From: a virus
Virus record (IMG/VR): IMGVR_UViG_3300037507_005588
Coordinates: 1 to 64,000 of that record
Direction: 5' to 3' (one strand)
DNA length: 64,000 nt
This document shows, in pieces, positions 1 through 64,000 of this stretch (the stretch's first letter is position 1; every line of letters starts with the position of its first letter). The notes beneath the pieces were generated by a model that saw only the letters and a list, made by a program, of their open reading frames with translations, had not been told where the DNA came from and ran no database searches. Both the position numbers and the translations under genes were made by a program.

Positions 1-846
1 ATGGACCAATCTCTAAAGAAAATTCTCCACAAAATATGGGATAAGTATCAAGTTTACGATGAGAAACTTATCCGTAAATTTTTGACAGGGTTCAAGGAAC
101 TTGACTCTATTGAATTGAGAAATGAATTCCGTAATTGGTTCGGAGGTGACGACGCTGTTTTTAACAAAGTGGAGGAGTTTTTGTCCAAACCTAAACATGC
201 TCGTGTTGGTGGATATGACTTTGATTACAAACCAATAATTTGGGATATAAATGTATCTAAAAACCGTGACATGTGGGTAGAGTTGGATAGTAGTGTTGTG
301 GATGCTAATGGGAAGGTTACTTTGGATGGTTATGATGGAAATACCTACGACATCGGTGAGGTGATGGATGGTGAGGAATTTTCTGGTGAGGATAATATGG
401 CATGGGAAGTAAACGATGAAATAAATGATATAATCAGATTTCAACTCAAAGACCTTTTGATAAAAAATTTCGGTATTGATTTGGTCTACTATAATAACTT
501 AGTTTATGATGACCAAGCCTTTGAAAAGTCATTAAAAGAATCCATAAGAAGAATATTAAAGGAAGAAACAGAACCCATTTCAAATGATATGGGTGAAAAA
601 TATTACATATCTTGGGATGAAAATTATGGTAAATCTTTTAAGTTAGTTAAAACACCTTATGGTGCACAAAGTGGGGGTAAATGGGAACCTAATTTAGTAT
701 CAATAGTTACACCAGAAAATACAAATGCGTGGTATGAATGGGAAGAGTTATCTGATGAAAAATTAGATATGTGGAAAGAAAATTGGGATAACATCCAAAA
801 AACTTTAGGAAACCATAAGTATAATCAAATAATAAGAAATATGTGA
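1..846 (+). CDS. hypothetical protein with internal LKESIRRILKEE linker (start may lie at window edge)
   Basis: 281-aa ORF; linker shared with the downstream gene. Confidence 0.75.
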   Translation: MDQSLKKILHKIWDKYQVYDEKLIRKFLTGFKELDSIELRNEFRNWFGGDDAVFNKVEEFLSKPKHARVGGYDFDYKPIIWDINVSKNRDMWVELDSSVVDANGKVTLDGYDGNTYDIGEVMDGEEFSGEDNMAWEVNDEINDIIRFQLKDLLIKNFGIDLVYYNNLVYDDQAFEKSLKESIRRILKEETEPISNDMGEKYYISWDENYGKSFKLVKTPYGAQSGGKWEPNLVSIVTPENTNAWYEWEELSDEKLDMWKENWDNIQKTLGNHKYNQIIRNM

Positions 847-1695
847 ATATGAACTTACAAGAAAAAATAAGAAGAATATTAAAGGGGGTGGCAAAGAAGT
901 TATCAAACAAACTTCATTGTGATAGACACGGTTCTTGTGTACATTTTGCCGAATTATTTGTTGAGGAAATCAATAATACTCACCCTGAATTATTAAAAGA
1001 GTTTGAGGTTATTGAGGGATATGTCGATGTTAAGTTTGGTGAAGGAAAACCACAAGAACATACTTGGATTAGATTAAGTGATGATGAGGTTATCGACCCA
1101 ACATTTATGCAGTTTACAAAGTACGATAAGAATGCAAAATACAGTAGAAAAAGGACTAAATCATATACAGGACAAGAATATTATGATGAAGGGGTTATAG
1201 AGTCGTGGTTTTCCAAAAGAAGAGAAGAACAACCTGACACCGTGTTTAAGGGGGGATTAGAAGAATCCATAAGAAGAATATTAAGGGAAGAAACTAAAAT
1301 TCCTTTGGAAGATTTGAATACTGTGATAAAAGATTTAGAGGGTGGGTTTGATGTATTCATTATGAATGGTGATAAAAAGATTGGAGAAATATCTTTTACT
1401 GAAGAAGATAAACCTAATCAGTATACAATTTCGGATGCAACAATTGACGATGAATACAAAGGAAATAGAATATACCCAAAAACGATTATCAACTTATTCA
1501 AAGAAAAGCCAAACATTATTATTAATTCAGTATTTAGAAGTCCTGAGGCTCAAAAAGCGTGGATATACCTGTTAAGTAATTTGCCTCCGAATATAGGGAA
1601 GTCCGTAAAATACTACAAGGATGAAGATACCACATTATTCCAACTGAAATCACGCAATCTTCAAGAATCCATAAGAAGAATTTTAAGGGAAGAAA
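536..1695 (+). repeat. 33-bp dispersed repeat AAGAATCCATAAGAAGAATWTTAARGGAAGAAA encoding ESIRRIL(K/R)EE
   Basis: copies at 536-568, 1261-1293 and 1663-1695 differ by 1-2 nt; partial copy at 859-885. Confidence 0.9.
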
Positions 1696-2114
1696 TCACA
1701 TCAAAAGAAGTTGAAGTACGACCCGAGGTTTTTTATTCGTTTGCAAATTTACCAAACAAGCATTGGATTTCAGATAAAGATATAATGTACCCCGAAGAGT
1801 TTTTTGATGATAAAAATTTTGAGGAATATCAGTTTGATAATTTCTTGGATATGGACCAAATGTTCGGACATAAGAATTCTCCATTTGGAACTAAGGGGTT
1901 GGAGGTTGGAGACCCAAATAGAACCTCAAGGTCTTTTGATAGGTATAATTCTAGATTCGGGCCTGCCATAGTAAGAGTAATACCAAACAAGATTAAAATG
2001 GAAACAACTGAATCTGAATTAACTGAAAGATGTTGGAAAGGATATACTCAAAAAGGTATGAAAACAATGTTTGGAAAACAATATCCTAATTGCGTGAAAA
2101 TCAAAAAGAAATGA
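843..2114 (+). CDS. modular protein: transglutaminase/papain-like domain, GNAT-like domain, unknown domain, C-terminal CWKGY...PNCV motif
   Basis: CVHFAE..EHTWI..IDPT putative Cys-His-Asp triad; IDDEYKGNRI resembles GNAT motif A; domains separated by LxESIRRILREE. Confidence 0.55.
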   Translation: MNMNLQEKIRRILKGVAKKLSNKLHCDRHGSCVHFAELFVEEINNTHPELLKEFEVIEGYVDVKFGEGKPQEHTWIRLSDDEVIDPTFMQFTKYDKNAKYSRKRTKSYTGQEYYDEGVIESWFSKRREEQPDTVFKGGLEESIRRILREETKIPLEDLNTVIKDLEGGFDVFIMNGDKKIGEISFTEEDKPNQYTISDATIDDEYKGNRIYPKTIINLFKEKPNIIINSVFRSPEAQKAWIYLLSNLPPNIGKSVKYYKDEDTTLFQLKSRNLQESIRRILREEITSKEVEVRPEVFYSFANLPNKHWISDKDIMYPEEFFDDKNFEEYQFDNFLDMDQMFGHKNSPFGTKGLEVGDPNRTSRSFDRYNSRFGPAIVRVIPNKIKMETTESELTERCWKGYTQKGMKTMFGKQYPNCVKIKKK

Positions 2115-2908
2115 ACCTACAAGAAAACATACAGAGAATCAGAGAAATGATGGGACTTATCATTGAAGAAAAAGAAATAGAGAAATCATACTCTAAAGTT
2201 ATTTTTAGAAAAGATGGGGACAAAGATATTGGTGCGTGTATTGGTATTGCCCACGGAGGTGAAATTTATTTACCACAAATAATTTTAGATAGAATTAAAA
2301 ATATAGATAATTTACATTTTATTGCTGAAGGTAATGCAGCAAAAAATCCTGAAAATGAGCCAGGTATGATGAAATTTATTAACAAAAACTTTCCTGGATA
2401 TGGAATAGAAAAAAAATCGTGGGACGAAATTACCGAAGATGGAAATAAAGGTGTTGGAAATCCTGATTTTAATGTTGTATATACTTTTATGCAACATGCA
2501 TATAATAACTACATAGATTATTATTCTTATTCTGGAGGAACCATGTTGGATGCGATGGCTCAAACTACAAGACCATCATTTCCACCAAACTCACCATCAG
2601 ACCCAAATGAAAGAAAAGAATGGTTAACATTTCATATGAAAAAGGCGGGATTTTTAGATGAATTAAAACAACCGTATAATAAAGAAAAGTTATTTGAATT
2701 ATTAACCGAAATGGAAGAGTCGGTATATCCCAAAGGTCAACAAGTACCTAACACAGACACATATTTTGGAAAAATGCAACAATTTATAGAGGACGAAAGA
2801 AACCAAACGATTTATGATTTAATGGGAAATGGGGGAGTTTCAATTGCGGGAGAAGGCCATGTTGATGAACTAAAACAACAATTCCCTGAATTAGAATTTA
2901 TTGAATAA
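2111..2908 (+). CDS. hypothetical protein with MNLQENIQRIREMMGL leader
   Basis: ORF; start at 2111 overlaps the upstream stop. Confidence 0.75.
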   Translation: MNLQENIQRIREMMGLIIEEKEIEKSYSKVIFRKDGDKDIGACIGIAHGGEIYLPQIILDRIKNIDNLHFIAEGNAAKNPENEPGMMKFINKNFPGYGIEKKSWDEITEDGNKGVGNPDFNVVYTFMQHAYNNYIDYYSYSGGTMLDAMAQTTRPSFPPNSPSDPNERKEWLTFHMKKAGFLDELKQPYNKEKLFELLTEMEESVYPKGQQVPNTDTYFGKMQQFIEDERNQTIYDLMGNGGVSIAGEGHVDELKQQFPELEFIE

Positions 2909-3510
2909 TGAACTTACAAGAAAACATATCAAGAATCAAAGAAGTGATGGGACTCATTACAGAGGGTCTACACGACACATCATGGGAAAATGTAGATGAG
3001 ATTAGTAATGAACTCGATGAGTATTCTCGCACATTAAAAAACGCTAGAAAACAAGGAAGTGGTTTAAGATTTCCTAAAACAGCAATAAAGTATAATCCAC
3101 TTAGATTCAGACCCTACAGTAGAGAGAAACTCGATATACAAAAAGAGGAACAAACAGAAGGTTTACACGATACATCATGGGAAAATGATGAGGGTGACAA
3201 AATAACCCTTATGGATTTATTAAATGCTACGGAAAATATACCTGTAAAAAAAGTATCAGTAAAAGAACTGATACCACATTTATTATCTTGGGACGGAGAT
3301 GAAGAGGAAATAAAAAAAATTGAAAAATCCGATTTGAAATACCCAATTCTTATTTTTGTTGACGATGATGGAAAATTCATTTCAATTATTGATGGACATC
3401 ATAGAGCTCAGAAAGCCGCAAGACACGGACTTAAAACAATCAAAGCCAAAGAAATTCCGATAAATCAACTACCAAAAAAAATCAAAAAAGTTTTTGGTCA
3501 CATGGTATAA
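2908..3510 (+). CDS. leader-bearing protein with C-terminal ParB/Srx-like domain
   Basis: MNLQENISRIKEVMGL leader; YPILI..IIDGHHR motif. Confidence 0.65.
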   Translation: MNLQENISRIKEVMGLITEGLHDTSWENVDEISNELDEYSRTLKNARKQGSGLRFPKTAIKYNPLRFRPYSREKLDIQKEEQTEGLHDTSWENDEGDKITLMDLLNATENIPVKKVSVKELIPHLLSWDGDEEEIKKIEKSDLKYPILIFVDDDGKFISIIDGHHRAQKAARHGLKTIKAKEIPINQLPKKIKKVFGHMV

Positions 3511-3518
3511 TTACAATT

Positions 3519-3578
3519 ATGAAAATAGTAATATCCGAAAGCCAATACAAGAGGTTGATTGTATCCGAACTCCCATAA
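3519..3578 (+). CDS. 19-aa micro-ORF consisting only of a leader motif (MKIVISESQYKRLIVSELP)
   Basis: read from sequence; resembles the N-termini at 9123 and 29464. Confidence 0.45.
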   Translation: MKIVISESQYKRLIVSELP

Positions 3579-3594
3579 AGGAGGGGTTTTTTAA

Positions 3595-3831
3595 TTAAAT
3601 GGGTGTTGACTTGAACAAAACATCCCTTATGGGAATGCTAATCATTTTAGAAATTTTTCTAACTTCATTTTCAATATCGTAGATTGAATCTTCAAATCCT
3701 TCAATCAGAAAAACTTGAACTGAAATAGTTGAGTTAGAATCCTCAAAAACTTGAATGTGTTTTATTTGTGGATATCTATCCAACAAAATTTTATCTAAAA
3801 TAATTTGTAAACGGTCTATTTGTGGTATCAT
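3595..3831 (-). CDS. hypothetical protein
   Basis: 78-aa ORF filling the gap. Confidence 0.55.
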   Translation of the reverse strand: MIPQIDRLQIILDKILLDRYPQIKHIQVFEDSNSTISVQVFLIEGFEDSIYDIENEVRKISKMISIPIRDVLFKSTPI

Positions 3832-3880
3832 ATTGGTAAATATACGAAAGATAATTGGGTTTCAAAAGTATTTATTGTTT

Positions 3881-4429
3881 ATGAACAAAGAAGTCCTAAA
3901 AAAAGCCGCTGAAAAATTCATCAAGTCGTTTGTTTTGAAGAATAAAGGTATTGAATACAAATTATCTTTCGATGATATAGTAGGATATGACAATATGTTG
4001 GGTATAATTTTGGAGGTAGTCGTAGATTATTATAAATTGGCTACAGATGAAGAGTATTTTAACAATTTAACCGATTTGGAGGAAAATTTGGAAGTTGTGG
4101 GTAAATATTTGGGTCAGGACGTTTTTCATCCCTTTTTATCGTGGAAATATAAGAATGTAAATATGTTCTATGATAGTATGGCTAATGTTCTCAATGAACT
4201 CGAACATCTATTCCAAAATTACTATCAAGATTATGACTACGATGATTATGGGTTCTACTTGGAATTGAAAATGAAAGAAGAGGGTAGTGAAGATTTTGGA
4301 TTAATCTTTGGTTCGGAAAATTATTTGGACATAGACATTGAAGGTGAGGTATTAGAGTTAGTTGAAAAAGAGGATTTACTAAAACAACTCAACGATAAAG
4401 TAGATTTAGAATTTGACTTTGAATCCTGA
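3881..4429 (+). CDS. hypothetical acidic protein
   Basis: ORF; ATG at 3881 follows GTATTTATT. Confidence 0.7.
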   Translation: MNKEVLKKAAEKFIKSFVLKNKGIEYKLSFDDIVGYDNMLGIILEVVVDYYKLATDEEYFNNLTDLEENLEVVGKYLGQDVFHPFLSWKYKNVNMFYDSMANVLNELEHLFQNYYQDYDYDDYGFYLELKMKEEGSEDFGLIFGSENYLDIDIEGEVLELVEKEDLLKQLNDKVDLEFDFES

Positions 4430-5118
4430 TGGAAAATATTTTTGAGAACATATCCAAAATTAAAGGGATGATGAATCTTACTGAAACATCTTCACCAAAC
4501 CAATATTTGTACATGGAATATGCCGTAAAAAAACGTTTGGAAAATTATTTTGGAATAAAATTTAACGTAAGTTATTCGGTTGGTAAAAGTGAGGAACTTA
4601 ACAGACCTGTTTTTGACATAGAGTTACTTGTTGACCCGAAGTTTTACCATTGGTTTTCTGATGACATAAATGCACGAATTTCTCATTTGGCGCACTCACC
4701 AAGAAGACCAATCTTAAAAGCTGTGAGAGTTCTTGGTTTAGAAGAAAAAAATATTGGAGATATTCAAGTTATTAAAGTTGGGGATTCAAAAGAGATGTAC
4801 GAGAAATTTGTAGAAGACTTCAAAAAAGTTTATAATAAATGGAGAGATATGATTATAAACAAGGATTATTCGGTAATTCCTGAAGAAGCGCAACCAAAAA
4901 CGGTACCTCCAAGACTTTTAGATGCCAAAATGATTGAAAATAACAATAAAAAGTTGCTTGACGACAACCTTAAATTGGATTTTGATTCTGATGAATTGAA
5001 ATCTTTCTTTGGAAAACAAGGGTATTTGAGTGGTAAACAATATTTTATTCATATTCTCGTTGCCCAACTTGCAATGCTCGGACTAATAGTGGACACTGTT
5101 CCTATAGATATACAATAA
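4429..5118 (+). CDS. hypothetical protein with IFENISKIKGMMNLTE leader
   Basis: 229-aa ORF. Confidence 0.75.
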   Translation: MENIFENISKIKGMMNLTETSSPNQYLYMEYAVKKRLENYFGIKFNVSYSVGKSEELNRPVFDIELLVDPKFYHWFSDDINARISHLAHSPRRPILKAVRVLGLEEKNIGDIQVIKVGDSKEMYEKFVEDFKKVYNKWRDMIINKDYSVIPEEAQPKTVPPRLLDAKMIENNNKKLLDDNLKLDFDSDELKSFFGKQGYLSGKQYFIHILVAQLAMLGLIVDTVPIDIQ

Positions 5119-5129
5119 TAAAAATTACA

Positions 5130-5137
5130 TATTTATA
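5130..5137 (+). promoter_or_regulatory. TATTTATA putative phage late promoter (representative copy)
   Basis: recurs 3-20 nt upstream of starts: 7041, 9111, 12108, 22516, 28236, 31354, 37437, 37691, 59810, 60505, 61316; minus strand at 15793 and 22045. Confidence 0.65.
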
Positions 5138-5140
5138 ATA

Positions 5141-5410
5141 ATGGGACAGAAATTTGTGATTACCGAACAAGATAGAAAACACGCTCAAGAATTACTTGAG
5201 AAATACATCAAAAATCCGTTTTACACGGCTAAATCTTTTGATATGGGAGACTTATCTGATTTTGACCCGAAAATAGATGAGAGAGCCGCAAAATACACTG
5301 AACAACTATCAGAAACTATACAACAAATTGCTCGTAAAGAAGGTAGATTGGTTGTGAAAAAAATGTTAGAAAATTTACTTAACCAGTATTCAAATAAAAC
5401 GGAGTCATGA
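5141..5410 (+). CDS. hypothetical protein (KFVITE leader)
   Basis: 89-aa ORF. Confidence 0.7.
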   Translation: MGQKFVITEQDRKHAQELLEKYIKNPFYTAKSFDMGDLSDFDPKIDERAAKYTEQLSETIQQIARKEGRLVVKKMLENLLNQYSNKTES

Positions 5411-6159
5411 ACTACTCACCTTATGATAAAATTTTAGCGGCCATAGAATTTTATAAAATGTGGTTGGACGAGAATAAAATTTCGGTTGCACCAAAAACTC
5501 CAATTTCTGTAATTGAATTGAAATATGGAAAAAAACTAAGAGAGGATTTGGGTGTGTCCGAATGGTTTAACTTGGAACGTGTTGGTGATTATATTTTGGA
5601 TAAAAAATTATTTTCGTATGCTCAGATTGTAGACCAAAAGATGCTTTCTGAATTTTCACCAAAATTATTCTCAAAACTCTTACCAGAAATAAATTTGGAT
5701 GGACTAACCGTTAAGTTAATAGAAGATTCTCCACGAAATTTTAGGATTATCTCAGAGTACAATCCTGAAGTTTGGTTCAAAAATAAAGATATTACACAAA
5801 AAGACGTAGATTACATTAAAAATTTGGAAAAAATTGTCACGTCTCGTATTGAAAAATACGTCGGTTTGGAAAGGGGTGAGCCATATCAAGGAAATTTTTA
5901 TAATTGGGGTGGTCATGGCTCATTTTTTTCAAATTTACCAGAATTTGAGAAGTATATCAATAAAGTAGTCAAACCCCAACTTAAATCTGCGGATGATAAA
6001 TCTCAAATACGTGGATTCAAAATAGATTTGACCAAACAGGGTAAACTCAGAATAAAAATAATTTGGGCTTCGGGTTTTCGAAGAAGTGTTACCAAAGAAG
6101 AACTTTTGGACAAACTAATGGAATTAGGATTCAACCCCCAACTTATCGTATTAGATTAA
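5407..6159 (+). CDS. hypothetical protein
   Basis: 250-aa ORF. Confidence 0.75.
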   Translation: MNYSPYDKILAAIEFYKMWLDENKISVAPKTPISVIELKYGKKLREDLGVSEWFNLERVGDYILDKKLFSYAQIVDQKMLSEFSPKLFSKLLPEINLDGLTVKLIEDSPRNFRIISEYNPEVWFKNKDITQKDVDYIKNLEKIVTSRIEKYVGLERGEPYQGNFYNWGGHGSFFSNLPEFEKYINKVVKPQLKSADDKSQIRGFKIDLTKQGKLRIKIIWASGFRRSVTKEELLDKLMELGFNPQLIVLD

Positions 6160-6347
6160 CCTAATAGTTTCCATTTTTTAAGTTTCATTTATATTGAATT
6201 CATGGGAACTGTAAAATTTTTATCAAACAAAATTATTTTGAAAGACGAGGAAGGTAACACTCAATCTTACAACTTGATGAAATTTCCAACAATCAATGTT
6301 GGTACGACTTACATTCAGTGGAAAGGTGAAACTTACTTAAGTCGGGT

Positions 6348-6596
6348 ATGACTTACATCTTAATTTTTTTACTTCAAGTATTTTTCAACATTTTGAAAGT
6401 TCTTGAAATAAGACATGCTGTTCATGGAAAGGTAAAAGAAAGTTTAATCAACTCAGTTCTAATTTCATCAATGACCCTTGCATCATCATATTTCTCTTTG
6501 GATGAATTATTCTCAGGTAATTGGATTGTAATTCTCTTTTTTGTTGGAGGTAGTGTTGTTGGTAAATGGTTAACACTCAGTTTTTTAACAAAGTAA
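6348..6596 (+). CDS. small membrane protein
   Basis: three hydrophobic segments. Confidence 0.6.
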   Translation: MTYILIFLLQVFFNILKVLEIRHAVHGKVKESLINSVLISSMTLASSYFSLDELFSGNWIVILFFVGGSVVGKWLTLSFLTK

Positions 6597-6995
6597 TTAT
6601 TCGAAACTCCTGAAATTATTTTCTTTTTTTTCAGGATGTTTTTTTTCAAATTTTTTCACAAGTTGTCCTGATAACGCGTTGGCTTCATCCTCATTTTTTC
6701 CACCAATGTCAGGTCCTTGTTCTCTGTTCAAAATTTGTATTTGATACTCATGGACCCATTCATGAGCCAAAGTCCTAAGAACGTCTCTTAATATTCTATC
6801 TTTGACCAAAATTTTCAATCTACTATCAGGAGTTCTGGAACCCGTGGTCATATCACCATATCTATTACCCAAAAACTCAACAACAACAGATTCTTTTAGG
6901 GGTAGATTTCTTTGAAGTAATTTAATAAACCTTTCTACAGAGTCGTGTACAGTTTTAATTTTGTTGGCATTCAAATATTTGATAGTAACTTTCAT
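6597..6995 (-). CDS. zincin-like metallopeptidase domain protein
   Basis: LAHEWVH (HExxH) and downstream EDEAN. Confidence 0.65.
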   Translation of the reverse strand: MKVTIKYLNANKIKTVHDSVERFIKLLQRNLPLKESVVVEFLGNRYGDMTTGSRTPDSRLKILVKDRILRDVLRTLAHEWVHEYQIQILNREQGPDIGGKNEDEANALSGQLVKKFEKKHPEKKENNFRSFE

Positions 6996-7066
6996 AAAGA
7001 TAAATACTAACCCATACATGTATTTTTATTTTGTTTTTGATATTTATAATTAAATATTTTTATAAA

Positions 7067-7297
7067 ATGGGACAAAGACTAATCATCTCTGAAGAAGAGA
7101 AAAAAACAATCTTAGGTTTACACTCAGAACCTTCACTTAAAAAAAGACTTTTTGAAGGTCAAGGTGTTGGATTTATGGTTGGTGAGCCTAATGGATTACA
7201 AATCCGAAAAGAAGAACCCACAGAAGCTGTGGAAGATACTATTGAAGATGAGAGTGAAACTGATGTTGAAGTTTCCGAAGAATCGGATTCTGAATAA
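7067..7297 (+). CDS. acidic small protein with RLIISEEEKKTILGLH leader
   Basis: ORF downstream of TATTTATA. Confidence 0.65.
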   Translation: MGQRLIISEEEKKTILGLHSEPSLKKRLFEGQGVGFMVGEPNGLQIRKEEPTEAVEDTIEDESETDVEVSEESDSE

Positions 7298-7316
7298 TAA
7301 TTTTTACTAACAATAC

Positions 7317-7342
7317 AAAACCCCTCCTACGAGGGGTTTTTT
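7317..7342 (+). terminator. intrinsic terminator
   Basis: AAAACCCCTC-CTAC-GAGGGGTTTTTT. Confidence 0.75.
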
Positions 7343-7370
7343 ATTTATTATTTTATTTTACATTTTTGTG

Positions 7371-7874
7371 ATGAGAAACAAAATTCAAGTTTTTGGTTTA
7401 CAGAGGAGTGGGACTAATTTTGTTGAGTGGACACTCAACTATAATTTTTCGAATTTGAATTATCAAACAATTTCTGTGTTGTGTGATATACCATCAGACA
7501 TATGGTTTGGTAGAATGTCGGCACTTAAACACAACTTTCCAAATTTAGATTATTCAGATTATGCCATAGTTATCTATAAAGATTTCAAAAGTTGGATTCA
7601 CTCGATGAAACGTGCAAATTTTCATAAGAAATTGTATGATGTCTCCACCACCATTCAAACTTATGAAATATATATGGAAAGAGCTAAAAGTTTACCCGAA
7701 GATAAAACGATTTTGATTGAGCATAGTGAAGCCACTAAAAATTATTATGAATTTCTGAAACTAATTGCACAAAAATTCGATGTCCAAATGAATGAAGTAT
7801 TAATTCCACCTATGAACAGAATGGCGACGGATGGTGGAATGAGTATGATTGATTTACCTTATAAAATTATATAA
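7371..7874 (+). CDS. sulfotransferase-like protein
   Basis: GLQRSGTNF PAPS-binding-loop-like motif. Confidence 0.6.
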   Translation: MRNKIQVFGLQRSGTNFVEWTLNYNFSNLNYQTISVLCDIPSDIWFGRMSALKHNFPNLDYSDYAIVIYKDFKSWIHSMKRANFHKKLYDVSTTIQTYEIYMERAKSLPEDKTILIEHSEATKNYYEFLKLIAQKFDVQMNEVLIPPMNRMATDGGMSMIDLPYKII

Positions 7875-8376
7875 AAAATGATAGAAAAATGTATTTCGTG
7901 TGGAATAGAAACGGATGAAAACTTGTCAACTGATATTAATTACAGAAATTTTTACGTTGAAGGTTCTGGTCAACTATGTAGACAGTGTTATGAACGTATT
8001 TATGACTACCACAGAGAAAGTGATGATTATGAATCTTGGTAATTTTTGTCAAAAAACACCATAATTCCAAAAATCACTGTAAAAAAACTAGTAATTATCC
8101 ATTTATATAATGGAACTTCAACATTATGTGTAAATAAATGGATGTAAATCAGTAGTAAAAACATGTTTCCATGGAAAAGTACTGCAAAAAGTGGTCTTTT
8201 TTTGATTTTTGACCAATAATTTACTATTTTATCAAGCATTCTACCCAAAAACGGTTTTCTGTACCGATATATTTTCTTAGAAATCTTCATATTTGGTTTT
8301 TTTACCTTTTTGTAGACCTCCCAATTGATTATTGAATGATTTTTTTTCATATACTTAATAATAAACGACAATAATC

Positions 8377-8742
8377 ATGAAAACAACCAAATTATTAATT
8401 TTTTGTTTGTCCATTTTCTTCATTTCATGTGAAAAAGATGAAATTTGTGACACATCTTTCAAATCTTATGATTTATTTGCTAAAGACACCCTTAGTTATG
8501 TTAAAATCACAGACATAAATAAAGATTCGGTATTATATTCAGATTCTAATATAGTTGGACCATTCAAATTGATAGATGATAGTTATTTCAAGATTGTAGG
8601 ACCTAACAAACAAGTAACTTTGAATCTACAATATCGTTTTGTGAATGATACTGTCCATGGAAGATTTGTCGGACTTTGTGTTTTTAGTGATGATTGTCAC
8701 ATTCAATATCATTTACCATTAGATACTATAAAATGGAATTAA
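8377..8742 (+). CDS. putative lipoprotein
   Basis: signal peptide ending FFISC. Confidence 0.6.
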   Translation: MKTTKLLIFCLSIFFISCEKDEICDTSFKSYDLFAKDTLSYVKITDINKDSVLYSDSNIVGPFKLIDDSYFKIVGPNKQVTLNLQYRFVNDTVHGRFVGLCVFSDDCHIQYHLPLDTIKWN

Positions 8743-9110
8743 AGCCCAAACAAGTTGTAGTTTTACGAGACTCCTTAAATAAAAAAATTGAAAATGTTCA
8801 TGAGTTTACCGATTATGACGGTGACCCAAATTATATTTTGTTCTATAAATTGAATTTTGCAACATCGAGGAAGATTCACTTGAATTGCTTTATCAAAGTC
8901 ACTCAATTTTCCATCTATAAACCTGAATTTCTGAATCTTTTACCCAAAAATCAAATTAAGATAAGTCTTGAAAAGAAAGTAATTAAAGATAACGATATTT
9001 TGTTGAAAAAGTTTTTCGGTTTGAGAGGTGATATAATTGATAATTACTATGTTAATTTCAACAAAAGTTCGGTTCAGGAAATTAATAATCATAATAAGTC
9101 ATTAAGATAA
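8733..9110 (+). CDS. hypothetical protein
   Basis: ORF overlapping the upstream stop. Confidence 0.55.
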   Translation: MELKPKQVVVLRDSLNKKIENVHEFTDYDGDPNYILFYKLNFATSRKIHLNCFIKVTQFSIYKPEFLNLLPKNQIKISLEKKVIKDNDILLKKFFGLRGDIIDNYYVNFNKSSVQEINNHNKSLR

Positions 9111-9122
9111 TATTTATAGAAG

Positions 9123-9506
9123 ATGCAAATCCTAATTACAGAAAATCAATTCAAGTCATTGGTCATGGAAGTAGATGAAAAAGACCTACAGAAGGTTTCT
9201 AATTACGTGACTCGTGCAGTTAGGACAAAGTTTCCTGTGGTAGATGAAATTAATATTCTATCATATTTTTCACCCGAACAAATTATAAAATCTTCAAGCC
9301 GAGCACCCTACGTCAGGGTTTACATTTATGTGGAAAATCAATTAGAACGAAGCCATGGTAGGAAGTCACCTTTAGCAAAAGAAATAACAGAACAAGTAAT
9401 ATTCAGTTACATCAAAAATTTACTTGAAAAGTTTTTTGGGTTAAAAATAATGAAAGCAAGTTTTGATTCCGAGAAGTTTGAATATAATGGAGGGGAATGG
9501 TCGTGA
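9123..9506 (+). CDS. hypothetical protein (MQILITENQFK leader)
   Basis: ORF after TATTTATA. Confidence 0.7.
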   Translation: MQILITENQFKSLVMEVDEKDLQKVSNYVTRAVRTKFPVVDEINILSYFSPEQIIKSSSRAPYVRVYIYVENQLERSHGRKSPLAKEITEQVIFSYIKNLLEKFFGLKIMKASFDSEKFEYNGGEWS

Positions 9507-10174
9507 TGAAAAAGGTTAGATTGAACGAATCCGAACTTACAGAGTTGGTTCACCAAATTTTGGAGCGTAAAAATAAACATGTTACCTGTGAGAGATGTGA
9601 TTGGGAATGGGATATAACTGCCGAGGATGAGGACCCATATCTGTGCCATATGTGTGGACACAGAAATCACAAATCAGAAAATAAAGAAGGAGTAGGTACA
9701 TACGACGCACCGGCATTTCAAGTCGAACCTGACCACGTAACATTCAAACATGAATATAACGAAGACATTGTTATTTTAGATGACGACGATGAATCAACGA
9801 AGGACAATAAAAAAGATGAACCAATCAAAATTCTGAAAGCGAAATTAGTTGGTAAACCCTTCCAACTAACTATGGGTGTAGATGACCAAACTACTGTTGA
9901 ATATCAGATAAAAGACCTTGCTCTTGGTAAGAATTATCCGAGTTTTTTTACCCGAAGAGAAGATATGGATGAAAAATATGTTTCAGGTTTAATTGAAATT
10001 CAAAAAGTGTTATATAGAGGACAAGACGTTACCGAACTTGTAAAGAATATTACCAATTCGGGTGGGGCAGTTAAGAACGAAGTTAAAGATAATGTTTGGT
10101 TAAAAGTACAGAAATTAAGTAAGCACTTCGATTTATACCCATCAAAATTTAGAACTTGGTTTAAGATTGATTAA
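9506..10174 (+). CDS. leader-bearing protein with Zn-ribbon
   Basis: MKKVRLNESEL leader; CERC..CHMC. Confidence 0.7.
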   Translation: MKKVRLNESELTELVHQILERKNKHVTCERCDWEWDITAEDEDPYLCHMCGHRNHKSENKEGVGTYDAPAFQVEPDHVTFKHEYNEDIVILDDDDESTKDNKKDEPIKILKAKLVGKPFQLTMGVDDQTTVEYQIKDLALGKNYPSFFTRREDMDEKYVSGLIEIQKVLYRGQDVTELVKNITNSGGAVKNEVKDNVWLKVQKLSKHFDLYPSKFRTWFKID

Positions 10175-11081
10175 ACTCTGAGTTATACCAATTTTTATAT
10201 AAGTTTACCATTGTATCACTTTCGGTATGAGATTGAGATTCAGAGAATCTGTTATCAATTTTTATTTCACCTAATCTCTTGAGAACGCAGTTTATAATCA
10301 TGATGATTGTATCGTAAAAGTAGTAATCAAAGTTATTTGTAAACTTTTCCAAAAAAAATTTCACCACATCATTAGAATCCGAATTTTCAATAAATGACCA
10401 AAGAATATTCATTGTAAGATACTCCAAAACATCACCGGGTGAAAAGTCAGACCAATAACCCTCTTTATAGTACTCGCTGTCTGTGAAAATATCAGATTTC
10501 ATAAACTCGTAAATACTCTCATCGGTTATACGTTCTCCCGAAGGAAATTCAATAAGTTCGGATGCGATTGGAAAATATACTTCAATCTCATCCCTATTTT
10601 TTTCACCCCAAGACTCACCACTTACTTTATTTTGGTAAAGTTTGTAATCACCAATAGGTGTAGTAACAACAATTTTTTCACGAAATCTATTTTCAACTGA
10701 ATCTAAAATTTGATAAAATGATTTCTTAACTTCTCTATAATCCTCATATCTGAAGATATTATCATTGATTTTGAACTCATCAAAATCAAAAACATCCTTT
10801 ACATCAATTTGATTTGTTTTTTGAAATTGTGTTTTTCTTTCCTTATCAAACCGCCACCAAACTGGGTCCAATCCAATTATTCTACCCAATTTTCTGATAT
10901 ATGAATAAACTCTGTCACGAATGACTTCGCCGTCTACGATGATAGAATCATCATTACCCTCTAAAACAACCCTGAGTAGGTTATCATCATTTTCTTCAAA
11001 AGTCATTTTGAAATTACCTATTTTTGGTGGCAATCTCTCTGATAATTTTTTCCACAACCCTAAATTCTTAGATTGACTCAT
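10161..11081 (-). CDS. hypothetical protein
   Basis: 306-aa ORF. Confidence 0.75.
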   Translation of the reverse strand: MSQSKNLGLWKKLSERLPPKIGNFKMTFEENDDNLLRVVLEGNDDSIIVDGEVIRDRVYSYIRKLGRIIGLDPVWWRFDKERKTQFQKTNQIDVKDVFDFDEFKINDNIFRYEDYREVKKSFYQILDSVENRFREKIVVTTPIGDYKLYQNKVSGESWGEKNRDEIEVYFPIASELIEFPSGERITDESIYEFMKSDIFTDSEYYKEGYWSDFSPGDVLEYLTMNILWSFIENSDSNDVVKFFLEKFTNNFDYYFYDTIIMIINCVLKRLGEIKIDNRFSESQSHTESDTMVNLYKNWYNSEFNQS

Positions 11082-11151
11082 AATAATTAAATATTCGAGA
11101 ATTTACTAATTGAGTATTTGGAGATATCAATTTAATTTGTATATTTACAGT

Positions 11152-11481
11152 ATGAAATATTCAACGTGGGATAAATTGTATCTGATTGGTTTGGGCTCAG
11201 GTCTCTTACTTTCATTATTCGTAGTTTTGGTTTTTAGTGTGTTACTCGAGTTTGTATATAACACAACCAATCATGAACCACAAAGTCAAATTATTGTTAC
11301 CCCCACTCAGGTGGAATCTAAAGAAAAGGTTCAACCTTTTGTAATGGAAAAACCATCAGTAAAAGTTGTTGTCAAACAAACACCTGTAGTAAAAGAACCC
11401 GTACCTGTGGTAAAAGTTATTTCTGAACCAACACCCGTGGTAAAAGATTCAGTGGTAATCAAACAAGATACAACTAAATAA
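11152..11481 (+). CDS. membrane-anchored protein with PVVK-rich tail
   Basis: N-terminal TM segment; Pro/Val/Lys repeats. Confidence 0.6.
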   Translation: MKYSTWDKLYLIGLGSGLLLSLFVVLVFSVLLEFVYNTTNHEPQSQIIVTPTQVESKEKVQPFVMEKPSVKVVVKQTPVVKEPVPVVKVISEPTPVVKDSVVIKQDTTK

Positions 11482-11749
11482 CATCATAGGTTGCTTGGAT
11501 AACACATTTTGTGTTTTTCCCATTTATAAATTCCCAAGCTTCTTCCATTAACCATTCCACGTTTTGTGGCCAATAATTCACCGTTGTCTCGATATCGGTG
11601 ATTTCCACATGAACCTCAAGTTGTTCGGTTTTTAATTGTGATAGGTGAAACACTTGTTTCACAATAACCCTTGAACCCCGACCAAAGAACAACTCCATTG
11701 TGTCCTTTTGTTTTCGGTTAACATATTGTTCCAAAATTCTTTCTTTCAT
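11474..11749 (-). CDS. hypothetical protein
   Basis: 91-aa ORF. Confidence 0.6.
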   Translation of the reverse strand: MKERILEQYVNRKQKDTMELFFGRGSRVIVKQVFHLSQLKTEQLEVHVEITDIETTVNYWPQNVEWLMEEAWEFINGKNTKCVIQATYDVI

Positions 11750-11842
11750 CCCCTAAAAAAATAAATCAAAAAATAAAATAGAACATATTTATTGCTAGAA
11801 CTAGCACTAGTCTAGTTGCTTTTTATAACTAGATTTCTAGAA

Positions 11843-12097
11843 TTACTCTTCTTTACTTTTATAATGCCAACCAGTTCTAGCAACTGGTGTTTTTTTTGTT
11901 TGCTCTTGAACCAAAGAATAAACTTCCGTTTTTAATTCTAAAAGTCTATCGGGTTCGGGAGTAGTGGTGAGAGTTAAAGAAGGTTCCACATAAATCTGTT
12001 TGGTGTTTCTATCCATACATGACACGTGTATGTCCTGTAAAAAAGAATATTTTTCCACCAAACTGTTACAAATTTTTTGATTTAATGTACGAATCAT
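11843..12097 (-). CDS. hypothetical protein
   Basis: 84-aa ORF. Confidence 0.5.
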   Translation of the reverse strand: MIRTLNQKICNSLVEKYSFLQDIHVSCMDRNTKQIYVEPSLTLTTTPEPDRLLELKTEVYSLVQEQTKKTPVARTGWHYKSKEE

Positions 12098-12121
12098 ACC
12101 GAATAAATATTTATATATGAT

Positions 12122-12355
12122 ATGAAAAGATTAATTGACTTTTTTTCGTCACTTTTAAGTGAAGGAACCTCAGTGTCCTCCAAAAGATTCTCGGGAATTG
12201 TAACACTGGCAAACCTCATAATTTTGGCTTACATAACTACGGTTAAAAAGGGTGAAACACCTGAGTTTATGTTTGATACTTTGGCCATGTTAACCGCAGC
12301 ATTTTTGGGTTTGACCTCTATTGAAAGAATATTCGTTAAGAAAAAAGAAGAATGA
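12122..12355 (+). CDS. small two-TM protein, holin-like
   Basis: SSKR motif, 2 TM segments, charged C-terminus; architecture similar to 18726-19004. Confidence 0.5.
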   Translation: MKRLIDFFSSLLSEGTSVSSKRFSGIVTLANLIILAYITTVKKGETPEFMFDTLAMLTAAFLGLTSIERIFVKKKEE

Positions 12356-12424
12356 GTTAAGGTGGGGGGTTGATTGTTGTCAATTCACCCCTAAATTTGT
12401 TGTTTAAGACACTTTTGACACAAA

Positions 12425-12643
12425 ATGGGAGAGGATATTAAACCATCTAAAGAAAACGGTGGAAAATCTAAATTTGAGATTGTATTTGAAGATGAAATCT
12501 CCAAGTCTGTTTGGAAATACGATTATTCTGTCACACGAAGAGGTCCTGTATCTGTAACTATCACCCACAAAGATGTTTCAAATTGGGGTAAAAAAATGAC
12601 CTTATCAGATTGGGCTAAATTGGATAGGAAAAAATCAAAGTAA
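12425..12643 (+). CDS. hypothetical protein
   Basis: 72-aa ORF. Confidence 0.5.
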   Translation: MGEDIKPSKENGGKSKFEIVFEDEISKSVWKYDYSVTRRGPVSVTITHKDVSNWGKKMTLSDWAKLDRKKSK

Positions 12644-13246
12644 TTTTTTCTGAAGTTTTTCTATCAAAAATTTTGCTTCAGACTCAGTTAGACTTTCAAT
12701 AAACAAGTCAAAGTCAGGTTGTTTCGTGGATTTAATTTTTTTTACGGATTCTTGTATTTGTGAATCAATCAAATCGATTTGATAAAGTTCCATTCCGTTA
12801 CTGTCGGAGTCAACAAAATCTTTGTTTATTTCGCTAAAATCATACATATCAAAGTGCTCACCACTTCCTAATTCATAAAAACTCGATTCAAGTTGGTCTT
12901 GAGTGTAATAACCTTGAACAGTATCAGAATAAGTAATCACCATATCTTCACTCCTCGACTCTCTCGTCTCAACCGCAAACTCGTTATAAGGAGGTACTAT
13001 TAGATTATCTGTAGTAAGTGAATCTGAGTCTAAAGATTCTTCATTCAAGATTAACGCGTTAATCCAAAAATAAAGACTATCAACATCCATGTCCAATCCA
13101 ATACGTTTGGAGTATTTTTGATAGAATTTGTAAAGTTTACCACTCCCCCAAGTCAAATCTTCATTTGAAGGGAACTTGTCATATTCTTTATTCCATAGTT
13201 TGTATAGAACTCGTAGACCCTGAACTAATTTTTCTTTTGGAACCAT
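12635..13246 (-). CDS. hypothetical protein
   Basis: 203-aa ORF. Confidence 0.7.
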   Translation of the reverse strand: MVPKEKLVQGLRVLYKLWNKEYDKFPSNEDLTWGSGKLYKFYQKYSKRIGLDMDVDSLYFWINALILNEESLDSDSLTTDNLIVPPYNEFAVETRESRSEDMVITYSDTVQGYYTQDQLESSFYELGSGEHFDMYDFSEINKDFVDSDSNGMELYQIDLIDSQIQESVKKIKSTKQPDFDLFIESLTESEAKFLIEKLQKKLL

Positions 13247-13247
13247 T

Positions 13248-13889
13248 TTAAGCGATTGCTGGTGGTTTAGGTGTTGAACCCGAATTATAACTACGGAGGA
13301 CTTTTAGTGCCAATTGACCCGTTCCCCATGGTGAAGCCTTTAGAGCTTGTGCAGTTTCTTCAGCATTTGTACCCGACTTGAGTGATGAAAGTATATTACC
13401 ATATCTACCATTTTTGAGGGTTTTGATAGTTGCATCGATTCCATCCTGTGAACTTTGATAATTACGAACACCTGATTGACATCCGAAAGTAGATTTTTTC
13501 AGACAATTGTAGAACGTTGAATTTGGTTTTGCTTGTGTGGTATTGAAAGGATTGTTTTTTGCCTTTCCACCTTCGGCTTGTCTCCATGCATACATGAATT
13601 TCATATTTTCATCTGTGATGGGTGCACCTACCCCTTTGAGTACTTCCTTATAAAAAGAATCATCTGAAGTTTTCACTCCAAGTGGGGCTTGAGTTGCGGA
13701 AAAATCAGAAGTTTGTAAACCCAAATCATCAGGTAATGCGGCATCTAACATACTTTTTGCAATACCTTTCCTCAAAGCATCTCCTAAACCTTGTAGGATA
13801 TTTTGACCTATCACATTGGCGTCTTCCTGAAGACCCATCATTTCTTTGATTCTCGAAACTTCTTCGGAGATAAGTTTTTTGTTTTTCAT
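13248..13889 (-). CDS. leader-bearing protein with putative lysozyme-fold peptidoglycan hydrolase domain
   Basis: LISEEVSRIKEMMGL leader; AEGG..NNPFN..VRNY..SPW pattern. Confidence 0.5.
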   Translation of the reverse strand: MKNKKLISEEVSRIKEMMGLQEDANVIGQNILQGLGDALRKGIAKSMLDAALPDDLGLQTSDFSATQAPLGVKTSDDSFYKEVLKGVGAPITDENMKFMYAWRQAEGGKAKNNPFNTTQAKPNSTFYNCLKKSTFGCQSGVRNYQSSQDGIDATIKTLKNGRYGNILSSLKSGTNAEETAQALKASPWGTGQLALKVLRSYNSGSTPKPPAIA

Positions 13890-14073
13890 AACATAAATAA
13901 ATATTATGTCATAAGGAATTGTCCATGAAAAAAACCCCCACCTTGTGAGTGAGGGTTCATTTTATGAAAGTCTGAGTCCAAACCACCACAAATCTAATCT
14001 AATAAAAAAATTTCCATCGTGTAAACCAAAACCAACTCGTATCATTCGGTTTTTTTTATTCAGTGGAATTCTA

Positions 14074-14772
14074 CTAAACTTCATCGGGAAATGTGATTTC
14101 ATTAGTTTCTTTATTCCATTCTACCGTGAATGGTTTTTGAGTGAAGTTGTATCTCTCATCCAAAACGGCGGCGTTGAAGAAGTGTGTATCACCATCGAAC
14201 TTGTATCCGTATCCGGTGTGGATGTGACCAAACACGTGAATTTTAGGTTTCACTGTTTTGATTCTCTCAGCCAACAACTCACAACCAAGAGGAACACTAT
14301 GACCTTTGACGGTATCCAAGTGACCCCAAGCAGGACCGTGAGTGACCAGGATGTCAGTATCCATAGGGATGTCGTTCCATTTTAGTTCCAATTCCCAACC
14401 CATTCTTGGCAGATTGAATGCCCAATTATAAAATTCAGGTTGCCATGGGCTTCCGTAAATTTTTACCGATGTGTCGTAATTTTCACCAATAACCTCCAAG
14501 TTATCTTGTACGTAGGTCACACTCGGGTACATCTTCAAAAGTTCACGACACATGTCAGGACTTTCTTGGAAACCCCAATCGTGGTTGCCTGCTATGAAAA
14601 TCTTGTGAGTGTAGTTATCCAAACCATCGAACCACTTTAAGAAGTCAGTAATTTCTGATTGGTAACCCATACTACTCATATCGCCAGCGTGGATGAGCAA
14701 ATCACCGCCAGGTAGACTTGAAGTTACCTGATTGTGTTTGGTGTGTGTGTCGCTGATAAATGTAATTTTCAT
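14074..14772 (-). CDS. calcineurin-like metallophosphoesterase
   Basis: SDTH, HAGD, GNHD, THGP and GHIH motifs. Confidence 0.9.
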   Translation of the reverse strand: MKITFISDTHTKHNQVTSSLPGGDLLIHAGDMSSMGYQSEITDFLKWFDGLDNYTHKIFIAGNHDWGFQESPDMCRELLKMYPSVTYVQDNLEVIGENYDTSVKIYGSPWQPEFYNWAFNLPRMGWELELKWNDIPMDTDILVTHGPAWGHLDTVKGHSVPLGCELLAERIKTVKPKIHVFGHIHTGYGYKFDGDTHFFNAAVLDERYNFTQKPFTVEWNKETNEITFPDEV

Positions 14773-14931
14773 AATGTCAAAGATACAAAAAAATATCAAA
14801 TAAAAAAGACCCGATTTCTCGGGTCTTAAAGGAAAGGGATATATAAATTCATCCAAAAAGGATGAGACTACTATAAATATTATCCAAAATTAAAAAAAAC
14901 TCCCTTCTCTTATATCAGGATACAAAGTTTT

Positions 14932-15774
14932 TTACTTTAATAAATGATAATATTCGTTGAAATGTTTGATTCTATCTGCCAATCCAATAGTTCCACCGTT
15001 AACTCTTTTTGTAACTGCGGTTACTGTTGCTGAATCAGCACCTTTGTCCGCAATGGCGTTCAAACCATTTTTGGAAAAAAACCAAGCCGCAGATGCCAAA
15101 GGGTATTTTGTTGCAACCAAATCAGGGTTAGCAACCGTATCTTCACCGATTGACTTCGCAAAAGCGGTGTAGTTTGCTTTTCCTGTCAATTGAATGTATC
15201 CACGTCCTCTAAATTTGAAACCTTCTTTGGTTGTTTCATCTCCGTTACCCATTCTTCCACCATAAACTTTTGATGCGATTTTTTCAGGGTTTCTTGCATA
15301 AGATTCTGCAAGATTACCTGGAAAATATTTCGGGAAAATTCTCTTTAGACCATCAGCAGAATAATTCAAGTTTTCTTGAACAGCTCTGAAGTTTCCTGAT
15401 TCGTGACCACACTGAGCCAAAAAGTGTGCTAAACGCAATGGTGTGTTGATTTGGAATTTTTCCATAACTGTCGGAATCTGAGTAATAACCGAGTCGGGTA
15501 CATGACCTTTAAGTTTTGAAAGTTCGATTGGTCCACCTTTTGGTATAACTACGTCTTCTTTGATTACTTCCTTCGATACCGTTTCTTGTGTGGTAACGCC
15601 AAGTTTAGCCAACGTTGCAGGTCCTGCAATTCCGTCTGCGGTCAAACCATTTTTTGTTTGCCAAGCTTTTAATTGTTTTTCAGTGCCAGGTCCGAATACC
15701 CCGTCAGCGGCCAGACCTAATTTTGCTTGGAGTTGTTTTACTTCCTCTCCTTTGGAACCTTTTTTTAGTATCAT
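14932..15774 (-). CDS. endolysin: peptidoglycan-binding domain plus GH19 catalytic domain
   Basis: DGVFGPGTE..DGIAGPAT PG-binding domain; FLAQCGHES, FRGRGYIQLTGKANY, VNGG. Confidence 0.9.
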   Translation of the reverse strand: MILKKGSKGEEVKQLQAKLGLAADGVFGPGTEKQLKAWQTKNGLTADGIAGPATLAKLGVTTQETVSKEVIKEDVVIPKGGPIELSKLKGHVPDSVITQIPTVMEKFQINTPLRLAHFLAQCGHESGNFRAVQENLNYSADGLKRIFPKYFPGNLAESYARNPEKIASKVYGGRMGNGDETTKEGFKFRGRGYIQLTGKANYTAFAKSIGEDTVANPDLVATKYPLASAAWFFSKNGLNAIADKGADSATVTAVTKRVNGGTIGLADRIKHFNEYYHLLK

Positions 15775-15804
15775 AGTTATTAGTTATTTCACTATAAATA
15801 CTTC

Positions 15805-16791
15805 TTAAAAACTAACCTTTCCAGAATATCCGGGTGTTATAAGATAAAAATTTTGAGCTCCACCACTACTTAGTATTGATGTTGTAATCGATGACACCCC
15901 TGGATAGGTACTGCGAACATTGATTGTTGAGTTAGCAATTGAGGTAAACTGACTTGTTGTGAATAATCTTGAGAATGGTACTGACCATTCGGTTATCATT
16001 CCTGACCTTTTACCCAATAATAAAAATTGGTCGGAGACATTAATTTTACCATCGTTGTTCAAATCATATCTATGATATGATAATCCGTTGATTGGTATTA
16101 CACCAAAAATAATGTCTGAAATTCTCTTGGCATCCAAATTGGTAAATAATTGTGTTGGGATGGGGGCGTCTATCTGAATATAATGTTCTCTTGATGGGTC
16201 CGATGTGATGTTTATAAAATAATATCCATTTGTATTGGTATAAACTGTGGTGTGTAAGGACCAATCTGTGGTTGTTACAATGTACTCAAATTCCAATACA
16301 TAAGGTAATGAAACATTTGGTAAATCATTCCATCTACCACCACTAACAAATTGAGCATAATCCTCATTACCCGCGTTATTTGGTTCACCACCGTTCCAAT
16401 TCGCGTAGGTTACAGATTCTCCTGTCACCCATCTCCATTGACCCTCAGAAACCTCATCCGTAAATCCAATCCAACCTGATGGCCAAGTATTAAACACAAA
16501 ATTATTTTCGGCTGATGAAGTGATTGTGACTAAGTGACCGCCCATATTAATACAAGCCTGTTTAGCGCTTGTCCAAGTCATAGAACCATTTGACCTGTAA
16601 TAAGAATGACCATTATAGTTTGTCTGTTGGGAAAACCCGACAATATTTGGTGTGGTTCTACGATAAACTTTTACGGGAACATTTGCGGCACCAGACCCAT
16701 CTGCATTATAAATGTAACCCGAATATACAAAATTTTGAGATAGGGTTGTCCATGATAAAATTACAAATAGTAACGACAAATACCGTTTCAT
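15805..16791 (-). CDS. secreted C-type lectin domain protein with dockerin-like motif
   Basis: signal peptide; WIGF..EGQWRW..WNGGEPNN..WND; YDLNNDGKINVSD. Confidence 0.75.
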   Translation of the reverse strand: MKRYLSLLFVILSWTTLSQNFVYSGYIYNADGSGAANVPVKVYRRTTPNIVGFSQQTNYNGHSYYRSNGSMTWTSAKQACINMGGHLVTITSSAENNFVFNTWPSGWIGFTDEVSEGQWRWVTGESVTYANWNGGEPNNAGNEDYAQFVSGGRWNDLPNVSLPYVLEFEYIVTTTDWSLHTTVYTNTNGYYFINITSDPSREHYIQIDAPIPTQLFTNLDAKRISDIIFGVIPINGLSYHRYDLNNDGKINVSDQFLLLGKRSGMITEWSVPFSRLFTTSQFTSIANSTINVRSTYPGVSSITTSILSSGGAQNFYLITPGYSGKVSF

Positions 16792-17243
16792 TACATTTTA
16801 GAAATACTAACCTCTAATGCTTTTTTTACCGCCGAAGCAAAAGTTGATTTTTCAAAAGGTAAGTTTTCATCCCTAAGTTCTGCAAAACTTGCTTTAACCG
16901 ATAACTTGGCAGAACCTTCACCAGTATATTCAATTCCGTCTTTCAAAACAATTACTTTTACAATTGTATTTTTTTTCTTAATCATAAAAGGACCTATGTT
17001 GATTCCAACCGTTGGAGATTCAATTGAAGTGATTGCAACGTGGATTGGTAAACCATCTTCACAGATTGTATATTTTTCACCCATCAACTCTTCTGTCAAT
17101 TGTTTAAGACCAAACACAAATTTTTTAGAAGATAAATCAGGATTCTCTGTAAGATTTTCAACCTTAGAAACCGAGTAACAATTTTGTGAATATAAAATTG
17201 ATGTTGACAACATCAAACCGAATATAAAGAATAACTTTTTCAT
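16791..17243 (-). CDS. secreted hypothetical protein, C-terminus similar to the CsgG-like neighbour
   Basis: signal peptide; FEKSTFASAVKKALE vs FNKSTVGVSTKKALE. Confidence 0.6.
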   Translation of the reverse strand: MKKLFFIFGLMLSTSILYSQNCYSVSKVENLTENPDLSSKKFVFGLKQLTEELMGEKYTICEDGLPIHVAITSIESPTVGINIGPFMIKKKNTIVKVIVLKDGIEYTGEGSAKLSVKASFAELRDENLPFEKSTFASAVKKALEVSISKM

Positions 17244-18733
17244 AATAAAATTTTAGCACCTGTTAATACCTGATAGTTTAGAATACTACCTTTTACTTCA
17301 TAAGTACCACTCAAACTTATGTTGTACTTAAAGGACTTAGAGATTGTATAATCCCATGAACTAAATGGAACTATAAGAAGTCCTGAATCCCACCATTTAC
17401 CATCGTAAAACTTAGTAAATGGGGAATAAACACCCAATAATAGTATATTACCGGATATTTTTTTGTTCATCGTGAATGGTACAAAACCTCCACCCACAGC
17501 AGATAAATTTGTAAAAGGTTTACCTGCCAATCCACCGATAGTAAAATTCAAACCACCCATCAAATTTAGTTTACTAAATCTCTTGGAATCCATAACTGTT
17601 GTGGTATTGAAAATATTTCGTTTGAAGTCAATCATGGAGGAGTTTGCAAAAATAAGAGTATTGGTTTTATTCCTATTTGATTTTGCACCGTAAAGTGTCA
17701 AATTTGAATTATTGATACTTGTTGTGAAATTTAACAACATCCCCTTAGCAAAAGTGTTGTTTGTGTTTGATTTAGTAACTGACATAGTTCCTTTGAATTG
17801 ATTAGAACCATCTTCATTACTTCTTAAAACAACCAAATCTCCCGTACCTATAATTGAACCTACTCTAACTCTTGAACCACCACTTTTACTACTTGACGCT
17901 GAAGAAACATTACTGACAGATGCCGTTGTTCCACCTTGTCCTCCACCTGATGTTTCGTTTTGTTTTGTAGTTCCATCAGGGACACTTTGTCCTTGAGAAC
18001 CACCATTTGTACCCGATTGGGTATTACTACCCCCACCTTGACCAGTATTCGTACCCGATTGGGTACTGTTCCCAGTGTTTGAAGATGAAGGATTAGTTAC
18101 AGGCTGCTGAGTCTGTCCACTTCCCCCTTGAGGAACATTACCTGGTTGGTTAGTTGTTCCTCCTTCTTGATTACTTCCTCCGCTAGACGAAGAATTATTA
18201 GATTCATTTCCTCCTTGCTGAGCTGTTCCACTCTGAGTTGTTGAACCATTTGATGTATTTCCTTGAGAATTATTACCTGTTCCAATGTTTGTTGTATTTT
18301 GTTGATTATTCGTAGAATTTCTGTTTCTACGAGGTCCATTTCCTGAAGATGTCGTATTTGATACCGAGGTTGCCAACGTATTTGTTGACATGGATGCTGA
18401 GGCTGTAATTGACGTAAGTGTCGATATGATATTTTGTGTTATTATTTGGTTCTGTCCCGTTTGAGTTGCAGTCAATAATTCATCACAAGGTTGATTGGTT
18501 GCTTGTTGAGATACTGTGTTTACCCAATTTTCAAAAACACCATTTTGAAAATCTGATTGAGAAAAAGTACCCAAAAATCCCAAATAGTTAATAGTTACAC
18601 TTTGTCCTGATGAAATAAAAATAGTTTTAACGGTTTTGGAACAAGGGTCCACATAAGAATATGTGAACCCCTGCTGACCAAAAACTGAAGTTGTTATAAA
18701 AAATAATATTATTAAAAATATTATTTTATTCAT
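17240..18733 (-). CDS. secreted protein with G/S/N/Q/T-rich linker and probable C-terminal outer-membrane beta-barrel
   Basis: signal peptide; low-complexity middle; amphipathic beta-strand pattern. Confidence 0.55.
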   Translation of the reverse strand: MNKIIFLIILFFITTSVFGQQGFTYSYVDPCSKTVKTIFISSGQSVTINYLGFLGTFSQSDFQNGVFENWVNTVSQQATNQPCDELLTATQTGQNQIITQNIISTLTSITASASMSTNTLATSVSNTTSSGNGPRRNRNSTNNQQNTTNIGTGNNSQGNTSNGSTTQSGTAQQGGNESNNSSSSGGSNQEGGTTNQPGNVPQGGSGQTQQPVTNPSSSNTGNSTQSGTNTGQGGGSNTQSGTNGGSQGQSVPDGTTKQNETSGGGQGGTTASVSNVSSASSSKSGGSRVRVGSIIGTGDLVVLRSNEDGSNQFKGTMSVTKSNTNNTFAKGMLLNFTTSINNSNLTLYGAKSNRNKTNTLIFANSSMIDFKRNIFNTTTVMDSKRFSKLNLMGGLNFTIGGLAGKPFTNLSAVGGGFVPFTMNKKISGNILLLGVYSPFTKFYDGKWWDSGLLIVPFSSWDYTISKSFKYNISLSGTYEVKGSILNYQVLTGAKILL

Positions 18734-19004
18734 AAGTCTCTTCATCATTTTTTTTACCATGTTTTGCGGTAATAAACTTGTCCACGGAAGCAATTCCAAA
18801 TGAACCTAAAGTTATCACCATAAATCCATCGAAAATAAATTCATTTATTGGCATTTCTTGTCCGTGGAATCCTGTCCAAATATCGACACCTAAACATATT
18901 ACCATCATTATAAATGCACCAAAACCAACAACAGATTTTTCATTGATATCATTGTCGTCCATAAACATTCTCTTAAAAAAATTTGGATTTTCTTTTTTTT
19001 TCAT
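18726..19004 (-). CDS. small two-TM membrane protein
   Basis: two hydrophobic helices. Confidence 0.65.
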   Translation of the reverse strand: MKKKENPNFFKRMFMDDNDINEKSVVGFGAFIMMVICLGVDIWTGFHGQEMPINEFIFDGFMVITLGSFGIASVDKFITAKHGKKNDEETYE

Positions 19005-19091
19005 TTTATTTTTATTTTATTTTTTTGTTATGGTATAGTTACCTTATTTCCTCTTAAAATGGGAGGCGTATAGATAGATTTATCTATGTTT

Positions 19092-19808
19092 TCAACTTCT
19101 TAATTTACCTTTTTTTATGAGTTTTTCCACGACTCTTACGGATGCAGTTTCTAAAGCTTTTTTTGTTGAAACACCAACGGTAGATTTATTGAAAGTCGGA
19201 CCTTCAATATCCCCCAAAGTTGTTGAAGTTTTTGTAGTAATAGCTCTACCTTGACCTGAACCTGTAATTACCTCACCTGATTCGGCATCTACAAAACGTA
19301 TCTGTAATCCCAATTGAGTGATTTGTTTGATTGTAACACCAGATGTTTCTACAACCTCATCCTCACCAACTGAAAAATCATAAACTTCAATATAAACAAA
19401 GTATTCTGCTAATTTAATTTTACCTTTTCCATCAACTTTGTTTTCAGTAAAACCTTTATTGGATGCTTTGAATTGTTGCACCATTCTTTCTTTTATCTCT
19501 AATTTGTCTTCAGTAAAAACAAATCTTTGAGTTTCCTCCAAATATTCCAAAACAATATTTGTAACACCCATACCAACACGTGCATCTTTTAATTCAGGAT
19601 ACATTTCATAAACTTCATCACTAATTCCGATTTTTAGAATTTGAATAGGAATTTGTATTGTATCCTCATAAGGAGGTAAAGACTCAAGAGATTTCTTTTT
19701 CTCAAAATTTGCTGTGTATTCTTCAGTTTTTACTGTACCAATTTGTTGAGCAAAAACTTGTGTTGAAAAACAAAACAAACTTATAAAAATTAGTTTACCA
19801 AGGTGCAT
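19092..19808 (-). CDS. CsgG/HfaB-like exported protein
   Basis: RFVFTE..VYDFS..LQIRFVDAESGEVI..G pattern typical of the CsgG family. Confidence 0.6.
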   Translation of the reverse strand: MHLGKLIFISLFCFSTQVFAQQIGTVKTEEYTANFEKKKSLESLPPYEDTIQIPIQILKIGISDEVYEMYPELKDARVGMGVTNIVLEYLEETQRFVFTEDKLEIKERMVQQFKASNKGFTENKVDGKGKIKLAEYFVYIEVYDFSVGEDEVVETSGVTIKQITQLGLQIRFVDAESGEVITGSGQGRAITTKTSTTLGDIEGPTFNKSTVGVSTKKALETASVRVVEKLIKKGKLRS

Positions 19809-20109
19809 CTTCACTTTCGCTTTTCTTCTCCTCTTTAGCAGGTTGTGCAGGAACTTCTTTAATTGTTTCCTTGATAACTGTTGTGTTACCACCTGAATTG
19901 TTTTGTTGTTGAGAGTTGTTATTTTCTACATTTACAACAACAGGAGCCGGAGCCACTTGTTCTGTCTTAGTTCCTTCAGATTCATCTGACCCACCAAAGA
20001 ATAGAGTACCTACATATGCACCCCCTGCGGTAACAAGAGTTGCCAAAGTACCTATAATTGTCTTTTTAAGACTTGACCAAGTTCCGTCATTTTCCATTTC
20101 TTCTGACAT
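19795..20109 (-). CDS. single-TM low-complexity protein
   Basis: 104-aa ORF. Confidence 0.6.
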   Translation of the reverse strand: MSEEMENDGTWSSLKKTIIGTLATLVTAGGAYVGTLFFGGSDESEGTKTEQVAPAPVVVNVENNNSQQQNNSGGNTTVIKETIKEVPAQPAKEEKKSESEDAPW

Positions 20110-20135
20110 GATTTTTTGTTTTTTATTTATTTGGT

Positions 20136-22025
20136 TTATTTAACTTTTAGAATTTTTTTCCTAAAAAGTTTCTTTTCATTCTGTAAGACAGCCAAGTATT
20201 CTCCTGTAGAAAGGTAACCCAAATCAATTGTTTTTGAGTATTCACCTACATCATATTTGCCGTTTAGAACATCAATTTGTAATCTTCCGTTCAAATCGTA
20301 AACTCCCAAGGTTACATAACCAGGTTCAAAAATTTTGAACTTAAGAGTGGTTTCACCTTTTGTTGGATTCGGAAACAACATCATATCATCATATTCAAAC
20401 CCATTGTCTGTTTTGAATATTTGAAGTATTCCATCTGTTGGGGTAATTTTCAAATCTTTAGAGTTACGATTTCCCGCAAACTTCCTTGTTACATATAAAG
20501 GAGATTTATTCCAATTAATTTGTGCGGTTTTAGCCCTGAATTGAAGTGTGAAGAAAATTTCCCCATCTTGAATTAGATTCAAGTTATTTGATGGGTCATA
20601 TCCACCCCACTCAACTACGTTATCACTTGTGTTGATAAATGATACCCAATTTCCTGGTTTTAACTCGTTAGTTAATTCAACAAACTCCAATAAATCTGAA
20701 TCGTATTTCATAGCAACTTGTAATGAACCAAGTTCAATTGTACCAGTTTTTAGTTTAACAGGAATGCTTACCAAATCTCCTTCATTAACACCTAAAGTTG
20801 GGAAATTTACTTCGATTGATTCCAAGTCCATATCATAATGGGTTGTTACATCAATTATGTGTTGGTTCGCATTATTTGGATTAACAATCTCAATAGGAAT
20901 CATACGTGCCATTTTGAATCCTGTACCGTTCACATCACCTGGTGATGCTACGTAATATGTAACTGAATCGGGTTCGTTATTTCCAATCAACTTAGTGAAG
21001 TTGGTTTGACCTGGAATTGTACTTCTAAAGTTAGTAGATGAACCATTGATTGTGGTATATTCTGAATCTGTAAAGAATAGAACGTCTTTCACCGAATTAA
21101 CCCATGAGTTAAATCTACCTGATACTCTAGCGAAGATGGAATATACGTCAGATACTGAAACAGAATTATCACCGTTAACGTCTGAGGTATAAAAATCAAA
21201 CCCACTTGGAGACTGAGTTCCCAAAACAAATTTGTTGACTTGTTGAGCATCTGATGTTGTAACAATATTACCATAGCCTAAAGTATCCCCTTTCACATTA
21301 ATTCTTACATTCCAAGCTGAGGTGTCAACACTTACATTTGTAAATGCCCATCTCCCATCCAAACCAGATGTCGATGTGTCTACAGATACCCAAGTTGATG
21401 TATTTTTGAGTGATTTTTCTAAAACAACCGGAATGTTTTTAGAACCAGTTCCTGTTACATTAAGAAATCTACCACGGTATGAAAATGTTTGTGGGAGAAA
21501 TACACCGCCAAAGTTTTGTAAACTAAGAGTATAGTCATTACCTGATTGAGTTGTTGCCAATTGTGAAAATGGGGTTGCTCCAACGAAAGTCATTGCCAAA
21601 GGACTTAAATAAGTTGTCGATAGTGCTGGTTTATGATTCAAAGTTACATTGAACATAGCACCATTAGGTAAAGTAAAGTTCGGGTCTGTTCCAGTGTAAG
21701 TCATCGTAATTGTAACATACCCCAATGTTGGGTTATCGCTATATTGTAGATAGCTAGCAAAAGATGTATTAGACATCGTTATTGTATCAACACCCGCAAA
21801 TGCGTTTGCATCATAGAACACTCTAAATTGTGATGCGGTTAGTTTGTCATTGGTGCTATTATTCCAACAAAGTCCGATGTTGGTTTTTCCTTGAGTGTAA
21901 GACCCTAATTGGTACGTTGGGTCCATAGTTACGTATGCTCCAGTAGTTGTCGGTGTTGGACAAGTTTGACCTTGGACAGCCAATGCCGATAGAAACATCG
22001 CCACTGTAAAGATGGTTCTCTTCAT
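20136..22025 (-). CDS. secreted cohesin/dockerin-like protein with T9SS type-A C-terminal sorting domain
   Basis: signal peptide; cohesin-like VSIPV..LGSLQVAMKYDSDLLEF; SDVNGDNSVSVSD; CTD FPNPT..YDLNGR..LSTGEY..KILK. Confidence 0.75.
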   Translation of the reverse strand: MKRTIFTVAMFLSALAVQGQTCPTPTTTGAYVTMDPTYQLGSYTQGKTNIGLCWNNSTNDKLTASQFRVFYDANAFAGVDTITMSNTSFASYLQYSDNPTLGYVTITMTYTGTDPNFTLPNGAMFNVTLNHKPALSTTYLSPLAMTFVGATPFSQLATTQSGNDYTLSLQNFGGVFLPQTFSYRGRFLNVTGTGSKNIPVVLEKSLKNTSTWVSVDTSTSGLDGRWAFTNVSVDTSAWNVRINVKGDTLGYGNIVTTSDAQQVNKFVLGTQSPSGFDFYTSDVNGDNSVSVSDVYSIFARVSGRFNSWVNSVKDVLFFTDSEYTTINGSSTNFRSTIPGQTNFTKLIGNNEPDSVTYYVASPGDVNGTGFKMARMIPIEIVNPNNANQHIIDVTTHYDMDLESIEVNFPTLGVNEGDLVSIPVKLKTGTIELGSLQVAMKYDSDLLEFVELTNELKPGNWVSFINTSDNVVEWGGYDPSNNLNLIQDGEIFFTLQFRAKTAQINWNKSPLYVTRKFAGNRNSKDLKITPTDGILQIFKTDNGFEYDDMMLFPNPTKGETTLKFKIFEPGYVTLGVYDLNGRLQIDVLNGKYDVGEYSKTIDLGYLSTGEYLAVLQNEKKLFRKKILKVK

Positions 22026-22051
22026 TTATGTAGTATTTGGTATATATAAAT

Positions 22052-22513
22052 ATGAAGAAATTGTTTGTTATAATCTTTTATATATTTTCTTTTATTGCTA
22101 AAGGACAAATTATGGTTTTAGATGCTGGAGATGGTTGGAAATCCAAAGTGGATTCTGCAATTTCCATAATACAAAAATATGATTCCAACGCTTATGGAAA
22201 TCTAATAAATTATTGCAAAGAAATTGGATATTGGAATGGAGATTTCTCAACAACAGAGGAGGGTTCAAAAATTATAATATCAAGAAAAGAAATGAACCAT
22301 ATTTCAGTTAATAATATTGCATGTATTTTAGTTCATGAATCACGTCATTTAATGATAGAAAAAGCCGACCCAAAATGGGATGAAAATTTTATTGAATTTA
22401 TGTGTTATGATTACGAACTCAATTTTGCAAAAAAAATACCAAATATGGAAAATTGGGTTTTACAACATATTATCTCAATGAGAGAAAAATACGTAAAGAT
22501 TATACAACGATAA
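22052..22513 (+). CDS. secreted HExxH protein
   Basis: signal peptide; LVHESRH. Confidence 0.6.
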   Translation: MKKLFVIIFYIFSFIAKGQIMVLDAGDGWKSKVDSAISIIQKYDSNAYGNLINYCKEIGYWNGDFSTTEEGSKIIISRKEMNHISVNNIACILVHESRHLMIEKADPKWDENFIEFMCYDYELNFAKKIPNMENWVLQHIISMREKYVKIIQR

Positions 22514-22527
22514 GGTATTTATATAAG

Positions 22528-23154
22528 ATGTCACAACTGTTAAATGAGGTTTCACGTATAAAAGATATGATGGGAATCATAAATGAATCTCCCATTATAG
22601 AACCATCCAAAGAGGCGGTTGACAACATTTGTAACGCAAAAAAATTCTGTAAAGCTCAAGGAAAAATTACCTTCGGACAACTCAAAAGTATTGTAGACAC
22701 GGCAATCAAAAATAGAATTGTGATTGGTTCAGGTAAAGGAGCCATTAAAATTGCAATGAAGGTGATGCCTTTCTTCTTCCCCCAAGTAGCCTTGGCAGGA
22801 GGAGTATTATCAGGTATGGACTGGTTTAACAAACTTTTCAAACCAACAATCACAAACACAAAATCTTACAAAACTTGGTGGGGTAAAACCATGTTGAAAG
22901 TTTTGAACACCGCCGAAGTTGAAATTAACTTGGGGGACCCACTACAAAAAATATTCTTCGTTAGTGATGGATTGTTGACAATGTTGAGTGATGAAAATAA
23001 AATTAAGTTTGCTTTGTATGTTGCAGACATAGCATCAGAAAAACCAGATGATGAAGAAGTCCCCGAATACTTCGTGGAAAACGAACTTAGAAACTGGATA
23101 AATCAAAAGTTCTTAATTGAACCACCTTTACCACAAAAAGAAATACAACAATGA
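22528..23154 (+). CDS. hypothetical protein with LLNEVSRIKDMMG leader
   Basis: ORF after TATTTATA. Confidence 0.7.
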   Translation: MSQLLNEVSRIKDMMGIINESPIIEPSKEAVDNICNAKKFCKAQGKITFGQLKSIVDTAIKNRIVIGSGKGAIKIAMKVMPFFFPQVALAGGVLSGMDWFNKLFKPTITNTKSYKTWWGKTMLKVLNTAEVEINLGDPLQKIFFVSDGLLTMLSDENKIKFALYVADIASEKPDDEEVPEYFVENELRNWINQKFLIEPPLPQKEIQQ

Positions 23155-23762
23155 AAGACTTTATTCGTTACATACTAAAAGAAAACTTACCCAAAAAAGG
23201 GATTGTTATCAAAGAGGGGGTTGAAACTTCAAAAGGGTTAAAGTACCACCACGAAAGAAATTTGCCACTTAGTGAGAATGTGTATAGACCTTACACGGAC
23301 GAGTTCTTTGCATTGATAAATGAAGCAAGAGACTTACATGAAAGAGGATTAGTTGACCTTTGTGAAGACGATAAATGGTTGGTATCAACTAACGTTGGTC
23401 AGACATCAATTTACGAAGACGAAGAAGTTTGGTTAGACATTCCTTTTATTTTAGAAGAGGAGGATTTGATTTCAGAGGCTGAATATCGTGGAAGAGATGT
23501 CAAACTTAATTCACCATTCAGAACTCCTGGGGGACCTAAGAAATTTGCGGTTTATGTTAAAAATGACAGGGGTAATGTTGTCAAAGTAACTTTTGGAGAC
23601 CCTAATTTAAGAGTTAGAAACAACAATCCCGCAGCAAGAAAAAGTTTTAGAGCGAGACATAAGTGTGACCAAAAGAAGGATAGAACTAAGGCAGGATATT
23701 GGTCTTGTAACGTAGCTCGTTACAGAAAACAACTTGGTATCAAATCTTCATCTCCTTGGTGA
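23151..23762 (+). CDS. conserved large-phage protein with basic C-terminal domain
   Basis: KKFAVYV..VKVTFGDP..RKSFRARHKC..AGYWSC. Confidence 0.7.
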   Translation: MKDFIRYILKENLPKKGIVIKEGVETSKGLKYHHERNLPLSENVYRPYTDEFFALINEARDLHERGLVDLCEDDKWLVSTNVGQTSIYEDEEVWLDIPFILEEEDLISEAEYRGRDVKLNSPFRTPGGPKKFAVYVKNDRGNVVKVTFGDPNLRVRNNNPAARKSFRARHKCDQKKDRTKAGYWSCNVARYRKQLGIKSSSPW

Positions 23763-23779
23763 TTTGACTATAATTGTTT

Positions 23780-24046
23780 ATGGAATTCCCATTTACACAA
23801 GAAACATTTGACGGGAAAATATTGAGGACATTTTCATCAGAAGTTAATGAAGATGAGCTGAAATGGCATTATGATTTGAAAGACAGAAAGATTCAAATTA
23901 TCAAAGGTGACAATTGGGAATTACAAATGGACAAGGAACTCCCTGAAAAATTAACACCCTTGAAGGAGTATTTCATCCCCAAGGGTGTTTATCATAGAGT
24001 TATAAAAGGTCAGGGTGACTTGGTCGTTCTAATTGAAGAGTTTTAA
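23780..24046 (+). CDS. cupin-like protein
   Basis: WHYD..FIPKGVYHRVIKG. Confidence 0.55.
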   Translation: MEFPFTQETFDGKILRTFSSEVNEDELKWHYDLKDRKIQIIKGDNWELQMDKELPEKLTPLKEYFIPKGVYHRVIKGQGDLVVLIEEF

Positions 24047-24624
24047 TTCTTCATAAGATATTTGTTGAAATCACTTGATAACGGTTTCTCGTTAACAAAG
24101 TAATATTTGTAAACATTTCCTTTGTGATAGATGGTTTTGGTAAAACCTGTCGGTACTAAAGTTCCTGTTGGGAGTTCAGGTAATTTGGGATTGAAGTGAA
24201 TATCAATTCTCACTTTTACATCACCTGTCTTTGCCAACTCCCTTTCGTGGGCTTCGAGAAGTCTCCATGTCCCACGATTTAGATATTGATTTTGAAGGAC
24301 ACAATTTAAGTAGGTGAAGGTTATGTACAACATATCTTTGGTACAATTGAAACCTGCGGCGGGTGCCAAATGACCTTTATCGTATACATTGTTTTCATAA
24401 TCCTTATGGTCTGAAGTCCAAATTTTAGTGTCTTTATAAAAATCCATTCCTGTTCTTGGTGCTGAACCGTTTGGACATTTTATTGTGTACTCCAACCATA
24501 GTGGTTGTTCGTAAACTTCAGAGTATTCACCTTTGAAAATTGGTGTCTCAAATGGTACCCTCTCCTTGGTCTGACCAAAAAGCAAAACGGGTACAAGTAA
24601 TATTAAAAATAATAGTTTTCTCAT
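24043..24624 (-). CDS. secreted DNA/RNA non-specific endonuclease (NucA/EndoG family)
   Basis: signal peptide; YDKGHLAPA, LNRGTWRLLE, VPTGFTK. Confidence 0.85.
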   Translation of the reverse strand: MRKLLFLILLVPVLLFGQTKERVPFETPIFKGEYSEVYEQPLWLEYTIKCPNGSAPRTGMDFYKDTKIWTSDHKDYENNVYDKGHLAPAAGFNCTKDMLYITFTYLNCVLQNQYLNRGTWRLLEAHERELAKTGDVKVRIDIHFNPKLPELPTGTLVPTGFTKTIYHKGNVYKYYFVNEKPLSSDFNKYLMKN

Positions 24625-24658
24625 ACCCGATAAATACCAATAAAGTTTGGTAAAAAAG

Positions 24659-25933
24659 TTACAATTTAGTTATAACCAATTCATTACCATCATAAATTGG
24701 GTATAAAAACAACTTGTAACCAGGTGTTTCACCAATTGCACGTTTTGTTTTGTCAACAGCTTCTAGCCCAAATCTACGGGTAGGAACACCAATCATGACA
24801 AGTTTTTCAAAGCGATTTGATAACACTTTTGAGATGAAATTCTGAAACCAATTTTTTGGTTTGATATTTTGTTGTACAAAATCAATCAATTCATTACTTT
24901 CTGAGTAAGACTCCTCGAATAAAATTTGTGACTCTTCAAAAACTGTTGGGATAGTATCATTGTAGGTATCGTGATGTTGAACTGTATTATTAACTAATTC
25001 TATTTCAATCTCAGGACCTTCCTCAACTTCGTGTAAACCGACTGGGATAGTATGCAAATGAACTTCTTTACTACTTTCAAAATAATCAACCCAATAACGT
25101 TTCCAAATAAGAGGATGGTTGTTTTGAATATAGTTGGCGGTAGTTTGAGCTGGTTCATTAGATTGCAGACCGATATTCTTTTTTAATTGGTCCATAACCT
25201 CAAATTGGATTCTGGCGTCCGATGAGTCAATCCTATCATCAACTTCATTGTATATTTGAATAGCAACCTGTGACCTTGATTTTTCCTCTTCCATGTTGAA
25301 ATGGATTCCAAACTTACGATTATTAAGTTTGTTGTATAGATAAATTAAGACACCAGATTGAGAATAGCGATAAAAATGGTGTGGATTATCTTCAGATGTG
25401 GTACACCATTTAGTACCAGCACCGTACTTTTTAGACGCCTCAAAAGTTAGTGGACGCACGGCCAACCATTCATCATTTTCAAAAACGATATCAACCAAAC
25501 CTCGTTCTTCCTTGAGGATTTTTTTGGTGTAAGCAATATTCAGTTGTTCCTGAATTTTTGTAAAATTGTCATAGGTTGAGATGTCCGTTTCAGAAATCAA
25601 ATTATTCTCCATCATTTCATCAAACTCCAATAACATCTTCAAATCCAACCCAAGTTCACCCAAATTTCTTAAGTTCCATAAAACCACAAGTTTATGTTTA
25701 TCGGGAACAACGCCAAAGACAGAATTTTTAATACCATATTTTTCCAAATAGTTCATGTATTCTTCTTGAATTTCGCTATTATATCTTTTCATCATATCTT
25801 CAGATGTGTGATGAAGTTGTTTGACTATAAGTGGTAAATATTTGTTGGTCTTACTACCCAAAATATATTTGATGAGGGTGTAGTAGTCTAGCCCAAGTGT
25901 ATGTGGATGTTGTTTTACAAACTCGTTTTTCAT
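24659..25933 (-). CDS. large-phage protein with YGAGTKWCTT domain
   Basis: RPLTFEASKKYGAGTKWCTT; paralogous domain in the gene starting at 62333. Confidence 0.7.
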   Translation of the reverse strand: MKNEFVKQHPHTLGLDYYTLIKYILGSKTNKYLPLIVKQLHHTSEDMMKRYNSEIQEEYMNYLEKYGIKNSVFGVVPDKHKLVVLWNLRNLGELGLDLKMLLEFDEMMENNLISETDISTYDNFTKIQEQLNIAYTKKILKEERGLVDIVFENDEWLAVRPLTFEASKKYGAGTKWCTTSEDNPHHFYRYSQSGVLIYLYNKLNNRKFGIHFNMEEEKSRSQVAIQIYNEVDDRIDSSDARIQFEVMDQLKKNIGLQSNEPAQTTANYIQNNHPLIWKRYWVDYFESSKEVHLHTIPVGLHEVEEGPEIEIELVNNTVQHHDTYNDTIPTVFEESQILFEESYSESNELIDFVQQNIKPKNWFQNFISKVLSNRFEKLVMIGVPTRRFGLEAVDKTKRAIGETPGYKLFLYPIYDGNELVITKL

Positions 25934-25950
25934 GTCAATATTTTTCTGAA

Positions 25951-26973
25951 TTATAGTTCAGTTGTTTCGTTATTCAAAATTATTTTTTCACCTTTGTTGA
26001 TAACCTCGTTTACTCTATTCTGAGGTTGATTTTCATATCCCCAAGTTTCCTTTACACCATCTCTAATAATGTGGTCAGCCCTCATTAGTGAGTGTAACTC
26101 ACAATATTTGGTTTCTTTAATACCATTCTTAACCGTTTGAACTACTTCTCGTAATCGATGATGTTCTTCCTGTTTGGTTTCTTTAACCCCATTTTTTATT
26201 ATATCATCAAATCTTTCATCGCCATCTAACCAATCACCATATTCAGTATGTTTCACCCCCTTTTCAAGGACATCTTTAACTGAAGGACGATTCTGATTCC
26301 ATTGGTCAATGGTTACTTTAATCCCATTTTGAATGACCTCTTCCATAGCAAGACCGTCCTCGAAGGGATTGTGTTCGGTCTCTTTCACCCCATTTTGAAT
26401 AGTATCTTCAATTGTTAAAAGTGAGTGGAATGTCATTTCTCGGGTGTGTTTCACTACATTTTGAATGGTGTCTTCAACAGTTGGTCTACGCAAGTCAACA
26501 TCACCCCAGGTGTATATCACCCCATTTTGAATGGTATCTCCAACCTCAAGGTGTTGCTCACTCTCATCAGCAACGGTGTATATCACCCCATTTTGAATGG
26601 TATCTCCAACGCGCGAACCAATGTTTAAGAAGCGGGGGTCGGTGTATATCACCCCATTTTGAATGGTATCTCCAACCAAAAGAGATTCCCGCGTGTACCC
26701 TCCTTGGGTGCGTTTTACCCCATTTTGGATGAAATTCTCAACCCATTTGGTTATATGGTGCTGATTCTCAATCACATCCAAAGAAATGATTTTGAATATT
26801 TTTTCAAAAAAATAATAATTATACCACAGGGTTCCTGTTTTTGTGAGTTCAAAAATCCATTTCTTTTCATCGGTAAAAATTAACCACCGACTACTATGAT
26901 TGATATATGTGTCAGCACCTTTGACCTTTTTATCAATCATTTTTTCTAAAAGTTCGTAGATGTCCCGTTTCAT
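25951..26973 (-). CDS. protein whose C-terminal two-thirds is a translated repeat-spacer array
   Basis: 12 copies of a 12-aa unit (VGDTIQNGVIYT-like) separated by unrelated 10-11-aa segments; TATATTTG promoter element just upstream of ATG 26973. Confidence 0.8.
   Translation of the reverse strand: MKRDIYELLEKMIDKKVKGADTYINHSSRWLIFTDEKKWIFELTKTGTLWYNYYFFEKIFKIISLDVIENQHHITKWVENFIQNGVKRTQGGYTRESLLVGDTIQNGVIYTDPRFLNIGSRVGDTIQNGVIYTVADESEQHLEVGDTIQNGVIYTWGDVDLRRPTVEDTIQNVVKHTREMTFHSLLTIEDTIQNGVKETEHNPFEDGLAMEEVIQNGIKVTIDQWNQNRPSVKDVLEKGVKHTEYGDWLDGDERFDDIIKNGVKETKQEEHHRLREVVQTVKNGIKETKYCELHSLMRADHIIRDGVKETWGYENQPQNRVNEVINKGEKIILNNETTEL
25978..26742. CRISPR. CRISPR-like array, 36-bp repeat and 30-bp spacers, embedded in a CDS
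   Basis: identical GGTGTATATCACCCCATTTTGAATGGTATCTCCAAC at 26509, 26575 and 26641; degenerate copies at 26707, 26443, 26377, 26311, 26245, 26176, 26110, 26044 and 25978; no cas gene in window. Confidence 0.6.
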
Positions 26974-27019
26974 AACACCAAATATACAAACTAAATTGTT
27001 ATGAAACAAATAAATTCTG

Positions 27020-27105
27020 CGGTGGGTGTGGGGCTCGAACCCACGCGGCTGTAACACCCTACTTGTTTAGCAAACAAGCCCCTTCACCAACTTGGGTAAC
27101 CCACC
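27020..27105 (-). tRNA. tRNA-Ser(GCT)
   Basis: cloverleaf, long variable arm, CTTGT-TT-GCT-AA-ACAAG. Confidence 0.9.
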
Positions 27106-27147
27106 AAAAAATCCCGACCTATCTCGGGATAACACATCGGATTATTG

Positions 27148-27235
27148 TGGAAGGAGAGGGATTCGAACCCCCGGAACCCTCTCAGGTTCAACAGTTTTCA
27201 AGACTGCCTCGATAAACCAACTCTGACATCCTTCC
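27148..27235 (-). tRNA. tRNA-Ser(TGA)
   Basis: cloverleaf, long variable arm, GCAGT-CT-TGA-AA-ACTGT. Confidence 0.9.
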
Positions 27236-27284
27236 TTTTCGAGATTATAATTACAAAGTTACAAATAAAAAATCAATCAGTAAA

Positions 27285-27680
27285 TTATGAAATTGAATTT
27301 TTGAAATCATTTTTAACTTTTTCACTAATTGGAATTGGATTCCCATCTTCATCAATTCTGACAAAAGTTATGTGAGTAGATAAAACGGTTTCTTCCTCGT
27401 GAGTGTAGACATTGAATGAACGAGCCTCAACATAAAGATTACAACTAGTGTTTCCTATTTTGTCTACTTTACCGTAAATTTTTAATAACATCCCTTCTTT
27501 AGCTGGTTTCTTGAAGACACATTTATCGATACAGACTGTCACCATTCTTCTGTTATGGCAAACCTCCATAGCGTAAGCGGCTGCTGAAGCGTCAATCCAC
27601 GCCATTAATTTGCCCCCAAAGAGGTTTCCGTGAAATCCTAAATCCGATTTTTTGATTGGGTGTGTGTTAATTAAATCCAT
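27285..27680 (-). CDS. hotdog-fold acyl-CoA thioesterase (YciA-like)
   Basis: GNLFGGKLMAWID..VTV..FKKP..TFVRIDEDGNPIP. Confidence 0.85.
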   Translation of the reverse strand: MDLINTHPIKKSDLGFHGNLFGGKLMAWIDASAAAYAMEVCHNRRMVTVCIDKCVFKKPAKEGMLLKIYGKVDKIGNTSCNLYVEARSFNVYTHEEETVLSTHITFVRIDEDGNPIPISEKVKNDFKNSIS

Positions 27681-27737
27681 AAAAACAATATATTCAAATT
27701 TTTTGGGTAATCAAATTATATTTTGTATATTTGTGTT

Positions 27738-28235
27738 ATGAAATTGAAATTAACCGTACTGTTTTTAATTGTGTCCTTTTTTACTAAAGCACAATCTGCT
27801 TACTACAATTATTATGGAGGAGGTTACAACAACGGACGAACCGTAGATTTTATCTTGGTTCAAGGTGACACATCTCTAATTACCACATTCAACGGATTGG
27901 ACCGAAGGGACTTTGGAATTTATTTGGGTGTGAGATATGCCGGTTTGTTCAGTGGTTCTTTGTTCTACACCCCATTCAACTCAATTAATCGTGTCGGAAT
28001 TACCAAAGGTTTCCTCAAAGATGGTGTTAGAGGAATGGCTGGCATGAAAATTCAACCGAACGGGATAAGTTATGATGTTTATCCCGAATTTGGTGTCATG
28101 ATTCACCCAATCAGATTGTTGACAAAAGACCCATATTCATTTGATATCACATTTACAAGTCACTTATCAAACCAAAGTAGATTGGGTTTTGGTATATCTT
28201 TTCCTATCCAATACAGAAACAACTTTAGATTGTAG
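27738..28235 (+). CDS. exported protein, possible small beta-barrel
   Basis: signal peptide; amphipathic strands. Confidence 0.55.
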   Translation: MKLKLTVLFLIVSFFTKAQSAYYNYYGGGYNNGRTVDFILVQGDTSLITTFNGLDRRDFGIYLGVRYAGLFSGSLFYTPFNSINRVGITKGFLKDGVRGMAGMKIQPNGISYDVYPEFGVMIHPIRLLTKDPYSFDITFTSHLSNQSRLGFGISFPIQYRNNFRL

Positions 28236-28247
28236 TATTTATAGTTT

Positions 28248-28844
28248 ATGGGTTATAAAAACAACAATGATATGTTGCAAGAAGACAAGGTCTCAAGAAA
28301 AAATGTTAGAGAATTAATTCGGGACATTATTTTCAAAATAAAACCTGATATTCACGCACCTCAAACTCTTAACTATGAAGGTTTGGACCCCGGTTTCGGT
28401 TCGGAATTTGATTTGGAAATTGTAATTAATAAGGGTGTCGATTTGGATGAAAATACACTCAAACCATATGATTTAGAAGGTTATTGGGACGACGATACCA
28501 ACTCAATTGAAATCTTTTTGAATGTGGACTCAGATGCCAACAATTCTATTTTTTATGAATTGATTGGTGATTTGAACGATATGATTTATCATGAGTTACG
28601 ACACAAAAAACAATATGAAGATGGTTACGAATCTTCAAACAGAGTCATTAAAAAACCTGAGACCTATTATACTCAACCTCACGAAATTGATGCTCAGATT
28701 GTTGGTTTGAAAAGAAAGGCTAAATTACAAGGAAGAGAGTTTGAAGATGTCTTGAGGGAATTCTTCGAAAAAAGACGAAAGAAATACAAATTGACTGATG
28801 GTATTATCAATCGAATTGTCCAAAAAATTATGAATGAATATTAA
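28248..28844 (+). CDS. zincin-like HExxH protein
   Basis: IYHELRH..HEIDA. Confidence 0.6.
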   Translation: MGYKNNNDMLQEDKVSRKNVRELIRDIIFKIKPDIHAPQTLNYEGLDPGFGSEFDLEIVINKGVDLDENTLKPYDLEGYWDDDTNSIEIFLNVDSDANNSIFYELIGDLNDMIYHELRHKKQYEDGYESSNRVIKKPETYYTQPHEIDAQIVGLKRKAKLQGREFEDVLREFFEKRRKKYKLTDGIINRIVQKIMNEY

Positions 28845-28846
28845 GG

Positions 28847-29464
28847 TTATTTTACCTTAAGAATTTTTTTCACAATATCACTTAGCATTTCGGCTGAAAT
28901 GTGGAATATTCCGATAGCCGATAATCGAGTAATTAATAATTCAATTTCTTCAGGGGAAAATGTGTGACCCTGAAAGGCATTTACCAAATATCCCAATAAC
29001 GGAATCATGTAGGTATAGGCAATTACATCTGAAGTAAAAGATAACCCTTTTACGGTATTACCCAAAAATTTTCTAAAAGACGATTCAAGAGACTTAGTTT
29101 TCTGAACGGCAGTTTTCAACTCAGATTCAATTCCAAGACTTTTAATTCTCCCCATAACTTCTTTGAGTAATTCTTTGTTTTCAAAATAAAGAATTGAAAT
29201 TGTACCTATCAGTAATAATAGAATTTCGTCTTCATTTAAGGTTGGAAATTTACCTCTGAGAAACTCTTCAAGAGGTCTTGTTATAGCCCCAATCATACTA
29301 GAAAACGTAAGAAGAATTTTGAAATTTATACCCAATCTCTTCAGAACTCGTTGATACAAGTCAGCTGAATAGTCGATGGTTCCTGAGTATAATTTTTGTA
29401 AAGTTTCACCAACACCTTCTGTTATCAAAAGTTTTTGTTGAGATTCTGTAATCAAAATATCCAT
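28847..29464 (-). CDS. hydrophobic protein with MDILITESQQKLLITE leader
   Basis: ORF after GTATTTATT on the minus strand. Confidence 0.7.
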   Translation of the reverse strand: MDILITESQQKLLITEGVGETLQKLYSGTIDYSADLYQRVLKRLGINFKILLTFSSMIGAITRPLEEFLRGKFPTLNEDEILLLLIGTISILYFENKELLKEVMGRIKSLGIESELKTAVQKTKSLESSFRKFLGNTVKGLSFTSDVIAYTYMIPLLGYLVNAFQGHTFSPEEIELLITRLSAIGIFHISAEMLSDIVKKILKVK

Positions 29465-29496
29465 AATAATAAATACCTCAGTATATTTATTTGTAT

Positions 29497-29808
29497 ATGT
29501 CACAATTAAACCCACCCTTAACACCTGGAGATAGAATCGTTCTATTACATATGCACGGCCCAAGTGTAATCAAACCTGGCATTGCAGGTACTGTAATTGA
29601 TATTCAGAAAGTCCCATATGGTGACAAATTTGATTTCCACTATCTTATGCAATGGGATAATGGGTCTACTTTGGCTTTGGAACCTGATGTGGATAATTGG
29701 GTTCTTAAATCAGACTTTGATGAAAAGAAAAAACCGACCCTTGGTGAGTCGGTTAAGAACGAGTGGGAAATTTATGAGTCACTTTATCGGAGTAAAAACT
29801 TCCAATGA
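29497..29808 (+). CDS. hypothetical protein (DUF4314-like)
   Basis: GDRIVLLHM..GTV..WDNGSTLAL. Confidence 0.55.
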   Translation: MSQLNPPLTPGDRIVLLHMHGPSVIKPGIAGTVIDIQKVPYGDKFDFHYLMQWDNGSTLALEPDVDNWVLKSDFDEKKKPTLGESVKNEWEIYESLYRSKNFQ

Positions 29809-30086
29809 TTATTGGTTTTGATTGGTTCTAAGATATAGGATGTAAAAATCGGATTCAGTGTCCCAAAATGTCCACCTATGATGTTGAAGGAAAAGTAGTC
29901 AGTTGCCTCATCCTCCGTCATTCCATCATTTTGAAGCAAAGTCAAAATTTTATTGGTATCATATAGTACTCTTAGACCCTCAAAACTTTGAACCAATCCT
30001 ATGATTGCGGATTCCATACCATCTAACAAAATGATATTTTCATCCAAATCTCCAATATCTAAATAATCAAGTTCAGTTTGATTCAT
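29784..30086 (-). CDS. conserved phage hypothetical protein
   Basis: DGMT..EA..FSFNIIG..P. Confidence 0.65.
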   Translation of the reverse strand: MNQTELDYLDIGDLDENIILLDGMESAIIGLVQSFEGLRVLYDTNKILTLLQNDGMTEDEATDYFSFNIIGGHFGTLNPIFTSYILEPIKTNNHWKFLLR

Positions 30087-30477
30087 GACTACATACGTAA
30101 AACCAGACAAAGTCATTAAATTCTATGGCAACTGTTATTAAACCTGGATATTCAGGGTTTGTTTGCATTCTGATGTAACAACTAAATCCGTCTAAATTTT
30201 TACATAACCATTTGTGTTCGTTCTCGGTTTGAGAGACTTTATTTATAATAAAATAGTTTTGTTCTTTTTTACTAAAAATTTTTACCTTAGTTTCATGTAA
30301 TTCTATTAGAATGTTTACTTCTTCCCCCTCAACAGACCAAGATGTTACAGGAGAATTTTCATCAACTCTAACTCCCATAGAAACGTTATGAGCTCGGAGG
30401 TAGTGTATTTTTGCCGATTGAGCAAAAGAAGTTAAAGTTGAAACCAATAAAAATAATGAAAGGAAAAAAGACTTCAT
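30073..30477 (-). CDS. secreted hypothetical protein
   Basis: signal peptide. Confidence 0.6.
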   Translation of the reverse strand: MKSFFLSLFLLVSTLTSFAQSAKIHYLRAHNVSMGVRVDENSPVTSWSVEGEEVNILIELHETKVKIFSKKEQNYFIINKVSQTENEHKWLCKNLDGFSCYIRMQTNPEYPGLITVAIEFNDFVWFYVCSHESN

Positions 30478-30725
30478 TATTCGTAATTCTGAAGAGTACC
30501 TGTTTCAGTAAAATACAAATCCAAGATTTGTAACTTATCTTGAGCTGAGGCAACCTGTTCCACGAATTTATCCATTTCCTCGATGTGTTGAGGATGTTCC
30601 CCTATCCCAACAGAATTGGTAAAGTAAATTTCAAGTGTTGCTAATCCCTCAGCAATTTGTGACTCATACTTTTTTTTAAGTGCTGAGTATTTCAGATTTT
30701 TTTTGTTCATGTAAATAATTTTCAT
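30477..30725 (-). CDS. small conserved phage protein
   Basis: VGIGEHP motif. Confidence 0.6.
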   Translation of the reverse strand: MKIIYMNKKNLKYSALKKKYESQIAEGLATLEIYFTNSVGIGEHPQHIEEMDKFVEQVASAQDKLQILDLYFTETGTLQNYE

Positions 30726-30856
30726 ATATTTAATAAATAACAAAAGGGAACCTCGGGACCTCACCAAGAATAACCAATAACCAAAATACTACACAAAGAT
30801 TTTTGGTCCCGAAGTTTTCCCCTTCTGTTAAATGATACGATGAAAATTATTATCTA

Positions 30857-31300
30857 TCAAGTTTTCTGAATGAACTTTGTTAGATTTTTCAAACGATTAC
30901 CCTTAATGTACTCTCGCACTTGATTGTAAGGGAGCCAAAAGTCAAAAGTTCCAACTTCTTCTACTCGTTTATTTACACTCTCACGGAAAGATTCAACCTC
31001 TTCAACTGAGTTTAGATACTTCAACCCCAAGTATTTTGAACAGGTTGGTCCCACTCCGACCAACATTGAGAGGTCTTGTTTCAAAGTCTTGTTGCAACAA
31101 CGACAAAGTTTTCCGTTGTCTTGAGTCATTTTTGCAACGACACGAATACCATCCTTGTTTGCTTCAATCGCTGAGAGAACGTCAACAACGATTGGGTGGA
31201 AGTTCAATCCTTTGGTGTTTCGGATTGATAATGCTACTTTGCGCTTCAACTTAATGGTTTCATTGTTGAGCGAGATTTCGATTTTCTTCATTTGTGACAT
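30857..31300 (-). CDS. Zn-finger protein (DUF6011-like)
   Basis: CRCCNKTL..GVGPTC. Confidence 0.6.
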   Translation of the reverse strand: MSQMKKIEISLNNETIKLKRKVALSIRNTKGLNFHPIVVDVLSAIEANKDGIRVVAKMTQDNGKLCRCCNKTLKQDLSMLVGVGPTCSKYLGLKYLNSVEEVESFRESVNKRVEEVGTFDFWLPYNQVREYIKGNRLKNLTKFIQKT

Positions 31301-31376
31301 TGTGTAGTTGTTTTTGGTTCTACAAAGATACAATTTTTTTTTATTCTACAAACTATTTATAGAGAAATATTTTTGT

Positions 31377-32558
31377 ATGAGTGCGTACTTTGTAAACATC
31401 AAGCCTGAAGAAAGAGAGAATATCCTTAATAAACACAAAGAGGTTTATAATGGATATCAGACTTTGAATCCAGCCCCTGTTAAGAATCCACAAGATTTGT
31501 ATGTCCAAGATTTGGCAAACGATAAGATGGGTATGACAGTGAATAATCGTGGTGAGGTAATGCCCTACACAAACATGGGAATCAATGAATCCAAAAGGGA
31601 TTTTTCCCCATTGGGATACGCAAAAAGGATTGTGAACGGTGAAATATCATTTGAAGAGGCGATGAAAGAAGCTGAATTACCGTTTGTTATACTTGCTGAT
31701 TTAGTTAAAAAATTAAAAAAATCGAAAGGTGTCGAAATGGAAGAAGGCGAAATGTGCGAGCAATGTCAAATGGAAGAGGGTTTAGAAGATGGTGGTCAAA
31801 TGGACATATCAGATATGGCCTCTTCTATAATGCAATCACAGGAGTTCCAAGAAATATTTCAATTATTGGACCCATCACTATTTGAGGATGAATTTGAATA
31901 TGCTGACAATGTAATTTACAATTTACTCGACAAATACGAGGACGAACCTTATTATGAAGACCTTTTTGACTATATTAAGTATGAATACTCAGAAGATTTG
32001 TTTGACGCTTACAGAGTTACTGTTGGTGATGATTATTCAGACGAAGATTTTGAGGATATTGATTATGAAGAAGTGGAAGAAGATGTTGATGATGGTGAAG
32101 TTGCTTCAGATGTTGAACCGGCATACGATTTTCAATCACATGGACCTGAGGACGTGTATGGTACATTAAAAGATTACGATAAAGAACACCCTCATCACGA
32201 TTACGATTCGATGGAAGACGTTGAAAAGTATGACCCAAGTATGGATTTGGCCAATATGTTTGGAGATATGGAGGACGGAATGGCGTTCAAAGACATCCCA
32301 ACAGATACATTTCAACAAGACGCTGGTGACATAAATAGAATGGGTGACGAAGGATTAGGTCAAGATACTGAAAATGATATGGACCTACAGAAAGTTGATA
32401 CAGGATATAATTTTGTATCGGGTGGCTCTGAAGGTGGAGATGTTTTCCCGAATGAAGACGACATCGACGAAGAAGTGGATGAAGATTTGAAAGAGTCGTT
32501 TACCGAACAAAGGAAATTGACCCTTGAAATGTTCCAAAGGTTGTCAAGATTCAACTAA
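31377..32558 (+). CDS. highly acidic hypothetical protein
   Basis: ORF after TATTTATA; D/E-rich. Confidence 0.75.
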   Translation: MSAYFVNIKPEERENILNKHKEVYNGYQTLNPAPVKNPQDLYVQDLANDKMGMTVNNRGEVMPYTNMGINESKRDFSPLGYAKRIVNGEISFEEAMKEAELPFVILADLVKKLKKSKGVEMEEGEMCEQCQMEEGLEDGGQMDISDMASSIMQSQEFQEIFQLLDPSLFEDEFEYADNVIYNLLDKYEDEPYYEDLFDYIKYEYSEDLFDAYRVTVGDDYSDEDFEDIDYEEVEEDVDDGEVASDVEPAYDFQSHGPEDVYGTLKDYDKEHPHHDYDSMEDVEKYDPSMDLANMFGDMEDGMAFKDIPTDTFQQDAGDINRMGDEGLGQDTENDMDLQKVDTGYNFVSGGSEGGDVFPNEDDIDEEVDEDLKESFTEQRKLTLEMFQRLSRFN

Positions 32559-32564
32559 AAAAAC

Positions 32565-32594
32565 AATCCCCTTTAATTGAGGGGATTTTTTTTT
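32565..32594 (+). terminator. intrinsic terminator
   Basis: AATCCCCTT..GAGGGGATT followed by T-run. Confidence 0.7.
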
Positions 32595-32605
32595 ATATTG
32601 ACCTC

Positions 32606-33403
32606 ATGAGGATAGACAATGTTTATATCATTACGATAGACCACCGACCAGAATACATCGAGGAATTAGTTGAAAGGGCGAAACAACTTCCGCTGCCAGA
32701 AGCAACTCCTATTGAAATAATGCCAGGTTTTATCGGAACAAGATTAAAAACCGAAGGGGATTTACCGTATCAATTATATGAAGGTTGGGATTTAACATAC
32801 AGAAACAACAACAATTTTTGGTGGACAAGACCCGTAACTTACGGAGAAGCTGGTGGCGTGATTTCACACACTCAATGTTGGGAAGATGCTTATGAAAAAG
32901 GTTATGAAACCATTTTGATTTTAGAAGATGATTTTATACCCATACATGAGATTGATTGGTCGATATTCGATGAGTTATGGGACTACGATTGGGACATTTG
33001 TTTGATGTCACACAATTCGTTACATGGATTATATTCTGATGTTGCAAAACCCTCGAGAATTGGTAAAGAACATTTTATCCGACCAACTTATTTTTACAAT
33101 ACTCATACCTATGTTCTCCAAAGTGAGGGTATTAGAAAGTTAGTGGAAGACCATCTTTGGATGTTGAAAAGTAATATTATTGTCTCAGATGAATTTCTTT
33201 CAGCGGTAACATCGTCCCATCCCCGATGGGACATTCGAGAAAAGTATATCTCGAATATGATTGCAGTTGCAACTAAACAAAATTATACCGGACAATCACG
33301 AAGTGAGGGTCTTGGTAACAGTCTAACAGAACCTGAAAATGAATCTAAAAACGTACAAACCATTCAACCGATATTTGGTTTACCAATCAATAGAGCCAAT
33401 TGA
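32606..33403 (+). CDS. glycosyltransferase family 25-like
   Basis: GE.G..SH..W..ILILEDD..THTYVL. Confidence 0.75.
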   Translation: MRIDNVYIITIDHRPEYIEELVERAKQLPLPEATPIEIMPGFIGTRLKTEGDLPYQLYEGWDLTYRNNNNFWWTRPVTYGEAGGVISHTQCWEDAYEKGYETILILEDDFIPIHEIDWSIFDELWDYDWDICLMSHNSLHGLYSDVAKPSRIGKEHFIRPTYFYNTHTYVLQSEGIRKLVEDHLWMLKSNIIVSDEFLSAVTSSHPRWDIREKYISNMIAVATKQNYTGQSRSEGLGNSLTEPENESKNVQTIQPIFGLPINRAN

Positions 33404-34142
33404 AAAACAAATTTTAGGTATTCTCACAACGTATTTTTTGGCAATCCTTAACAATTATAAGTTTGCCATTGCCAATCTACAAGAGAACAAGTTAGCGGAA
33501 ATTTTTACTTCACCCGAAAAATGGTGGTCAAAAGAATGGTCCGATTTTGCTCAATACCATGGTATTTTGAATTTGAATAATTGGTATGAAGAAACAGTGT
33601 ATAAAATAAAAGATGTTACCTTGGATGAGGTATATCCAAAATCAACCTCAATTCAAGTTTATTGTAATCAAAATTTTATACCCACAATTTTTGAAAATCC
33701 AAACTACGCAAAAAAGATTGAAAAACTCGAACTAAATGAATCCACAATTTTCAATGAATTGTTCACACATCTGTTTACTCAGTTCGAATCAAAATACTTA
33801 GAGAATTATAACTTTCTTTTGAAAAAAATTCTTGAATATGGAGATGACTTCGTTGCCGTGAGAATAAATAAAATTGACGACCAACTGATAAAAAGAATAT
33901 TGGATACAAAAAAGAAAAATATTTTTATTTCATCCCCCGATGAAAATAATGTTGTATTACTTAAAAACAAATTATCCGACAAAAATGTTTTTCATATTGC
34001 CAAGATAGTTGATGTTGAAAACCAAAAGGAACTCGACACCGTCAAGATGTTCTATGAACTAAAGATATTCCAACAATTTCAAAATATTTTGATTGACGAC
34101 ACCTTTAGTGATGTCTGCAAACTATTTGAAGTCAAAGAATAA
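33339..34142 (+). CDS. hypothetical protein
   Basis: 267-aa ORF. Confidence 0.65.
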   Translation: MNLKTYKPFNRYLVYQSIEPIEKQILGILTTYFLAILNNYKFAIANLQENKLAEIFTSPEKWWSKEWSDFAQYHGILNLNNWYEETVYKIKDVTLDEVYPKSTSIQVYCNQNFIPTIFENPNYAKKIEKLELNESTIFNELFTHLFTQFESKYLENYNFLLKKILEYGDDFVAVRINKIDDQLIKRILDTKKKNIFISSPDENNVVLLKNKLSDKNVFHIAKIVDVENQKELDTVKMFYELKIFQQFQNILIDDTFSDVCKLFEVKE

Positions 34143-34691
34143 TGATTTTGGTGTGGTGACAATTTTCTTCACCAAAAACAAACCGTCTTCTCTTTTGTGG
34201 AAAAATTGAGTATGAACCCCTTCGTATTTTTCTTTCTGAACGGTTTTTAATGTACTCGGGTCTTTGTGGTAGGTGTGATAATACATCAAAATACTTCCCC
34301 TTTCATTCTTGTCCAAATCTGATTTTGAGATGATATCATGAACCTTAGATTCCAAAACCAAAGGAGCAAAAGTACAAACATTTTTTATATGTTGAGGATT
34401 TGTAATCTTTGGGATTTCGTATATCTTGGAAAAAGATAATACATCTTCATAGTCCAATTCTAATTTATATAACAAATCCAAGAAACTTACAGAATTGGTG
34501 TGGATGTCAAAATTTTTGAGAATTATAATTTTTTTTCTTAGTTGGGGGTCTACCTTATCGTAGATATCAAACTCATCTTGATTATCAAAAATAATGAAGT
34601 AAAAGACATCATTTGACAATAAATCTAACCTGTAATTTAACAAGTCTAATTCTCCTTCAAATTCAAAACAATCTATCAATCTGTTTGTCAT
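34122..34691 (-). CDS. divergent GT17-like protein
   Basis: IDCF.F..ELDLL..RL N-terminus. Confidence 0.4.
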   Translation of the reverse strand: MTNRLIDCFEFEGELDLLNYRLDLLSNDVFYFIIFDNQDEFDIYDKVDPQLRKKIIILKNFDIHTNSVSFLDLLYKLELDYEDVLSFSKIYEIPKITNPQHIKNVCTFAPLVLESKVHDIISKSDLDKNERGSILMYYHTYHKDPSTLKTVQKEKYEGVHTQFFHKREDGLFLVKKIVTTPKSLFFDFK

Positions 34692-34751
34692 AATATGTAT
34701 TTCTTTTAGTTAAAAATAATTATATACTTCATTAAACTAAATGTTTACTAT

Positions 34752-35351
34752 ATGACTTTTTCAGACCCTTTTGTTTCCCAATATGCGCAAAATAAAAGAT
34801 TCTTTATGGATTACTATTATTTTGAATCAGCATTCACTGACGAAGAGATTGAAAAAATTATCGACTTGGGTGAAAACTCAGAATTATTCGAGGGTCTTGT
34901 CGGTGGTTTTGATAACATCAAGAGAAAACATGTGAGAGATTCCACGGTCGGATTTTTAGATTACGATAACAATACCAGTTGGGTGTTTGAAAAAATGGCA
35001 GATTATGCCAAGGAGGCTAACAATGAAATGTGGAGTTTTGATTTGTTAGGGTTCGGTGATGGAATCCAATACACCAAGTATTTTGGTGGAGGAGGACACT
35101 ATGATTGGCACGCTGACATCGGAGAAACTTGTAGTCATAGAAAAATCTCAATGGTTGTACAATTATCAGATGAAACTGATTATGATGGGGGTATCCTACA
35201 ACTGAACGTTGGACATCAATTATTGGAAGTTCCAAAATTGAAAGGGTCATTATCTATATTTCCTTCTTATCTTTTACATAGAGTTACTCCTGTAGTGACA
35301 GGCGTTCGTAAAAGTTTAGTAAGTTGGGTTTCGGGACCAAATTTGAGATAA
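34752..35351 (+). CDS. 2OG-Fe(II) oxygenase (PKHD-type)
   Basis: YDWHAD..RKIS..YDGG..FPS..HRVTPV..RKSLV. Confidence 0.9.
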   Translation: MTFSDPFVSQYAQNKRFFMDYYYFESAFTDEEIEKIIDLGENSELFEGLVGGFDNIKRKHVRDSTVGFLDYDNNTSWVFEKMADYAKEANNEMWSFDLLGFGDGIQYTKYFGGGGHYDWHADIGETCSHRKISMVVQLSDETDYDGGILQLNVGHQLLEVPKLKGSLSIFPSYLLHRVTPVVTGVRKSLVSWVSGPNLR

Positions 35352-35352
35352 T

Positions 35353-35772
35353 ATGTTCAAAAAATTTATTGGGAAAAACTTCTTTGATTATCTTTATGAA
35401 GATAAAAGTTTTATCATAATTTTTCATGGTAAAGAAATCTCAGACAGAATGGGTATTCGACCGAGTGATGAAAGGGAGGATTTCTCGGAATTTGCGAATG
35501 AGTTGCATATTTTCGAGGAGAATTTTCCTGAAATTGTGATTTACGAAGCGGTAGTAACCGATGAGATTGATAGTATTATCAACATGGGTATTTCCACTGA
35601 TTATTTTTGGGACGAAAAGTTTGAATATTTTAGACCCTTTTTTGTGTTGATAAAAAATGGTTGGGTATCCGAAACATCCCTCGATAGTTGTTGGTGTTTG
35701 GATACCCTAATACATTATGCCTCCCAATTGAGACCTGACTTATTTGAACCACCCAGTGTAAGTGAGTCTTAA
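35353..35772 (+). CDS. hypothetical protein
   Basis: 139-aa ORF. Confidence 0.6.
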   Translation: MFKKFIGKNFFDYLYEDKSFIIIFHGKEISDRMGIRPSDEREDFSEFANELHIFEENFPEIVIYEAVVTDEIDSIINMGISTDYFWDEKFEYFRPFFVLIKNGWVSETSLDSCWCLDTLIHYASQLRPDLFEPPSVSES

Positions 35773-36465
35773 CTCAGGTGTACCTGGAGCAATCGGTGAA
35801 ACAAAATGCCACTTACCTTTATCTTTTGGAAGATAAAACAACGTCAAACTATTATATTCAGGAACTTCAATTCTTTCTACAACAGTTCTATTGTCATCCA
35901 TAAAGTGAAGAAGACCACCATATTCAGGTAACCAATTTTTACTCATTTGTAAAACAAACCCTAATGTTCCGTTGGGAGAATCAACGTGTGGTGATAAAAA
36001 GTCTCCCACAGTGTAACAAGCAGCAAATACCTCGTCACTACCTGTATATTTTTCAGTCGTAATACTATTCAAAAAATTCAACGACTCGTCTGAAACTAAC
36101 CATTGTCTAAATTCACACTCGTGACAAACACAGTCAGGATAGTGATTATCTTTTGTTCTGAAAAAATTGTAGGCGAATTTCCCCTGAGAAAATTCAGAGA
36201 CGGCATATTCGTAGTATTGTCGAATCACATCTTGATTTTCAGTGGTATTCCTAATGAATGAAGGTCCCGACTCTTCTTCTTGGGGAAATGTTGAAACGTC
36301 CCACCAATCACTCGGCATTCCATCACTGAACCACTCATGTAATTTTGACATTTCACTTTCTTTCAAGAAGTCTTTAATAACAACGACTTTATTCTTGTGA
36401 AATTCTTCTCTTATTTTTTCTACATCCAAGTTTGGATTGATAATTAGGTCTTCAAAATGTGCCAT
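35740..36465 (-). CDS. 2OG-Fe(II) oxygenase (prolyl hydroxylase-like)
   Basis: FLSPHVD..YGGLL..HFVSP..R..TGWF. Confidence 0.85.
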   Translation of the reverse strand: MAHFEDLIINPNLDVEKIREEFHKNKVVVIKDFLKESEMSKLHEWFSDGMPSDWWDVSTFPQEEESGPSFIRNTTENQDVIRQYYEYAVSEFSQGKFAYNFFRTKDNHYPDCVCHECEFRQWLVSDESLNFLNSITTEKYTGSDEVFAACYTVGDFLSPHVDSPNGTLGFVLQMSKNWLPEYGGLLHFMDDNRTVVERIEVPEYNSLTLFYLPKDKGKWHFVSPIAPGTPELRLTYTGWFK

Positions 36466-36466
36466 A

Positions 36467-37060
36467 TTAAAATTCTGTGTTAAAAAAGAATACTTGAAAA
36501 AGTCTCCCGTCTTCTTTTGTTTTTCCGAAGTAATCCAAAGATACGTGATACAAATCTGCTCTATATAAAATAAGACGATTGAATAAATTTCCAAATCTAT
36601 CTACCATATCCCATTTAGTATAATCTTTGGCATCCATATGTCCCGGTGATAATTCCTTGGGTTCACTTCCTCTGTAATCAAAACTCATTAGTCCAGTTTC
36701 TTTGTGTTTGAAAATACCTGTTCCAGCTGAAATAGGTGCATCAGGGGTTAAATACAAAACACCGGCCCAATCTGTATAGGAATCCGAATGAATCCATGAC
36801 CTATCTTCAGCTGTTGTATATTGAAATGAACCCGTATAATCCCCACCCCAATTAACTATTTTACCAGCAAAAGGTTGAATATTGTATTGGATAATTTGTT
36901 TGATTTCTTCGTTCAAAAATGATTGTGTTCTTCTTCCTGGATAATTACCAGAAACTGAAAATTCTTGACTCAATGCAAAGTCTCTAACCTCATGTGGGTT
37001 AGAATAAAAATCGTCAATAATCAAAGAAGAAACTCTCATTTTTGGTTTTTTAATAAACAT
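36467..37060 (-). CDS. 2OG-Fe(II) oxygenase-like (DUF6445-type)
   Basis: IIDDFY.NP..YPGRR..WIHSD..AGVLYLTP..FNRL..H..RLFQ. Confidence 0.75.
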   Translation of the reverse strand: MFIKKPKMRVSSLIIDDFYSNPHEVRDFALSQEFSVSGNYPGRRTQSFLNEEIKQIIQYNIQPFAGKIVNWGGDYTGSFQYTTAEDRSWIHSDSYTDWAGVLYLTPDAPISAGTGIFKHKETGLMSFDYRGSEPKELSPGHMDAKDYTKWDMVDRFGNLFNRLILYRADLYHVSLDYFGKTKEDGRLFQVFFFNTEF

Positions 37061-37123
37061 ATTCTTTCTTTTGGTAAAGAAAATGATATTTGTATATATA
37101 AATAAACTCTCGATAGATTGCAA

Positions 37124-37432
37124 ATGGAAGTAAGAGAAATTGTTGAAACAATTGTTAGAGAACCCGTCTTAGAAGTACGATTCAGGTTGGATTCTGATTC
37201 TGATGATGTCATTAGAATTTCAGAATTTATTATAAGTGAAATCCAAGATTATGGGTATAATGTTCTTTATGAAGAATTTGACTTATTTGACTATGACGAA
37301 GATGAGGATGATGATAACAATTATGTTGATGATGAAGATATATCCTCTGAAGTTGATGAAGATGAACTTATTTCATTTATGAATGAGTTTTTTATGATAT
37401 CAGGTGACATTCCGGAACCTGAAATGTTCTAA
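37124..37432 (+). CDS. acidic hypothetical protein
   Basis: ORF. Confidence 0.65.
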   Translation: MEVREIVETIVREPVLEVRFRLDSDSDDVIRISEFIISEIQDYGYNVLYEEFDLFDYDEDEDDDNNYVDDEDISSEVDEDELISFMNEFFMISGDIPEPEMF

Positions 37433-37447
37433 TCAGTATTTATAAAG

Positions 37448-37684
37448 ATGGACCTAAACAATATAGATGAATTGATTGACCTTTTCGATTCTTTTGGAAC
37501 CAAAGATTCTGAATTTAATGAAGAGGAGGGTGATACTTCATCAGCGAGTTCATCAACTTCAGGATATCCCACGGTAACCAAATGGGAAAGTGGTGTTGTA
37601 AGAGGTCCCGCAAATCAAATTGGTAATACCAAGTGGAGTGATTCACACAAGATAACCAGAGGTAAGGCTAATACTTTACTCTGA
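37448..37684 (+). CDS. small protein with duplicated KW..RG.AN motif
   Basis: KWESGVVRGPAN / KWSDSHKITRGKAN. Confidence 0.6.
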   Translation: MDLNNIDELIDLFDSFGTKDSEFNEEEGDTSSASSSTSGYPTVTKWESGVVRGPANQIGNTKWSDSHKITRGKANTLL

Positions 37685-37713
37685 TAAAGATATTTATATC
37701 AAAAGGAATTCCT

Positions 37714-38352
37714 ATGTCTAACAAAATTATACAAGAAGGTAAAGATGCTTTAAGTAGAAGCCTACTTCTTATGAACTATAGTAATAAACAAACTTTATCG
37801 GAAAACGTTGCAAAGGTTTCCAAAATTGAGGAACAAAGTTGGTCACAGATAACCAAGGGAGCCGCAACGGGTGCGGCTACAGGTGCTGGCATAGGATTGG
37901 CGGGAGCTGGTGTAGGTGCTATCCCAGGAGCTATAATTGGTGCTTTAGGTGGTGCAGTATTGGCTGCGATTGGAAACCCAAAGATGGACCAAGTAAAAAA
38001 AATGTTTGATGCGTGTAAAACAGAAAAATCTACCCCCACTCTAACAACATCTCAGTTAGATGCTATATCTGATAGTATTAATAATGCAATTCAGGGAGTT
38101 GGGACAGATGAAGATGCTATTTCTTCAGCATTACAACAATTACCGACAATTCCGGATTTGTGTGGTTTAATTAAAGCTTATGACTATCACGGAGATTTAT
38201 TCTCTGATTTAGATGGTGACTTGGATAGTGACTATGAATGGAAACAATATGTGGTGATTCCATTAAGAAATGCAATAAGAAAGAGTCAGGAAATAACCAA
38301 TAATGCTGGACAAAAAAATACAGGTTCAGGTAAAGAAAAAATTGATTGGTAA
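37714..38352 (+). CDS. glycine-zipper plus annexin-like repeat protein
   Basis: GAATGAATGAGIG..; AIQGVGTDEDAI matches the annexin GxGTDE signature. Confidence 0.55.
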   Translation: MSNKIIQEGKDALSRSLLLMNYSNKQTLSENVAKVSKIEEQSWSQITKGAATGAATGAGIGLAGAGVGAIPGAIIGALGGAVLAAIGNPKMDQVKKMFDACKTEKSTPTLTTSQLDAISDSINNAIQGVGTDEDAISSALQQLPTIPDLCGLIKAYDYHGDLFSDLDGDLDSDYEWKQYVVIPLRNAIRKSQEITNNAGQKNTGSGKEKIDW

Positions 38353-38354
38353 TT

Positions 38355-40010
38355 ATGGATAATCAAGCGTTAAAATCTTTGTTTGACAAAGTAGATGCAA
38401 AATTTGACATCGGGACCTTTGAGGAATTCAAGGGTAAGATGAAAACTGCCGACCAGAGAAAAAAGTTTTTTGATAAAGTAAGTGAGAAGTTTGACATTGG
38501 AACTTTTGAAAACATGGAGAAAAGACTTTCAGGTACAGGATGTAACGCTGGCGGAGTTAAAAACAAACAAGGAAAATGTGTTTTCCCGTGTTTGAAAAGT
38601 TTGAAACAATATTTAGTTCCTGGAAGCAAAGGTCAATATAAAATGAGTGGTGGTGAATATAAGTTCATATCATCAGGAAAATATACTTTCACCAGTAATG
38701 ACCCCAAAAAATCCAAGGAAGGAACATGGACATGTAACTCGAACGGTAAAGTAGAATTAGATGGACAAACTTCAAAATTATTAGGATTTCAATGGAAACA
38801 ATCCCCTACTGAAGAGGAAGTTAAAAATGGTCTCAAAATTTTGAAATTTGGAATGAAAGGTGATTTTGTTACGGTAGTTCAAAATAAATTAAAGGAAAGA
38901 GGTCTAAATCCAGGTTCTTCTGATGGTAAATTTGGTAGAAAAACGAAAAAAGCTGTCATGGATTATCAAACACAAATGGGACTTAAATCAGATGGAGTTG
39001 TTGGTAAAAATACTTATGCAAAACTATTCTTTGTTGCCCCAAAACAAGAACCAATAAATCTTAGTCCAGAAACCCAAGAAGTGCCTCAACAAGGTCAAAC
39101 CCAAACTACTGAACCTGGAATAAATCGTGTTTTTGAACCACAAACTCCTGAGATTCAAAAACAATCACCAATACAACCGGTATCACCTGTTGAACCACAA
39201 ACTCCTGAGATTCAAAAACAATCACCAATACAACCGGTAGCACCTGTTGAACCACAACAAACTCGAAGAATGAATAGAAGACAATCACGTAGACAACAAA
39301 ACGCACACGTTGACCCTAAACCAACGATAATAGAGAGTTTGAAAAAAAACTTGAAAACTACTTTAGTGGAAAAAACTAAAGAAAAAGAAAACTTAATCGT
39401 TGAAACCAACATAATCAAAAATAGATTCGCATTAATTTCTGAGGGTCAGACATTCAAGAGTGAAGAATCCAAAATTGATTTAATTGAAAGTGTATTCGTT
39501 GAAACAAATTATCTTTCAATACAAGGTTACAACTCCGAGTTAATTAATGAAGGTTTGTTTTCTTTCATCGGAAGTATATTAGGAGGTGGCGTAGGTTCAA
39601 CTCCTCAAGTGGTTGGTGAATATATTGCAAAATGGTTGACTAGAAAGTTAGGTGTTCCACAGGGTTCTTACATTGAAGGAGTAATTGTAAGTTTGGTTAC
39701 AAGTATGAATATTAGTGATTATGATAAAATATTTACCGATTGTCGATTCCTAACAAATAAATTATCTGACGCTTTGATTGAGGGATACCTGTTCCAAATG
39801 CAAAGTCAGAAAGGTTTGGAAAGTGGTGTTTCAGGATTTCTATTGTCAGCAATAAGAAACTCCATTATTGAATATTTCGCTGAAGATAAGGACGGTTTAA
39901 TTCAAAAACTCGAGGACAAAATTGCAGAATTCCTATGTCCTGCAATTTCAAAAATCTCGGGAAAAGTACAAGACAAGGCAGATGAGTTGAAAGACAAAGC
40001 TTTGGCTTAA
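38355..40010 (+). CDS. multidomain protein with peptidoglycan-binding domain
   Basis: DGKFGRKTKKAV..DGVVGKNT; Pro/Gln repeat linker. Confidence 0.75.
   Translation: MDNQALKSLFDKVDAKFDIGTFEEFKGKMKTADQRKKFFDKVSEKFDIGTFENMEKRLSGTGCNAGGVKNKQGKCVFPCLKSLKQYLVPGSKGQYKMSGGEYKFISSGKYTFTSNDPKKSKEGTWTCNSNGKVELDGQTSKLLGFQWKQSPTEEEVKNGLKILKFGMKGDFVTVVQNKLKERGLNPGSSDGKFGRKTKKAVMDYQTQMGLKSDGVVGKNTYAKLFFVAPKQEPINLSPETQEVPQQGQTQTTEPGINRVFEPQTPEIQKQSPIQPVSPVEPQTPEIQKQSPIQPVAPVEPQQTRRMNRRQSRRQQNAHVDPKPTIIESLKKNLKTTLVEKTKEKENLIVETNIIKNRFALISEGQTFKSEESKIDLIESVFVETNYLSIQGYNSELINEGLFSFIGSILGGGVGSTPQVVGEYIAKWLTRKLGVPQGSYIEGVIVSLVTSMNISDYDKIFTDCRFLTNKLSDALIEGYLFQMQSQKGLESGVSGFLLSAIRNSIIEYFAEDKDGLIQKLEDKIAEFLCPAISKISGKVQDKADELKDKALA
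39133..39257 (+). repeat. 57-bp tandem repeat (about 2.2 copies, EPQTPEIQKQSPIQPVxPV)
   Basis: units start at 39133, 39190 and 39247. Confidence 0.85.
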
Positions 40011-40075
40011 AAAAATTCCCGAGGTAGAACTCGGGAATATAAATCACTTTTAGAAGGGGGGTGAACTAATATCTA

Positions 40076-40103
40076 AGAAAGGGAGTCGTGAGACTCCCTT
40101 TTT
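40076..40103. terminator. bidirectional terminator between convergent genes
   Basis: AAAGGGAGTC-GTGA-GACTCCCTTT. Confidence 0.8.
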
Positions 40104-40777
40104 TATTTTTTCTTCATAACAACCTCGTCGATGATTCCGTAGTCAACAGCCTCTTGAGCTGAGAGCCAAAAATCACGTGAAGCATCTTCAGTGACCTGTT
40201 CAGGTGTTTTACCACAGAAACCACCTAAAAGTTCGAATAAGATTTTGTTGGTTTTTTCCCATTCTTTGAAATTAATACGAGCGTCTTGGATATTACCACC
40301 AGCACCACCTGAAGTTTGGTGAAGCATTGTCTTGGAAAAACGGAGAGATGAACGTTTACCTTTAGTCCCCGCTCCCAAAAGAACTGAACCCATTGATGCT
40401 GCCATACCTGTGTTGACAGTGCGAATATCACACTTGATGTAGTCCATAACATCAACCATAGAAAGTCCTGATTTTACAGAACCACCAGGACTGTCAATAT
40501 GCATGGTGATGTCCAAATTGTCCGCAGAATCCAAATACATAAGTTGTGCTTGGACAACAGTCGACATACGGTCGTTTACCGGACCCGCAACCCACAATAG
40601 ACGTTCTCTCATCAAACGAGAAAAAATATCCATTTGAGTTACTCGCATTTCACGTTCCTCCAAAATGTAGGGGGTCATAGACGCTTTTACTTGTTCATCG
40701 TAGTAATGTAGGTTCATCGAAGACAAACCGTACTCGCTCATAGCGTACTTTTGGAAATCATTCATAGTTGGGTTCAT
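40103..40777 (-). CDS. clpP: ATP-dependent Clp protease proteolytic subunit
   Basis: DIFSRL, SPGGSV, GMAASMGS (catalytic Ser), MLHQ, RDFWLSAQEAVDYGIID. Confidence 0.95.
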   Translation of the reverse strand: MNPTMNDFQKYAMSEYGLSSMNLHYYDEQVKASMTPYILEEREMRVTQMDIFSRLMRERLLWVAGPVNDRMSTVVQAQLMYLDSADNLDITMHIDSPGGSVKSGLSMVDVMDYIKCDIRTVNTGMAASMGSVLLGAGTKGKRSSLRFSKTMLHQTSGGAGGNIQDARINFKEWEKTNKILFELLGGFCGKTPEQVTEDASRDFWLSAQEAVDYGIIDEVVMKKK

Positions 40778-40793
40778 AGTTTATAAAAATTAG

Positions 40794-40879
40794 TACCGCC
40801 TACCGGAATCGAACCGGTACGACCATTTCGGGTCGAGGGATTTTAAGTCCCTTGTGTCTACCTGTTTCACCAAGGCGGC
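40794..40879 (-). tRNA. tRNA-Leu(TAA)
   Basis: cloverleaf with long variable arm. Confidence 0.92.
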
Positions 40880-40910
40880 AACTTTAGGAATTATAGTTAT
40901 GTAATTTGTG

Positions 40911-41402
40911 TTAGACAAATGCGATTTGGAAATCATTCCAAATATTTTCAATCTCAACTGATAGTATCGAGGAGAAAATACTTGGTTCATAAGGTTTGTG
41001 ACGAAGTTTCATACCCGATTCCTCAGGAGTCCGATTACCTTTTTTCATGTTGCAAGTAGTACAACACGTTACCAAATTGTTCCAATTGTTTCTACCACCT
41101 CTTGATTTGGGTAGAACGTGGTCCAAAGTCAAATGTTTTTTACTTCCACAATAAACACATTCGTTATTGTCCCGACGATACAAACGTTTACGATTCAACT
41201 TTAACGGTGAGGCATGAAAACGTACATAATTCAACAAACGAATTACAATTGGTCTGACAAACTCACCAACAGTTGTTACAATTTTTTTGGAATCTTCCCG
41301 CAATACCTCAGCCTTTCCTTTTACAACAAGGATAAACCCTCTACGTAAACTTGTTACGTTGAGTGGGGTGTAATCTGAATTGAGAACTAATACTTGGTCC
41401 AT
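40911..41402 (-). CDS. HNH endonuclease (McrA-like)
   Basis: VLVLN..RD..CVYCG..TLDHVLPKSRGG..NLVTCC..CN..K. Confidence 0.9.
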   Translation of the reverse strand: MDQVLVLNSDYTPLNVTSLRRGFILVVKGKAEVLREDSKKIVTTVGEFVRPIVIRLLNYVRFHASPLKLNRKRLYRRDNNECVYCGSKKHLTLDHVLPKSRGGRNNWNNLVTCCTTCNMKKGNRTPEESGMKLRHKPYEPSIFSSILSVEIENIWNDFQIAFV

Positions 41403-41616
41403 GATTTCTATAATACAATACAAAGATAATAAAAATTTATGATAAAAAAAAAGTCCCTCGTAAGAAGGACCATATAATAATGCGTATTTATATCAATCGT
41501 TCCATGAGTTTGCGTCGAATGTATTGAAGTAATAAAAATCTCATATTGATAAATATTATCAACTTGTGTTTGTAATTTCAAAAAAAGTATGTATCTTTGG
41601 AGTGTTAAAAATATCT

Positions 41617-41690
41617 GCCTCCGTAGCTCAGCTGGATAGAGCAACGCACTTCTAATGCGTAGGTCATTGGTTCGAATCCAATCGGGGGTA
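41617..41690 (+). tRNA. tRNA-Arg(TCT)
   Basis: cloverleaf. Confidence 0.92.
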
Positions 41691-41709
41691 CAAAATTTTA
41701 GGGTTGAAT

Positions 41710-42063
41710 ATGGCACATCCAAACTTACACGCCAAATCCTCGGCGAAACAATTTGGGGGAAAACCTGAAGATTATATGCATCTTCATAATTGGATGGATG
41801 AAACAAAAGGATGGGTAGGAAATTCTAATCACAGAATTTTCAGACATCATTCAGAAGGTATTTTCGAAATGGAAAAGATATTCGGTGCAGAATTCACAAA
41901 CAGTGATGGAAAAGTTGTATACACAAGGTATGTTGGAGAACAACATGTAAAAGAAGACTGTAATAACTACATCCCATCTGCCAAAGAATGGGTTGACGCG
42001 ATGTTATCCCAAAAAAAACCAATGTGGATGCTCAGAACCGTGGAATTGGAATTCACTGACTGA
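41710..42063 (+). CDS. DUF6915-like protein
   Basis: MAHP..HA.SS..FGG..HR..RHH.EG..EQHV.ED. Confidence 0.65.
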   Translation: MAHPNLHAKSSAKQFGGKPEDYMHLHNWMDETKGWVGNSNHRIFRHHSEGIFEMEKIFGAEFTNSDGKVVYTRYVGEQHVKEDCNNYIPSAKEWVDAMLSQKKPMWMLRTVELEFTD

Positions 42064-42074
42064 TATTTATTATT

Positions 42075-42755
42075 ATGACAGAAAAACAAACAAAAATTTT
42101 TGAGCTTATTGCAAAGGCTATACAGTCAAAAGGGTGCGACTATGGTAGTTTCAATGTAGAATATTACTCCGACTACGTATTTCACGGAAGAGATTTTGAG
42201 TGTGGTGAATTTAAGGGAACTGGTAAATTACCTTTCGACGTTTCTGAAATTCTCTCAGATTGGTACAATGAAAATAAATGGGAAAGGTACATTGATGAAG
42301 ATTCATTGAGTAGTGTCGAAATGAAAATTATTCCATCTGAAAGGAAAATACAACTTATTGGGTATTATTACGAATATCAAACTGACGATTCTGAAGTTAC
42401 AGAAGCTGACTTACCAAACGACGAGGAGATTAATAATTTGATTGATAATTTTGAGTTAGAAGGTCATACAAAATTGTATATTGAATTTAACGGAGGTGGT
42501 GATGATGGAGAAATCTTACTTAGGGAAGTAAAAAGTGAAAATCACAGTGAATTATTGAACTTAAGGGGTGATGTTTACCGACCACTTACAAATTTTGTCT
42601 ATCAGATGCTTGAAAATGAGTATGGTGGTTGGGAAAACAATGATGGTGCCGAAGGTGAATTTGTCATAGATTTGGAGGAAAAAAATGTTACTTTATATTT
42701 CAGACGTAACTTCACTGTTGACAAACCTGAGGTTTTATTTGAAATGAACTATTAA
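42075..42755 (+). CDS. DUF6878-like protein
   Basis: FNGGGDDG..GWENNDGAEG. Confidence 0.55.
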   Translation: MTEKQTKIFELIAKAIQSKGCDYGSFNVEYYSDYVFHGRDFECGEFKGTGKLPFDVSEILSDWYNENKWERYIDEDSLSSVEMKIIPSERKIQLIGYYYEYQTDDSEVTEADLPNDEEINNLIDNFELEGHTKLYIEFNGGGDDGEILLREVKSENHSELLNLRGDVYRPLTNFVYQMLENEYGGWENNDGAEGEFVIDLEEKNVTLYFRRNFTVDKPEVLFEMNY

Positions 42756-42758
42756 TAT

Positions 42759-43394
42759 ATGTCATTATTAAATTCTAACATTCCGAGTTTCAAAGCTCTG
42801 ATGAGAAAATCACATATTACTAAAAATCAGAATGACTCTGAAACTTACGTCAATGTTTATGTTTTTGGATTACAGTCTTGTGATGGTAAAATTTTGACAT
42901 TCCACGTTATGACTGATGATGGAATGGTTCGAAGTAGGGTACCGATTTCCGAGATTTTTACCAAAATACCCACAAACGACATTCCATTCAACTTCAAACA
43001 ATTATGGGATTGTTTTTCAAATAATGTAACCGTGGTAGAATATGATTTCCTAAACTCCCACAGAGCTCAGATTGTTCTAAGAGATGGGACAAAAGTTTGG
43101 GGAACTTATATGTTTACCGTAGATTGGTTTGACAATCCCTATAGTGATGAACCATCAGATTATAAATGTGGACATATTTTCAAATCTGACGATGGATACT
43201 TGTTATGTCAACCAAACAATCGTATATTTTGGAAAGACTCAAATTGGGTTACCAAAAAAATGTCAGACGATTTGAAACAATACAAAGTTGATACAGACTT
43301 ACCTTCAGTTGAAAATCGTTCGGATAGGTGGATTACAGAAGATACAAACAGTTTTTATTATGACATTAAACCAATCGTGGATGAGACGCCCTGA
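42759..43394 (+). CDS. conserved phage hypothetical protein
   Basis: QLWDCFS..YMFTVDW..QPNNR. Confidence 0.7.
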   Translation: MSLLNSNIPSFKALMRKSHITKNQNDSETYVNVYVFGLQSCDGKILTFHVMTDDGMVRSRVPISEIFTKIPTNDIPFNFKQLWDCFSNNVTVVEYDFLNSHRAQIVLRDGTKVWGTYMFTVDWFDNPYSDEPSDYKCGHIFKSDDGYLLCQPNNRIFWKDSNWVTKKMSDDLKQYKVDTDLPSVENRSDRWITEDTNSFYYDIKPIVDETP

Positions 43395-43639
43395 TTTAAG
43401 AAACGTCAACCCATGGGTCAAAGTAGACCGAGATACTTACCAAATCCTTCAAATAGGTTCATTTGAAGAAATCAACAAATCCAAGATTGATGGTCATACG
43501 ATGACTCTTTATTTACATACTCAAATTCTTGAGGAACGATATGATGAAGAAATGATTGAATTTGCCGAAAAAGATTAATTTGCCAAACAAAGTCTGATTT
43601 TTCTTTGATTATAATTTTGTTTGGCATATCTTTGTCCTT

Positions 43640-44230
43640 ATGAAAGTTTTATTCTTAGATAACGACGGTGTAATTTGTCTTGCCAACACTTGGGGGACTA
43701 GAAACAAAAAACGCCAAAAGGCGGGTCTTTCCACTAAAGTACCTTTTAAGGAACTACCTCTTGATGTTAGGTTCGACAACTTTGACAAGAAATCAGTTCA
43801 AGTATTGAATGAAATTTTGGAAGAAACTGGTGCTGAACTTGTTGTCAGTTCTGATTGGAGATTTTACGCAACACTCGAAGAACTCGGTGATTACTACCAA
43901 TCTCAAGGTATTAATAAAAGACCAATTGACGTCACCGAAAAGTTTTCTGATGCGTTTCCTAAAGAATGGAGTGGTCTAAGATTCAGGGCCGAACTTGAGC
44001 TCGAAAGGTTTATGGAAATTGAACTTTGGTTGGAAAATCATCCCGAAGTTACTCAATGGGTTGCAGTTGATGATTTGGATATGAGTATTGATTATCTTGG
44101 ACCGAGGTTTTCAGATAAGAATGGTTCCGATAAAAAACCAGGTCTTACCAATTTTGTTTTAACTCCAAAGTCAACTGAAGGTATTAAACAATATGGTATT
44201 AAAGATAAAATTTTGAAATATTTATTATAA
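43640..44230 (+). CDS. HAD-superfamily protein (HAD_SAK_2, RNA-repair-associated type)
   Basis: FLDNDGV, VSSDWR, VAVDD. Confidence 0.75.
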   Translation: MKVLFLDNDGVICLANTWGTRNKKRQKAGLSTKVPFKELPLDVRFDNFDKKSVQVLNEILEETGAELVVSSDWRFYATLEELGDYYQSQGINKRPIDVTEKFSDAFPKEWSGLRFRAELELERFMEIELWLENHPEVTQWVAVDDLDMSIDYLGPRFSDKNGSDKKPGLTNFVLTPKSTEGIKQYGIKDKILKYLL

Positions 44231-44835
44231 TGATTATTATAGACAACTTCATCAAAGACTTAGATTTTTTGGAAAGAATTGAAAAATCTGATAAATTTTG
44301 GGAACGTGGATATCAGTGGTACGACGGTTGGTGGAATCTCGAACCGAATAATTTAAGACATCACTTAATCAAAGCTATTTGGGGTCCCAACTCACCTCAT
44401 CCCAATATTTCATGTTTGGGATTCGAACATTGGGTTGGTGATTTTACAGACACATCTGAAAGTTTTGAACAAATGGGTAGAGAATATTCTTTGAAACTCC
44501 ATTTTGACAAAGACGAAGATTATTGGAAAGAACATAAAACAATTCTTGGTCCTAAAATAGGTACGGTATTTTACCCATGTAGGGAAATTAACGAAATGGA
44601 AGGTGGTATGTTATACCATTGGGAGAATTATGATTCATCCAAGTTAACTCCTGAAGGTTGGTTGACAGAACCTGAAGATGAGCCCGAAATCATCAAAGCT
44701 AAATTCAATAGATTGATTATTTTTGATGCGTCAAAACTACACGGGGTTTCCAAAGTAACCAAAGGTAGACGTAGAGCTATTGCAATTAATTTGTGGGACA
44801 AAAAACCACTCGAATTTGTCAATAAAGATTATTAA
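44230..44835 (+). CDS. 2OG-Fe(II) oxygenase
   Basis: HFDKD..GG..FNRL..LHGV..R. Confidence 0.75.
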   Translation: MIIIDNFIKDLDFLERIEKSDKFWERGYQWYDGWWNLEPNNLRHHLIKAIWGPNSPHPNISCLGFEHWVGDFTDTSESFEQMGREYSLKLHFDKDEDYWKEHKTILGPKIGTVFYPCREINEMEGGMLYHWENYDSSKLTPEGWLTEPEDEPEIIKAKFNRLIIFDASKLHGVSKVTKGRRRAIAINLWDKKPLEFVNKDY

Positions 44836-44913
44836 TTAAACTGACATGGTTTGTTCAATTTGTGGTATGGAAATCGATGAAAGAATCTCAGAAGAATATA
44901 TTGCGGGAGATGT

Positions 44914-45957
44914 TCATTTAGCCTGTTCGATTTCCGAAAGTTGATTTTGGAAAATTTGTATTTGTAATCTATAATAAAGAATTTTCTGATTCAAATCCAA
45001 AATTTCTTTGGAGTTTTTGTTCCTAATCAAAGAGTTATCTGTTTGATTCAACATTTCATTTTCTAATTCGGAAATTTTTTTCTGCACCGATAAAATGTTG
45101 TTTTTATACAAAAGAGTTTTTCTATTCAATTTATCTATGTCAAAGAGGTGTCGACGTTCTTCATCAGTCATATCGTTGTGATAGTAATGTGCTTTAACAT
45201 TTGACAATCCATACGGGGGAGTCCCAAAACAAAAAACAAAATTGGAGGGGAGTGTAAAACCTCTTTTCACCAAAGATTCATTAAGTTCGTTGATATATCC
45301 TGTGTTTTTTGGGTGCGGATTCTCAAATTCATACCCGAACATTTTAATATCTAAATCGAATCTATTTGCAACGATTTCTTTTGTTTCATCCGTATAATAT
45401 TGTTTATAATCTCTATCTTTTTCGTTCAAATATGACTCGTTGGTCATAGGTAGAAAACTATCTTTTAACTTCAAATGAGTTGAAATTAAGTCAAAATCCT
45501 CATTGAGTTTTTCAAAAGCACCAATAAAGTTGACAATAAATTTACCACTCTCATCAATTAGATAATACGTTTGAGGTGTGCGGTTACTATAATAACAAGT
45601 TCTTAACCATTCCAAATCTACATGAGGGTCATTGGTAGGTAATCTATCTTGCATCTGTAAAATATTTCCATTGAATTTCCAATTTATGAATTCATCAAAT
45701 GTCATATCGATATTCTTATTCCTGACATAATACCTCCAACAAGAAACTTGGAGGTCCCATGGATTTCTTACAAAAGCAAATTTGAATAAAGATTCAAAAA
45801 AAATTGGTTCCAACCAATCACGGTATTGGACGGATAGAGCGTGAGTTAATTCGTGATACAAAAATTCTGTATACGAATGAAGTGAGTCTTCAATTGAGGA
45901 CCCAGCCGTTTTTGGGATATGAATAAAAAGAAACGGAGGGTCAGTAGATAAAACCAT
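44914..45957 (-). CDS. sulfotransferase family 2 protein
   Basis: FIHIPKTAGSS; FVRNPWD..VS. Confidence 0.85.
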   Translation of the reverse strand: MVLSTDPPFLFIHIPKTAGSSIEDSLHSYTEFLYHELTHALSVQYRDWLEPIFFESLFKFAFVRNPWDLQVSCWRYYVRNKNIDMTFDEFINWKFNGNILQMQDRLPTNDPHVDLEWLRTCYYSNRTPQTYYLIDESGKFIVNFIGAFEKLNEDFDLISTHLKLKDSFLPMTNESYLNEKDRDYKQYYTDETKEIVANRFDLDIKMFGYEFENPHPKNTGYINELNESLVKRGFTLPSNFVFCFGTPPYGLSNVKAHYYHNDMTDEERRHLFDIDKLNRKTLLYKNNILSVQKKISELENEMLNQTDNSLIRNKNSKEILDLNQKILYYRLQIQIFQNQLSEIEQAK

Positions 45958-45978
45958 AAAAAAAATATCGTCAAACTA

Positions 45979-46009
45979 TTTGACATGTAAAATAAATTTT
46001 ATAACTTTG
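45979..46009 (+). promoter_or_regulatory. Bacteroidota housekeeping-sigma promoter (TTTG-N19-TAACTTTG), representative copy
   Basis: further TAnnTTTG elements at 27726, 41592, 43627, 46549, 51178, 53256, 53899, 55208, 57168 and 57696; minus strand at 26979 and 61284. Confidence 0.8.
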
Positions 46010-46027
46010 TGGTATAATTATAAAGAT

Positions 46028-46126
46028 ATGAAAACGCACGTTCAAAATATTGTAGGTTTTATGATTGATGTCATTTGTCAAAAATGGTTTCAGCGTCCTA
46101 TATTTAGTTCGGGTATTTTCATGTAA
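46028..46126 (+). CDS. putative attenuator leader peptide MKTHVQNIVGFMIDVICQKWFQRPIFSSGIFM
   Basis: 32-aa ORF between promoter and terminator; contains the antiterminator strand. Confidence 0.65.
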   Translation: MKTHVQNIVGFMIDVICQKWFQRPIFSSGIFM

Positions 46127-46150
46127 ACTACAAAGTTAACAAAATATTAC

Positions 46151-46180
46151 AACCCGAACTCACAAGGTTCGGGTTTTTTG
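46151..46180 (+). terminator. terminator of putative attenuator
   Basis: AACCCGAACT-CACAA-GGTTCGGGTT-TTTT; 5' arm also pairs with 46106-46114. Confidence 0.8.
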
Positions 46181-46220
46181 TTTTATCTTTGTAAGTTCTT
46201 TGACATATTAGTAGCCATAA

Positions 46221-46293
46221 GGTATTGTAGCTCAGTTGGTAGAGCACCAGACTGAAAATCTGGGTGTCACTGGTTCGATTCCAGTCAGTACCA
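46221..46293 (+). tRNA. tRNA-Phe(GAA)
   Basis: cloverleaf. Confidence 0.92.
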
Positions 46294-46301
46294 CAACAAA
46301 C

Positions 46302-46375
46302 AGGCATTTAGCTCAGATGGTTAGAGCACCTCGCTGATACCGAGGGGGTCGTAGGTTCGAGTCCTACATTGCCTA
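46302..46375 (+). tRNA. tRNA-Ile(GAT)
   Basis: cloverleaf. Confidence 0.92.
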
Positions 46376-46379
46376 CAAA

Positions 46380-46452
46380 GACTTCTTAGCTCAGCTGGTA
46401 GAGCAATACACTTTTAATGTATGGGTCCCGAGTTCGAATCTCGGAGGAGTCA
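46380..46452 (+). tRNA. tRNA-Lys(TTT)
   Basis: cloverleaf. Confidence 0.92.
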
Positions 46453-46456
46453 CAAA

Positions 46457-46531
46457 GCACCCTTAGCTCAGTTGGTTCAGAGCATCTCGTTTACACCGAG
46501 AGGGTCGGGAGTTCGAGTCTCTCAGGGTGCA
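46457..46531 (+). tRNA. tRNA-Val(TAC)
   Basis: cloverleaf. Confidence 0.92.
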
Positions 46532-46560
46532 CTTTCAAATTTTTTTCTTATATTTGTATT

Positions 46561-47151
46561 ATGAAAGAATTAATCTTAGAACGTGTCACAAACACTTTGG
46601 TTGATTTTCAAATTGACGAAGGTTCAGAACAGAGAACCGTTGGAGATTTGATTGAATACCAAATCAAACAAATCATCATGGGACTCAAGGACTCCAACTT
46701 GGTGAGAGAATGTTTGGAACCACGTAGCAAAAAATCAATTGAAGATGTGACTTTGATTGGGGTCGACAATATAACAAATTATATTGACACAAAAACCCAC
46801 GATGTTGATTCTGAATTTTCAATGCCAAATTTAACATCCGTTGAAAAAATCCGAAAGTTACTTTTGGATGATTCCAAATCATTAATCTACGTGTTCGTTT
46901 CTTATAAAAAAGAAAACAATATTGTCACAATTCAAAAAATCCAAGTAAAATATATTTGGGAAATTGACTTCTCAATTCTTAGAATTGGTTCATTGGGAAA
47001 GGGACAACTTCAAATTTCAGATATGAATAAAGAATTGGTCTTCACCGAAGAAGGAAAAGTATCTTGGTTTGAAAAACTCAAATCCAAAGTTCGAGAATAT
47101 CATCAAGATAGAATCAATCAAATCGAAAAAGACAAATTGTCTTGGTTATAA
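46561..47151 (+). CDS. PD-(D/E)xK nuclease, HincII-like restriction endonuclease fold
   Basis: GDLIE..EDV..IDTKT..PNLTS..QLQI resembles the HincII motif order. Confidence 0.5.
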   Translation: MKELILERVTNTLVDFQIDEGSEQRTVGDLIEYQIKQIIMGLKDSNLVRECLEPRSKKSIEDVTLIGVDNITNYIDTKTHDVDSEFSMPNLTSVEKIRKLLLDDSKSLIYVFVSYKKENNIVTIQKIQVKYIWEIDFSILRIGSLGKGQLQISDMNKELVFTEEGKVSWFEKLKSKVREYHQDRINQIEKDKLSWL

Positions 47152-47153
47152 AT

Positions 47154-47228
47154 GGTGGATATAGTTCAGTTGGTTAGAACGTCTGATTGTGGTTCAGAAG
47201 GTCGTGGGTTCGAATCCCATTATTCACC
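47154..47228 (+). tRNA. tRNA-His(GTG) with encoded G-1
   Basis: cloverleaf; G-1:C73. Confidence 0.92.
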
Positions 47229-47233
47229 CAAAT

Positions 47234-47307
47234 GGTCTTGTACCCAAGTGGTTTAAGGGAGCGCTCTGCAAAAGCGTCAGTCGTCAGTTCGAATCTGACC
47301 GAGACCT
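47234..47307 (+). tRNA. tRNA-Cys(GCA)
   Basis: cloverleaf; U73. Confidence 0.92.
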
Positions 47308-47313
47308 CAATTT

Positions 47314-47384
47314 TACCCTCTCGTATAATGGCAGTACAAGCGGTTTTGGTCCGCTGAATTGGGGTTCGAGTCCCTGGGGGGTAA
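47314..47384 (+). tRNA. tRNA-Gln(TTG)
   Basis: cloverleaf; U1-A72. Confidence 0.9.
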
Positions 47385-47389
47385 CAATT

Positions 47390-47460
47390 GCGTCCATAGT
47401 GTAATGGTAACATCACGGTCTCCAAAACCGTTGTTCTAGGTTCGAGTCCTAGTGGGCGTG
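47390..47460 (+). tRNA. tRNA-Trp(CCA)
   Basis: cloverleaf; G73. Confidence 0.9.
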
Positions 47461-47541
47461 CTAAAAGTTATGATGTATAAGAACCCAATTTTGTTGTTGG
47501 AACAGAAAGGATAACAATCCCTTCGGGGACATTATCTCATC

Positions 47542-49644
47542 TTATGTGAATTGTAAACTCCAAGAAAGTATTTCGTGATTGTCATTATTACCTCCTGTTG
47601 CAGCACCGAATCCCATGTAGTAAGAACCAGTGTCAAATGAGAAACTGCTATATGTAATGTTTGGAGAACCTGGTTTACTATTTGTTGTATTGTAATATAA
47701 TGATAGTGTTTGAGCTGAATTATTATAATCCGCCCAGAAATATAATTGTTGTCTCCAAAATCCTGCACTTACACTTGTAGTTGATTGTAAGACATTACTC
47801 TTATACCATTGGAAATTATTAACTGTAAAGGTGTAGAATCCGATGGCATTTATTGTTGATGATGATTCTATTCTACCAACACCGCCACCACTAGTTCCAT
47901 TGGTATTATTTGTTGTTGTCCATTGTACACAATATCCATCGGCACCTGTTCCTCCGCCAATAAAAGATGACCATTGAGCTGAGAAGTTTCTATTGTATTG
48001 AATTGCAGTCGTCCTATACATATTTCCAACTGAGGCACTTGTTGTTGTTGTTAAAGCAATAATAGTACCTCCCGATACTGCAGCGGCTCCAACAAGAGTA
48101 ATACCATCAGTTGATGTAAAGTTAGGGTAACTAAATCCTTGTAAGTTAGTTGTATTTGTCGATGTTGGGGTTGGAGTTTGTGTATTGGTTGGTGTCTGAG
48201 TTGGAGTAGTTGTTGGTGTAAAACTTGGAGTCAAACTACTCGTTGGTGTTTGTGTAGGTGTTTGAGTACTTGTTGGACTTGGTGTTGGAGTGACTCCTGG
48301 ATTTATTACCAAACTTACATATACAGGTACACCTATTGTGAATTGTGTTGTTGCGGATTGTATTAGTACGGCATTTCCGGAGGGTACATTTGTAGGAGGT
48401 GCACCTATACCAGCACCAAAAACAAATCCATTGTTTGATGGCGATTCTTGCCAATATTTGAAAGAGTCAGTATCACCTGAATAAATTGCTGTAATACCTG
48501 CTTGATAGAATGTTATGGTCACACTTTGACCTGTAAACACCGAATAATAATTTGTTCTATTAACACTTTCTGAATCTATACTATTGAGGTAAAATCCTCT
48601 ACCTCCTGTTGCTAAAACATTTATGTCTGTACTTCCTGATGTAATTCCACCAGTACTGTTCATAATAGAATTACCTGAAGAAGGGAAGCTGTATGGAAGT
48701 GCTACCAAATTAAATGAATAACCCGTTAACGCAACTGGTGAGGTCGAAGGTGTGGGAGTATTTGTGGGACTAACCGTTGGAGTGTTTGTATTCGTTTGAG
48801 TCGGAGTTGTTGTTGGTGTTGGTGATGGAGTTCCAATAACACAAACATTATTTACTCCTTCTGCAGGTGTATATAATGCAAAGAATGTATGTAATGGTTG
48901 TGTAACTGGATTTGATGAAGTATAAATTAATACATTATTTTTATAATATGTAACATTCGTTCCATTATATTCTACCTTCCATACATCAGTTGATAAGGTA
49001 GTTATTGAACCTGGAACATTAACTTGGTTACCATTTTCATATATCTCTATGAAATTATTTTGTAAGTATATTCCATATGAAATATTAACATATGTCTCAA
49101 CATTTCCTGTTGGATTATAAGAGAATCCACCCATTAAGATGTTACCATTAGCTGTAGTTTGGAAGGTCAATGTAACAGGAGTTGTATATGTTTCCAAGGA
49201 ATATGCCGATGAATCCCAACCACCAGCAGATGTTTTTATTGCTGAAGTTGTTGTTGTGTTTGCATTAATACTATTAAATGTAAATGAATCACAGAGAGAC
49301 ACACCATATGATGTCCAATAACCATTATTATTTAACCATGTTTTTGCTTCTTCTCCAGTTGCAAATGATTGACCAGCAATAGTTTCTGATAAAGTAATAA
49401 ACGACCCTTCAGTTAAATCGGTTGACCTGAAAAATCCCAAAAATGCGGTTGTGCCGTCGGCACCTGGTTGACCACTTGGAGTTTGGTGGGTGATTACATA
49501 TCCCAAATCTTCATCAGGACCATTCCAAAATTTTGGACTTTGGGTAAATCCAGATGTTGGTGTACCAATTGCTAAATTACCTAACTGTTCTGTTCCATCA
49601 ATTGATGAACCCAAATTATAAGCGAAAGGACGAGTTGTTGCCAT
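47542..49644 (-). CDS. probable virion fibre/adhesin with Pro-Thr linkers and C-terminal L-type (ConA-like) lectin domain
   Basis: PTPT repeats; GADG..Y.GFGAATGG..HEILSW. Confidence 0.7.
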   Translation of the reverse strand: MATTRPFAYNLGSSIDGTEQLGNLAIGTPTSGFTQSPKFWNGPDEDLGYVITHQTPSGQPGADGTTAFLGFFRSTDLTEGSFITLSETIAGQSFATGEEAKTWLNNNGYWTSYGVSLCDSFTFNSINANTTTTSAIKTSAGGWDSSAYSLETYTTPVTLTFQTTANGNILMGGFSYNPTGNVETYVNISYGIYLQNNFIEIYENGNQVNVPGSITTLSTDVWKVEYNGTNVTYYKNNVLIYTSSNPVTQPLHTFFALYTPAEGVNNVCVIGTPSPTPTTTPTQTNTNTPTVSPTNTPTPSTSPVALTGYSFNLVALPYSFPSSGNSIMNSTGGITSGSTDINVLATGGRGFYLNSIDSESVNRTNYYSVFTGQSVTITFYQAGITAIYSGDTDSFKYWQESPSNNGFVFGAGIGAPPTNVPSGNAVLIQSATTQFTIGVPVYVSLVINPGVTPTPSPTSTQTPTQTPTSSLTPSFTPTTTPTQTPTNTQTPTPTSTNTTNLQGFSYPNFTSTDGITLVGAAAVSGGTIIALTTTTSASVGNMYRTTAIQYNRNFSAQWSSFIGGGTGADGYCVQWTTTNNTNGTSGGGVGRIESSSTINAIGFYTFTVNNFQWYKSNVLQSTTSVSAGFWRQQLYFWADYNNSAQTLSLYYNTTNSKPGSPNITYSSFSFDTGSYYMGFGAATGGNNDNHEILSWSLQFT

Positions 49645-49661
49645 GGACAACAATAAATACT

Positions 49662-50264
49662 TTATTCAATAATATTTTTCCAAGAATCCTTTTCATAACC
49701 CCACATTTCAAAGTCTTCGGTTCTTTTTTGATAAACAATGTCCGCCAATTCTTGAGTATAATAAGAATGATATGGTTTTTTGTATTGTTCCAAATAGTTG
49801 GTTTGCCAAGGTTTTTTACCATCTTGAATCATATCCAACAATTCTGACAATTCAGTTTGATTGTCTTTTATAAATGGTATTCGTAAAAGGTCTTGATATA
49901 AATTTTCATGTCTTACAAGATAATCAGGTTTGGTGTTGTACCTTTTGAGGGTCCCCAATTCATGCCAATTATTATCATAATTCAAATCCAAGAATTCGTT
50001 ATGGTTTCTAACGAAATCTGAAAAAGAAACCTTCTTATCTTTTGGAATGTCATCGGTACCGTTTCTTAAAATCCACCATGAGACAGTTCTTGAATAAGGA
50101 TTTCTAATGTTTAATATTATCGACCAACTTGGGTCAATAACTTCCATTCCATGACTTATTCCATAGTCAACGAAACCCAAATTGGTGGCAATCATAGATG
50201 TTGCTCTACTTGCCGTTCTTGGAGGACCCCACCAATGACATTTATATTTTTCAGAAATATACAT
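49662..50264 (-). CDS. sulfotransferase-like protein
   Basis: PPRTASR; RNPYSRTVS; paralogue of 51730-52329. Confidence 0.7.
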   Translation of the reverse strand: MYISEKYKCHWWGPPRTASRATSMIATNLGFVDYGISHGMEVIDPSWSIILNIRNPYSRTVSWWILRNGTDDIPKDKKVSFSDFVRNHNEFLDLNYDNNWHELGTLKRYNTKPDYLVRHENLYQDLLRIPFIKDNQTELSELLDMIQDGKKPWQTNYLEQYKKPYHSYYTQELADIVYQKRTEDFEMWGYEKDSWKNIIE

Positions 50265-50269
50265 GTGCG

Positions 50270-51088
50270 TTAAATCTTATCGTAGTTGAAATAAATAAAA
50301 TCTTTTTCAAATTTTTTATTAATCCAATCGATGTTTTCTTTACTGATATCTTCTAATCCAAATCTTTTTTCTGAGTAGTAGTGTGAACCTATGTTTGCAG
50401 ATTTGTTGATTCTTATTTTAGTATTGTAGTTAAACATAAGATTATCAAACTCTTCTTTCAAATTCTCCAATTTGATAACATGGGGTATAACTTTCTTGTC
50501 TTTGTAATATACAAAATCATACATAGTGTCAGATTTTATAATAGATTCTGAAACCCAAACATTAAACTCATCTTTGGTTGGTTTATATTGACTTCTGTTT
50601 TGAAATACAAGATTGAATGGGCAATAAGTCAAACTTAAAATTCTATCATAAGGGTTTCTTACTGTGGTAAACAATACCTTGTCTTTGATTAAGTCTGGAT
50701 TGTTCATAAAGTAATTTGATGGTGAATGATAACTATGGGGTGTTTCGTACCATTTTGACCACCTTACACCCCATTCATAACCAGTGTTTTCTATTGTAGA
50801 CCCACCACATTTTGGGATATGGATGTAATGTAGTTCAGTGGATTCTTCTCCTTTATGTGCGAAATAGTCTTGGACTATACGAATCTCTTTGCCAGGATAC
50901 ATTTTCAAAAATGAATGTCCAACCCAAGAGGAATAAGGTTTGATTGCTGGGTTGAAGACAGTTTCATGTAAAATATCCTCACCATACATCAGATTAATTA
51001 TAACCCCGTCATAATTTCTAGGAACTGTATATTTGCAATAAAATTCACCTGTTTCGCTGAAAATTTTTTCAAATGGAAGTGATTTCAT
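50270..51088 (-). CDS. sulfotransferase family 2 protein
   Basis: IHIPKCGGSTIE; VRNPYDRILS. Confidence 0.8.
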   Translation of the reverse strand: MKSLPFEKIFSETGEFYCKYTVPRNYDGVIINLMYGEDILHETVFNPAIKPYSSWVGHSFLKMYPGKEIRIVQDYFAHKGEESTELHYIHIPKCGGSTIENTGYEWGVRWSKWYETPHSYHSPSNYFMNNPDLIKDKVLFTTVRNPYDRILSLTYCPFNLVFQNRSQYKPTKDEFNVWVSESIIKSDTMYDFVYYKDKKVIPHVIKLENLKEEFDNLMFNYNTKIRINKSANIGSHYYSEKRFGLEDISKENIDWINKKFEKDFIYFNYDKI

Positions 51089-51242
51089 ATTTTGTATATT
51101 GTTGATATTATAACGGAATAAAAAAGATTGTCCATAAAAATTAACCGTAGTTAGTTTGGAAATTAGAATACTTATTGTATCTTTGTAGGGTTGAAACGGG
51201 GATAACACCCCGAAGGTCTTTGAAATGTTGGTGAAAAAAGTT

Positions 51243-51323
51243 GCCGAGGTGGTGGAATGGTAGACACGCTGGTCTTAGGAACCAGTGCTGTGAGGCGTGT
51301 GGGTTCGAGTCCCACCCTCGGTA
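51243..51323 (+). tRNA. tRNA-Leu(TAG)
   Basis: cloverleaf with long variable arm. Confidence 0.92.
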
Positions 51324-51329
51324 CAACTT

Positions 51330-51427
51330 GGTGTAGTAGCTCAGGAGGAATGCCCATATGACATTCCCATGGTAGAGCAGAGTCCTGAAAAAACTTGTGC
51401 CACGTGGTTCGAACCCCGTCTACACCA
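51330..51427 (+). tRNA. aberrant tRNA-Phe(GAA)-like RNA with hairpin inserted in the D-loop
   Basis: perfect acceptor GGTGTAG/CTACACC; D-stem GCTC/GAGC encloses GGAATG..CATTCC. Confidence 0.6.
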
Positions 51428-51433
51428 CAACCT

Positions 51434-51516
51434 TGGAAGGTGGGTGAGTGGTTAAAACCGGCAGACTGTAAATCTGCTCCCTTACGGGTACGGCGGTTCG
51501 AATCCGTCCCTTCCAA
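51434..51516 (+). tRNA. tRNA-Tyr(GTA)
   Basis: cloverleaf with long variable arm. Confidence 0.92.
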
Positions 51517-51575
51517 CAGCCTATTAGGGGGTTGTTCTCGATTGTAGGTGGGATTCCTACCCCGACTATCGTGTG

Positions 51576-51730
51576 GGTTGGTAGTACAAAGCGTAGGTTG
51601 ACAGACTGAGAGAGCAGTTCGCAAGGGTACACACTAAGAATTCTATTTCTCTCTAATGGTGTGTGAAGTTAGGCCATTCCGAGGTTGCTAAACGGGATTC
51701 CTGATAAAGTCAACTACTACCAACCTTTTT
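51576..51730 (+). ncRNA. unidentified structured RNA, about 150 nt
   Basis: 11-bp closing stem, 6-bp stem, internal hairpins, 3' T-run. Confidence 0.5.
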
Positions 51731-52329
51731 TATTTCACCAATGTTTTCCAAGAATTCGGGTCATACCCGAAATTATCAAACTCCAATTTTCTTTGACGGT
51801 AAACTATATTGGCCAATTCTTGGTCATAAAATTCGTAATAAGGTCTTTTAACTTCTTCAGGATAATCGTCCATCCAAGGTACGTCACCTTGATGTAATTT
51901 ATCAATTTCATTCTGTAACAAACTAGAATTATTCTTGATAAAAGGAACGTTCATTATATCTTCAGCAAAATTCTCGTACCTGATAACTCTATCGGGCATT
52001 CGGTTAAAAATTTGTAAGTAGTAAGAAGGTCCAATTTCAGGAGGTATACCATAGGTAGGTCTATCCAACTCCAACGTATGTTCTAAAAAAGTTGGAACTG
52101 GTCTATTATTTTTTTTTCGATTTTTGTAGATTAGAATCCACATAGACGCTGCAACAGCATATGGGTTTCTTGTATTAATTATCAATTCCCAATCATTTCT
52201 TACATTAACAACCACATGATGACCAAACAATTCATTGAAACCCAATTTATCCAAAAATTCCTTTGTCATACGACTTGCAGTTCTTGGAGGAAGTCCCCAT
52301 TGAGCTTCATATTTTGGTGAGTAATACAT
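51730..52329 (-). CDS. sulfotransferase-like protein
   Basis: PPRTASR; RNPYAVAAS. Confidence 0.7.
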   Translation of the reverse strand: MYYSPKYEAQWGLPPRTASRMTKEFLDKLGFNELFGHHVVVNVRNDWELIINTRNPYAVAASMWILIYKNRKKNNRPVPTFLEHTLELDRPTYGIPPEIGPSYYLQIFNRMPDRVIRYENFAEDIMNVPFIKNNSSLLQNEIDKLHQGDVPWMDDYPEEVKRPYYEFYDQELANIVYRQRKLEFDNFGYDPNSWKTLVK

Positions 52330-52436
52330 CCGTTTTAATTATAATTAAATTCCTTAATATTTTCGATTAGGTTATTTTGAATGATAAATTTTTTTTGTAT
52401 ATTTGTATATAGAAATCATTAATTGTTGTTTGAAAC

Positions 52437-52613
52437 ATGAAGCATCTGTATTATTTTCTTTTTACCGTGATTTACATGAGTTTGTTGGGTTTTATCATCT
52501 GGATGACTCAAAATCCTTGGTGGTTATTGGGAATTTTATTGATGCCTACAGCTAGTTTCGATGACGATGACAATGACGAAGAACCAACTAAAAACTCACA
52601 ACTCAATGGCTAA
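52437..52613 (+). CDS. small membrane protein
   Basis: 58-aa ORF read from sequence; two hydrophobic segments and acidic tail. Confidence 0.5.
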   Translation: MKHLYYFLFTVIYMSLLGFIIWMTQNPWWLLGILLMPTASFDDDDNDEEPTKNSQLNG

Positions 52614-53250
52614 ATATCAACTCCTTGTGAACGGATACGGACTCGATGGTTCCGCTCACACCTTAACTGATGAAGAAGTTCAAACCATCCTTTCTTTCAA
52701 GGAAAAAGAGGGACATAAAACTTTGGATGAAATGTACATGGACCTTCCTGAAATTTTGGAGGATTATGACCATTATATGACAAATTATTGGGTAACAACC
52801 ACAGCTATTGATTCTGAGAGACTTCATTTCGTACTCGTTGACGAGCAGGAGAATGTGGTTTGGGACGTTAAACAAGACGAAATGGACCGTTTTATGGAAA
52901 ATTTCGAATACCCCGAAAATGCTGATGACCATATAAAAGAAATTGATGCTTATCCTCATGAGGGTAAAGAAAATATTCTTTTGGTTTATGAGACTGTTAA
53001 AGGTACTATGTTCGGTTTCAATATTGAATCAGATGAACAACCAAAACCTTCAGACTTTGCAGTGACTGGACAATCAATGGAGACACCAAATTACGAAGAA
53101 CAGTTGATTGACAAGGTTTTCTTCAAGGGTCAAGAACTTGAACGAAATTACGATGAGGAACATTTTTGGGGTAAGAGTCTTACGGTAGAACTATTCACAA
53201 TGGATGACCTTGACAGTGATGATGATTGGGATGATGATGAAGAAGAATAG
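52606..53250 (+). CDS. acidic hypothetical protein
   Basis: ORF. Confidence 0.75.
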   Translation: MAKYQLLVNGYGLDGSAHTLTDEEVQTILSFKEKEGHKTLDEMYMDLPEILEDYDHYMTNYWVTTTAIDSERLHFVLVDEQENVVWDVKQDEMDRFMENFEYPENADDHIKEIDAYPHEGKENILLVYETVKGTMFGFNIESDEQPKPSDFAVTGQSMETPNYEEQLIDKVFFKGQELERNYDEEHFWGKSLTVELFTMDDLDSDDDWDDDEEE

Positions 53251-53277
53251 TTTTGTATATTTGTTAAAATTTTAATT

Positions 53278-53769
53278 ATGGGAACTAACTATTACCGGGT
53301 ACCCCAAGGACACGAAATGATTAAGCGGGAGCAAAAGCTCCGCATGCGGATTGATGAAATGGATTCAATTAATCCAGGACAAATTGAGCGGGGATTTCGT
53401 TCAATCTCAGTTGGTGAGTGGGTTTCTATTTCACCTTGGGAGGAGTTCTTGGAAGGAACCAACATCCACTTGGGTAAGCGAAGCTCTGGTTGGAAATTTC
53501 TTTGGAACTGGAACGACTCAGAATACTACAAGACCAAAGAAGAACTCTTTGAGTTTATCCGGAGTGGTCGTGTGGTTAACGAATACGGAGAACTTATAGA
53601 CCAAGAAGAGTTTATTCAAATGGCTCTTGAGTGGGGTCAGGAAGATGGATGGGACATTCAAACATACTATAAGGAACATCCTGAACACCGTACGAGTTCT
53701 CTTTCAAACAAAAAACAAGAGCAGTATCTTTATGGTCTTCGGGTTTCCACCCGTGTTGAGTTTTCATAA
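53278..53769 (+). CDS. conserved phage hypothetical protein
   Basis: MGTNYY..HLGKRSSGWKF..NEYG..EFS. Confidence 0.75.
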   Translation: MGTNYYRVPQGHEMIKREQKLRMRIDEMDSINPGQIERGFRSISVGEWVSISPWEEFLEGTNIHLGKRSSGWKFLWNWNDSEYYKTKEELFEFIRSGRVVNEYGELIDQEEFIQMALEWGQEDGWDIQTYYKEHPEHRTSSLSNKKQEQYLYGLRVSTRVEFS

Positions 53770-53782
53770 TTCTTTCTACTAC

Positions 53783-53806
53783 ACGGGGACTTCGGTCCCC
53801 GTTTTT
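53783..53806 (+). terminator. terminator-like hairpin directly before tRNA-Met
   Basis: ACGGGGAC-TTCG-GTCCCCGT-TTTT. Confidence 0.7.
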
Positions 53807-53808
53807 AT

Positions 53809-53882
53809 GGCAAGGTAGTTCAGTTGGTCAGAACACATGATTCATAACCATGAGGTCGGGAGTTCGATTCTCCCCCTTGCTA
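53809..53882 (+). tRNA. tRNA-Met(CAT), elongator
   Basis: cloverleaf; GGC start, paired 1-72. Confidence 0.8.
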
Positions 53883-53910
53883 CATCAAAAATTTTTATTA
53901 TATTTGCACT

Positions 53911-54489
53911 ATGAAAATCAGTAGAAAAGACCTTGAATGGTTCATCAAGAATATCCGAACTCACAGTGAGGGTAAAGAACTCACCGATGAACAATTGGTA
54001 GATGAACTTGCCACCTACATGGAGAGAAATCCAAGGTGTGTGGATATTCATGGTGTCAGTGACCCTGGTAGATTCTATTACTCGACTGTCGGATATGGAG
54101 TGTTCTCTTTGTTTGGTGAGAAATACCGAATGGGAAGAATTGAAATCTTTGATAGTCAAGACGAGTCAGGTTACGCTGTTGATGAGGGTATCTACACGAT
54201 GCCATTCGTAGCTGCGAATCAGTTCGAAGACTTCATTGACTCACTTGAGACCGATTTACCAATCCATATCTCAATTGGTTCTCATGAGTGGTGTGAAAAA
54301 GAGTGTGCCAAAGCTCTCGGATTTGAAAATCCCGATGAGATGAGGGACCCTGAAAAAATCCAAGCATTTCAAAGAAAGAAAAATGATGATTATGCGGTAG
54401 AACGTGGATTCAAAGATTTTGATGATTTGTGGACAAATAGTAAATTCGGTGGTAAAGCACCAAGTAACTTAAAAAACGAAGAAAAATGA
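53911..54489 (+). CDS. hypothetical protein
   Basis: 192-aa ORF after TATATTTG. Confidence 0.75.
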   Translation: MKISRKDLEWFIKNIRTHSEGKELTDEQLVDELATYMERNPRCVDIHGVSDPGRFYYSTVGYGVFSLFGEKYRMGRIEIFDSQDESGYAVDEGIYTMPFVAANQFEDFIDSLETDLPIHISIGSHEWCEKECAKALGFENPDEMRDPEKIQAFQRKKNDDYAVERGFKDFDDLWTNSKFGGKAPSNLKNEEK

Positions 54490-54582
54490 TTGTAATTGGT
54501 CTAATAGTAATTGTGCAGTTGTTTGCAATTCTAAAACAAATTGAGAAGGGGAACAACTCACCAACAAAACATCCAAAAGGAA

Positions 54583-54867
54583 ATGAATACAATAGAAGAT
54601 ATTGAAAAAGTAGTTAGTGGATTCTTGATGAAGAATCACAACGAACTTGGTTTGGGTGAATTTGATTTTGTCTACAACGAAGAAGTTATGGAACACGTTC
54701 ACAGTATTTGTGTGAGCATTTTGTGTACCAAACATGGTATCGGTTACCCTGGCGGAGGGTTCGTTCAAGCAGTTGTCAACAACGACTTGATGGGAGCTTT
54801 CGGTCGGGCGGACAGTATCAACAAAAAGTACATCGGTCTATACGTAAAACTTTTATACAATTATTAA
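54583..54867 (+). CDS. hypothetical protein
   Basis: PGGGFVQAVVNNDL..AFGRAD. Confidence 0.65.
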   Translation: MNTIEDIEKVVSGFLMKNHNELGLGEFDFVYNEEVMEHVHSICVSILCTKHGIGYPGGGFVQAVVNNDLMGAFGRADSINKKYIGLYVKLLYNY

Positions 54868-55094
54868 CAAAGTTCTGTCGCTCCACGGAGAGGAAACTCA
54901 GGACATCTCAGCTTAAGGTGGGAGATATAAGGATTACAACTTATAATGGTCAGTTATAAGTCCACATCATTATATCATAATTACCACCGAGGATGCAACC
55001 CAAAATAGTCCATGACGGTGAGCTGGTCGGACAAGGTGGGGGCCAAAAGATTAATGACAGATTAAATACAGAATCCTGGTTATACTTTGTTGAT
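54863..55094 (+). ncRNA. rnpB: RNase P RNA, minimal type-A-like
   Basis: GAGGAAACTCAGGA and ACAGAATCCTGGTTAT form P4 with bulged U; P1, P2, P3, P5, P6, P7 and P15-17 can all be paired. Confidence 0.88.
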
Positions 55095-55099
55095 TAAAC

Positions 55100-55171
55100 G
55101 CCCCCTTAGGCTAATGGATAAACCACTTCACTACGGATGAAGTTTTGGGAGTTCGAATCTCTCAGGGGGTA
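55100..55171 (+). tRNA. tRNA-Arg(ACG)
   Basis: cloverleaf. Confidence 0.9.
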
Positions 55172-55226
55172 CTGAAAAAAAGATTTGGATATTTATAAAA
55201 TCTTTCTTATCTTTGTACTATCAAAT

Positions 55227-55298
55227 GGCCCGGTCGTCTATCGGTCAGGACACGTCCCTTTCACGGATGAAAGCGGGGTTCGATTCCCCGTCGGGCTA
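55227..55298 (+). tRNA. tRNA-Glu(TTC)
   Basis: cloverleaf. Confidence 0.92.
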
Positions 55299-55304
55299 CA
55301 ACAT

Positions 55305-55376
55305 CGCGGGGTAGAGCAGTGGTAGCTTACGAGGCTCATAACCTCGGGGTCGGAGGTTCGAATCCTCCCCCCGCAA
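55305..55376 (+). tRNA. initiator tRNA-fMet(CAT)
   Basis: C1:A72 mismatch, CGCGGGG start. Confidence 0.9.
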
Positions 55377-55380
55377 CAAA

Positions 55381-55448
55381 GTAGACCTTCAAAAGGGCCC
55401 TTCCGTCTCTGCGTGAGCGGCTTGCTGGGCCCGGGTCTACCTCTTTTT
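55381..55448 (+). ncRNA. GC-rich bulged hairpin between tRNAs
   Basis: GTAGACCT/GGGTCTAC, GGGCCC/GGGCCC, CCG/CGG, CTC/GAG. Confidence 0.4.
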
Positions 55449-55450
55449 AA

Positions 55451-55523
55451 GCGAAAGTAGCTCAGTTGGTAGAGCATGACCTTGCCAAGGTCAGGGTCGC
55501 CGGTTCGAATCCGGTCTTTCGCT
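55451..55523 (+). tRNA. tRNA-Gly(GCC)
   Basis: cloverleaf; U73. Confidence 0.93.
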
Positions 55524-55528
55524 CGAAT

Positions 55529-55602
55529 AGTTGAGTAGCTCAGTGGTAGAGCAATCCCATTTATGGGATGTGACGCGATAGGTTCGATTCCTGCCTCAAC
55601 TA
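55529..55602 (+). tRNA. tRNA-like RNA without a canonical anticodon loop
   Basis: perfect acceptor and D arm; ATCCC-ATTTAT-GGGAT 6-nt loop; bulged T-stem. Confidence 0.6.
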
Positions 55603-55617
55603 CAAACCTATTTCATA

Positions 55618-56169
55618 ATGTCAAACTTATGTGAAAATATTATCTACTATGATAATTTTCGAGTCATACCAAATGTAATTAATGAACAAGAAGTTCAAGA
55701 ACTATTAAAATATTGGAATGGTATAACAATAGGTGTTTCGGTAAATATTAATAGATGGGATGTACACTCAACTACAAAAACAAAGATACAAGCATCCAAC
55801 CGTAATGTAGAAATTATTGGTATTCCGAATAACAAATTTGTTTTTTTAACTGAAAAACTTATTGAATGTTTTTCGTGTTTTATTGAAGACCCATCTTTAG
55901 AATCTCCACACTATTTCACTTATTATCCTGTTGGGGGTAAACACTCCAAACACAGAGATTCGGGACCTGAATTCAATCGGGACTTGGTCCTGACACTTTT
56001 TTTGAATGATGATTTCCAAGGAGGAGAATTGATAATCAATGGAGAAACTGCCCCTGTTAAAAAATATTCAGCAATTATTTACGATGGAAATTTGTTTCAT
56101 GAGGTAAAAAGTGTTACCTTTGGTGAAAGATTTGTAATAACTGAATGTGCTGGTAAAAAATTGAAATAA
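55618..56169 (+). CDS. 2OG-Fe(II) oxygenase
   Basis: KHRD..LFLNDDFQGGEL..HEV..GER. Confidence 0.8.
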   Translation: MSNLCENIIYYDNFRVIPNVINEQEVQELLKYWNGITIGVSVNINRWDVHSTTKTKIQASNRNVEIIGIPNNKFVFLTEKLIECFSCFIEDPSLESPHYFTYYPVGGKHSKHRDSGPEFNRDLVLTLFLNDDFQGGELIINGETAPVKKYSAIIYDGNLFHEVKSVTFGERFVITECAGKKLK

Positions 56170-56393
56170 TGAAAGCAATCTTAGAATTTAACCTACCTGA
56201 AGACGACCACGAATTCCAAATGGCAACTGGTGGTTCTAAATTCCATTCCGTTCTTTGGGATATGGACCAATATCTTCGAGGTAAAATTAAATACGCTCCT
56301 GATAATATGAGTGATGAAGAACTCAATGCTTTGGAACAATGTCGTAGTCAACTCCACGAGTTTATGGCAAGTTATAATGTTTCATTTGACTAA
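56169..56393 (+). CDS. conserved small phage protein
   Basis: MKAILEFNLPED..LR..KY. Confidence 0.7.
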   Translation: MKAILEFNLPEDDHEFQMATGGSKFHSVLWDMDQYLRGKIKYAPDNMSDEELNALEQCRSQLHEFMASYNVSFD

Positions 56394-56423
56394 GGAGATA
56401 TCTATAGTATAATTGAAACACAT

Positions 56424-56496
56424 AGGGATGTAGCGCAGATGGTAGCGCACCTGGTTTGGGACCAGGGGGTCGCAGGTTCGAGCCCTGTCATCCCTA
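56424..56496 (+). tRNA. tRNA-Pro(TGG)
   Basis: cloverleaf. Confidence 0.92.
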
Positions 56497-56687
56497 CAAA
56501 ATTTTAATCCTATGCCGTTTGTAATATTAAAAGAAACCACAATGATGAACCAAAAGGTAACGATTTTGGTCAATGACAGTGAAGGTATTCCGATGGAATT
56601 TGAGACCTTCGAACAAGCGGAAAAAATTGCCAAGTTGTTCGAATCCAATTCTTTGTTGGGAAATAAGTATACCGTCAAACAAATATC

Positions 56688-56963
56688 ATGAAAACTTGGT
56701 TGAAAGACAACGGTCCCGCTTTTTTGATTTTTTTAGGAATCATATGTTTATCTCTTTTGTTAATTTCCCTATCATCTTGTGACAGACCTACGAAAGATAA
56801 TGGTGTAATAGTCCAATGTGTTGTTGATAGTAGCTGGACGATTGGACCTGATGAAAACAATGTGAAATTTATCCGAACTCAGTGTGGACAAACTGTAATG
56901 ATGGATGGTATGGGAAACTATAAAATTGGTGATACTCTTATCTATGTCTACAAAGGAAATTGA
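56688..56963 (+). CDS. putative lipoprotein
   Basis: hydrophobic segment ending LSSC. Confidence 0.5.
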   Translation: MKTWLKDNGPAFLIFLGIICLSLLLISLSSCDRPTKDNGVIVQCVVDSSWTIGPDENNVKFIRTQCGQTVMMDGMGNYKIGDTLIYVYKGN

Positions 56964-57144
56964 TTTCAGTAAACAAAAATACAATAAGTTTGTTGGCGTT
57001 TCCCCCGAGGGAATGGTTTTGGTACCTTATGAGGTCTTGGAAATGTTGAAAGACTTTGATGTTTGGAAAGAATTCAAATATGCTGATAAAGATTGGATTG
57101 TTGAAAAATCTGCAGAAATTTTTTCAACAAGAGAACAAGTTTAG
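56944..57144 (+). CDS. hypothetical protein
   Basis: ORF. Confidence 0.5.
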   Translation: MSTKEIDFSKQKYNKFVGVSPEGMVLVPYEVLEMLKDFDVWKEFKYADKDWIVEKSAEIFSTREQV

Positions 57145-57185
57145 TTTGAAATTAATATTATTTGATATATATTTGTACAGTTATT

Positions 57186-57258
57186 GCCTCCATAGCTCAG
57201 CTGGTAGAGCCACTGATTTGTAATCAGTAGGTCGTTGGTTCGAATCCGACTGGAGGCT
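57186..57258 (+). tRNA. tRNA-Thr(TGT)
   Basis: cloverleaf. Confidence 0.93.
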
Positions 57259-57587
57259 CAGAATTTTCTAAATTTAATTAAATGAGTAAACTCAATTTGC
57301 AAAATCTTCCGTTGGATGACGAAGACAAAGGTCCGAAACCTCGTCAAGTTAAAAAACAAACGAAGGCACCAAAATTGACCGATAAAACAAAGAAGGGTAA
57401 AAATAAGTAATCATGGATTCCTCTGAAGATATTCACAACCAAATTATTGCCAAGGGCAATACAAGCGAATTGGTTGATATCTTACAAGATTTACCCAATT
57501 CCAAAGAACGAATATCAAAACCTGAGTTGTTTGTATGTCCATGGGATAATCAACATGGTGACACAACTTACTTCCGTTAATCTTTAT

Positions 57588-57663
57588 AGACGGATAGCTC
57601 AGGGGTGAGAGCAGGATGCTTATACCATCAAGGTCTTGGGTTCGATTCCCATTCCGTCTACCA
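57588..57663 (+). tRNA. tRNA-Ile(TAT) with encoded CCA
   Basis: GATG-CT-TAT-AC-CATC anticodon arm; A73-CCA. Confidence 0.8.
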
Positions 57664-57707
57664 ATATGTAATTTTGTAATTTAACAAACTTTTTGTATCT
57701 TTGTCTA

Positions 57708-58280
57708 ATGGAACATAAAAAACTTTCTTTTTGGGGAAAACTTCGGTTGTTTTGGCAATTCGAATATCGTTACTATCCACAGAACTTTGTGCGTGGTATC
57801 AAAAACCTAATCAAATGGGGTCCAGTAATTTGGAAGGACCGTGATTGGGATGATACATTTTTGTTCGAGATAATCAAGTTCAAACTATCTAATATGTCCG
57901 AGTCCCACGGTAAAACTATGCCATACGTGGGTTACGAACGTAACGTGGAAATCATGAACACAATTGTCAGACTTATTGAAAAGTTTCAGTCAGAACATTA
58001 TCTCCACGAGTATTTTTCCTACGTTGATGATGAATATACATTCGTAAAGATTGAAGGAAGTGATGACTATGAGATGAAAATCAAAAATCTTCGTGACGAT
58101 TTGGACGAGTATTTTACCAAATACCCCTTGTTGAAAAATAGAGCAACAAAACATAAGATTTACCAAAGTAATCCAAGTTCAGTACGTTTGGCAATGGCAA
58201 TGGGATTTGTGCAGCACGAACGGGCAAAAGGCCTTATCTTTGAACTTCTAAATCGTCACGTTGACAAGTGGTGGGAATAA
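57708..58280 (+). CDS. conserved phage hypothetical protein
   Basis: IWKDRDWD..KL..WWE. Confidence 0.75.
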   Translation: MEHKKLSFWGKLRLFWQFEYRYYPQNFVRGIKNLIKWGPVIWKDRDWDDTFLFEIIKFKLSNMSESHGKTMPYVGYERNVEIMNTIVRLIEKFQSEHYLHEYFSYVDDEYTFVKIEGSDDYEMKIKNLRDDLDEYFTKYPLLKNRATKHKIYQSNPSSVRLAMAMGFVQHERAKGLIFELLNRHVDKWWE

Positions 58281-58288
58281 ACAAATAA

Positions 58289-58361
<73 letters not shown>

Positions 58362-58380
58362 CAAATTTTTAATTTATAAA

Positions 58381-58566
58381 ATGAAACCTGTTATCTATCG
58401 TCCAAAATCAGACCGTGTGTTTGGTGGTGTGTGTAGTGGTTTGGCATACCACTATAACATTAATCCTCTAATATCCAGGGTAATCTTCTTCGGCTTGATT
58501 TTCACGCCATTCCCAATTATATTAATTTACTTTTTATTTTGGATGTTTATTCCATCAGGAGAGTAA
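58381..58566 (+). CDS. PspC domain protein
   Basis: YR..DRVFGGVCSGLA..P..R..Y..W.FIP. Confidence 0.85.
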   Translation: MKPVIYRPKSDRVFGGVCSGLAYHYNINPLISRVIFFGLIFTPFPIILIYFLFWMFIPSGE

Positions 58567-58571
58567 ATTTT

Positions 58572-58644
58572 GCGGAAGTAGCTCAGTTGGTAGAGCTATA
58601 GCCTTCCAAGCTATAGGTCGCGGGTTCGAGTCCCGTCTTCCGCT
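58572..58644 (+). tRNA. tRNA-Gly(TCC)
   Basis: cloverleaf; U73. Confidence 0.93.
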
Positions 58645-58648
58645 CAAA

Positions 58649-58873
58649 ATGATGAAGAGACTATCTATATATCGTCACTTGGCGAAAACTGTTTCTTATA
58701 GGATTTTAGGTACAATAACAACAATTTCAGTTGCATATTTTTTTGGTGCAAGTGTAGAATTAGCTTCCATGTTAGGTTTGGGTGAATTGTTATTCAAACC
58801 AATTTTGTATTTTATTCACGAAAGAATATGGTACAAAATACCTTTTGGTATAAAAAATGAAACAAAAGACTGA
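58649..58873 (+). CDS. DUF2061 membrane protein
   Basis: RHLAKTVSYR..K..LYFIHERIW. Confidence 0.75.
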   Translation: MMKRLSIYRHLAKTVSYRILGTITTISVAYFFGASVELASMLGLGELLFKPILYFIHERIWYKIPFGIKNETKD

Positions 58874-58907
58874 TAAAGCTTAGTCTTTTTGTATTTATTA
58901 AAGTATT

Positions 58908-59534
58908 ATGGATTGGATTTCCCTTATTCAGACTGTCATTACCGCGATTACATCTGTAATCATAGCACTAATTGGTGCTGGGTATTTCAAAAAAATGCAG
59001 GATAAAAAGGATGAGAAAAAAAGTCGCGAAAAATTGGTAGAACAAATCCAAAAAGATGAAGTGATTCACTTTACTCTCAGAGAAATAAGAAGAAGATTTA
59101 ATTCAGATAGAATTTACGTAATTCAATTTCACAACGGAGGATATTTTTACAGTAAAAATCCAATGCAGAAAGCTTCGGTGACATATGAAAGAAATTCAGA
59201 CGGATTAGAAAGAGTTGGAGATAAATTTCAAAATATTTTAGTTTCAAATTACACTTGGTATTTGGGACAGATGATGTCCAGTAGAATGTTCTATGTAGAT
59301 TTGGATAATCAAATGGAAGACTTACCAACGATGAGTCTTTTGAAAAATTATGGAAATTATGCTCACGTTGCAGTCCCTATTTATGATGAAAGTAAAAACT
59401 TGATAGCCACATTAGCCTTAAGTTGGGTATTCTCTGAAATACCAACATCTATTATTAAGGACAATAACTTTTCAGATGAATTCAAAGAAGAGTTATATAA
59501 TGATGCGAACTCATTAAGAAACTATTTGGTATGA
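58908..59534 (+). CDS. single-TM protein with GAF-like domain (possible holin of T4 gpt architecture)
   Basis: N-terminal TM; DRIYVIQFHNG..VAVPIYD..LIATL. Confidence 0.5.
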   Translation: MDWISLIQTVITAITSVIIALIGAGYFKKMQDKKDEKKSREKLVEQIQKDEVIHFTLREIRRRFNSDRIYVIQFHNGGYFYSKNPMQKASVTYERNSDGLERVGDKFQNILVSNYTWYLGQMMSSRMFYVDLDNQMEDLPTMSLLKNYGNYAHVAVPIYDESKNLIATLALSWVFSEIPTSIIKDNNFSDEFKEELYNDANSLRNYLV

Positions 59535-59809
59535 TTGATTTTTGGGATATAGATTTCGATGATGAAACAATAGTCGAAGAAAATTTTATTGAAGGTTTAT
59601 TGAAACTCGGTTTTGTCAAAAGAAATCCAAACATTTACACAAAAGAAATTGTGAACTTACATGGAGATTTAGTTGAAGATGGTGTTTTTATTGACCTTGA
59701 AAGTTCGATTTTGATTTTTACTCCTGAGCCAAAAAATCATGTTAAAATAAAAATTGGAGACAGGGACATTAACAGGGTTGATAAATTTATCCGAAACAAT
59801 GTTATTTGA
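59531..59809 (+). CDS. hypothetical protein
   Basis: 92-aa ORF. Confidence 0.55.
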   Translation: MIDFWDIDFDDETIVEENFIEGLLKLGFVKRNPNIYTKEIVNLHGDLVEDGVFIDLESSILIFTPEPKNHVKIKIGDRDINRVDKFIRNNVI

Positions 59810-59821
59810 TATTTATAATTT

Positions 59822-60499
59822 ATGAATATATCATACCCACTACAAGGAAAGAGTTTTGAAAAGACCTCTGACTTCGGTCCGAGATGGGGTCGACAACACA
59901 AAGGTATTGATTTGGCTGCCGACCCTGGCACAAGAGTAGTTGCCGTTGCAGATGGAGAAATTGTCAAAGCCGGTAACTTCAATGATGGTTTTGGTGGTCA
60001 AGTTCTTATAAAACACGTTACCGAAGATGGTAAAGTTTTTTATACAAGATATGCTCACCTAAATAAGTGGTATGCTCGCGAAAATGAAAAAATTACCAAA
60101 GGTAAAAAAATTGGCGAATCTGGTGGTGAAAAAGGACATCCCAATGCAGGACGTAGTGAAGGACCACATCTGCATTTTGAACTCTTGGATGGTGGATTAG
60201 TTGCAAAGGACCCTGAACCATATCTTAAAGGTGCTGCTATTGGAGCTTTGGCGACAGCGGCAGTATTAACAAAAGATGGTGGAGAGAGTAAAAGTGGGAA
60301 TAAAGAAACAACCTATACACCTGGAAAATATGGTGAATTACAAAAGGACGGTAATAACTTGGTGGATAAAATTATGAAAACTGCGTTGAAAGTTATCACA
60401 CCAGCCGCCGCTGTTACATCTTTGAAAGGGTTATCTGAACCAAAGGAGGAAGATAAAAAATTAAATGAAGAAATTTCTCGTATAAAACAATTATTATAA
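59822..60499 (+). CDS. M23 peptidase with C-terminal LNEEISRIKQLL motif
   Basis: HKGID, YAHL, GPHLHFE. Confidence 0.9.
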   Translation: MNISYPLQGKSFEKTSDFGPRWGRQHKGIDLAADPGTRVVAVADGEIVKAGNFNDGFGGQVLIKHVTEDGKVFYTRYAHLNKWYARENEKITKGKKIGESGGEKGHPNAGRSEGPHLHFELLDGGLVAKDPEPYLKGAAIGALATAAVLTKDGGESKSGNKETTYTPGKYGELQKDGNNLVDKIMKTALKVITPAAAVTSLKGLSEPKEEDKKLNEEISRIKQLL

Positions 60500-60515
60500 C
60501 GATATATTTATAGAC

Positions 60516-60818
60516 ATGGATGACATTAAAAGATTACTCAGAGAGAGTTTAGTACAACACCTCAAGGAAGCCGAGGGTAAGAAAAAAGAAGACGTTATGG
60601 TACCTCAGGGATGTTTTGGTGGACCTAAACATGGTTTGGGTGCGTTAGTAAACATCGTAGAATTACTCATGAGAGAGAAAGATAGTGAGGGTACGAAAGC
60701 CGTTGATGATTTGAAACAATTTTTGAAAGGAACATCTAAGGTTGACCCGAAAGTTGTTGTTCAGATTTTAAGGAAACACAACAAACCACAATTTATAAGT
60801 TTTACAGGATGTTTGTAA
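60516..60818 (+). CDS. hypothetical protein (IKRLLRESL leader)
   Basis: ORF after TATTTATA. Confidence 0.7.
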   Translation: MDDIKRLLRESLVQHLKEAEGKKKEDVMVPQGCFGGPKHGLGALVNIVELLMREKDSEGTKAVDDLKQFLKGTSKVDPKVVVQILRKHNKPQFISFTGCL

Positions 60819-60821
60819 AAT

Positions 60822-60855
60822 AAAAAACCCCTCCCGAAAGAGGGGTTCTTTTTTT
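60822..60855. terminator. bidirectional terminator ending the tmRNA and the upstream + strand operon
   Basis: AAAAAACCCCTC-CCGAAA-GAGGGGTT-CTTTTT. Confidence 0.75.
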
Positions 60856-61265
60856 GGTGGAGGTGGCGGGAATCGAACCCGCGTCTTGCTCAGTCTACCC
60901 ATAAAGGACTACATGCTTAGGTCAGGGTTTTTCACACCCTCCGAACTATTTGGTTTCTATTTTACCATCGTCACCAACAACTGTGGGGTGTTCACTCAAA
61001 TCGGTAGAACACCAAACGTTACCTCCATTCCTTTTTGGGTAGAAACCACACCGTAGGGACTTCTGTTTCCAGGTTATATGTCCATCGACCCATTGTCACT
61101 ATAGCCTTAGGCTACAGTAACTTCCTCAGCTTGGATAAGACCCAAAGCCTCGAGAGTTGCGAAAGTTTCGCCGTTTGATTGTTGCATCCATAGATTAAGG
61201 TGATAGGAAACATCTCACCGCATGCCCCGTATGACTAACTCTGCCAATCAATACCGGTCACCCCC
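60855..61265 (-). ncRNA. ssrA: tmRNA
   Basis: GGGGGTG/CACCTCC-ACCA acceptor with G3:U70; T-arm GCGGG-TTCGATT-CCCGC; tag ORF 61172-61107. Confidence 0.93.
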
Positions 61266-61338
61266 ATAATTCAAAGAACAATACAAATATAAATACTTTT
61301 TTTCGAATCACAAAGTATTTATATGTAAAATATTTCAA

Positions 61339-61881
61339 ATGAAAAAAGTTATTAGACTAACTGAATCTGATTTAGAAAAGATTGTAAGAAGAATAATTCA
61401 AGAACAGCCAGCCCCTGAGAAAGAGGCTAGAAAAATTACAAACGGTTGGATGGTACCGACAGTTCAAGACCTTGAACTAAGTGCAAAAAAGGTATTTGGT
61501 GAGTTAAGTGGTCAGATTCCAGGCCAAAAGACCCCCACTTTTACTGAATTTATTAAGAGAGACGCTTTGGATAAGGTTGAATTACAAAAATTAGTTAACG
61601 GGGCAATCAATATGGCGTATCAAAGAGTGAGAGTAAAAAAATTACCTTTATACCAATTGAGTGATTTCTACACAAAAGCTTGTAACGCAGGTCAGGCATT
61701 TTGTTACAGTTACACTGAAGGTAATGAACTTGAAAAAAACCAAGCATTAGAGGTTGGTCAACGTAAGGCATATGGTCAAGCACAGAACGCAACATTTGAA
61801 ATGTTGAAAAAGTTAGGTAATACTAATACAGTCCAAGACTTGAATATAGGTGGAGAATCTGTAGGGGCATTAGTATTCTAA
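61339..61881 (+). CDS. hypothetical protein with MKKVIRLTESDL leader
   Basis: ORF after TATTTATA. Confidence 0.75.
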   Translation: MKKVIRLTESDLEKIVRRIIQEQPAPEKEARKITNGWMVPTVQDLELSAKKVFGELSGQIPGQKTPTFTEFIKRDALDKVELQKLVNGAINMAYQRVRVKKLPLYQLSDFYTKACNAGQAFCYSYTEGNELEKNQALEVGQRKAYGQAQNATFEMLKKLGNTNTVQDLNIGGESVGALVF

Positions 61882-61931
61882 AAATACTTGTTATGTAAAA
61901 TGTAAAAGGGGGGGTATATTACCCCCTTTTT

Positions 61932-62252
61932 TTATTCCACTGTCTCTTCGAGTAATTGTTTGTATCGGTCGGACTCCAAGAATTCAGAATATCGACTTAC
62001 ATGTTGTTTTTTGGGGTAGATGATAATTGGTGCGGGGAATTCGACAGGAACTCCTACCATTTTACGACCTTTCTGATGGAAGACGTACAGTACGTCTTTG
62101 ACCAAGAACATCTCCGAAGATTGTTCCATTGCGTATGAAACCCATTGTTCGTCTTCTCGAGATTCAACCATGATGAATGTGGTGTCAGATGTTTTTTGTG
62201 CGAAGACACTCGCTCCTGCGAGGGTCATCAGTAAGAATAGTGCCTTTTTCAT
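61932..62252 (-). CDS. secreted hypothetical protein
   Basis: signal peptide; TATATTTG upstream. Confidence 0.65.
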   Translation of the reverse strand: MKKALFLLMTLAGASVFAQKTSDTTFIMVESREDEQWVSYAMEQSSEMFLVKDVLYVFHQKGRKMVGVPVEFPAPIIIYPKKQHVSRYSEFLESDRYKQLLEETVE

Positions 62253-62332
62253 ACTTCAAATATACAATACATTTTTCAATTTTACAAATAGTGGAGACAT
62301 AAATTGGGTTTTTCCAAGTATTTATTTGAGGT

Positions 62333-64000
62333 ATGAACAAAATATTTCTTGTTGAAGGTAAGAAAGAGGATGCGTATAAAAAACTTTTTCAAAAGTTTCC
62401 TGACTACGACAATACCATTGAACGTATATTGGATTCCGACCCAACCGGGTCAAGGTTCATTACGTGGATTGAAAAATCCCTTGAGGAAAAACTTACAGAA
62501 CTCCAAGAAAAATCTCTTAGTCAAAGAGAGAAAATCGAACAGACACAGTATTTAATCCAACTATTTGAGGAGGTTGTTGGTACATTTTCGAATAATGTTA
62601 ATAGGATTACCCCAAAAATTTTGGAAAAATTAAAAGTTGCTCAGACTTGGAACGACAATAAGATGAGTGAAGAGGATTTGGAAAGAATTCTGAAATCTCC
62701 AAAAGATATTTTTTCTTATAATCTTGACCAACTTTTTGTATTGACAACAATATTGAAAAAAAATCTGTCAGAAAAATCAAAACAAAAAACCGCAAAAAAA
62801 GAATCGGATGTCATCTATGATGATGGAAGATACTTGGTAGTCCGTCCAAACTCCCATAAGGCATCTTGTTATTATGGGGCAAACACCAAATGGTGTACCA
62901 CAGCCGAAAATGACCGACACTTTGAAGATTATAAATCTCGTGGTTCGTTATATTATTTTATAGATAGAAGAAATGCAAAAGAAAAAATGGCCGTTTTCAT
63001 CCCAATAAGTGGTACAATTGAAATTTACAATACCGCAGACAACAGAAGTACCTTGGAATATTTGATAAATCTTTATCCTTTTGCAACAGATATCCTCAAT
63101 GAGGCACGAAAGGGTACCGGGTTGATGGAGTTGATAAAAAAAATTAAAAATGGTGATGTATCGTTGAGTCAACTTTACTCATTCGATGAAATGATTCGTT
63201 CAGCTTCACGAGATTCTGATGGTAACATCATTTTGAACATTTCTTTTGATGATAAAGGTTTTTGGGATTTATTTACTGAAATGGATGATTGGGAACGTGT
63301 GGCATATTCATCAGTTGGAAGTCATTATCCTATGGAACATTATGACTCTTATGTGGGTGAAGAAGATTGGAACGAGGGTTATCTGTTCGACTATTTTAAT
63401 GAAACTCAGAAGGTAAGGTTACAAGAATACTTGTCCGTTTTATTCTCAGGAAAATTACCAAATGAATGCCTTGAAACACCACTTCAGGGGGGTTGCCGAC
63501 AAAAAGTTGCATCAGAATTGCAAACTTTTTTTCCTGACGAAGTTGAAGAAATTCAAAATTATTATGTTTCTGACAAAAATTCGGATGTGGAAGAAGGTCT
63601 CAGTGACTACCTTAAAAAAGAATATTCCAACATTTTTGAAGAAAATGGTTTGAATTTGATTATGGACAAACCTTTTTGGAAATACGATATCAAACTTGAT
63701 GATTTAGAAAACTATTTGGAAAAAAATAGTGGAGGACTGCATCAAAACTTATTTGATTTGTTGAGTGACTTTGTAAACAACAAAACGGGTGGAATTGAAG
63801 ATTTCTCGCAGTTACAATATCAAGTTTCCGGTTCTGGTGATTATGACTATACAGAATCTGCCATTGAAAAATTATTGGACAAAATGGAGGAAGTCATTGA
63901 CGATGGTTCTTTTGAGATAGAAAAAATTGCCGAAGCTCAGAATTTTATAAAGAAAATTGGTGGTTTTAATCAACGATTAGTTCTTCCTTCAGATGAAAAC
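62333..64000 (+). CDS. large protein (3' truncated by window) with YGANTKWCTT domain
   Basis: frame from ATG 62333 appears to run off the window and is absent from the ORF track; RPNSHKASCYYGANTKWCTT. Confidence 0.75.
   Translation, partial: MNKIFLVEGKKEDAYKKLFQKFPDYDNTIERILDSDPTGSRFITWIEKSLEEKLTELQEKSLSQREKIEQTQYLIQLFEEVVGTFSNNVNRITPKILEKLKVAQTWNDNKMSEEDLERILKSPKDIFSYNLDQLFVLTTILKKNLSEKSKQKTAKKESDVIYDDGRYLVVRPNSHKASCYYGANTKWCTTAENDRHFEDYKSRGSLYYFIDRRNAKEKMAVFIPISGTIEIYNTADNRSTLEYLINLYPFATDILNEARKGTGLMELIKKIKNGDVSLSQLYSFDEMIRSASRDSDGNIILNISFDDKGFWDLFTEMDDWERVAYSSVGSHYPMEHYDSYVGEEDWNEGYLFDYFNETQKVRLQEYLSVLFSGKLPNECLETPLQGGCRQKVASELQTFFPDEVEEIQNYYVSDKNSDVEEGLSDYLKKEYSNIFEENGLNLIMDKPFWKYDIKLDDLENYLEKNSGGLHQNLFDLLSDFVNNKTGGIEDFSQLQYQVSGSGDYDYTESAIEKLLDKMEEVIDDGSFEIEKIAEAQNFIKKIGGFNQRLVLPSDEN

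What the first reader, a model, noticed from the sequence alone, without database searches (positions are those of the whole stretch)
25978..26742. A CRISPR-like repeat-spacer array translated in frame as a protein
Seen: 12 repeats of 36 bp at a 66-bp period (one 69), so each unit is 22 codons and the frame never breaks. Three repeats are identical and have a palindromic core (CCATT-TTG-AATGG); the copies toward the gene 3' end decay progressively. All 11 spacers are unrelated. The four flanking the identical repeats are 50-57% GC in an AT-rich window (e.g. GCGCGAACCAATGTTTAAGAAGCGGGGGTC), so they look foreign. Established: 36/30 geometry and a CAAC end are typical of Bacteroidota type II-C and VI-B arrays; from memory the + strand repeat resembles Cas13b direct repeats (..CAnTTTGAAnGGTAT..CAAC). 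Inference: either spacer acquisition is used to diversify a phage protein, or this is a dual-use locus giving protein on one strand and guide or decoy crRNAs on the other. Caveats: no cas gene in the window, and the outermost repeat (26707) is not identical to its neighbour, unlike a standard leader-proximal repeat.
Basis: partly seen in the sequence, partly recalled or inferred. Interest (0 to 1): 0.9.

Follow-up and report, generated by a model that had tools for sequence, protein, structure and literature searches.

The report
CRISPR-like repeat array inside phage gene
A jumbo-phage gene encodes a protein built from twelve 22-residue units, and on the opposite strand the DNA of those units looks like a Cas13b/Cas12f-type CRISPR array, so a whole protein family may have been born from a CRISPR array, although chance resemblance is not excluded.

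Summary
In detail: 12 repeats of 36 nt at a 66-nt period (one 69), three of them identical, separated by unrelated 30-nt stretches. All lie in frame in a minus-strand gene (25951-26973, 340 aa).

It is a real protein gene, not a working CRISPR array.
- More than 2400 homologs share a folded N-terminal domain followed by 22-aa units, each a 12-aa beta-hairpin motif plus a linker.
- Ten of the 11 "spacers" recur as conserved peptides in homologs, in the same order but with gaps.
- No cas genes were found. The sequence was unchanged in lake metagenomes from 2020 to 2024. The polarity is opposite to that of real arrays.

The CRISPR likeness is nevertheless measurable.
- Read antisense and in register, the repeat is 25-27/36 identical to genuine repeats. 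These lie next to cas13b in Flavobacterium and next to Cas12f-like genes in jumbo phages.
- Genuine repeats are no closer to each other (23-30/36).
- All nine conserved inner columns match.
- A covariance model of real repeats ranks these three repeats first in the window (E 0.012).
- Synonymous sites are repeat-like too.

Best reading (about 0.5): a cassette-shuffled phage protein whose repeat region descends from a phage-borne mini-array. Chance resemblance is about 0.3 and dual use about 0.15. An earlier scan note flagged a similar 66-nt repeat protein in another genome.

The parts
25951..26973 (-). Gene for P0001 (340 aa plus stop). It has an N-terminal domain followed by 12 tandem units of 22 aa (one of 23).
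   Evidence: ORF and translation. More than 2400 homologs at E<=1e-3.
26740..26973 (-). N-terminal alpha/beta domain (residues 1-78), always found at the N-terminus of family members.
   Evidence: AlphaFold2 pLDDT about 80 over residues 1-84. 280 clusters at 50% identity match it. Invariant residues S28, W30, W39, L49-W50-Y51-N52, W77. No Pfam, PHROGs or PDB match.
25978..26742 (-). Twelve units. Each has a 36-nt block coding the motif h-E/G-D-T-I-Q-N-G-V-K-x-T (a predicted beta-hairpin with an N-G turn) and a 30-nt block coding a 10-aa linker cassette.
   Evidence: Unit table. Strands flank each N-G in both AlphaFold2 models, at pLDDT 52 and 62. Cassettes are shared with homologs.
26509..26676 (+). 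Three identical 36-nt repeats (26509-26544, 26575-26610, 26641-26676). On the + strand, antisense to the gene, they resemble 36-nt GTTG...CAAC CRISPR repeats. On the coding strand they encode VGDTIQNGVIYT.
   Evidence: 25-27/36 identity in register to real repeats. Top three hits of covariance model R1 in the window, 23.9 bits, E 0.012, full length.
26611..26640 (-). The only linker (DPRFLNIGSR, 57% GC) not found in any of 120 homologs.
   Evidence: No exact copy in IMG/VR.
27019..27105 (-). tRNA-Ser(GCT), 45 nt upstream of the start codon, followed by tRNA-Ser(TGA) at 27147-27235. Context only.
   Evidence: ARAGORN and Rfam.

Best explanation
SHOWN. The stretch is the repeat region of a minus-strand protein gene of a large, uncultured freshwater phage that infects Bacteroidota. 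The protein has a folded N-terminal domain and 12 tandem units of 22 residues. Each unit is a conserved 12-residue motif followed by a 10-residue linker. The linkers are not foreign DNA. They belong to a shared repertoire of peptide cassettes that homologs carry in the same order, with cassettes present or absent. The variation is greatest next to the N-terminal domain. Between phages, the DNA of motif and cassettes is nearly identical, while synonymous sites of the N-terminal domain are randomised.

INFERRED (mechanism). The 36-nt motif serves as the homology for recombination, and this moves, deletes and duplicates cassettes within and between phages. The motif probably folds as a beta-hairpin, stacked into a solenoid-like scaffold on which the linkers form a variable surface. 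That would suit a binding protein in an arms race; its target is unknown.

INFERRED (origin, about even odds). The 36+30-nt unit, read on the antisense strand, carries the sequence signature of the 36-nt GTTG...TTTGAA.GG...CAAC CRISPR repeat class. Cas13b systems of Flavobacterium and small Cas12f-like systems of jumbo phages use this class. The simplest account is that a phage-borne mini-array came to be translated as an extension of the N-terminal domain gene. The repeats became the hairpin motif and the spacers became the linkers. The locus no longer works as a CRISPR array.
For: Protein gene: open frame and 22-codon units. More than 2400 homologs with the same architecture and 280 N-domain clusters.

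Cassettes: 10 of 11 linkers recur in homologs, for example EYGDWLDGDER in 88 of 120. Near relatives show collinear presence and absence, with different first linkers.

Recombination: EYGDWLDGDER differs by 0-3 nt in 8 phages and IDTTHHKNK is identical in 3. In the motif, Gly8 is GGG in 57/69 units (background 0.11), Val9 is GTG in 45/69 (background 0.14) and Asn7 is AAT in 69/69. Conserved N-domain residues, by contrast, use mixed codons. Many other linkers are joined to the same repeat in lake metagenomes.

Fold: beta-hairpins around N-G. Beta-solenoid-like matches at Z about 8 on a low-confidence model.

Host: a T9SS sorting domain in ORF 20136-22025.

CRISPR signature:
- Real repeats were fetched by tools and lie next to cas13b or directly downstream of Cas12f/U3-like genes in complete 288-365 kb phages.
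- In-register identity is 25-27/36, against 23-30 between real repeat families.
- All nine (nearly) invariant inner columns and 7 of 8 end columns match.
- Model R1 gives 23.9 bits and E 0.012 in a blind scan, exactly on the three repeats.
- In 17 further loci, 19 of the 20 hits other than the model's own array are family units, all antisense to the gene.
- Given the protein sequence and phage codon usage, P(identity >= observed) is 6.5e-5 to 0.02.
- One phage (G411) has a Cas12f-like gene, an array and a family gene within 4.3 kb.
Against: - AT-rich phage DNA gives fat tails. Unrelated 36-mers reach 25-26/36 against the best of 16 real repeats, about 1e-5 per window.
- Most family units score only 16-20 bits, overlapping the best unrelated hits at 18-19 bits.
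- No unit exceeds 27/36 and none begins with GTTG, so no intermediates were found.
- Only 5 of 8 consensus pairs are kept.
- The family gene of G411 is not repeat-like, at 12-19/36.
- The repeat-like strand is antisense to the gene, whereas in G411 the array and the gene point the same way.
- The degenerate pattern used had its N positions placed with a remembered Cas13b repeat in mind.
- The fold models are of low confidence, and the protein's function is not known.
Confidence: 0.5

Rival explanations
1. An ordinary tandem-repeat protein. The 22-residue period and the T-I-Q-N-G hairpin motif happen to give, on the antisense strand, a sequence like 36-nt CRISPR repeats. The rare codons are frozen accidents, spread by concerted evolution.
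For: Everything that shows a conserved protein. The protein sequence alone already gives 19-22/36 identity. Unrelated windows reach 25-26/36, including an unrelated coding repeat in L174 with GGTG...CAAC ends. Most units score no better than the best background hits. Rfam CRISPR-DR families give no hit even at E<=10.
Against: The match falls on a block, register and strand that were fixed beforehand, so about 1e-5 to 1e-7 per position applies rather than the blind E-value. All nine conserved inner columns match. Synonymous sites add 4-6 matches beyond expectation. The 36+30 geometry, the host phylum and the presence of such arrays in similar phages all agree.
Confidence: 0.3
2. A dual-use locus: protein on the minus strand, and an RNA that interacts with CRISPR machinery. 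Either a + strand transcript mimics pre-crRNA and acts as a decoy for host Cas13b or a phage Cas12f-like effector. Or the mRNA, carrying 12 copies complementary to the host repeat (19/21 in its 3' half), pairs with host crRNA precursors.
For: The likeness is strongest in the 3' 21 nt: 19/21 to the F. columnare/covae repeat. Synonymous sites are repeat-like. The motif keeps rare codons across phages. The host phylum is the one in which cas13b was found here.
Against: Identity of 69-75% is far below that of known phage repeat mimics (the author's own knowledge). Three of 8 consensus pairs are broken, including one in the terminal GTTG/CAAC stem. Cassettes are conserved at the DNA level too, so recent exchange explains the rare codons without selection on RNA. 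A guide made from the + strand would target the phage's own mRNA. No transcript data exist; the one 'RNA' run looks like DNA.
Confidence: 0.15
3. Active diversification: CRISPR adaptation enzymes insert new spacers into the gene, adding new linkers to the protein.
For: Linkers are mutually unrelated and mostly exactly 30 nt. Half of 1311 unit spacings in 121 proteins are 22 aa. Variation among near relatives is greatest at one end. One linker is unique.
Against: Ten of 11 linkers are old, shared cassettes. The variable end is the wrong one for the repeat orientation. No cas1 or cas2. No change between 2020 and 2024 samples. The unique linker has no exact copy in IMG/VR. Linker lengths vary only in steps of three bases, as selection on a protein would give.
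Confidence: 0.04

Closest known systems
Type VI-B (Cas13b) CRISPR arrays of Flavobacterium (F. columnare, F. covae, Flavobacterium sp. J27; loci L022, L030, L025)
   Same: 36-nt repeat plus about 30-nt spacers. The repeat ends in CAAC and shares the core A.TTTGAA.GG. Identity is 25/36 in register and 19/21 in the 3' half. The host phylum is Bacteroidota.
   Different: The real arrays are non-coding, have identical repeats starting with GTTG, lie next to cas13b and put their degenerate repeat at the far end. Here only 3 of 12 repeats are identical, the start is GGTG, 5 of 8 pairs are kept, no cas gene is present, the polarity is reversed and the whole stretch is translated on the other strand.
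Mini-arrays downstream of Cas12f/Cas12-U3-like genes in complete jumbo phages (L052, L060, L073/G411)
   Same: Carried by large phages of similar habitat. The repeat class is the same, and these are the closest repeats found (27/36 to L060). One such locus lies 1.4 kb from a member of this protein family.
   Different: Those arrays have stop codons in all frames, 3-6 identical repeats and an adjacent effector gene. The window's phage record has no such effector.
Phage-encoded repeat mimics (solitary repeat units, RNA anti-CRISPRs; the author's own knowledge, not checked here)
   Same: Phage DNA that resembles host CRISPR repeats without cas genes.
   Different: Known mimics are non-coding and close to identical to the host repeat. 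This one is 69-75% identical and lies inside a conserved coding sequence.
Beta-hairpin or beta-solenoid tandem-repeat proteins (for example right-handed beta-helices of CAP/TBCC type, adhesin passengers)
   Same: Period of about 22 residues, strand-turn-strand units, variable loops. The low-confidence model aligns to such folds at Z about 8.
   Different: No sequence relation. No Pfam repeat family matches. The DNA-level cassette exchange and the CRISPR-like unit structure have no counterpart there.

Membership tests
Functional CRISPR array | Near-identical direct repeats along the array | tested here: not met
   Only 3 of 12 copies are identical; the others are 61-75% alike.
Functional CRISPR array | Unique spacers of uniform length | tested here: met
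   Ten of 30 nt and one of 33 nt, with no similarity among them.
Functional CRISPR array | Non-coding; spacers derived from foreign DNA | tested here: not met
   In frame in a conserved gene. Ten of 11 spacers recur as peptides in homologs. No exact copy of the unique one in IMG/VR.
Functional CRISPR array | cas genes in the genome | tested here: not met
   No Cas1, Cas2, Cas13b or Cas12f-like gene in the 89.8-kb record (30% complete) or in five related records, two of them 98-100% complete. A host-encoded effector cannot be excluded.
Functional CRISPR array | Conserved repeats at the leader end, degenerate repeat at the far end | tested here: not met
   In repeat sense (+ strand) the degenerate copies come first and the identical ones last. 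In L030 the order is the reverse.
36-nt GTTG...CAAC repeat class (type VI-B and phage type V-F/U3-like) | Sequence fits a profile of genuine repeats | tested here: inconclusive
   25-27/36 identity, within the 23-30 seen between genuine families. Sixteen of 17 conserved columns match. Model R1 gives 23.9 bits and E 0.012, the top of the window. Other family units score only 16-20 bits. Rfam CRISPR-DR families give no hit.
36-nt GTTG...CAAC repeat class (type VI-B and phage type V-F/U3-like) | Consensus RNA structure (terminal stem 1-5:32-36, inner stem 12-14:24-26) | tested here: not met
   Five of 8 pairs are kept; 2:35, 5:32 and 14:24 are broken.
36-nt GTTG...CAAC repeat class (type VI-B and phage type V-F/U3-like) | Transcribed in repeat sense and processed by the effector | not testable with these tools
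   No usable RNA run. The one labelled RNA behaves as DNA and is held only as contigs.
Tandem-repeat protein | Unbroken frame, period a multiple of three, motif conserved at protein level in homologs | tested here: met
   Unit spacing is 22 aa in 50% and 23 aa in 18% of 1311 cases.
Tandem-repeat protein | Regular repeated fold | tested here: inconclusive
   A beta-hairpin is predicted at every motif, but mean pLDDT is only 52 and 62.
Tandem-repeat protein | Belongs to a described repeat family | tested here: not met
   No Pfam, PHROGs, PDB-sequence or ESM Atlas match.

The most novel reading that the evidence does not exclude
The locus is still read by CRISPR machinery. While the minus strand makes the protein, an RNA from the array (a pre-crRNA mimic from the + strand, or the repeat-complementary mRNA itself) engages host Cas13b or a phage Cas12f-like effector. 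Units may also still be gained through adaptation enzymes. CRISPR biology and protein diversification would then be coupled in one stretch of DNA.
Probability: 0.15. Interest if true: 0.95.

Novelty: categorically new. Interest (0 to 1): 0.75.

Why it matters
If the repeat region does descend from a CRISPR array, this would be, as far as four literature searches showed, the first protein family born from one. Repeats would have become a structural motif and spacers variable loops. It would also explain how a phage obtains a ready-made, recombination-prone scaffold for a hypervariable protein.

Without that origin, the finding is still useful. It describes a very large, unannotated family of freshwater jumbo-phage proteins whose cassettes are exchanged at the DNA level. 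It is also a warning for CRISPR finders. If the locus still interacts with Cas13b, it would be a new kind of counter-defence.

Tried and rejected
Searches that found nothing
- Tandem Repeats Finder found nothing.
- The Rfam scan at E<=10 gave only the two tRNAs and noise, and no CRISPR-DR family.
- Pfam, PHROGs, PDB sequences and the ESM Atlas gave nothing significant for the protein.
- Foldseek against the PDB gave nothing at E<=0.001. BFVD gave only uncharacterised proteins of uncultured phages.
- Megablast and tblastn against 50,697 GenBank phage records found no match.
- An exact scan of IMG/VR for the unique 30-nt linker found none.
- Scans of JGI metagenome contigs and IMG/VR for the exact or slightly degenerate form of the identical repeat found none. 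DNA of the closest relatives could therefore not be compared, and no dN/dS on close orthologues was possible.

The same table was then computed from the stored files.

Checks that gave no usable evidence
- Laying four runs gave no RNA evidence: all are contigs and the 'RNA' run is probably DNA.
- Gene neighbourhood is not conserved among 9 related loci.
- None of five related phage records holds a GTTG...CAAC array.
- The second AlphaFold2 run, on an in-register alignment, raised pLDDT only to 62.

Ideas considered and dropped
- A multi-core peptide precursor: no modifying enzymes are conserved nearby.
- A diversity-generating retroelement: the linkers share no template-like similarity.
- The + strand ORFs inside the array (26412-26732 and others) as genes: they are by-products of the palindromic core.

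Full report
WHAT IS THERE. The window is the first 64 kb of an 89.8-kb IMG/VR virus record estimated to be 30% complete. It has about 34% GC and 25 tRNA genes, so it is part of a jumbo phage. One ORF (20136-22025) carries a type IX secretion sorting domain, which points to a Bacteroidota host. At least 17 lake-water runs from 2020-2024 hold the stretch.

There are twelve 36-nt blocks at a 66-nt period, with one step of 69. Three copies are identical (26509, 26575, 26641). Identity decays towards 25978. The eleven intervening stretches are mutually unrelated, 30 nt long (one is 33), and those near the identical copies are 50-57% GC.

IT IS A PROTEIN GENE. Every block begins on a codon boundary of the minus-strand ORF 25951-26973. 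The product, P0001 (340 aa), has an N-terminal domain (residues 1-78) followed by units of 22 residues. Each unit is a motif h-E/G-D-T-I-Q-N-G-V-K-x-T plus a 10-residue linker.

A search of 5.8 billion proteins gave more than 2400 homologs at E<=1e-3. All come from metagenomes and all have the same architecture, with 4 to 20 units. The N-terminal domain alone matches 280 clusters at 50% identity, always at the N-terminus. No Pfam, PHROGs, PDB or GenBank phage match exists.

AlphaFold2 models the N-terminal domain with pLDDT about 80. It places a beta-hairpin around each N-G, at low confidence (mean pLDDT 52 and 62). The repeat part of the model aligns to beta-solenoid folds at Z about 8, which is within the range of non-specific matches.

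THE 'SPACERS' ARE CASSETTES. Ten of the eleven linkers recur, as peptides with conservative changes, in other members. EYGDWLDGDER is in 88 of 120, WGYExQPQxR in 40 and KQEEHHRLRE in 35. Only DPRFLNIGSR is unique.

Proteins with almost the same N-terminal domain carry different subsets of cassettes in the same order, and differ most in the first position. Between phages whose N-domain synonymous sites are randomised, the cassettes are almost identical in DNA. EYGDWLDGDER shows 0-3 differences in 8 phages. The motif keeps rare codons: GGG in 57/69 units against a background of 0.11, GTG in 45/69 against 0.14, and ACC.

The repeat region is therefore a young pool of units exchanged by recombination at the 36-nt motif. 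In the lake metagenomes the conserved cassettes have about ten times the depth of this phage, and many other linkers are joined to the same repeat. This phage's own sequence shows 0-1 differences between 2020 and 2024.

IT IS NOT A WORKING CRISPR ARRAY.
- No Cas1, Cas2, Cas13b or Cas12f-like gene is in the record or in five related phage records, two of them 98-100% complete.
- Only three repeats are identical.
- In repeat sense, the degenerate copies lie at the 5' end, opposite to real arrays.
- Rfam's CRISPR-DR families do not match.

BUT THE CRISPR LIKENESS IS REAL. A degenerate form of the repeat's 3' half was scanned over one genome per prokaryote species. It hit 17 single sites and three arrays with a 66-nt period, in Flavobacterium columnare, F. 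covae and Flavobacterium sp. J27. I placed the two N positions of that pattern with a remembered Cas13b repeat in mind, so that hit alone is not an unbiased test.

These arrays lie next to cas13b and point the same way. Two more Cas13b-bearing genomes gave further repeat families. A scan of IMG/VR showed that complete jumbo phages of 288-365 kb carry non-coding mini-arrays of the same repeat class. Each lies directly downstream of a Cas12f/Cas12-U3-like gene of about 400 aa, without cas13b.

Read on the window's + strand (antisense to the gene), ungapped and in register, the identical repeat compares with the genuine ones as follows.
- It is 25, 25, 25 and 26/36 identical to the four Cas13b-linked repeats, and 25-27/36 to the phage ones.
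- Genuine repeat families are 23-30/36 identical to one another.
- In an alignment of 16 genuine repeats, all nine (nearly) invariant inner columns and 7 of 8 end columns are matched.
- In a covariance model built from that alignment, the three repeats are the top three hits of the whole window: full length, 23.9 bits, E 0.012. The best unrelated hit scores 19 bits.
- In 17 further loci, 19 of the 20 hits other than the model's own array are units of family genes, all antisense to the gene.
- Given the amino-acid sequence and phage codon usage, the expected identity is 19-22/36. The probability of reaching the observed value is 6.5e-5 to 0.02 for the window's repeat, and 0.006 to 0.07 for the family consensus.
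- One phage record (G411) has a Cas12f-like gene, its array and a family gene within 4.3 kb.

CAUTIONS.
- AT-rich phage DNA gives fat tails. Unrelated 36-mers reach 25-26/36 against the best of 16 repeats, about 1e-5 per window. One of them is an unrelated coding repeat with GGTG...CAAC ends.
- Most family units score only 16-20 bits.
- No unit exceeds 27/36 or starts with GTTG.
- Three of the eight consensus base pairs are broken.
- The G411 family gene is not repeat-like.
- Cassettes are as conserved in DNA as the motif. The rare codons therefore need no selection on RNA.

VERDICT. Certain: this is a translated 22-residue tandem repeat in a large, undescribed phage protein family. Well supported: the units behave as cassettes shuffled by recombination at the conserved 36-nt motif.

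About even odds: the unit structure and sequence descend from a phage-borne CRISPR mini-array of the GTTG...CAAC class that became coding. Chance resemblance keeps about 0.3, a present RNA-level role with Cas13b or Cas12f-like effectors about 0.15, and ongoing spacer acquisition about 0.04.

Four literature searches found no description of such a gene.

Noticed in passing
L052:1-1387, L060:3949-5392, L161:6922-8750: Complete jumbo phages (288-365 kb, with terminal repeats) carry a Cas12f/Cas12-U3-like gene of about 400 aa, directly followed by a mini-array of 3-6 identical 36-nt GTTG...CAAC repeats with 29-30-nt spacers. No cas13b is present. They may belong to the virus-encoded RNA-guided systems mentioned in a 2026 preprint abstract (10.64898/2026.10.15.759431); this was not checked.
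   Followed up: partly
L161:6922-11166 (record G411): The Cas12f-like gene, its array (about 8536-8750) and a member of the repeat-protein family (10150-11166) lie on the same strand within 4.3 kb.
   Followed up: partly
L174:1884-1984: Two and a half copies of another 36-nt GGTG...CAAC element at 65-nt spacing, about 0.5 kb upstream of a family gene. It overlaps the 3' ends of small 'MKYIITE...' genes in two different frames, and is 24/36 identical to the window's repeat.
   Followed up: partly
own record G000:C1:85300-86200 (outside the window): A second coding repeat with a 66-nt period: a Thr/Pro/Gln/Ser-rich linker (TPTNTPSNTASQT...). It is at most 20/36 identical to real repeats, so it served as a negative control.
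   Followed up: yes
window 27019-58645: 25 tRNA genes, two of them (tRNA-Ser) directly upstream of the gene. Typical of jumbo phages.
   Followed up: no
window 20136-22025 (-), 24043-24624 (-), 38346-40010 (+): A cohesin-like protein with a type IX secretion sorting domain, a secreted non-specific endonuclease, and a protein with a peptidoglycan-binding domain. The first points to a Bacteroidota host.
   Followed up: partly
L030:900-4609 (F. covae AL-02-36): cas13b next to the intact array is broken by many stop codons into at least four pieces.
   Followed up: no
L025:4733-6263 (Flavobacterium sp. J27): The Cas13b array is interspersed with six 88-nt long repeats that begin and end like the 36-nt repeat.
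   Followed up: no
L011:4995-6705 (same in L012, L013): The family gene is split into three consecutive ORFs in three independent contigs: a frameshift or a real split.
   Followed up: no
L007:1930-2991 and 4995-6074: Two paralogs of the family lie 2 kb apart on opposite strands in one phage.
   Followed up: no
window 26743-26760 (-): The last residues of the N-terminal domain (I-T-K-W-V-E) use ACC for Thr in 9 of 10 phages. At the DNA level they resemble a partial copy of the repeat motif, as if the domain boundary were a degenerate first repeat.
   Followed up: no
window 26412-26732 (+): Antisense ORFs of 67-106 aa run through the array. Because of the palindromic core ATT-N3-AAT-GG they also read I-x-N-G. 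They are by-products, not genes.
   Followed up: partly

Follow-up and report, generated by a model that had tools for sequence, protein, structure and literature searches.

It is still an open question why tRNA genes are found in phages and how phages control them. The stretch of 64,000 nucleotides analyzed here (the window) comes from a phage of Bacteroidota from a lake, in which a 32-codon mini-gene and a switchable terminator lie upstream of eight tRNA genes. What this arrangement does can be read from its parts and from its relatives, and we consider it likely that it is a ribosome-mediated (leader-peptide) transcription attenuator gating the phage tRNA operon.

Architecture of the leader and the tRNA array

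All elements of the cassette lie on the plus strand. A Bacteroidota-type promoter with the sigma-A pattern was identified by sequence at 45979–46009 and is also present in relatives (alignment A1). It consists of a −33 element TTTG (45979–45982), a spacer of 19 nt, and a −7 element TAACTTTG (46002–46009). The underlying pattern TTTG-N18–20-TAnnTTTG was found 17 times in the window, compared to 2.3 ± 1.5 times in shuffled sequences. From the promoter position, a transcription start at approximately 46012–46016 is inferred. The 5′ UTR that follows is A/T-rich and has no Shine-Dalgarno sequence, and it leads into the leader ORF (46028–46126; ATG at 46028, TAA at 46124–46126), whose 32 codons spell MKTHVQNIVGFMIDVICQKWFQRPIFSSGIFM, a peptide for which Pfam gives no family.

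Downstream of the terminator, the array begins with tRNA-Phe(GAA) (46221–46294), tRNA-Ile(GAU) (46302–46376), tRNA-Lys(UUU) (46380–46453), and tRNA-Val(UAC) (46457–46532), all four detected by ARAGORN and by Rfam with scores of 67–75 bits. The tRNA search further located tRNA-His(GUG) (47155–47229), tRNA-Cys(GCA) (47234–47308), tRNA-Gln(UUG) (47314–47385), and tRNA-Trp(CCA) (47390–47461). The latter is the last gene of the unit, as the genes after it are on the minus strand. An earlier note on this DNA had listed the promoter, the ORF, the terminator, the tRNAs, and a 9-nt strand able to pair with the terminator, and each of them was indeed present where it had been placed. None of the window's other tRNA groups has a leader cassette; they are preceded by plain promoters or by a promoter-hairpin-box arrangement instead.

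The composition of the leader partly reflects the array. Of its 31 non-initiator residues, 20 are amino acids of the eight array tRNAs (binomial P 3e-4), while these amino acids account for 33% of the phage's long ORFs. Only one of the 121 genome ORFs of 28–36 aa reaches the leader's fraction and also contains all eight amino acids; this ORF is taken to be the leader, although its identity was not printed. Particularly dense is the run GTC ATT TGT CAA AAA TGG TTT CAG (V I C Q K W F Q; 46070–46093), which was correctly located before and ends 12 nt ahead of the antiterminator strand. The array contains a tRNA for each amino acid of this putative sensor run. By strict wobble rules, tRNA-Val(UAC) cannot read the GTC codon, and the other seven codons are readable. 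The match of this leader to its array is only partial, since its Thr, Asn, Gly, Met, Asp, Arg, and Pro codons have no array tRNA.

Terminator and antiterminator

The intrinsic terminator with its T-run spans 46151–46183 and forms a 10-bp stem with a 5-nt loop. Its 5′ arm AACCCGAACT (segment 3, 46151–46160), the loop CACAA (46161–46165), and its 3′ arm GGTTCGGGTT (segment 4, 46166–46175) are directly followed by the T-run TTTTGTTT. Inside the 3′ end of the ORF lies segment 2, the antiterminator strand AGTTCGGGT (46106–46114), which is read as the codons Ser-Ser-Gly and ends 9 nt (three codons) upstream of the stop codon, or 8 nt when placed by the best duplex. It is a copy of the terminator 3′ arm and complements 46152–46160 exactly (9/9 bp). 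The two alternatives were predicted to be of similar stability, with −14.3 kcal/mol for the terminator hairpin and −15.0 kcal/mol for the antiterminator. The 8-mer GTTCGGGT occurs six times in the window (1.07 expected), and three of these six copies are located inside the tRNA-leader cassette.

Folding of the whole leader was more favorable than that of all 200 shuffled sequences (200/200, z −3.35). When the free leader was folded to its minimum energy, the start-codon region (segment 1, 46026–46040) paired with the 3′ end of the ORF (46110–46124). Across loci, true segment 1:2 duplexes reached −9.4 kcal/mol compared to −6.8 kcal/mol for swapped ones. This difference is modest, and a role of segment 1 in an upstream 1:2 pairing is suggestive only.

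Related loci and three-strand covariation

The exact 25-mer of the terminator was found in seven viral contigs with the order promoter, ORF, terminator, box, and tRNA-Phe. Together with scans based on the box, a conserved element between terminator and tRNAs that is described below, a total of approximately 30 distinct viral loci was obtained, all with a promoter, an ORF of 19–37 codons, a terminator, the box, and a tRNA array. The terminator was found in every cassette locus, whereas its stem is diverse (CCCGAAC, CCTGATTC, CCCATCT, CCCGGC, CCCGAC, GGGAAyC, CCCTGGAC, and CCCTAAG), and each different stem is accompanied by a matching strand within the ORF end (eight or more stem sequences). In the MAFFT alignment of the antiterminator-to-terminator segments of 19 loci (alignment A2), several antiterminator strands were out of register, and duplex energies with swapped controls therefore replaced the counting of aligned pairs. 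The duplexes of the antiterminator with the 5′ arm had a mean energy of −12.4 kcal/mol for true pairs and of −8.5 ± 3.0 kcal/mol for swapped pairs, and in most loci the true 5′ arm was ranked at or close to the top. The antiterminator of the best duplex ended approximately 0–19 nt ahead of the stop codon in 26 of 30 loci. By the duplex measure, L021, L223b, L323, L346, and L338 have no more than a weak antiterminator. Among close relatives, segment 2 is invariant while the adjacent codons vary. The geometry of trp/his-type attenuation, which had been proposed for this locus, is thus supported and retained, with covariation of three strands in many divergent loci.

Several other searches added little. 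A close cultured relative was not found: blastn of the region against cultured phages matched only tRNA genes, tblastn with the neighboring sulfotransferase gave distant matches only, and one search of viral contigs for related loci returned none. The 5′ UTR pattern TTTGTGGTATAATTATAAA retrieved 30 loci, of which only L011/L012 and L016 were true relatives; the remaining ones were rejected as chance extended −10 promoters. The single metagenome scan used a WY.R-gap-box pattern that was not strict enough: of the 118 rows returned, three were true loci (L223, L243, and L275). In contigs from RNA libraries (metatranscriptomes), only tRNA-like stretches were covered, with 90–99% likeness, and no RNA-library contig found covers the leader of the window phage. 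One such contig from a relative covers the terminator, but it could be DNA.

Leader codons and downstream tRNAs

The peptides are not conserved between families, and each leader was compared with its own array. Among 24 family representatives, 367 of 698 leader residues matched the array, while 278.7 ± 13.6 matched with permuted arrays (0/20,000 permutations). Loci are related within families, and these counts are not fully independent. This was addressed by a test with 14 superfamily representatives, in which 249 of 395 residues matched compared to 188.9 ± 11.3 after permutation (0/50,000; Fisher P 2.6e-11). Arrays of 15 or more amino acids have no power in this test. The leaders follow their arrays even where these differ strongly: ..WDDAEEVCDV.. 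precedes Asp Asp Glu Glu Val, MKTIFNISPSILRPSIRRS precedes Ser Arg Pro Ile Met Leu, and ..GTPATEADT..EMG precedes Glu Met Gly Gly Asp Pro Thr.

The match is also specific for frame, position, and codon. In the ORF's own frame it amounts to 52.6%, compared to 30–36% in the five other frames. It peaks 6–15 codons upstream of the antiterminator (65–66% against 40% expected), and no match was seen within the antiterminator or after it. Codon boxes agree with the anticodons for Ile (42:4), Leu (14:3), Ser (12:3), and Arg (11:5). Leaders ahead of arrays with tRNA-Ile(UAU) use only ATA (6/6), while ATY goes with tRNA-Ile(GAU). Within the window's own clade, the comparison is similar: the window array has neither tRNA-Tyr nor tRNA-Leu and its leader neither Tyr nor Leu codons, whereas L003 combines tRNA-Ser(UGA) with TCG/TCA codons and L016 combines tRNA-Asp with a GAT codon. 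The check that the earlier note had put forward, namely whether the codons of the leader change along with the tRNAs of the array among relatives, was thereby passed clearly in the 14-family test as well as by frame, position, and codon boxes. Sequence and comparison thus show the parts of the cassette and that they are conserved, the covariation of the three strands, and a match of leader and array that is specific for frame, position, and codon box.

A boxA-like element ahead of the tRNAs

All cassette loci retain the box GTTCTTTGACATATTAGTA, which in the window is located at 46195–46213, 7 nt upstream of tRNA-Phe. An 18-mer of this box is found between the spacer tRNA and the 23S rRNA in a Flavobacteriales genome, and it precedes the 23S rRNA in many other Bacteroidota genomes. 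The boxA of the E. coli rrn operons is ugcucuuuaacaauuua (PMC2724277), and in a by-eye alignment, which was not computed, 12 of 16 positions of the box and the E. coli rrn boxA-spacer are alike (PMC2724277). Judged by its sequence and by its place ahead of stable-RNA genes, the conserved box resembles a boxA element. A function as promoter was ruled out because no TAnnTTTG is found at the proper distance from its TTTG and because it occurs within host rrn spacers. As in Nus-factor antitermination of rrn operons, the box heads an untranslated stable-RNA operon; unlike there, it follows a regulated terminator, and binding of NusB/S10 is only inferred. A leader-trailer helix was checked as well. 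The best pairing of the box with the sequence after tRNA-Trp (approximately 47430–47510) reached −17.2 kcal/mol, and unrelated coding DNA at approximately 48730 was equally good.

Proposed mechanism and alternatives

In the proposed attenuator, host RNA polymerase would initiate at TTTG/TAACTTTG, and a ribosome would translate the 32-codon leader. If decoding is quick, the ribosome at the stop codon would mask AGTTCGGGT, so that the hairpin at 46151–46175 could form and transcription would terminate ahead of the tRNAs. If Phe, Ile, Lys, Val, His, Cys, Gln, or Trp codons are decoded slowly, the ribosome would stall at least 12 nt upstream of AGTTCGGGT, which may then pair with the 5′ arm of the terminator and let the polymerase read through. 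Transcription of the boxA-like element would follow, probably recruiting host rRNA-type antitermination factors, and the eight tRNAs would be produced. As these tRNAs would themselves relieve the stall, the circuit would gauge, by negative feedback, the supply of exactly those tRNAs. As the mini-genes are spelled in codons of the downstream tRNAs, these phages probably produce the tRNAs only at times when the ribosomes lack them. That the ORF is translated, that ribosomes stall on it, that the polymerase reads through, and that Nus factors bind are inferences, and so is the physiological trigger; there are no expression, transcript-end, ribosome-profiling, or reporter data. The trigger is inferred to be a depletion of tRNAs, whether through host shut-off, through codon demand, or through anticodon nucleases, and the link to the last of these is speculation.

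The leader could also report translation capacity in general, responding to any slowdown such as host shut-off, with the codon match as a by-product. The 11 residues of the window leader without an array tRNA would fit such a sensor, as would the uninformative leaders ahead of large arrays and the N-terminal motif MK(T/N)(I/L)xNI, which is common to families whatever the array. However, a by-product would not yield a match that is specific for frame, position, and codon box, and that tracks arrays as unlike as Asp/Glu/Val, Ser/Arg/Pro/Ile(ATA)/Leu, and Phe/Ile/Gln/Lys, which leaves this explanation improbable, if the strongest of the competing ones. Direct sensing of tRNA by the leader RNA without translation, similar to a T-box, seems very improbable to us. 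The regulated genes are tRNAs, and the UGGU motif (TGG TAT/TTT) kept in the window's clade is in principle capable of pairing with an ACCA 3′ end; in L018, however, UGGA is found instead, the leader of only approximately 100 nt has no Stem I, and the signal is confined to a single reading frame whose start and stop codons are conserved. In Rfam, neither a T-box nor any other family matched in 44000–49000 even at E ≤ 1, and no T-box match at gathering score in the whole window.

A further possibility is that the ORF is merely a small phage gene of the usual kind that ends in a terminator of its own, that the copy of the arm within it does not switch, and that the tRNAs are transcribed separately from TATCTTTG (46184) and TATATTTG (46549). 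The first of these, TATCTTTG at 46184–46191, resembles a −7 box without a −33 partner and is a possible bypass promoter; it matches the −7 box of other window promoters (for example, those of tRNA-Arg at 41617 and the Leu/Tyr unit at 51179), and TAACTTTG occupies the same place in L011. Such an element behind the terminator is common only to the window and L011, and it is missing in L003, L004, L006, L008, L016, L018, and L021. The caution expressed in the earlier note about independent transcription from 46184 holds for the window and L011; most relatives have no such element. In L003 and L006, the T-run of the terminator directly adjoins the box; therefore, no room remains for a separate promoter, and the tRNAs would be reached via read-through only. 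Moreover, where the stems are unrelated, the antiterminator strand has changed along with them, and peptides that are neither conserved nor assigned to a Pfam family track the arrays. We regard separate transcription as unlikely, even more so than a general capacity sensor, as an account of the cassette. Within the leader-peptide attenuator that we favor, TATCTTTG (46184) and TATATTTG (46549) could still allow attenuator-independent transcription of the whole or half of the array in the window phage.

Comparison with known systems

Multivalent leader attenuators are known from enterobacteria, with the ilvGMEDA leader for Ile/Val/Leu and the thr leader for Thr/Ile. The phage cassette shares with them a promoter, a short ORF rich in the sensed codons, and a terminator that is mutually exclusive with an antiterminator, whose upstream strand at the ORF end is so placed that a ribosome terminating at the stop codon would mask it; one leader of approximately 30 codons would likewise sense several amino acids. 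However, ilv and thr control biosynthetic enzymes, whereas the phage attenuator would control tRNA genes, and its product would therefore act directly on the sensor. Phage leaders also sample up to 8–12 codon families once or a few times, in contrast to the runs of one or two in ilv/thr, and they are found in Bacteroidota, without Shine-Dalgarno sequence and with a boxA-like element after the terminator. The E. coli pheST attenuator with its pheM leader controls a synthetase and senses the supply of charged tRNA-Phe. It is similar in that leader-peptide attenuation adjusts a component of the translation apparatus to charged-tRNA supply, but its target is a synthetase, it senses one amino acid, and it belongs to a cell and not to a virus. 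T-box riboswitches recognize uncharged tRNA by direct binding, without the help of a ribosome; they also control read-through by a terminator/antiterminator switch that depends on tRNA status, while the phage leader has neither T-box features nor an Rfam match. To our knowledge, leader-peptide attenuation is textbook for amino-acid and synthetase genes, but it is not known for tRNA genes.

A functional parallel is the trn operon of Anabaena sp. PCC 7120, a long tRNA array that is induced by translational stress (PMC8421152). There, too, an accessory tRNA array is held low and turned on when translation is impaired; however, a protein repressor, TrcR, is in control, and the paper does not mention attenuation or a leader peptide (PMC10272220). 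In the literature, we found no published account of codon-matched leader attenuators gating phage tRNAs. We lean, with some reservation, towards the wider view that they are a widespread undescribed class of autogenous phage tRNA-supply gauges, made processive by a boxA borrowed from host rRNA operons.

If this is true, a phage could replenish precisely the tRNAs that run low during infection, whether the cause is codon demand, decay of host RNA, or defense by anticodon nucleases. This would link tRNA supply to a possible counter-defense against tRNA-cleaving host systems and would explain how large tRNA arrays stay silent until needed. A sensor written in codons would be a direct, testable readout of the decoding steps that limit a phage. 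From leader sequences, one could predict the boundaries of operons as well as the functional identity of unusual phage tRNAs, and in Bacteroidota, for which genetic tools are scarce, the cassette could serve as a compact programmable module with codons as input and transcription as output.

Finally, the array of the window phage is interrupted between tRNA-Val and tRNA-His (46549–47151, plus strand) by TATATTTG (46549–46556) and an ORF of 196 aa (46561–47151). No ORF is found at this position in the relatives. Its product gave a weak match to a SwaI-like endonuclease (Pfam PF22081, E 9.7e-5), which is under the curated cut-off.

Leader cassette and its relatives

The elements named in the earlier note, from promoter to tRNA array, were all found in place by sequence, ORF, hairpin and tRNA calls. 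TTTG (45979-45982), a 19-nt gap and TAACTTTG (46002-46009) form a Bacteroidota-type promoter. Its pattern TTTG-N18-20-TAnnTTTG, the Bacteroidota sigma-A consensus, occurs 17 times in the window compared to 2.3±1.5 times in shuffled sequences, mostly 5' of genes or tRNAs. The promoter is followed by a leader ORF with an ATG start (46028-46126), encoding MKTHVQNIVGFMIDVICQKWFQRPIFSSGIFM, by the terminator AACCCGAACT-CACAA-GGTTCGGGTT with its T-run (46151-46183), and by tRNAs Phe, Ile, Lys and Val, a 196-aa ORF, and tRNAs His, Cys, Gln and Trp. The antiterminator strand AGTTCGGGT (46106-46114) is the exact complement of 46152-46160. The stabilities of the window's terminator and antiterminator are nearly equal (-14.3 and -15.0 kcal/mol), and in the free leader fold the start region pairs with the leader end (-22.7), which would give default termination without translation; across loci, this pairing received only modest support. 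Rfam returned no match to a T-box or other known leader. A second terminator, AACCCTCACT-CACAA-GGTGGGGGTTTTTTT (13929-13957, minus strand), resembles the leader terminator in its loop and flanks (86% over 29 nt), and a CACAA or CAAAA loop was seen repeatedly in many cassette terminators of other phages.

When viral contigs were searched, the exact terminator was found in seven, all with the same order of promoter, 31-codon ORF (for example MKLVNKQIVKHVIQFCQNWYLRVFSSSGVIS), AGTTCGGGTG, terminator, conserved box TTCTTTGACATATTGGTA and tRNA-Phe. In an alignment of close relatives, the nine antiterminator bases are invariant, third codon positions included, and the adjacent codons vary. Two wider searches, the first using only the box, whose sequence does not depend on the stems, and the next using the T-run together with the box, brought the set to at least about 30 distinct loci across many contigs. 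Relatives carry two cassettes per genome (L017, 6834-7010; a second box in L223), one 5' of a Phe-Ile-Gln... array and one with a leader ..GTPATEADT..EMG or ..GGTEADT..EM 5' of a Glu/Met/Gly/Asp/Pro/Thr array; only the first is present in the window.

Covariation of the switch strands

The terminator stems are unrelated between loci (CCCGAAC, CCTGATTC, CCCATCT, CCCGGC, CCCGAC, GGGAAyC, CCCTGGAC, CCCTAAG), and the ORF end contains a copy of the 3' arm in most of them, as in L018, where GAATCAGGT is present in the ORF and repeated as the 3' arm. The mean duplex energy of the upstream 67 nt with the true 5' arm was -12.4 kcal/mol, compared to -8.5±3.0 for arms swapped between loci, many of which share a CCCGA core. 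In most loci the true arm ranked at or near the top, and some loci have weak antiterminators by this measure. By best duplex, the antiterminator strand in 26 of 30 loci ends about 0-19 nt 5' of the stop codon, and 20-54 nt 5' of the terminator 5' arm, a geometry in which this strand would be covered by a ribosome that has reached the stop codon.

Correspondence between leader codons and tRNA arrays

The choice of leader was blind: among ATG ORFs of 15-55 codons that end shortly 5' of the terminator, the longest was taken. Same-strand tRNAs separated by no more than 1 kb counted as one array. The expectation that leader codons co-vary with the tRNA set in relatives was borne out in amino acid, frame, position and codon box. 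For example, the leader ..LLWDDAEEVCDVG.. is followed by an array of Asp, Asp, Glu, Glu, Val; behind MKTIFNISPSILRPSIRRS lie Ser, Arg, Pro, Ile, Met, Leu; behind MKTIFIFGTPATEADTSKVEMG, Glu, Met, Gly, Gly, Asp, Pro, Thr; and behind ..NIDVVEWAANDNKGRRGG.., Lys, Gly, Trp, Ala, Asp, Asn, Val. Across families (24 representatives), the leaders match their arrays at 367 of 698 residues, compared to 278.7±13.6 with arrays permuted among loci (0/20,000), and when each of 14 superfamilies is represented only once the match is 249 of 395 compared to 188.9±11.3 (0/50,000; Fisher P 2.6e-11). The ORF frame matches at 52.6% and the other five frames at 30-36%; by position, the match reaches 65-66% at 6-15 codons 5' of the antiterminator (expected 40%) and is at expectation within and after it. 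Leader Ile codons are ATA only (6/6) in tRNA-Ile(UAU) loci and ATT/ATC (36:4) in tRNA-Ile(GAU) loci, and split boxes likewise track the anticodons (Leu 14:3, Ser 12:3, Arg 11:5). Single loci of the window's own clade agree, with tRNA-Ser(UGA) and leader TCG/TCA codons in L003, and tRNA-Asp and GAT in L016.

The window's own leader matches at 20 of 31 residues (P 3e-4 against the phage proteome), and just one of 121 similar-sized ORFs in the genome, presumably the leader itself, reaches both this fraction and all eight amino acids. In its sister group, leader residues 2-24 are all among the array's 12 amino acids. Unlike others of its clade, the window no longer has tRNA-Tyr and tRNA-Leu in the unit behind the leader; both lie at 51243-51517 behind their own promoter, and its leader has Phe and Gln at the places of Tyr and Leu in relatives.

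Inferred read-through, the boxA-like element and possible bypass

Our reading of the box is an antitermination signal similar to boxA, serving an operon that is not translated, with Nus binding inferred from sequence. Many Bacteroidota genomes have the 18-mer TTCTTTGACRTRTTRGTA directly 5' of 23S rRNA; in a Flavobacteriales genome it comes after the spacer tRNA and ahead of the 23S 5' end. The box is similar to the boxA-spacer of E. coli rrn operons, ugcucuuuaacaauuua (PMC2724277), and stands at the head of further phage tRNA arrays (L015, L019). The main argument that the terminator is regulatory, and does not merely mark where a small gene ends, comes from L003 and L006, where its T-run directly joins the box, so that box and tRNAs can be transcribed there only via terminator read-through. 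In the window's phage, part of the expression may bypass the switch, given a -7-like TATCTTTG at 46184, an element that only L011 shares with it, and TATATTTG at 46549, 5' of the inserted ORF. This 196-aa ORF (46561-47151) is probably a mobile insertion with its own -7 box, since relatives have tandem tRNAs at its position; it has a weak SwaI-like endonuclease match below the Pfam cut-off. RNA-library contigs provided nothing usable on expression.

The cassette is best read as classical attenuation, in which translation and stalling are inferred as well. Fast decoding of the leader would lead to termination, whereas slow decoding of the sampled codons would let the antiterminator form; the resulting read-through would allow tRNA synthesis with the help of boxA, and the new tRNAs would speed up decoding again. 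No relevant account of a leader peptide or attenuator ahead of tRNA genes or phage tRNA arrays came up in full-text literature searches. Closest among published systems is the tRNA array of Anabaena, which is induced by translational stress (PMC8421152) and controlled by the repressor TrcR; attenuation is not mentioned in the TrcR paper (PMC10272220).

The start of the window's second tRNA unit (51155-51232) comprises a TTTG..TATCTTTG promoter, then GGGG-ataaca-CCCC as a small hairpin, and a degenerate copy of the box, GTCTTTGAAATGTTGGTG. The unit has neither leader ORF nor terminator, and thus an rrn-like promoter/boxB-like/boxA layout. It contains tRNA-Leu, an oversized or interrupted tRNA-like gene of 98 nt (51330-51427; Rfam 41.8 bits, absent from the ARAGORN calls) and tRNA-Tyr.

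Genomic context

The viral record comprises 89.8 kb at an estimated completeness of about 30%, and relatives reach 233-295 kb, which makes this a jumbo phage. The G+C content is 34%, and the window holds 25 tRNA genes (ARAGORN) plus one further tRNA-like match from Rfam. The stretch was found again in 14 DNA runs from lake water, and searches with the cassette region and a neighbouring gene found no close cultured phage. The tRNA unit lies between two minus-strand sulfotransferase-like genes (PF03567; 44914-45957 and 49662-50264), the larger having only distant phage relatives (phiRSL1, DLP_6). Further upstream, some 1.2-2.4 kb from the attenuator, 43640-44835 encodes a 2OG-Fe(II) oxygenase and a protein carrying the HAD domain of 'Swiss Army Knife' RNA-repair proteins (PF18143, E 1e-21), a hint of phage investment in RNA or tRNA repair. 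A non-coding, G+C-richer stretch of about 230 nt (54868-55099) immediately 5' of tRNA-Arg(ACG) has neither a leader cassette nor a match in Rfam and could be a structured RNA of unknown kind. At 55529-55603, a tRNA-His was called with the anticodon ATG, unusual for His (ARAGORN; Rfam 42.5 bits). The phage also encodes a tmRNA on the minus strand (60855-61265; RF00023, 83 bits), with a promoter TTTG..TATATTTG on the same strand at 61284-61314.

Follow-up and report, generated by a model that had tools for sequence, protein, structure and literature searches.

RNase P RNA is the ribozyme that trims newly made tRNAs, with a specificity domain (S-domain) that reads the tRNA elbow, and to our knowledge it counts as universal among cells and organelles. 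The bacterial type A is represented by M1 RNA (rnpB) of Escherichia coli, which is 377 nt long. The P6 pseudoknot is specific to type A, the loop of P18 normally docks on P8 of the S-domain, and without its protein the bacterial RNA is active only in non-physiological salt.

Several RNAs with a reduced S-domain, or with a resemblance to RNase P RNA, have been described. The type T RNA of Thermoproteaceae is a natural, archaeal and cellular form with a full catalytic domain (C-domain) and most of the S-domain gone; it has a 3-bp P2, a 2-nt linker between P5 and P15, a P10 ending in a small loop and archaeal proteins, and the usual Rfam model for its lineage fails to detect it (PMC3579882). When the S-domain is removed, the E. 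coli C-domain retains cleavage activity, which needs a P6-like contact and can then dispense with P18; this RNA, known as Eco CP RPR, is a laboratory construct with a lower efficiency than the form with the S-domain (Mao et al., 2018, PMC5839562). The RNAs of CPR bacteria and Mycoplasma fermentans are without P12, P13, P14 and P18, and sometimes without GGU/UGG, and are also sub-threshold in Rfam (Lui et al., 2021, PMC8172020). For a virus of eukaryotes, the camelpox orthopoxvirus, a review describes an RNase P-like RNA with weak structural similarity and no pre-tRNA cleavage in vitro (PMC3001073); besides this inactive RNA, no other viral precedent was found in the literature searched. In phages, theta (HDV-like) ribozymes adjoin tRNA genes and have been tied to tRNA maturation, and these are small, self-cleaving and cis-acting (PMC10879173).

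The window described here is the first 64 kb (64,000 nt) of an 89.8-kb IMG/VR virus record with a GC content of ~35% and a CheckV completeness of ~30%. The contig is viral, with a terminase large subunit and a portal gene at record positions ~74.5–78.1 kb and an endolysin gene at 14932–15774. At the curated Rfam thresholds, the RNA genes of the window consist of 25 tRNA genes, 24 of them without an encoded CCA, and a tmRNA; the window also has a conserved tRNA-like gene with a 30-nt insert in the D-loop. Near-identical DNA is present in 14 lake-water metagenome runs dated 2020–2024.

The original prediction for this DNA, made from its letters alone, had proposed a phage-encoded minimal RNase P RNA of about 230 nt that lacks most of the S-domain. 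A search with RNase P covariance models, the first check proposed for it, aligned 232 nt on the plus strand (54863–55094) end to end with RF00010, the Rfam model of bacterial class A RNase P (model positions 1–367). The score is 42.0 bits, with E-values of 8.8e-12 (local search) and 3.4e-13 (whole record), and within the RNase P clan of Rfam the bacterial class A model is the top-scoring one. Since the full model is aligned at an E-value of ~1e-12, the resemblance is beyond chance. The curated gathering score of RF00010 is 100 bits, so the element, at 42 bits, is missing from a default Rfam scan of the window, which returns no RNase P match; it surfaces only with E-value reporting. The low score is caused by the shortening of P3 and by the replacement of most P10–P14 and P18 positions, with 93 model positions of P10–P14 reduced to 15 nt and 24 positions of P18 to 2 nt. 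The minimum free energy fold of the single sequence has a z-score of −2.45, which is uninformative alone because pseudoknots are not representable in it. The features of the locus and its two neighbors are as follows.

54541–54867, plus strand: ORF of 108 aa without a Pfam family, its stop codon overlapping P1; conservation is limited to the closest relatives.
54863–55094, plus strand: gene for the mini RNase P RNA, 232 nt in length; Rfam aligns it as far as 55098.
54863–54873, plus strand: 5′ strand of P1, with 11 standard pairs to 55084–55094; 11 of 11 covary in the family.
54874–54879, plus strand: 5′ strand of P2 (UCUGUC), pairing with GACAGA at 55056–55061 over 6 bp plus a G-U.
54881–54890, plus strand: P3, a short hairpin (CUC-CACG-GAG) of 3 bp; two of the three pairs covary.
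54891–54903, plus strand: CR-I, that is, J3/4 and the 5′ strand of P4 (AGGAAACUCAGGA), aligned to the consensus GAGGAAAGUCCGG.
54904–54907, plus strand: 5′ strand of P5 (CAUC), pairing with GAUG at 54992–54995; three of the four pairs covary.
54909–54914, plus strand: 5′ strand of the P6 pseudoknot (CAGCUU), pairing with GAGCUG at 55020–55025 in L17.
54917–54921, plus strand: 5′ strand of P7 (GGUGG), pairing with CCACC at 54984–54988; four of the five pairs covary.
54922–54983, plus strand: S-domain remnant, a single AT-rich hairpin of 62 nt; CR-II/CR-III motifs absent.
54996–54998, plus strand: J5/15 (CAA); GCAA is kept in 39 of 40 members, with GCGA in L036.
54999–55040, plus strand: P15-P16-P17 module, with GGU at 55035–55037 in the P15/16 internal loop; all three helices covary.
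55048–55056, plus strand: J18/2 (CR-IV), AGAUUAAUG, placed by the RF00010 alignment and conserved across the family.
55062–55081, plus strand: J2/4 and CR-V (UUAAAUACAGAA), then the 3′ strand of P4 (UCCUGGUU) at 55074–55081, placed by the RF00010 alignment and the script check.
55084–55094, plus strand: 3′ strand of P1, partner of 54863–54873 (script check).
55100–55172, plus strand: tRNA-Arg(ACG), beginning 5 nt after P1 (tRNA annotation).

A script located all the helices named in the original prediction. P4 is made of AAC-U-CAGGA and UCCUGGUU, with 8 bp and a bulged U at 54898; in terms of the type A hallmark, it is AGGAAACUCAGGA with ACAGAAUCCUGGUUA, flanked by a GAGGAAAGUCC-like CR-I and a ACAGAANCCGGCUUA-like CR-V. 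J18/2 (AGAUUAAUG) matches the AGAUGAAUG-like CR-IV of type A, and the P1-P2-P3 stack, P5/P7, the J5/15 adenosines and J2/4 are present, together with P15-P16-P17 carrying GGU and the pseudoknot P6 between L17 and J5/7. Two parts are gone, both as predicted. The P18 hairpin that docks on P8 is absent from its place just upstream of J18/2 (55041–55047), and a hairpin is still carried at this site by the relatives L002, L004, L005 and L007. The S-domain (P8–P14 with CR-II/CR-III) has become a single AT-rich 62-nt stub with neither ACAGAAA nor GUGAAA. Most relatives have ~19 nt between the two P7 strands, composed of GAG, a short and often GNRA-capped hairpin, and CGUUUGYA; in the clade of the window, the hairpin between these strands has grown to 61–74 nt, is AT-rich and differs in sequence between sub-clades.

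The phage RNA apparently derives from bacterial type A and is stripped to the catalytic domain. It shares with RF00010 and E. coli M1 the helices P1–P7, the bulged U of P4, CR-I, CR-IV and CR-V, J5/15, P15–P17 with GGU, and P6; unlike them, it is 232 nt long, scores 42 against a gathering score of 100 bits, has a P3 of only 3 bp, lacks P10–P14 (CR-II/CR-III) and P18, and is phage-encoded with no adjoining rnpA. With type T it has in common a complete C-domain, a mostly lost S-domain and a position below standard Rfam detection, but its P2 is 6–7 bp long, its CAA linker has 3 nt and its P6 and P15–P17 are bacterial, so it is not of type T; the two reductions are convergent, not homologous. Like Eco CP RPR, it keeps P6 and drops P18 and the S-domain, although it is a natural gene, apparently under selection, with a hairpin stub at the P7 junction. 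The CPR and M. fermentans RNAs (PMC8172020) differ from it in being cellular, single-copy essential genes. The camelpox RNA is likewise virus-encoded and was likewise proposed to resemble RNase P RNA, whereas the phage RNA aligns with the full covariance model and every one of its core helices covaries. The theta ribozymes are also phage-encoded and situated beside phage tRNA genes, but have an unrelated fold, while the phage RNA is a homolog of the trans-acting RNase P and would act in the same manner.

The element belongs to a family. Five pattern scans of IMG/VR for the conserved core strings at a "mini" spacing gave 43 loci. From the first three scans, the 17 viral records were searched in full with RF00010, which found a full-model match of only 200–281 nt in 14, two of these above the gathering score; among the matched records, two genomes are complete, with direct terminal repeats (DTRs), at 183.6 and 167.8 kb. 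R1, a covariance model trained on the window and three close relatives, scores the window element at 294 bits (the window being one of its own training sequences) and, when run on the window and the 43 loci, yields 40 members that are full-length or nearly so. The scores are 51–294 bits for 37 of these 40 phage members and 24–36 bits for the most divergent ones, L010, L011 and L015. L016 was rejected: it lies in coding DNA, matches the pattern by chance and gives no covariance-model match.

Standard pairs occupy 96.1% of the cells in the 40-member alignment, compared with 70.6% after shuffling and 33–46% with the partners slid by 1–3 columns, and these counts lean toward structure for the nested helices because the alignment was fitted to them. 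Both-sided changes are found at 50 of the 69 pairs, P4 and P6 included, and the covariation score is 0.457 against 0.116 for shuffled alignments, a value matched by none of 500 shuffles. P4 and P6 are pseudoknots outside R1 and are still 99.6% and 97–98% paired, respectively. For P4, the original prediction had claimed a bulged U and compensatory changes from the consensus, and this holds across the family, in which P4 is conserved and has four covarying pairs among 35 distinct sequences, with several pair types per position (C-G/G-C/U-G/U-A, or A-U/G-C/C-G). P6 has two covarying pairs (CG/UA and AU/UA/CG), P2 shows both-sided changes at five of six pairs with 98.5% paired, and P3 ranges from 3 to 7 bp among the relatives.

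The divergence of the element was also compared with that of its surroundings. Only two of the 232 positions differ from L006, both in the stub hairpin, against a divergence of 2.7% in the flanking 7 kb; the element is ~90% identical to that of L027, L025 and L029, in which the neighboring genes are 72–80% identical. The element thus evolves more slowly than the flanking genes. It is not a one-off, as the family is spread over many large phages. By these comparisons, the mini RNase P RNA appears to be a real gene maintained by selection and is almost certainly an RNase P RNA homolog carried by a phage; the covariance-model match, the covariation in 40 homologs and the phage contig agree in supporting its assignment as a putative phage-encoded minimal RNase P RNA with most of the S-domain gone. 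One phage member, L012, has a Bacteroidales-like mini S-domain, which hints at multiple captures or a stepwise reduction.

Members also occur in published phage genomes. A blastn search with the window element against 50,697 phage records gave as its sole match a weak one of 45 nt, in LR756501.1/LR756503.1, which was later confirmed by the covariance model: LR756501.1, a 735-kb uncultured huge phage, has an unannotated member at 181312–181538 on the minus strand (R1, 63.6 bits) that Rfam misses at E ≤ 0.01. In the cultured Stenotrophomonas phage DLP6 (KU682439.2), RF00010 detects an element of 249 nt at 105774–106022 on the plus strand (54.7 bits, E 3.3e-17), situated in an unannotated interval with a hypothetical CDS on one side and, 3 nt after the element, tRNA-Arg-CCG; this is the layout of the window. 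R1 is narrow and for this reason has no match on the whole DLP6 record, and it scores the excised locus at 19.5 bits. As blastn queries against phage records, L004 had no match and L015 matched only two uncultured fecal-phage records. The lead from L008 to the Agrobacterium phage Atu_ph04 proved false, with neither R1 nor Rfam detecting an element there.

RNase P is mentioned neither in the DLP6 paper nor in the huge-phage paper, and this silence is consistent with the score of such genes, which is below the Rfam cut-off; annotation of huge phages yields "only tRNAs and a tmRNA" for the same reason. A phage RNase P RNA is likewise undescribed in the openly readable full-text literature, including a review on RNase P. 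RNase P RNA as such is known, and a conserved virus-encoded form without the S-domain was not found in print.

The genomic context is that of tRNA genes. The tRNA-Arg(ACG) gene starts at 55100, which agrees with the predicted distance of 5 nt, and a tRNA lies 3–9 nt downstream of the element in the window, L003, L008, L009, L018 and DLP6; in L008 and L012, an upstream tRNA ends 8–9 nt before it. In 11 of the 15 loci examined, the element is contained in or adjoins a same-strand tRNA array. Metatranscriptome contigs from one run span 54605–54896, 54867–54954 and 54980–55061, thus only parts of the element, and a single one bridges the 108-aa ORF and P1–P4; this coverage is a weak hint of expression, as the contigs are without ends or strand and may stem from DNA carry-over. 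The RNA-library runs X16–X18 cover mainly the neighboring tRNAs, at the identity of relatives. A promoter scan of 53700–55800 found five sites, against 4.7 expected, and is thus uninformative.

A protein partner was searched for, as had been suggested with the original prediction, both as RnpA (PF00825) and as a shared neighboring ORF. RnpA was not found in this record or in five relatives (G007, G014, G003, LR756501.1 and DLP6), with positive controls in 10 genomes; four of the relatives are complete, namely DLP6, LR756501.1 and the two DTR-complete genomes, and the other is a 343-kb record. The present record is ~30% complete, so a phage cofactor could sit in its unseen part. The flanking ORFs have no Pfam family, and ORFs within 1.5 kb are shared with the closest clade at most, so none accompanies the element across the family. 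Since the RnpA gene is absent in these searches and no protein gene is linked, borrowing of the host RnpA is the most economical reading.

The element is probably a functional ribozyme by which the phage matures pre-tRNAs of its own with the host RnpA, a function put forward from sequence comparison. The RNA would be transcribed together with the surrounding tRNA array and released from this polycistronic transcript, with its 3′ end presumably formed when RNase P cuts at the 5′ boundary of tRNA-Arg, 5 nt downstream. Host RnpA would be bound through the retained surfaces of P2/P3, J18/2 and P15, and the complex may then remove the 5′ leaders from the 25 phage pre-tRNAs and the pre-tmRNA, adding to the processing capacity of the host during infection or replacing it. 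The retained and lost elements match the biochemistry of the isolated C-domain (PMC5839562), which supports activity, as does the natural loss of most of the S-domain in type T (PMC3579882); the score far under the Rfam gathering value and the missing S-domain core for the tRNA elbow, a loss that reduces efficiency in E. coli, speak against this reading. As CCA is unencoded in 24 of the 25 tRNA genes, the conserved GGU would be partnerless until CCA addition, or is kept otherwise. A more far-reaching proposal, made from the same comparisons and somewhat doubtful, is that large phages have a working RNase P of their own, the first viral one, which would be elbow-blind and, with host RnpA, would mature their sometimes aberrant tRNAs either without relying on the host enzyme or ahead of it; such a ribozyme is perhaps useful while host RNase P is in short supply, switched off or under attack.

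An active ribozyme that works without host RnpA, either alone or with an unrecognized phage protein and maybe with a changed substrate range, is unlikely. With elbow recognition lost, it may accept phage transcripts other than tRNAs, or tRNA-like RNAs whose D or T regions are unusual, and one may speculate that the tRNA-like gene of the window with the 30-nt D-loop insert is a conceivable substrate for an elbow-blind enzyme. C-domains alone are active in vitro (PMC5839562), most of the ORFs around the element are without a known family, and the clade of the window has grown a 62-nt arm at the site of the S-domain, all of which speak for this reading. However, the absence of an ORF linked to the element across the family and the retention of the RnpA-contacting P2/P3, J18/2 and P15 argue against it, as does the non-physiological salt that protein-free activity requires.

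Quite unlikely, too, is a non-catalytic decoy or regulator that would titrate host RnpA or pre-tRNAs and favor the maturation of phage tRNAs with no cleavage of its own. An RNA for which no phage rnpA was found must compete for the host protein, and elbow recognition is gone from it; a precedent would be the camelpox RNA, which is inactive and has been discussed as a possible decoy (PMC3001073). However, the nucleotides of the catalytic core, like J5/15, P6 and the bulged U of P4, are conserved and covarying across divergent phages, and a protein sponge would need none of them; the location inside phage tRNA arrays fits a role in processing. A decaying captured fragment of host rnpB without function, or a chance resemblance, is highly improbable in spite of the low Rfam score and the large deletions relative to RF00010, given the E-value of ~1e-12, at least 40 homologs with compensatory changes in every helix, a divergence below that of the flanking genes and the presence in DTR-complete and cultured phages, and a dead relic in particular is ruled out by the covariation and conservation.

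Read as a putative phage RNase P working with host RnpA, the virus-encoded family would add tRNA 5′-processing to the translation functions carried by big phages, and a natural minimal RNase P would be open to test in the cultured phage DLP6. For RNA biochemists, the family would offer natural minimal catalytic domains of 160–280 nt that were shaped by selection, with P6 and the P4 core as elements that are required and the S-domain and P18 as expendable ones. A dedicated covariance model would detect such sub-threshold genes.

Short RNase P RNAs were also observed in cells. The original prediction gave 350–400 nt as the typical length of bacterial RNase P RNAs; the type T archaea, the CPR bacteria and short RNAs in metagenome-assembled genomes (MAGs) are cellular exceptions. 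The "mini spacing" pattern, applied to one genome per prokaryote species, matched 23 MAG contigs (L051–L073). The largest group is Elusimicrobia, mostly with tRNA-Met and tRNA-Val conserved upstream, and the other matches include rumen Bacteroidales, in which the RNA lies beside tRNA-Gly-CCC, a Dojkabacteria MAG and a Gallimonas MAG. Eight MAG loci scored with RF00010 have RNAs of 231–260 nt at 120–190 bits, and the short RNA is the sole RNase P RNA in all five MAGs tested. CR-II/CR-III-like motifs (ACAGAAA/ACAGAGA, GUGAAA), absent from the window RNA, are kept in seven of the eight printed MAG RNAs, which are compact and retain a core S-domain; the Gallimonas RNA is without these motifs, and one MAG locus has Ns there. 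Short cellular RNase P RNAs are therefore not limited to the CPR cases described by Lui et al., and the phage family differs from them, with R1 scores of 17–46 bits for the MAG RNAs.

Short RNase P RNAs also occur in uncultured bacteria. On the GTDB metagenome-assembled genome (MAG) contigs matched by the mini-spacing RNase P pattern (L051-L073; one genome per prokaryote species), the eight loci scored gave lengths of 231-260 nt and 120-190 bits with RF00010, the Rfam bacterial class A model, four examples being as follows.

L065:5981-6234, (-), short cellular RNase P RNA
L052:3345-3602, (-), short cellular RNase P RNA
L054:607-837, (+), short cellular RNase P RNA
L069:3437-3688, (+), short cellular RNase P RNA

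In all five MAGs tested, the short RNA is the sole RNase P RNA. The carriers include Elusimicrobia, with tRNA-Met/tRNA-Val upstream in most, rumen Bacteroidales, in which the gene adjoins tRNA-Gly-CCC, and one MAG each of Dojkabacteria and Gallimonas. Motifs resembling CR-II/CR-III, the specificity-domain core, are present in seven of the eight short MAG sequences printed and absent, in this comparison of eight, from that of Gallimonas; the L057 sequence consists of Ns at their position.

Two viral-contig homologues of the window element carry insertions.

L036:2314-2600, (-), family member of the mini RNase P RNA
L021:10863-11125, (+), close relative of the window element

In L036, the hairpin stub of the specificity domain is replaced by a 107-nt insert containing a tRNA T-arm-like hairpin (CAGGTTCAAATCCTG), and this insert may be a captured T-loop or tRNA fragment. 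L021 has an additional 31-nt hairpin that separates the P2 3' strand from CR-V within J2/4, which shows that the joining region tolerates insertion.

Many tRNA genes of the window are spaced just 3-7 nt apart, and 24 of the 25 loci do not encode the 3'-CCA, the sole CCA-ending gene being tRNA-Ile(UAU) (57588-57663). Two further features lie among them.

51330-51427, (+), tRNA-like gene with a GAA (Phe) anticodon (Rfam tRNA, 41.8 bits)
55381-55447, (+), stable hairpin of ~60 nt followed by a U-run (-30.4 kcal/mol, z -3.5)

The tRNA-like gene, flanked by tRNA-Leu and tRNA-Tyr, is not called by ARAGORN and holds a 30-nt insertion in its D-loop; its region is 93% identical to L021. The hairpin, located between tRNA-Met and tRNA-Gly, may be a terminator or attenuator within the array; the unit containing the ribozyme may end here.

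Protein genes also occupy the tRNA region.

43640-44230, 44230-44835 and 55618-56169, (+), HAD domain and two 2OG-Fe(II) oxygenases
44914-45957, 49662-50264 and 50270-51208, (-), three sulfotransferase-like ORFs (PF03567, weak to moderate matches)

The HAD domain matches PF18143, 'Swiss Army Knife RNA repair' (E 1.4e-21); tRNA genes are interspersed with its gene and both oxygenase genes, and the three proteins may be RNA repair or modification enzymes.

The phage tmRNA lies near two protease genes located past the window end (L074).

window 60855-61265, (-), phage tmRNA (83 bits)
record 64198-65031 (L074:198-1031), (+), peptidase, phrog_4191
record 65604-67598 (L074:1604-3598), (-), large ATP-dependent protease, phrog_4871 (E 2.7e-240)

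The three genes would form a phage-encoded system that rescues ribosomes and degrades tagged proteins.
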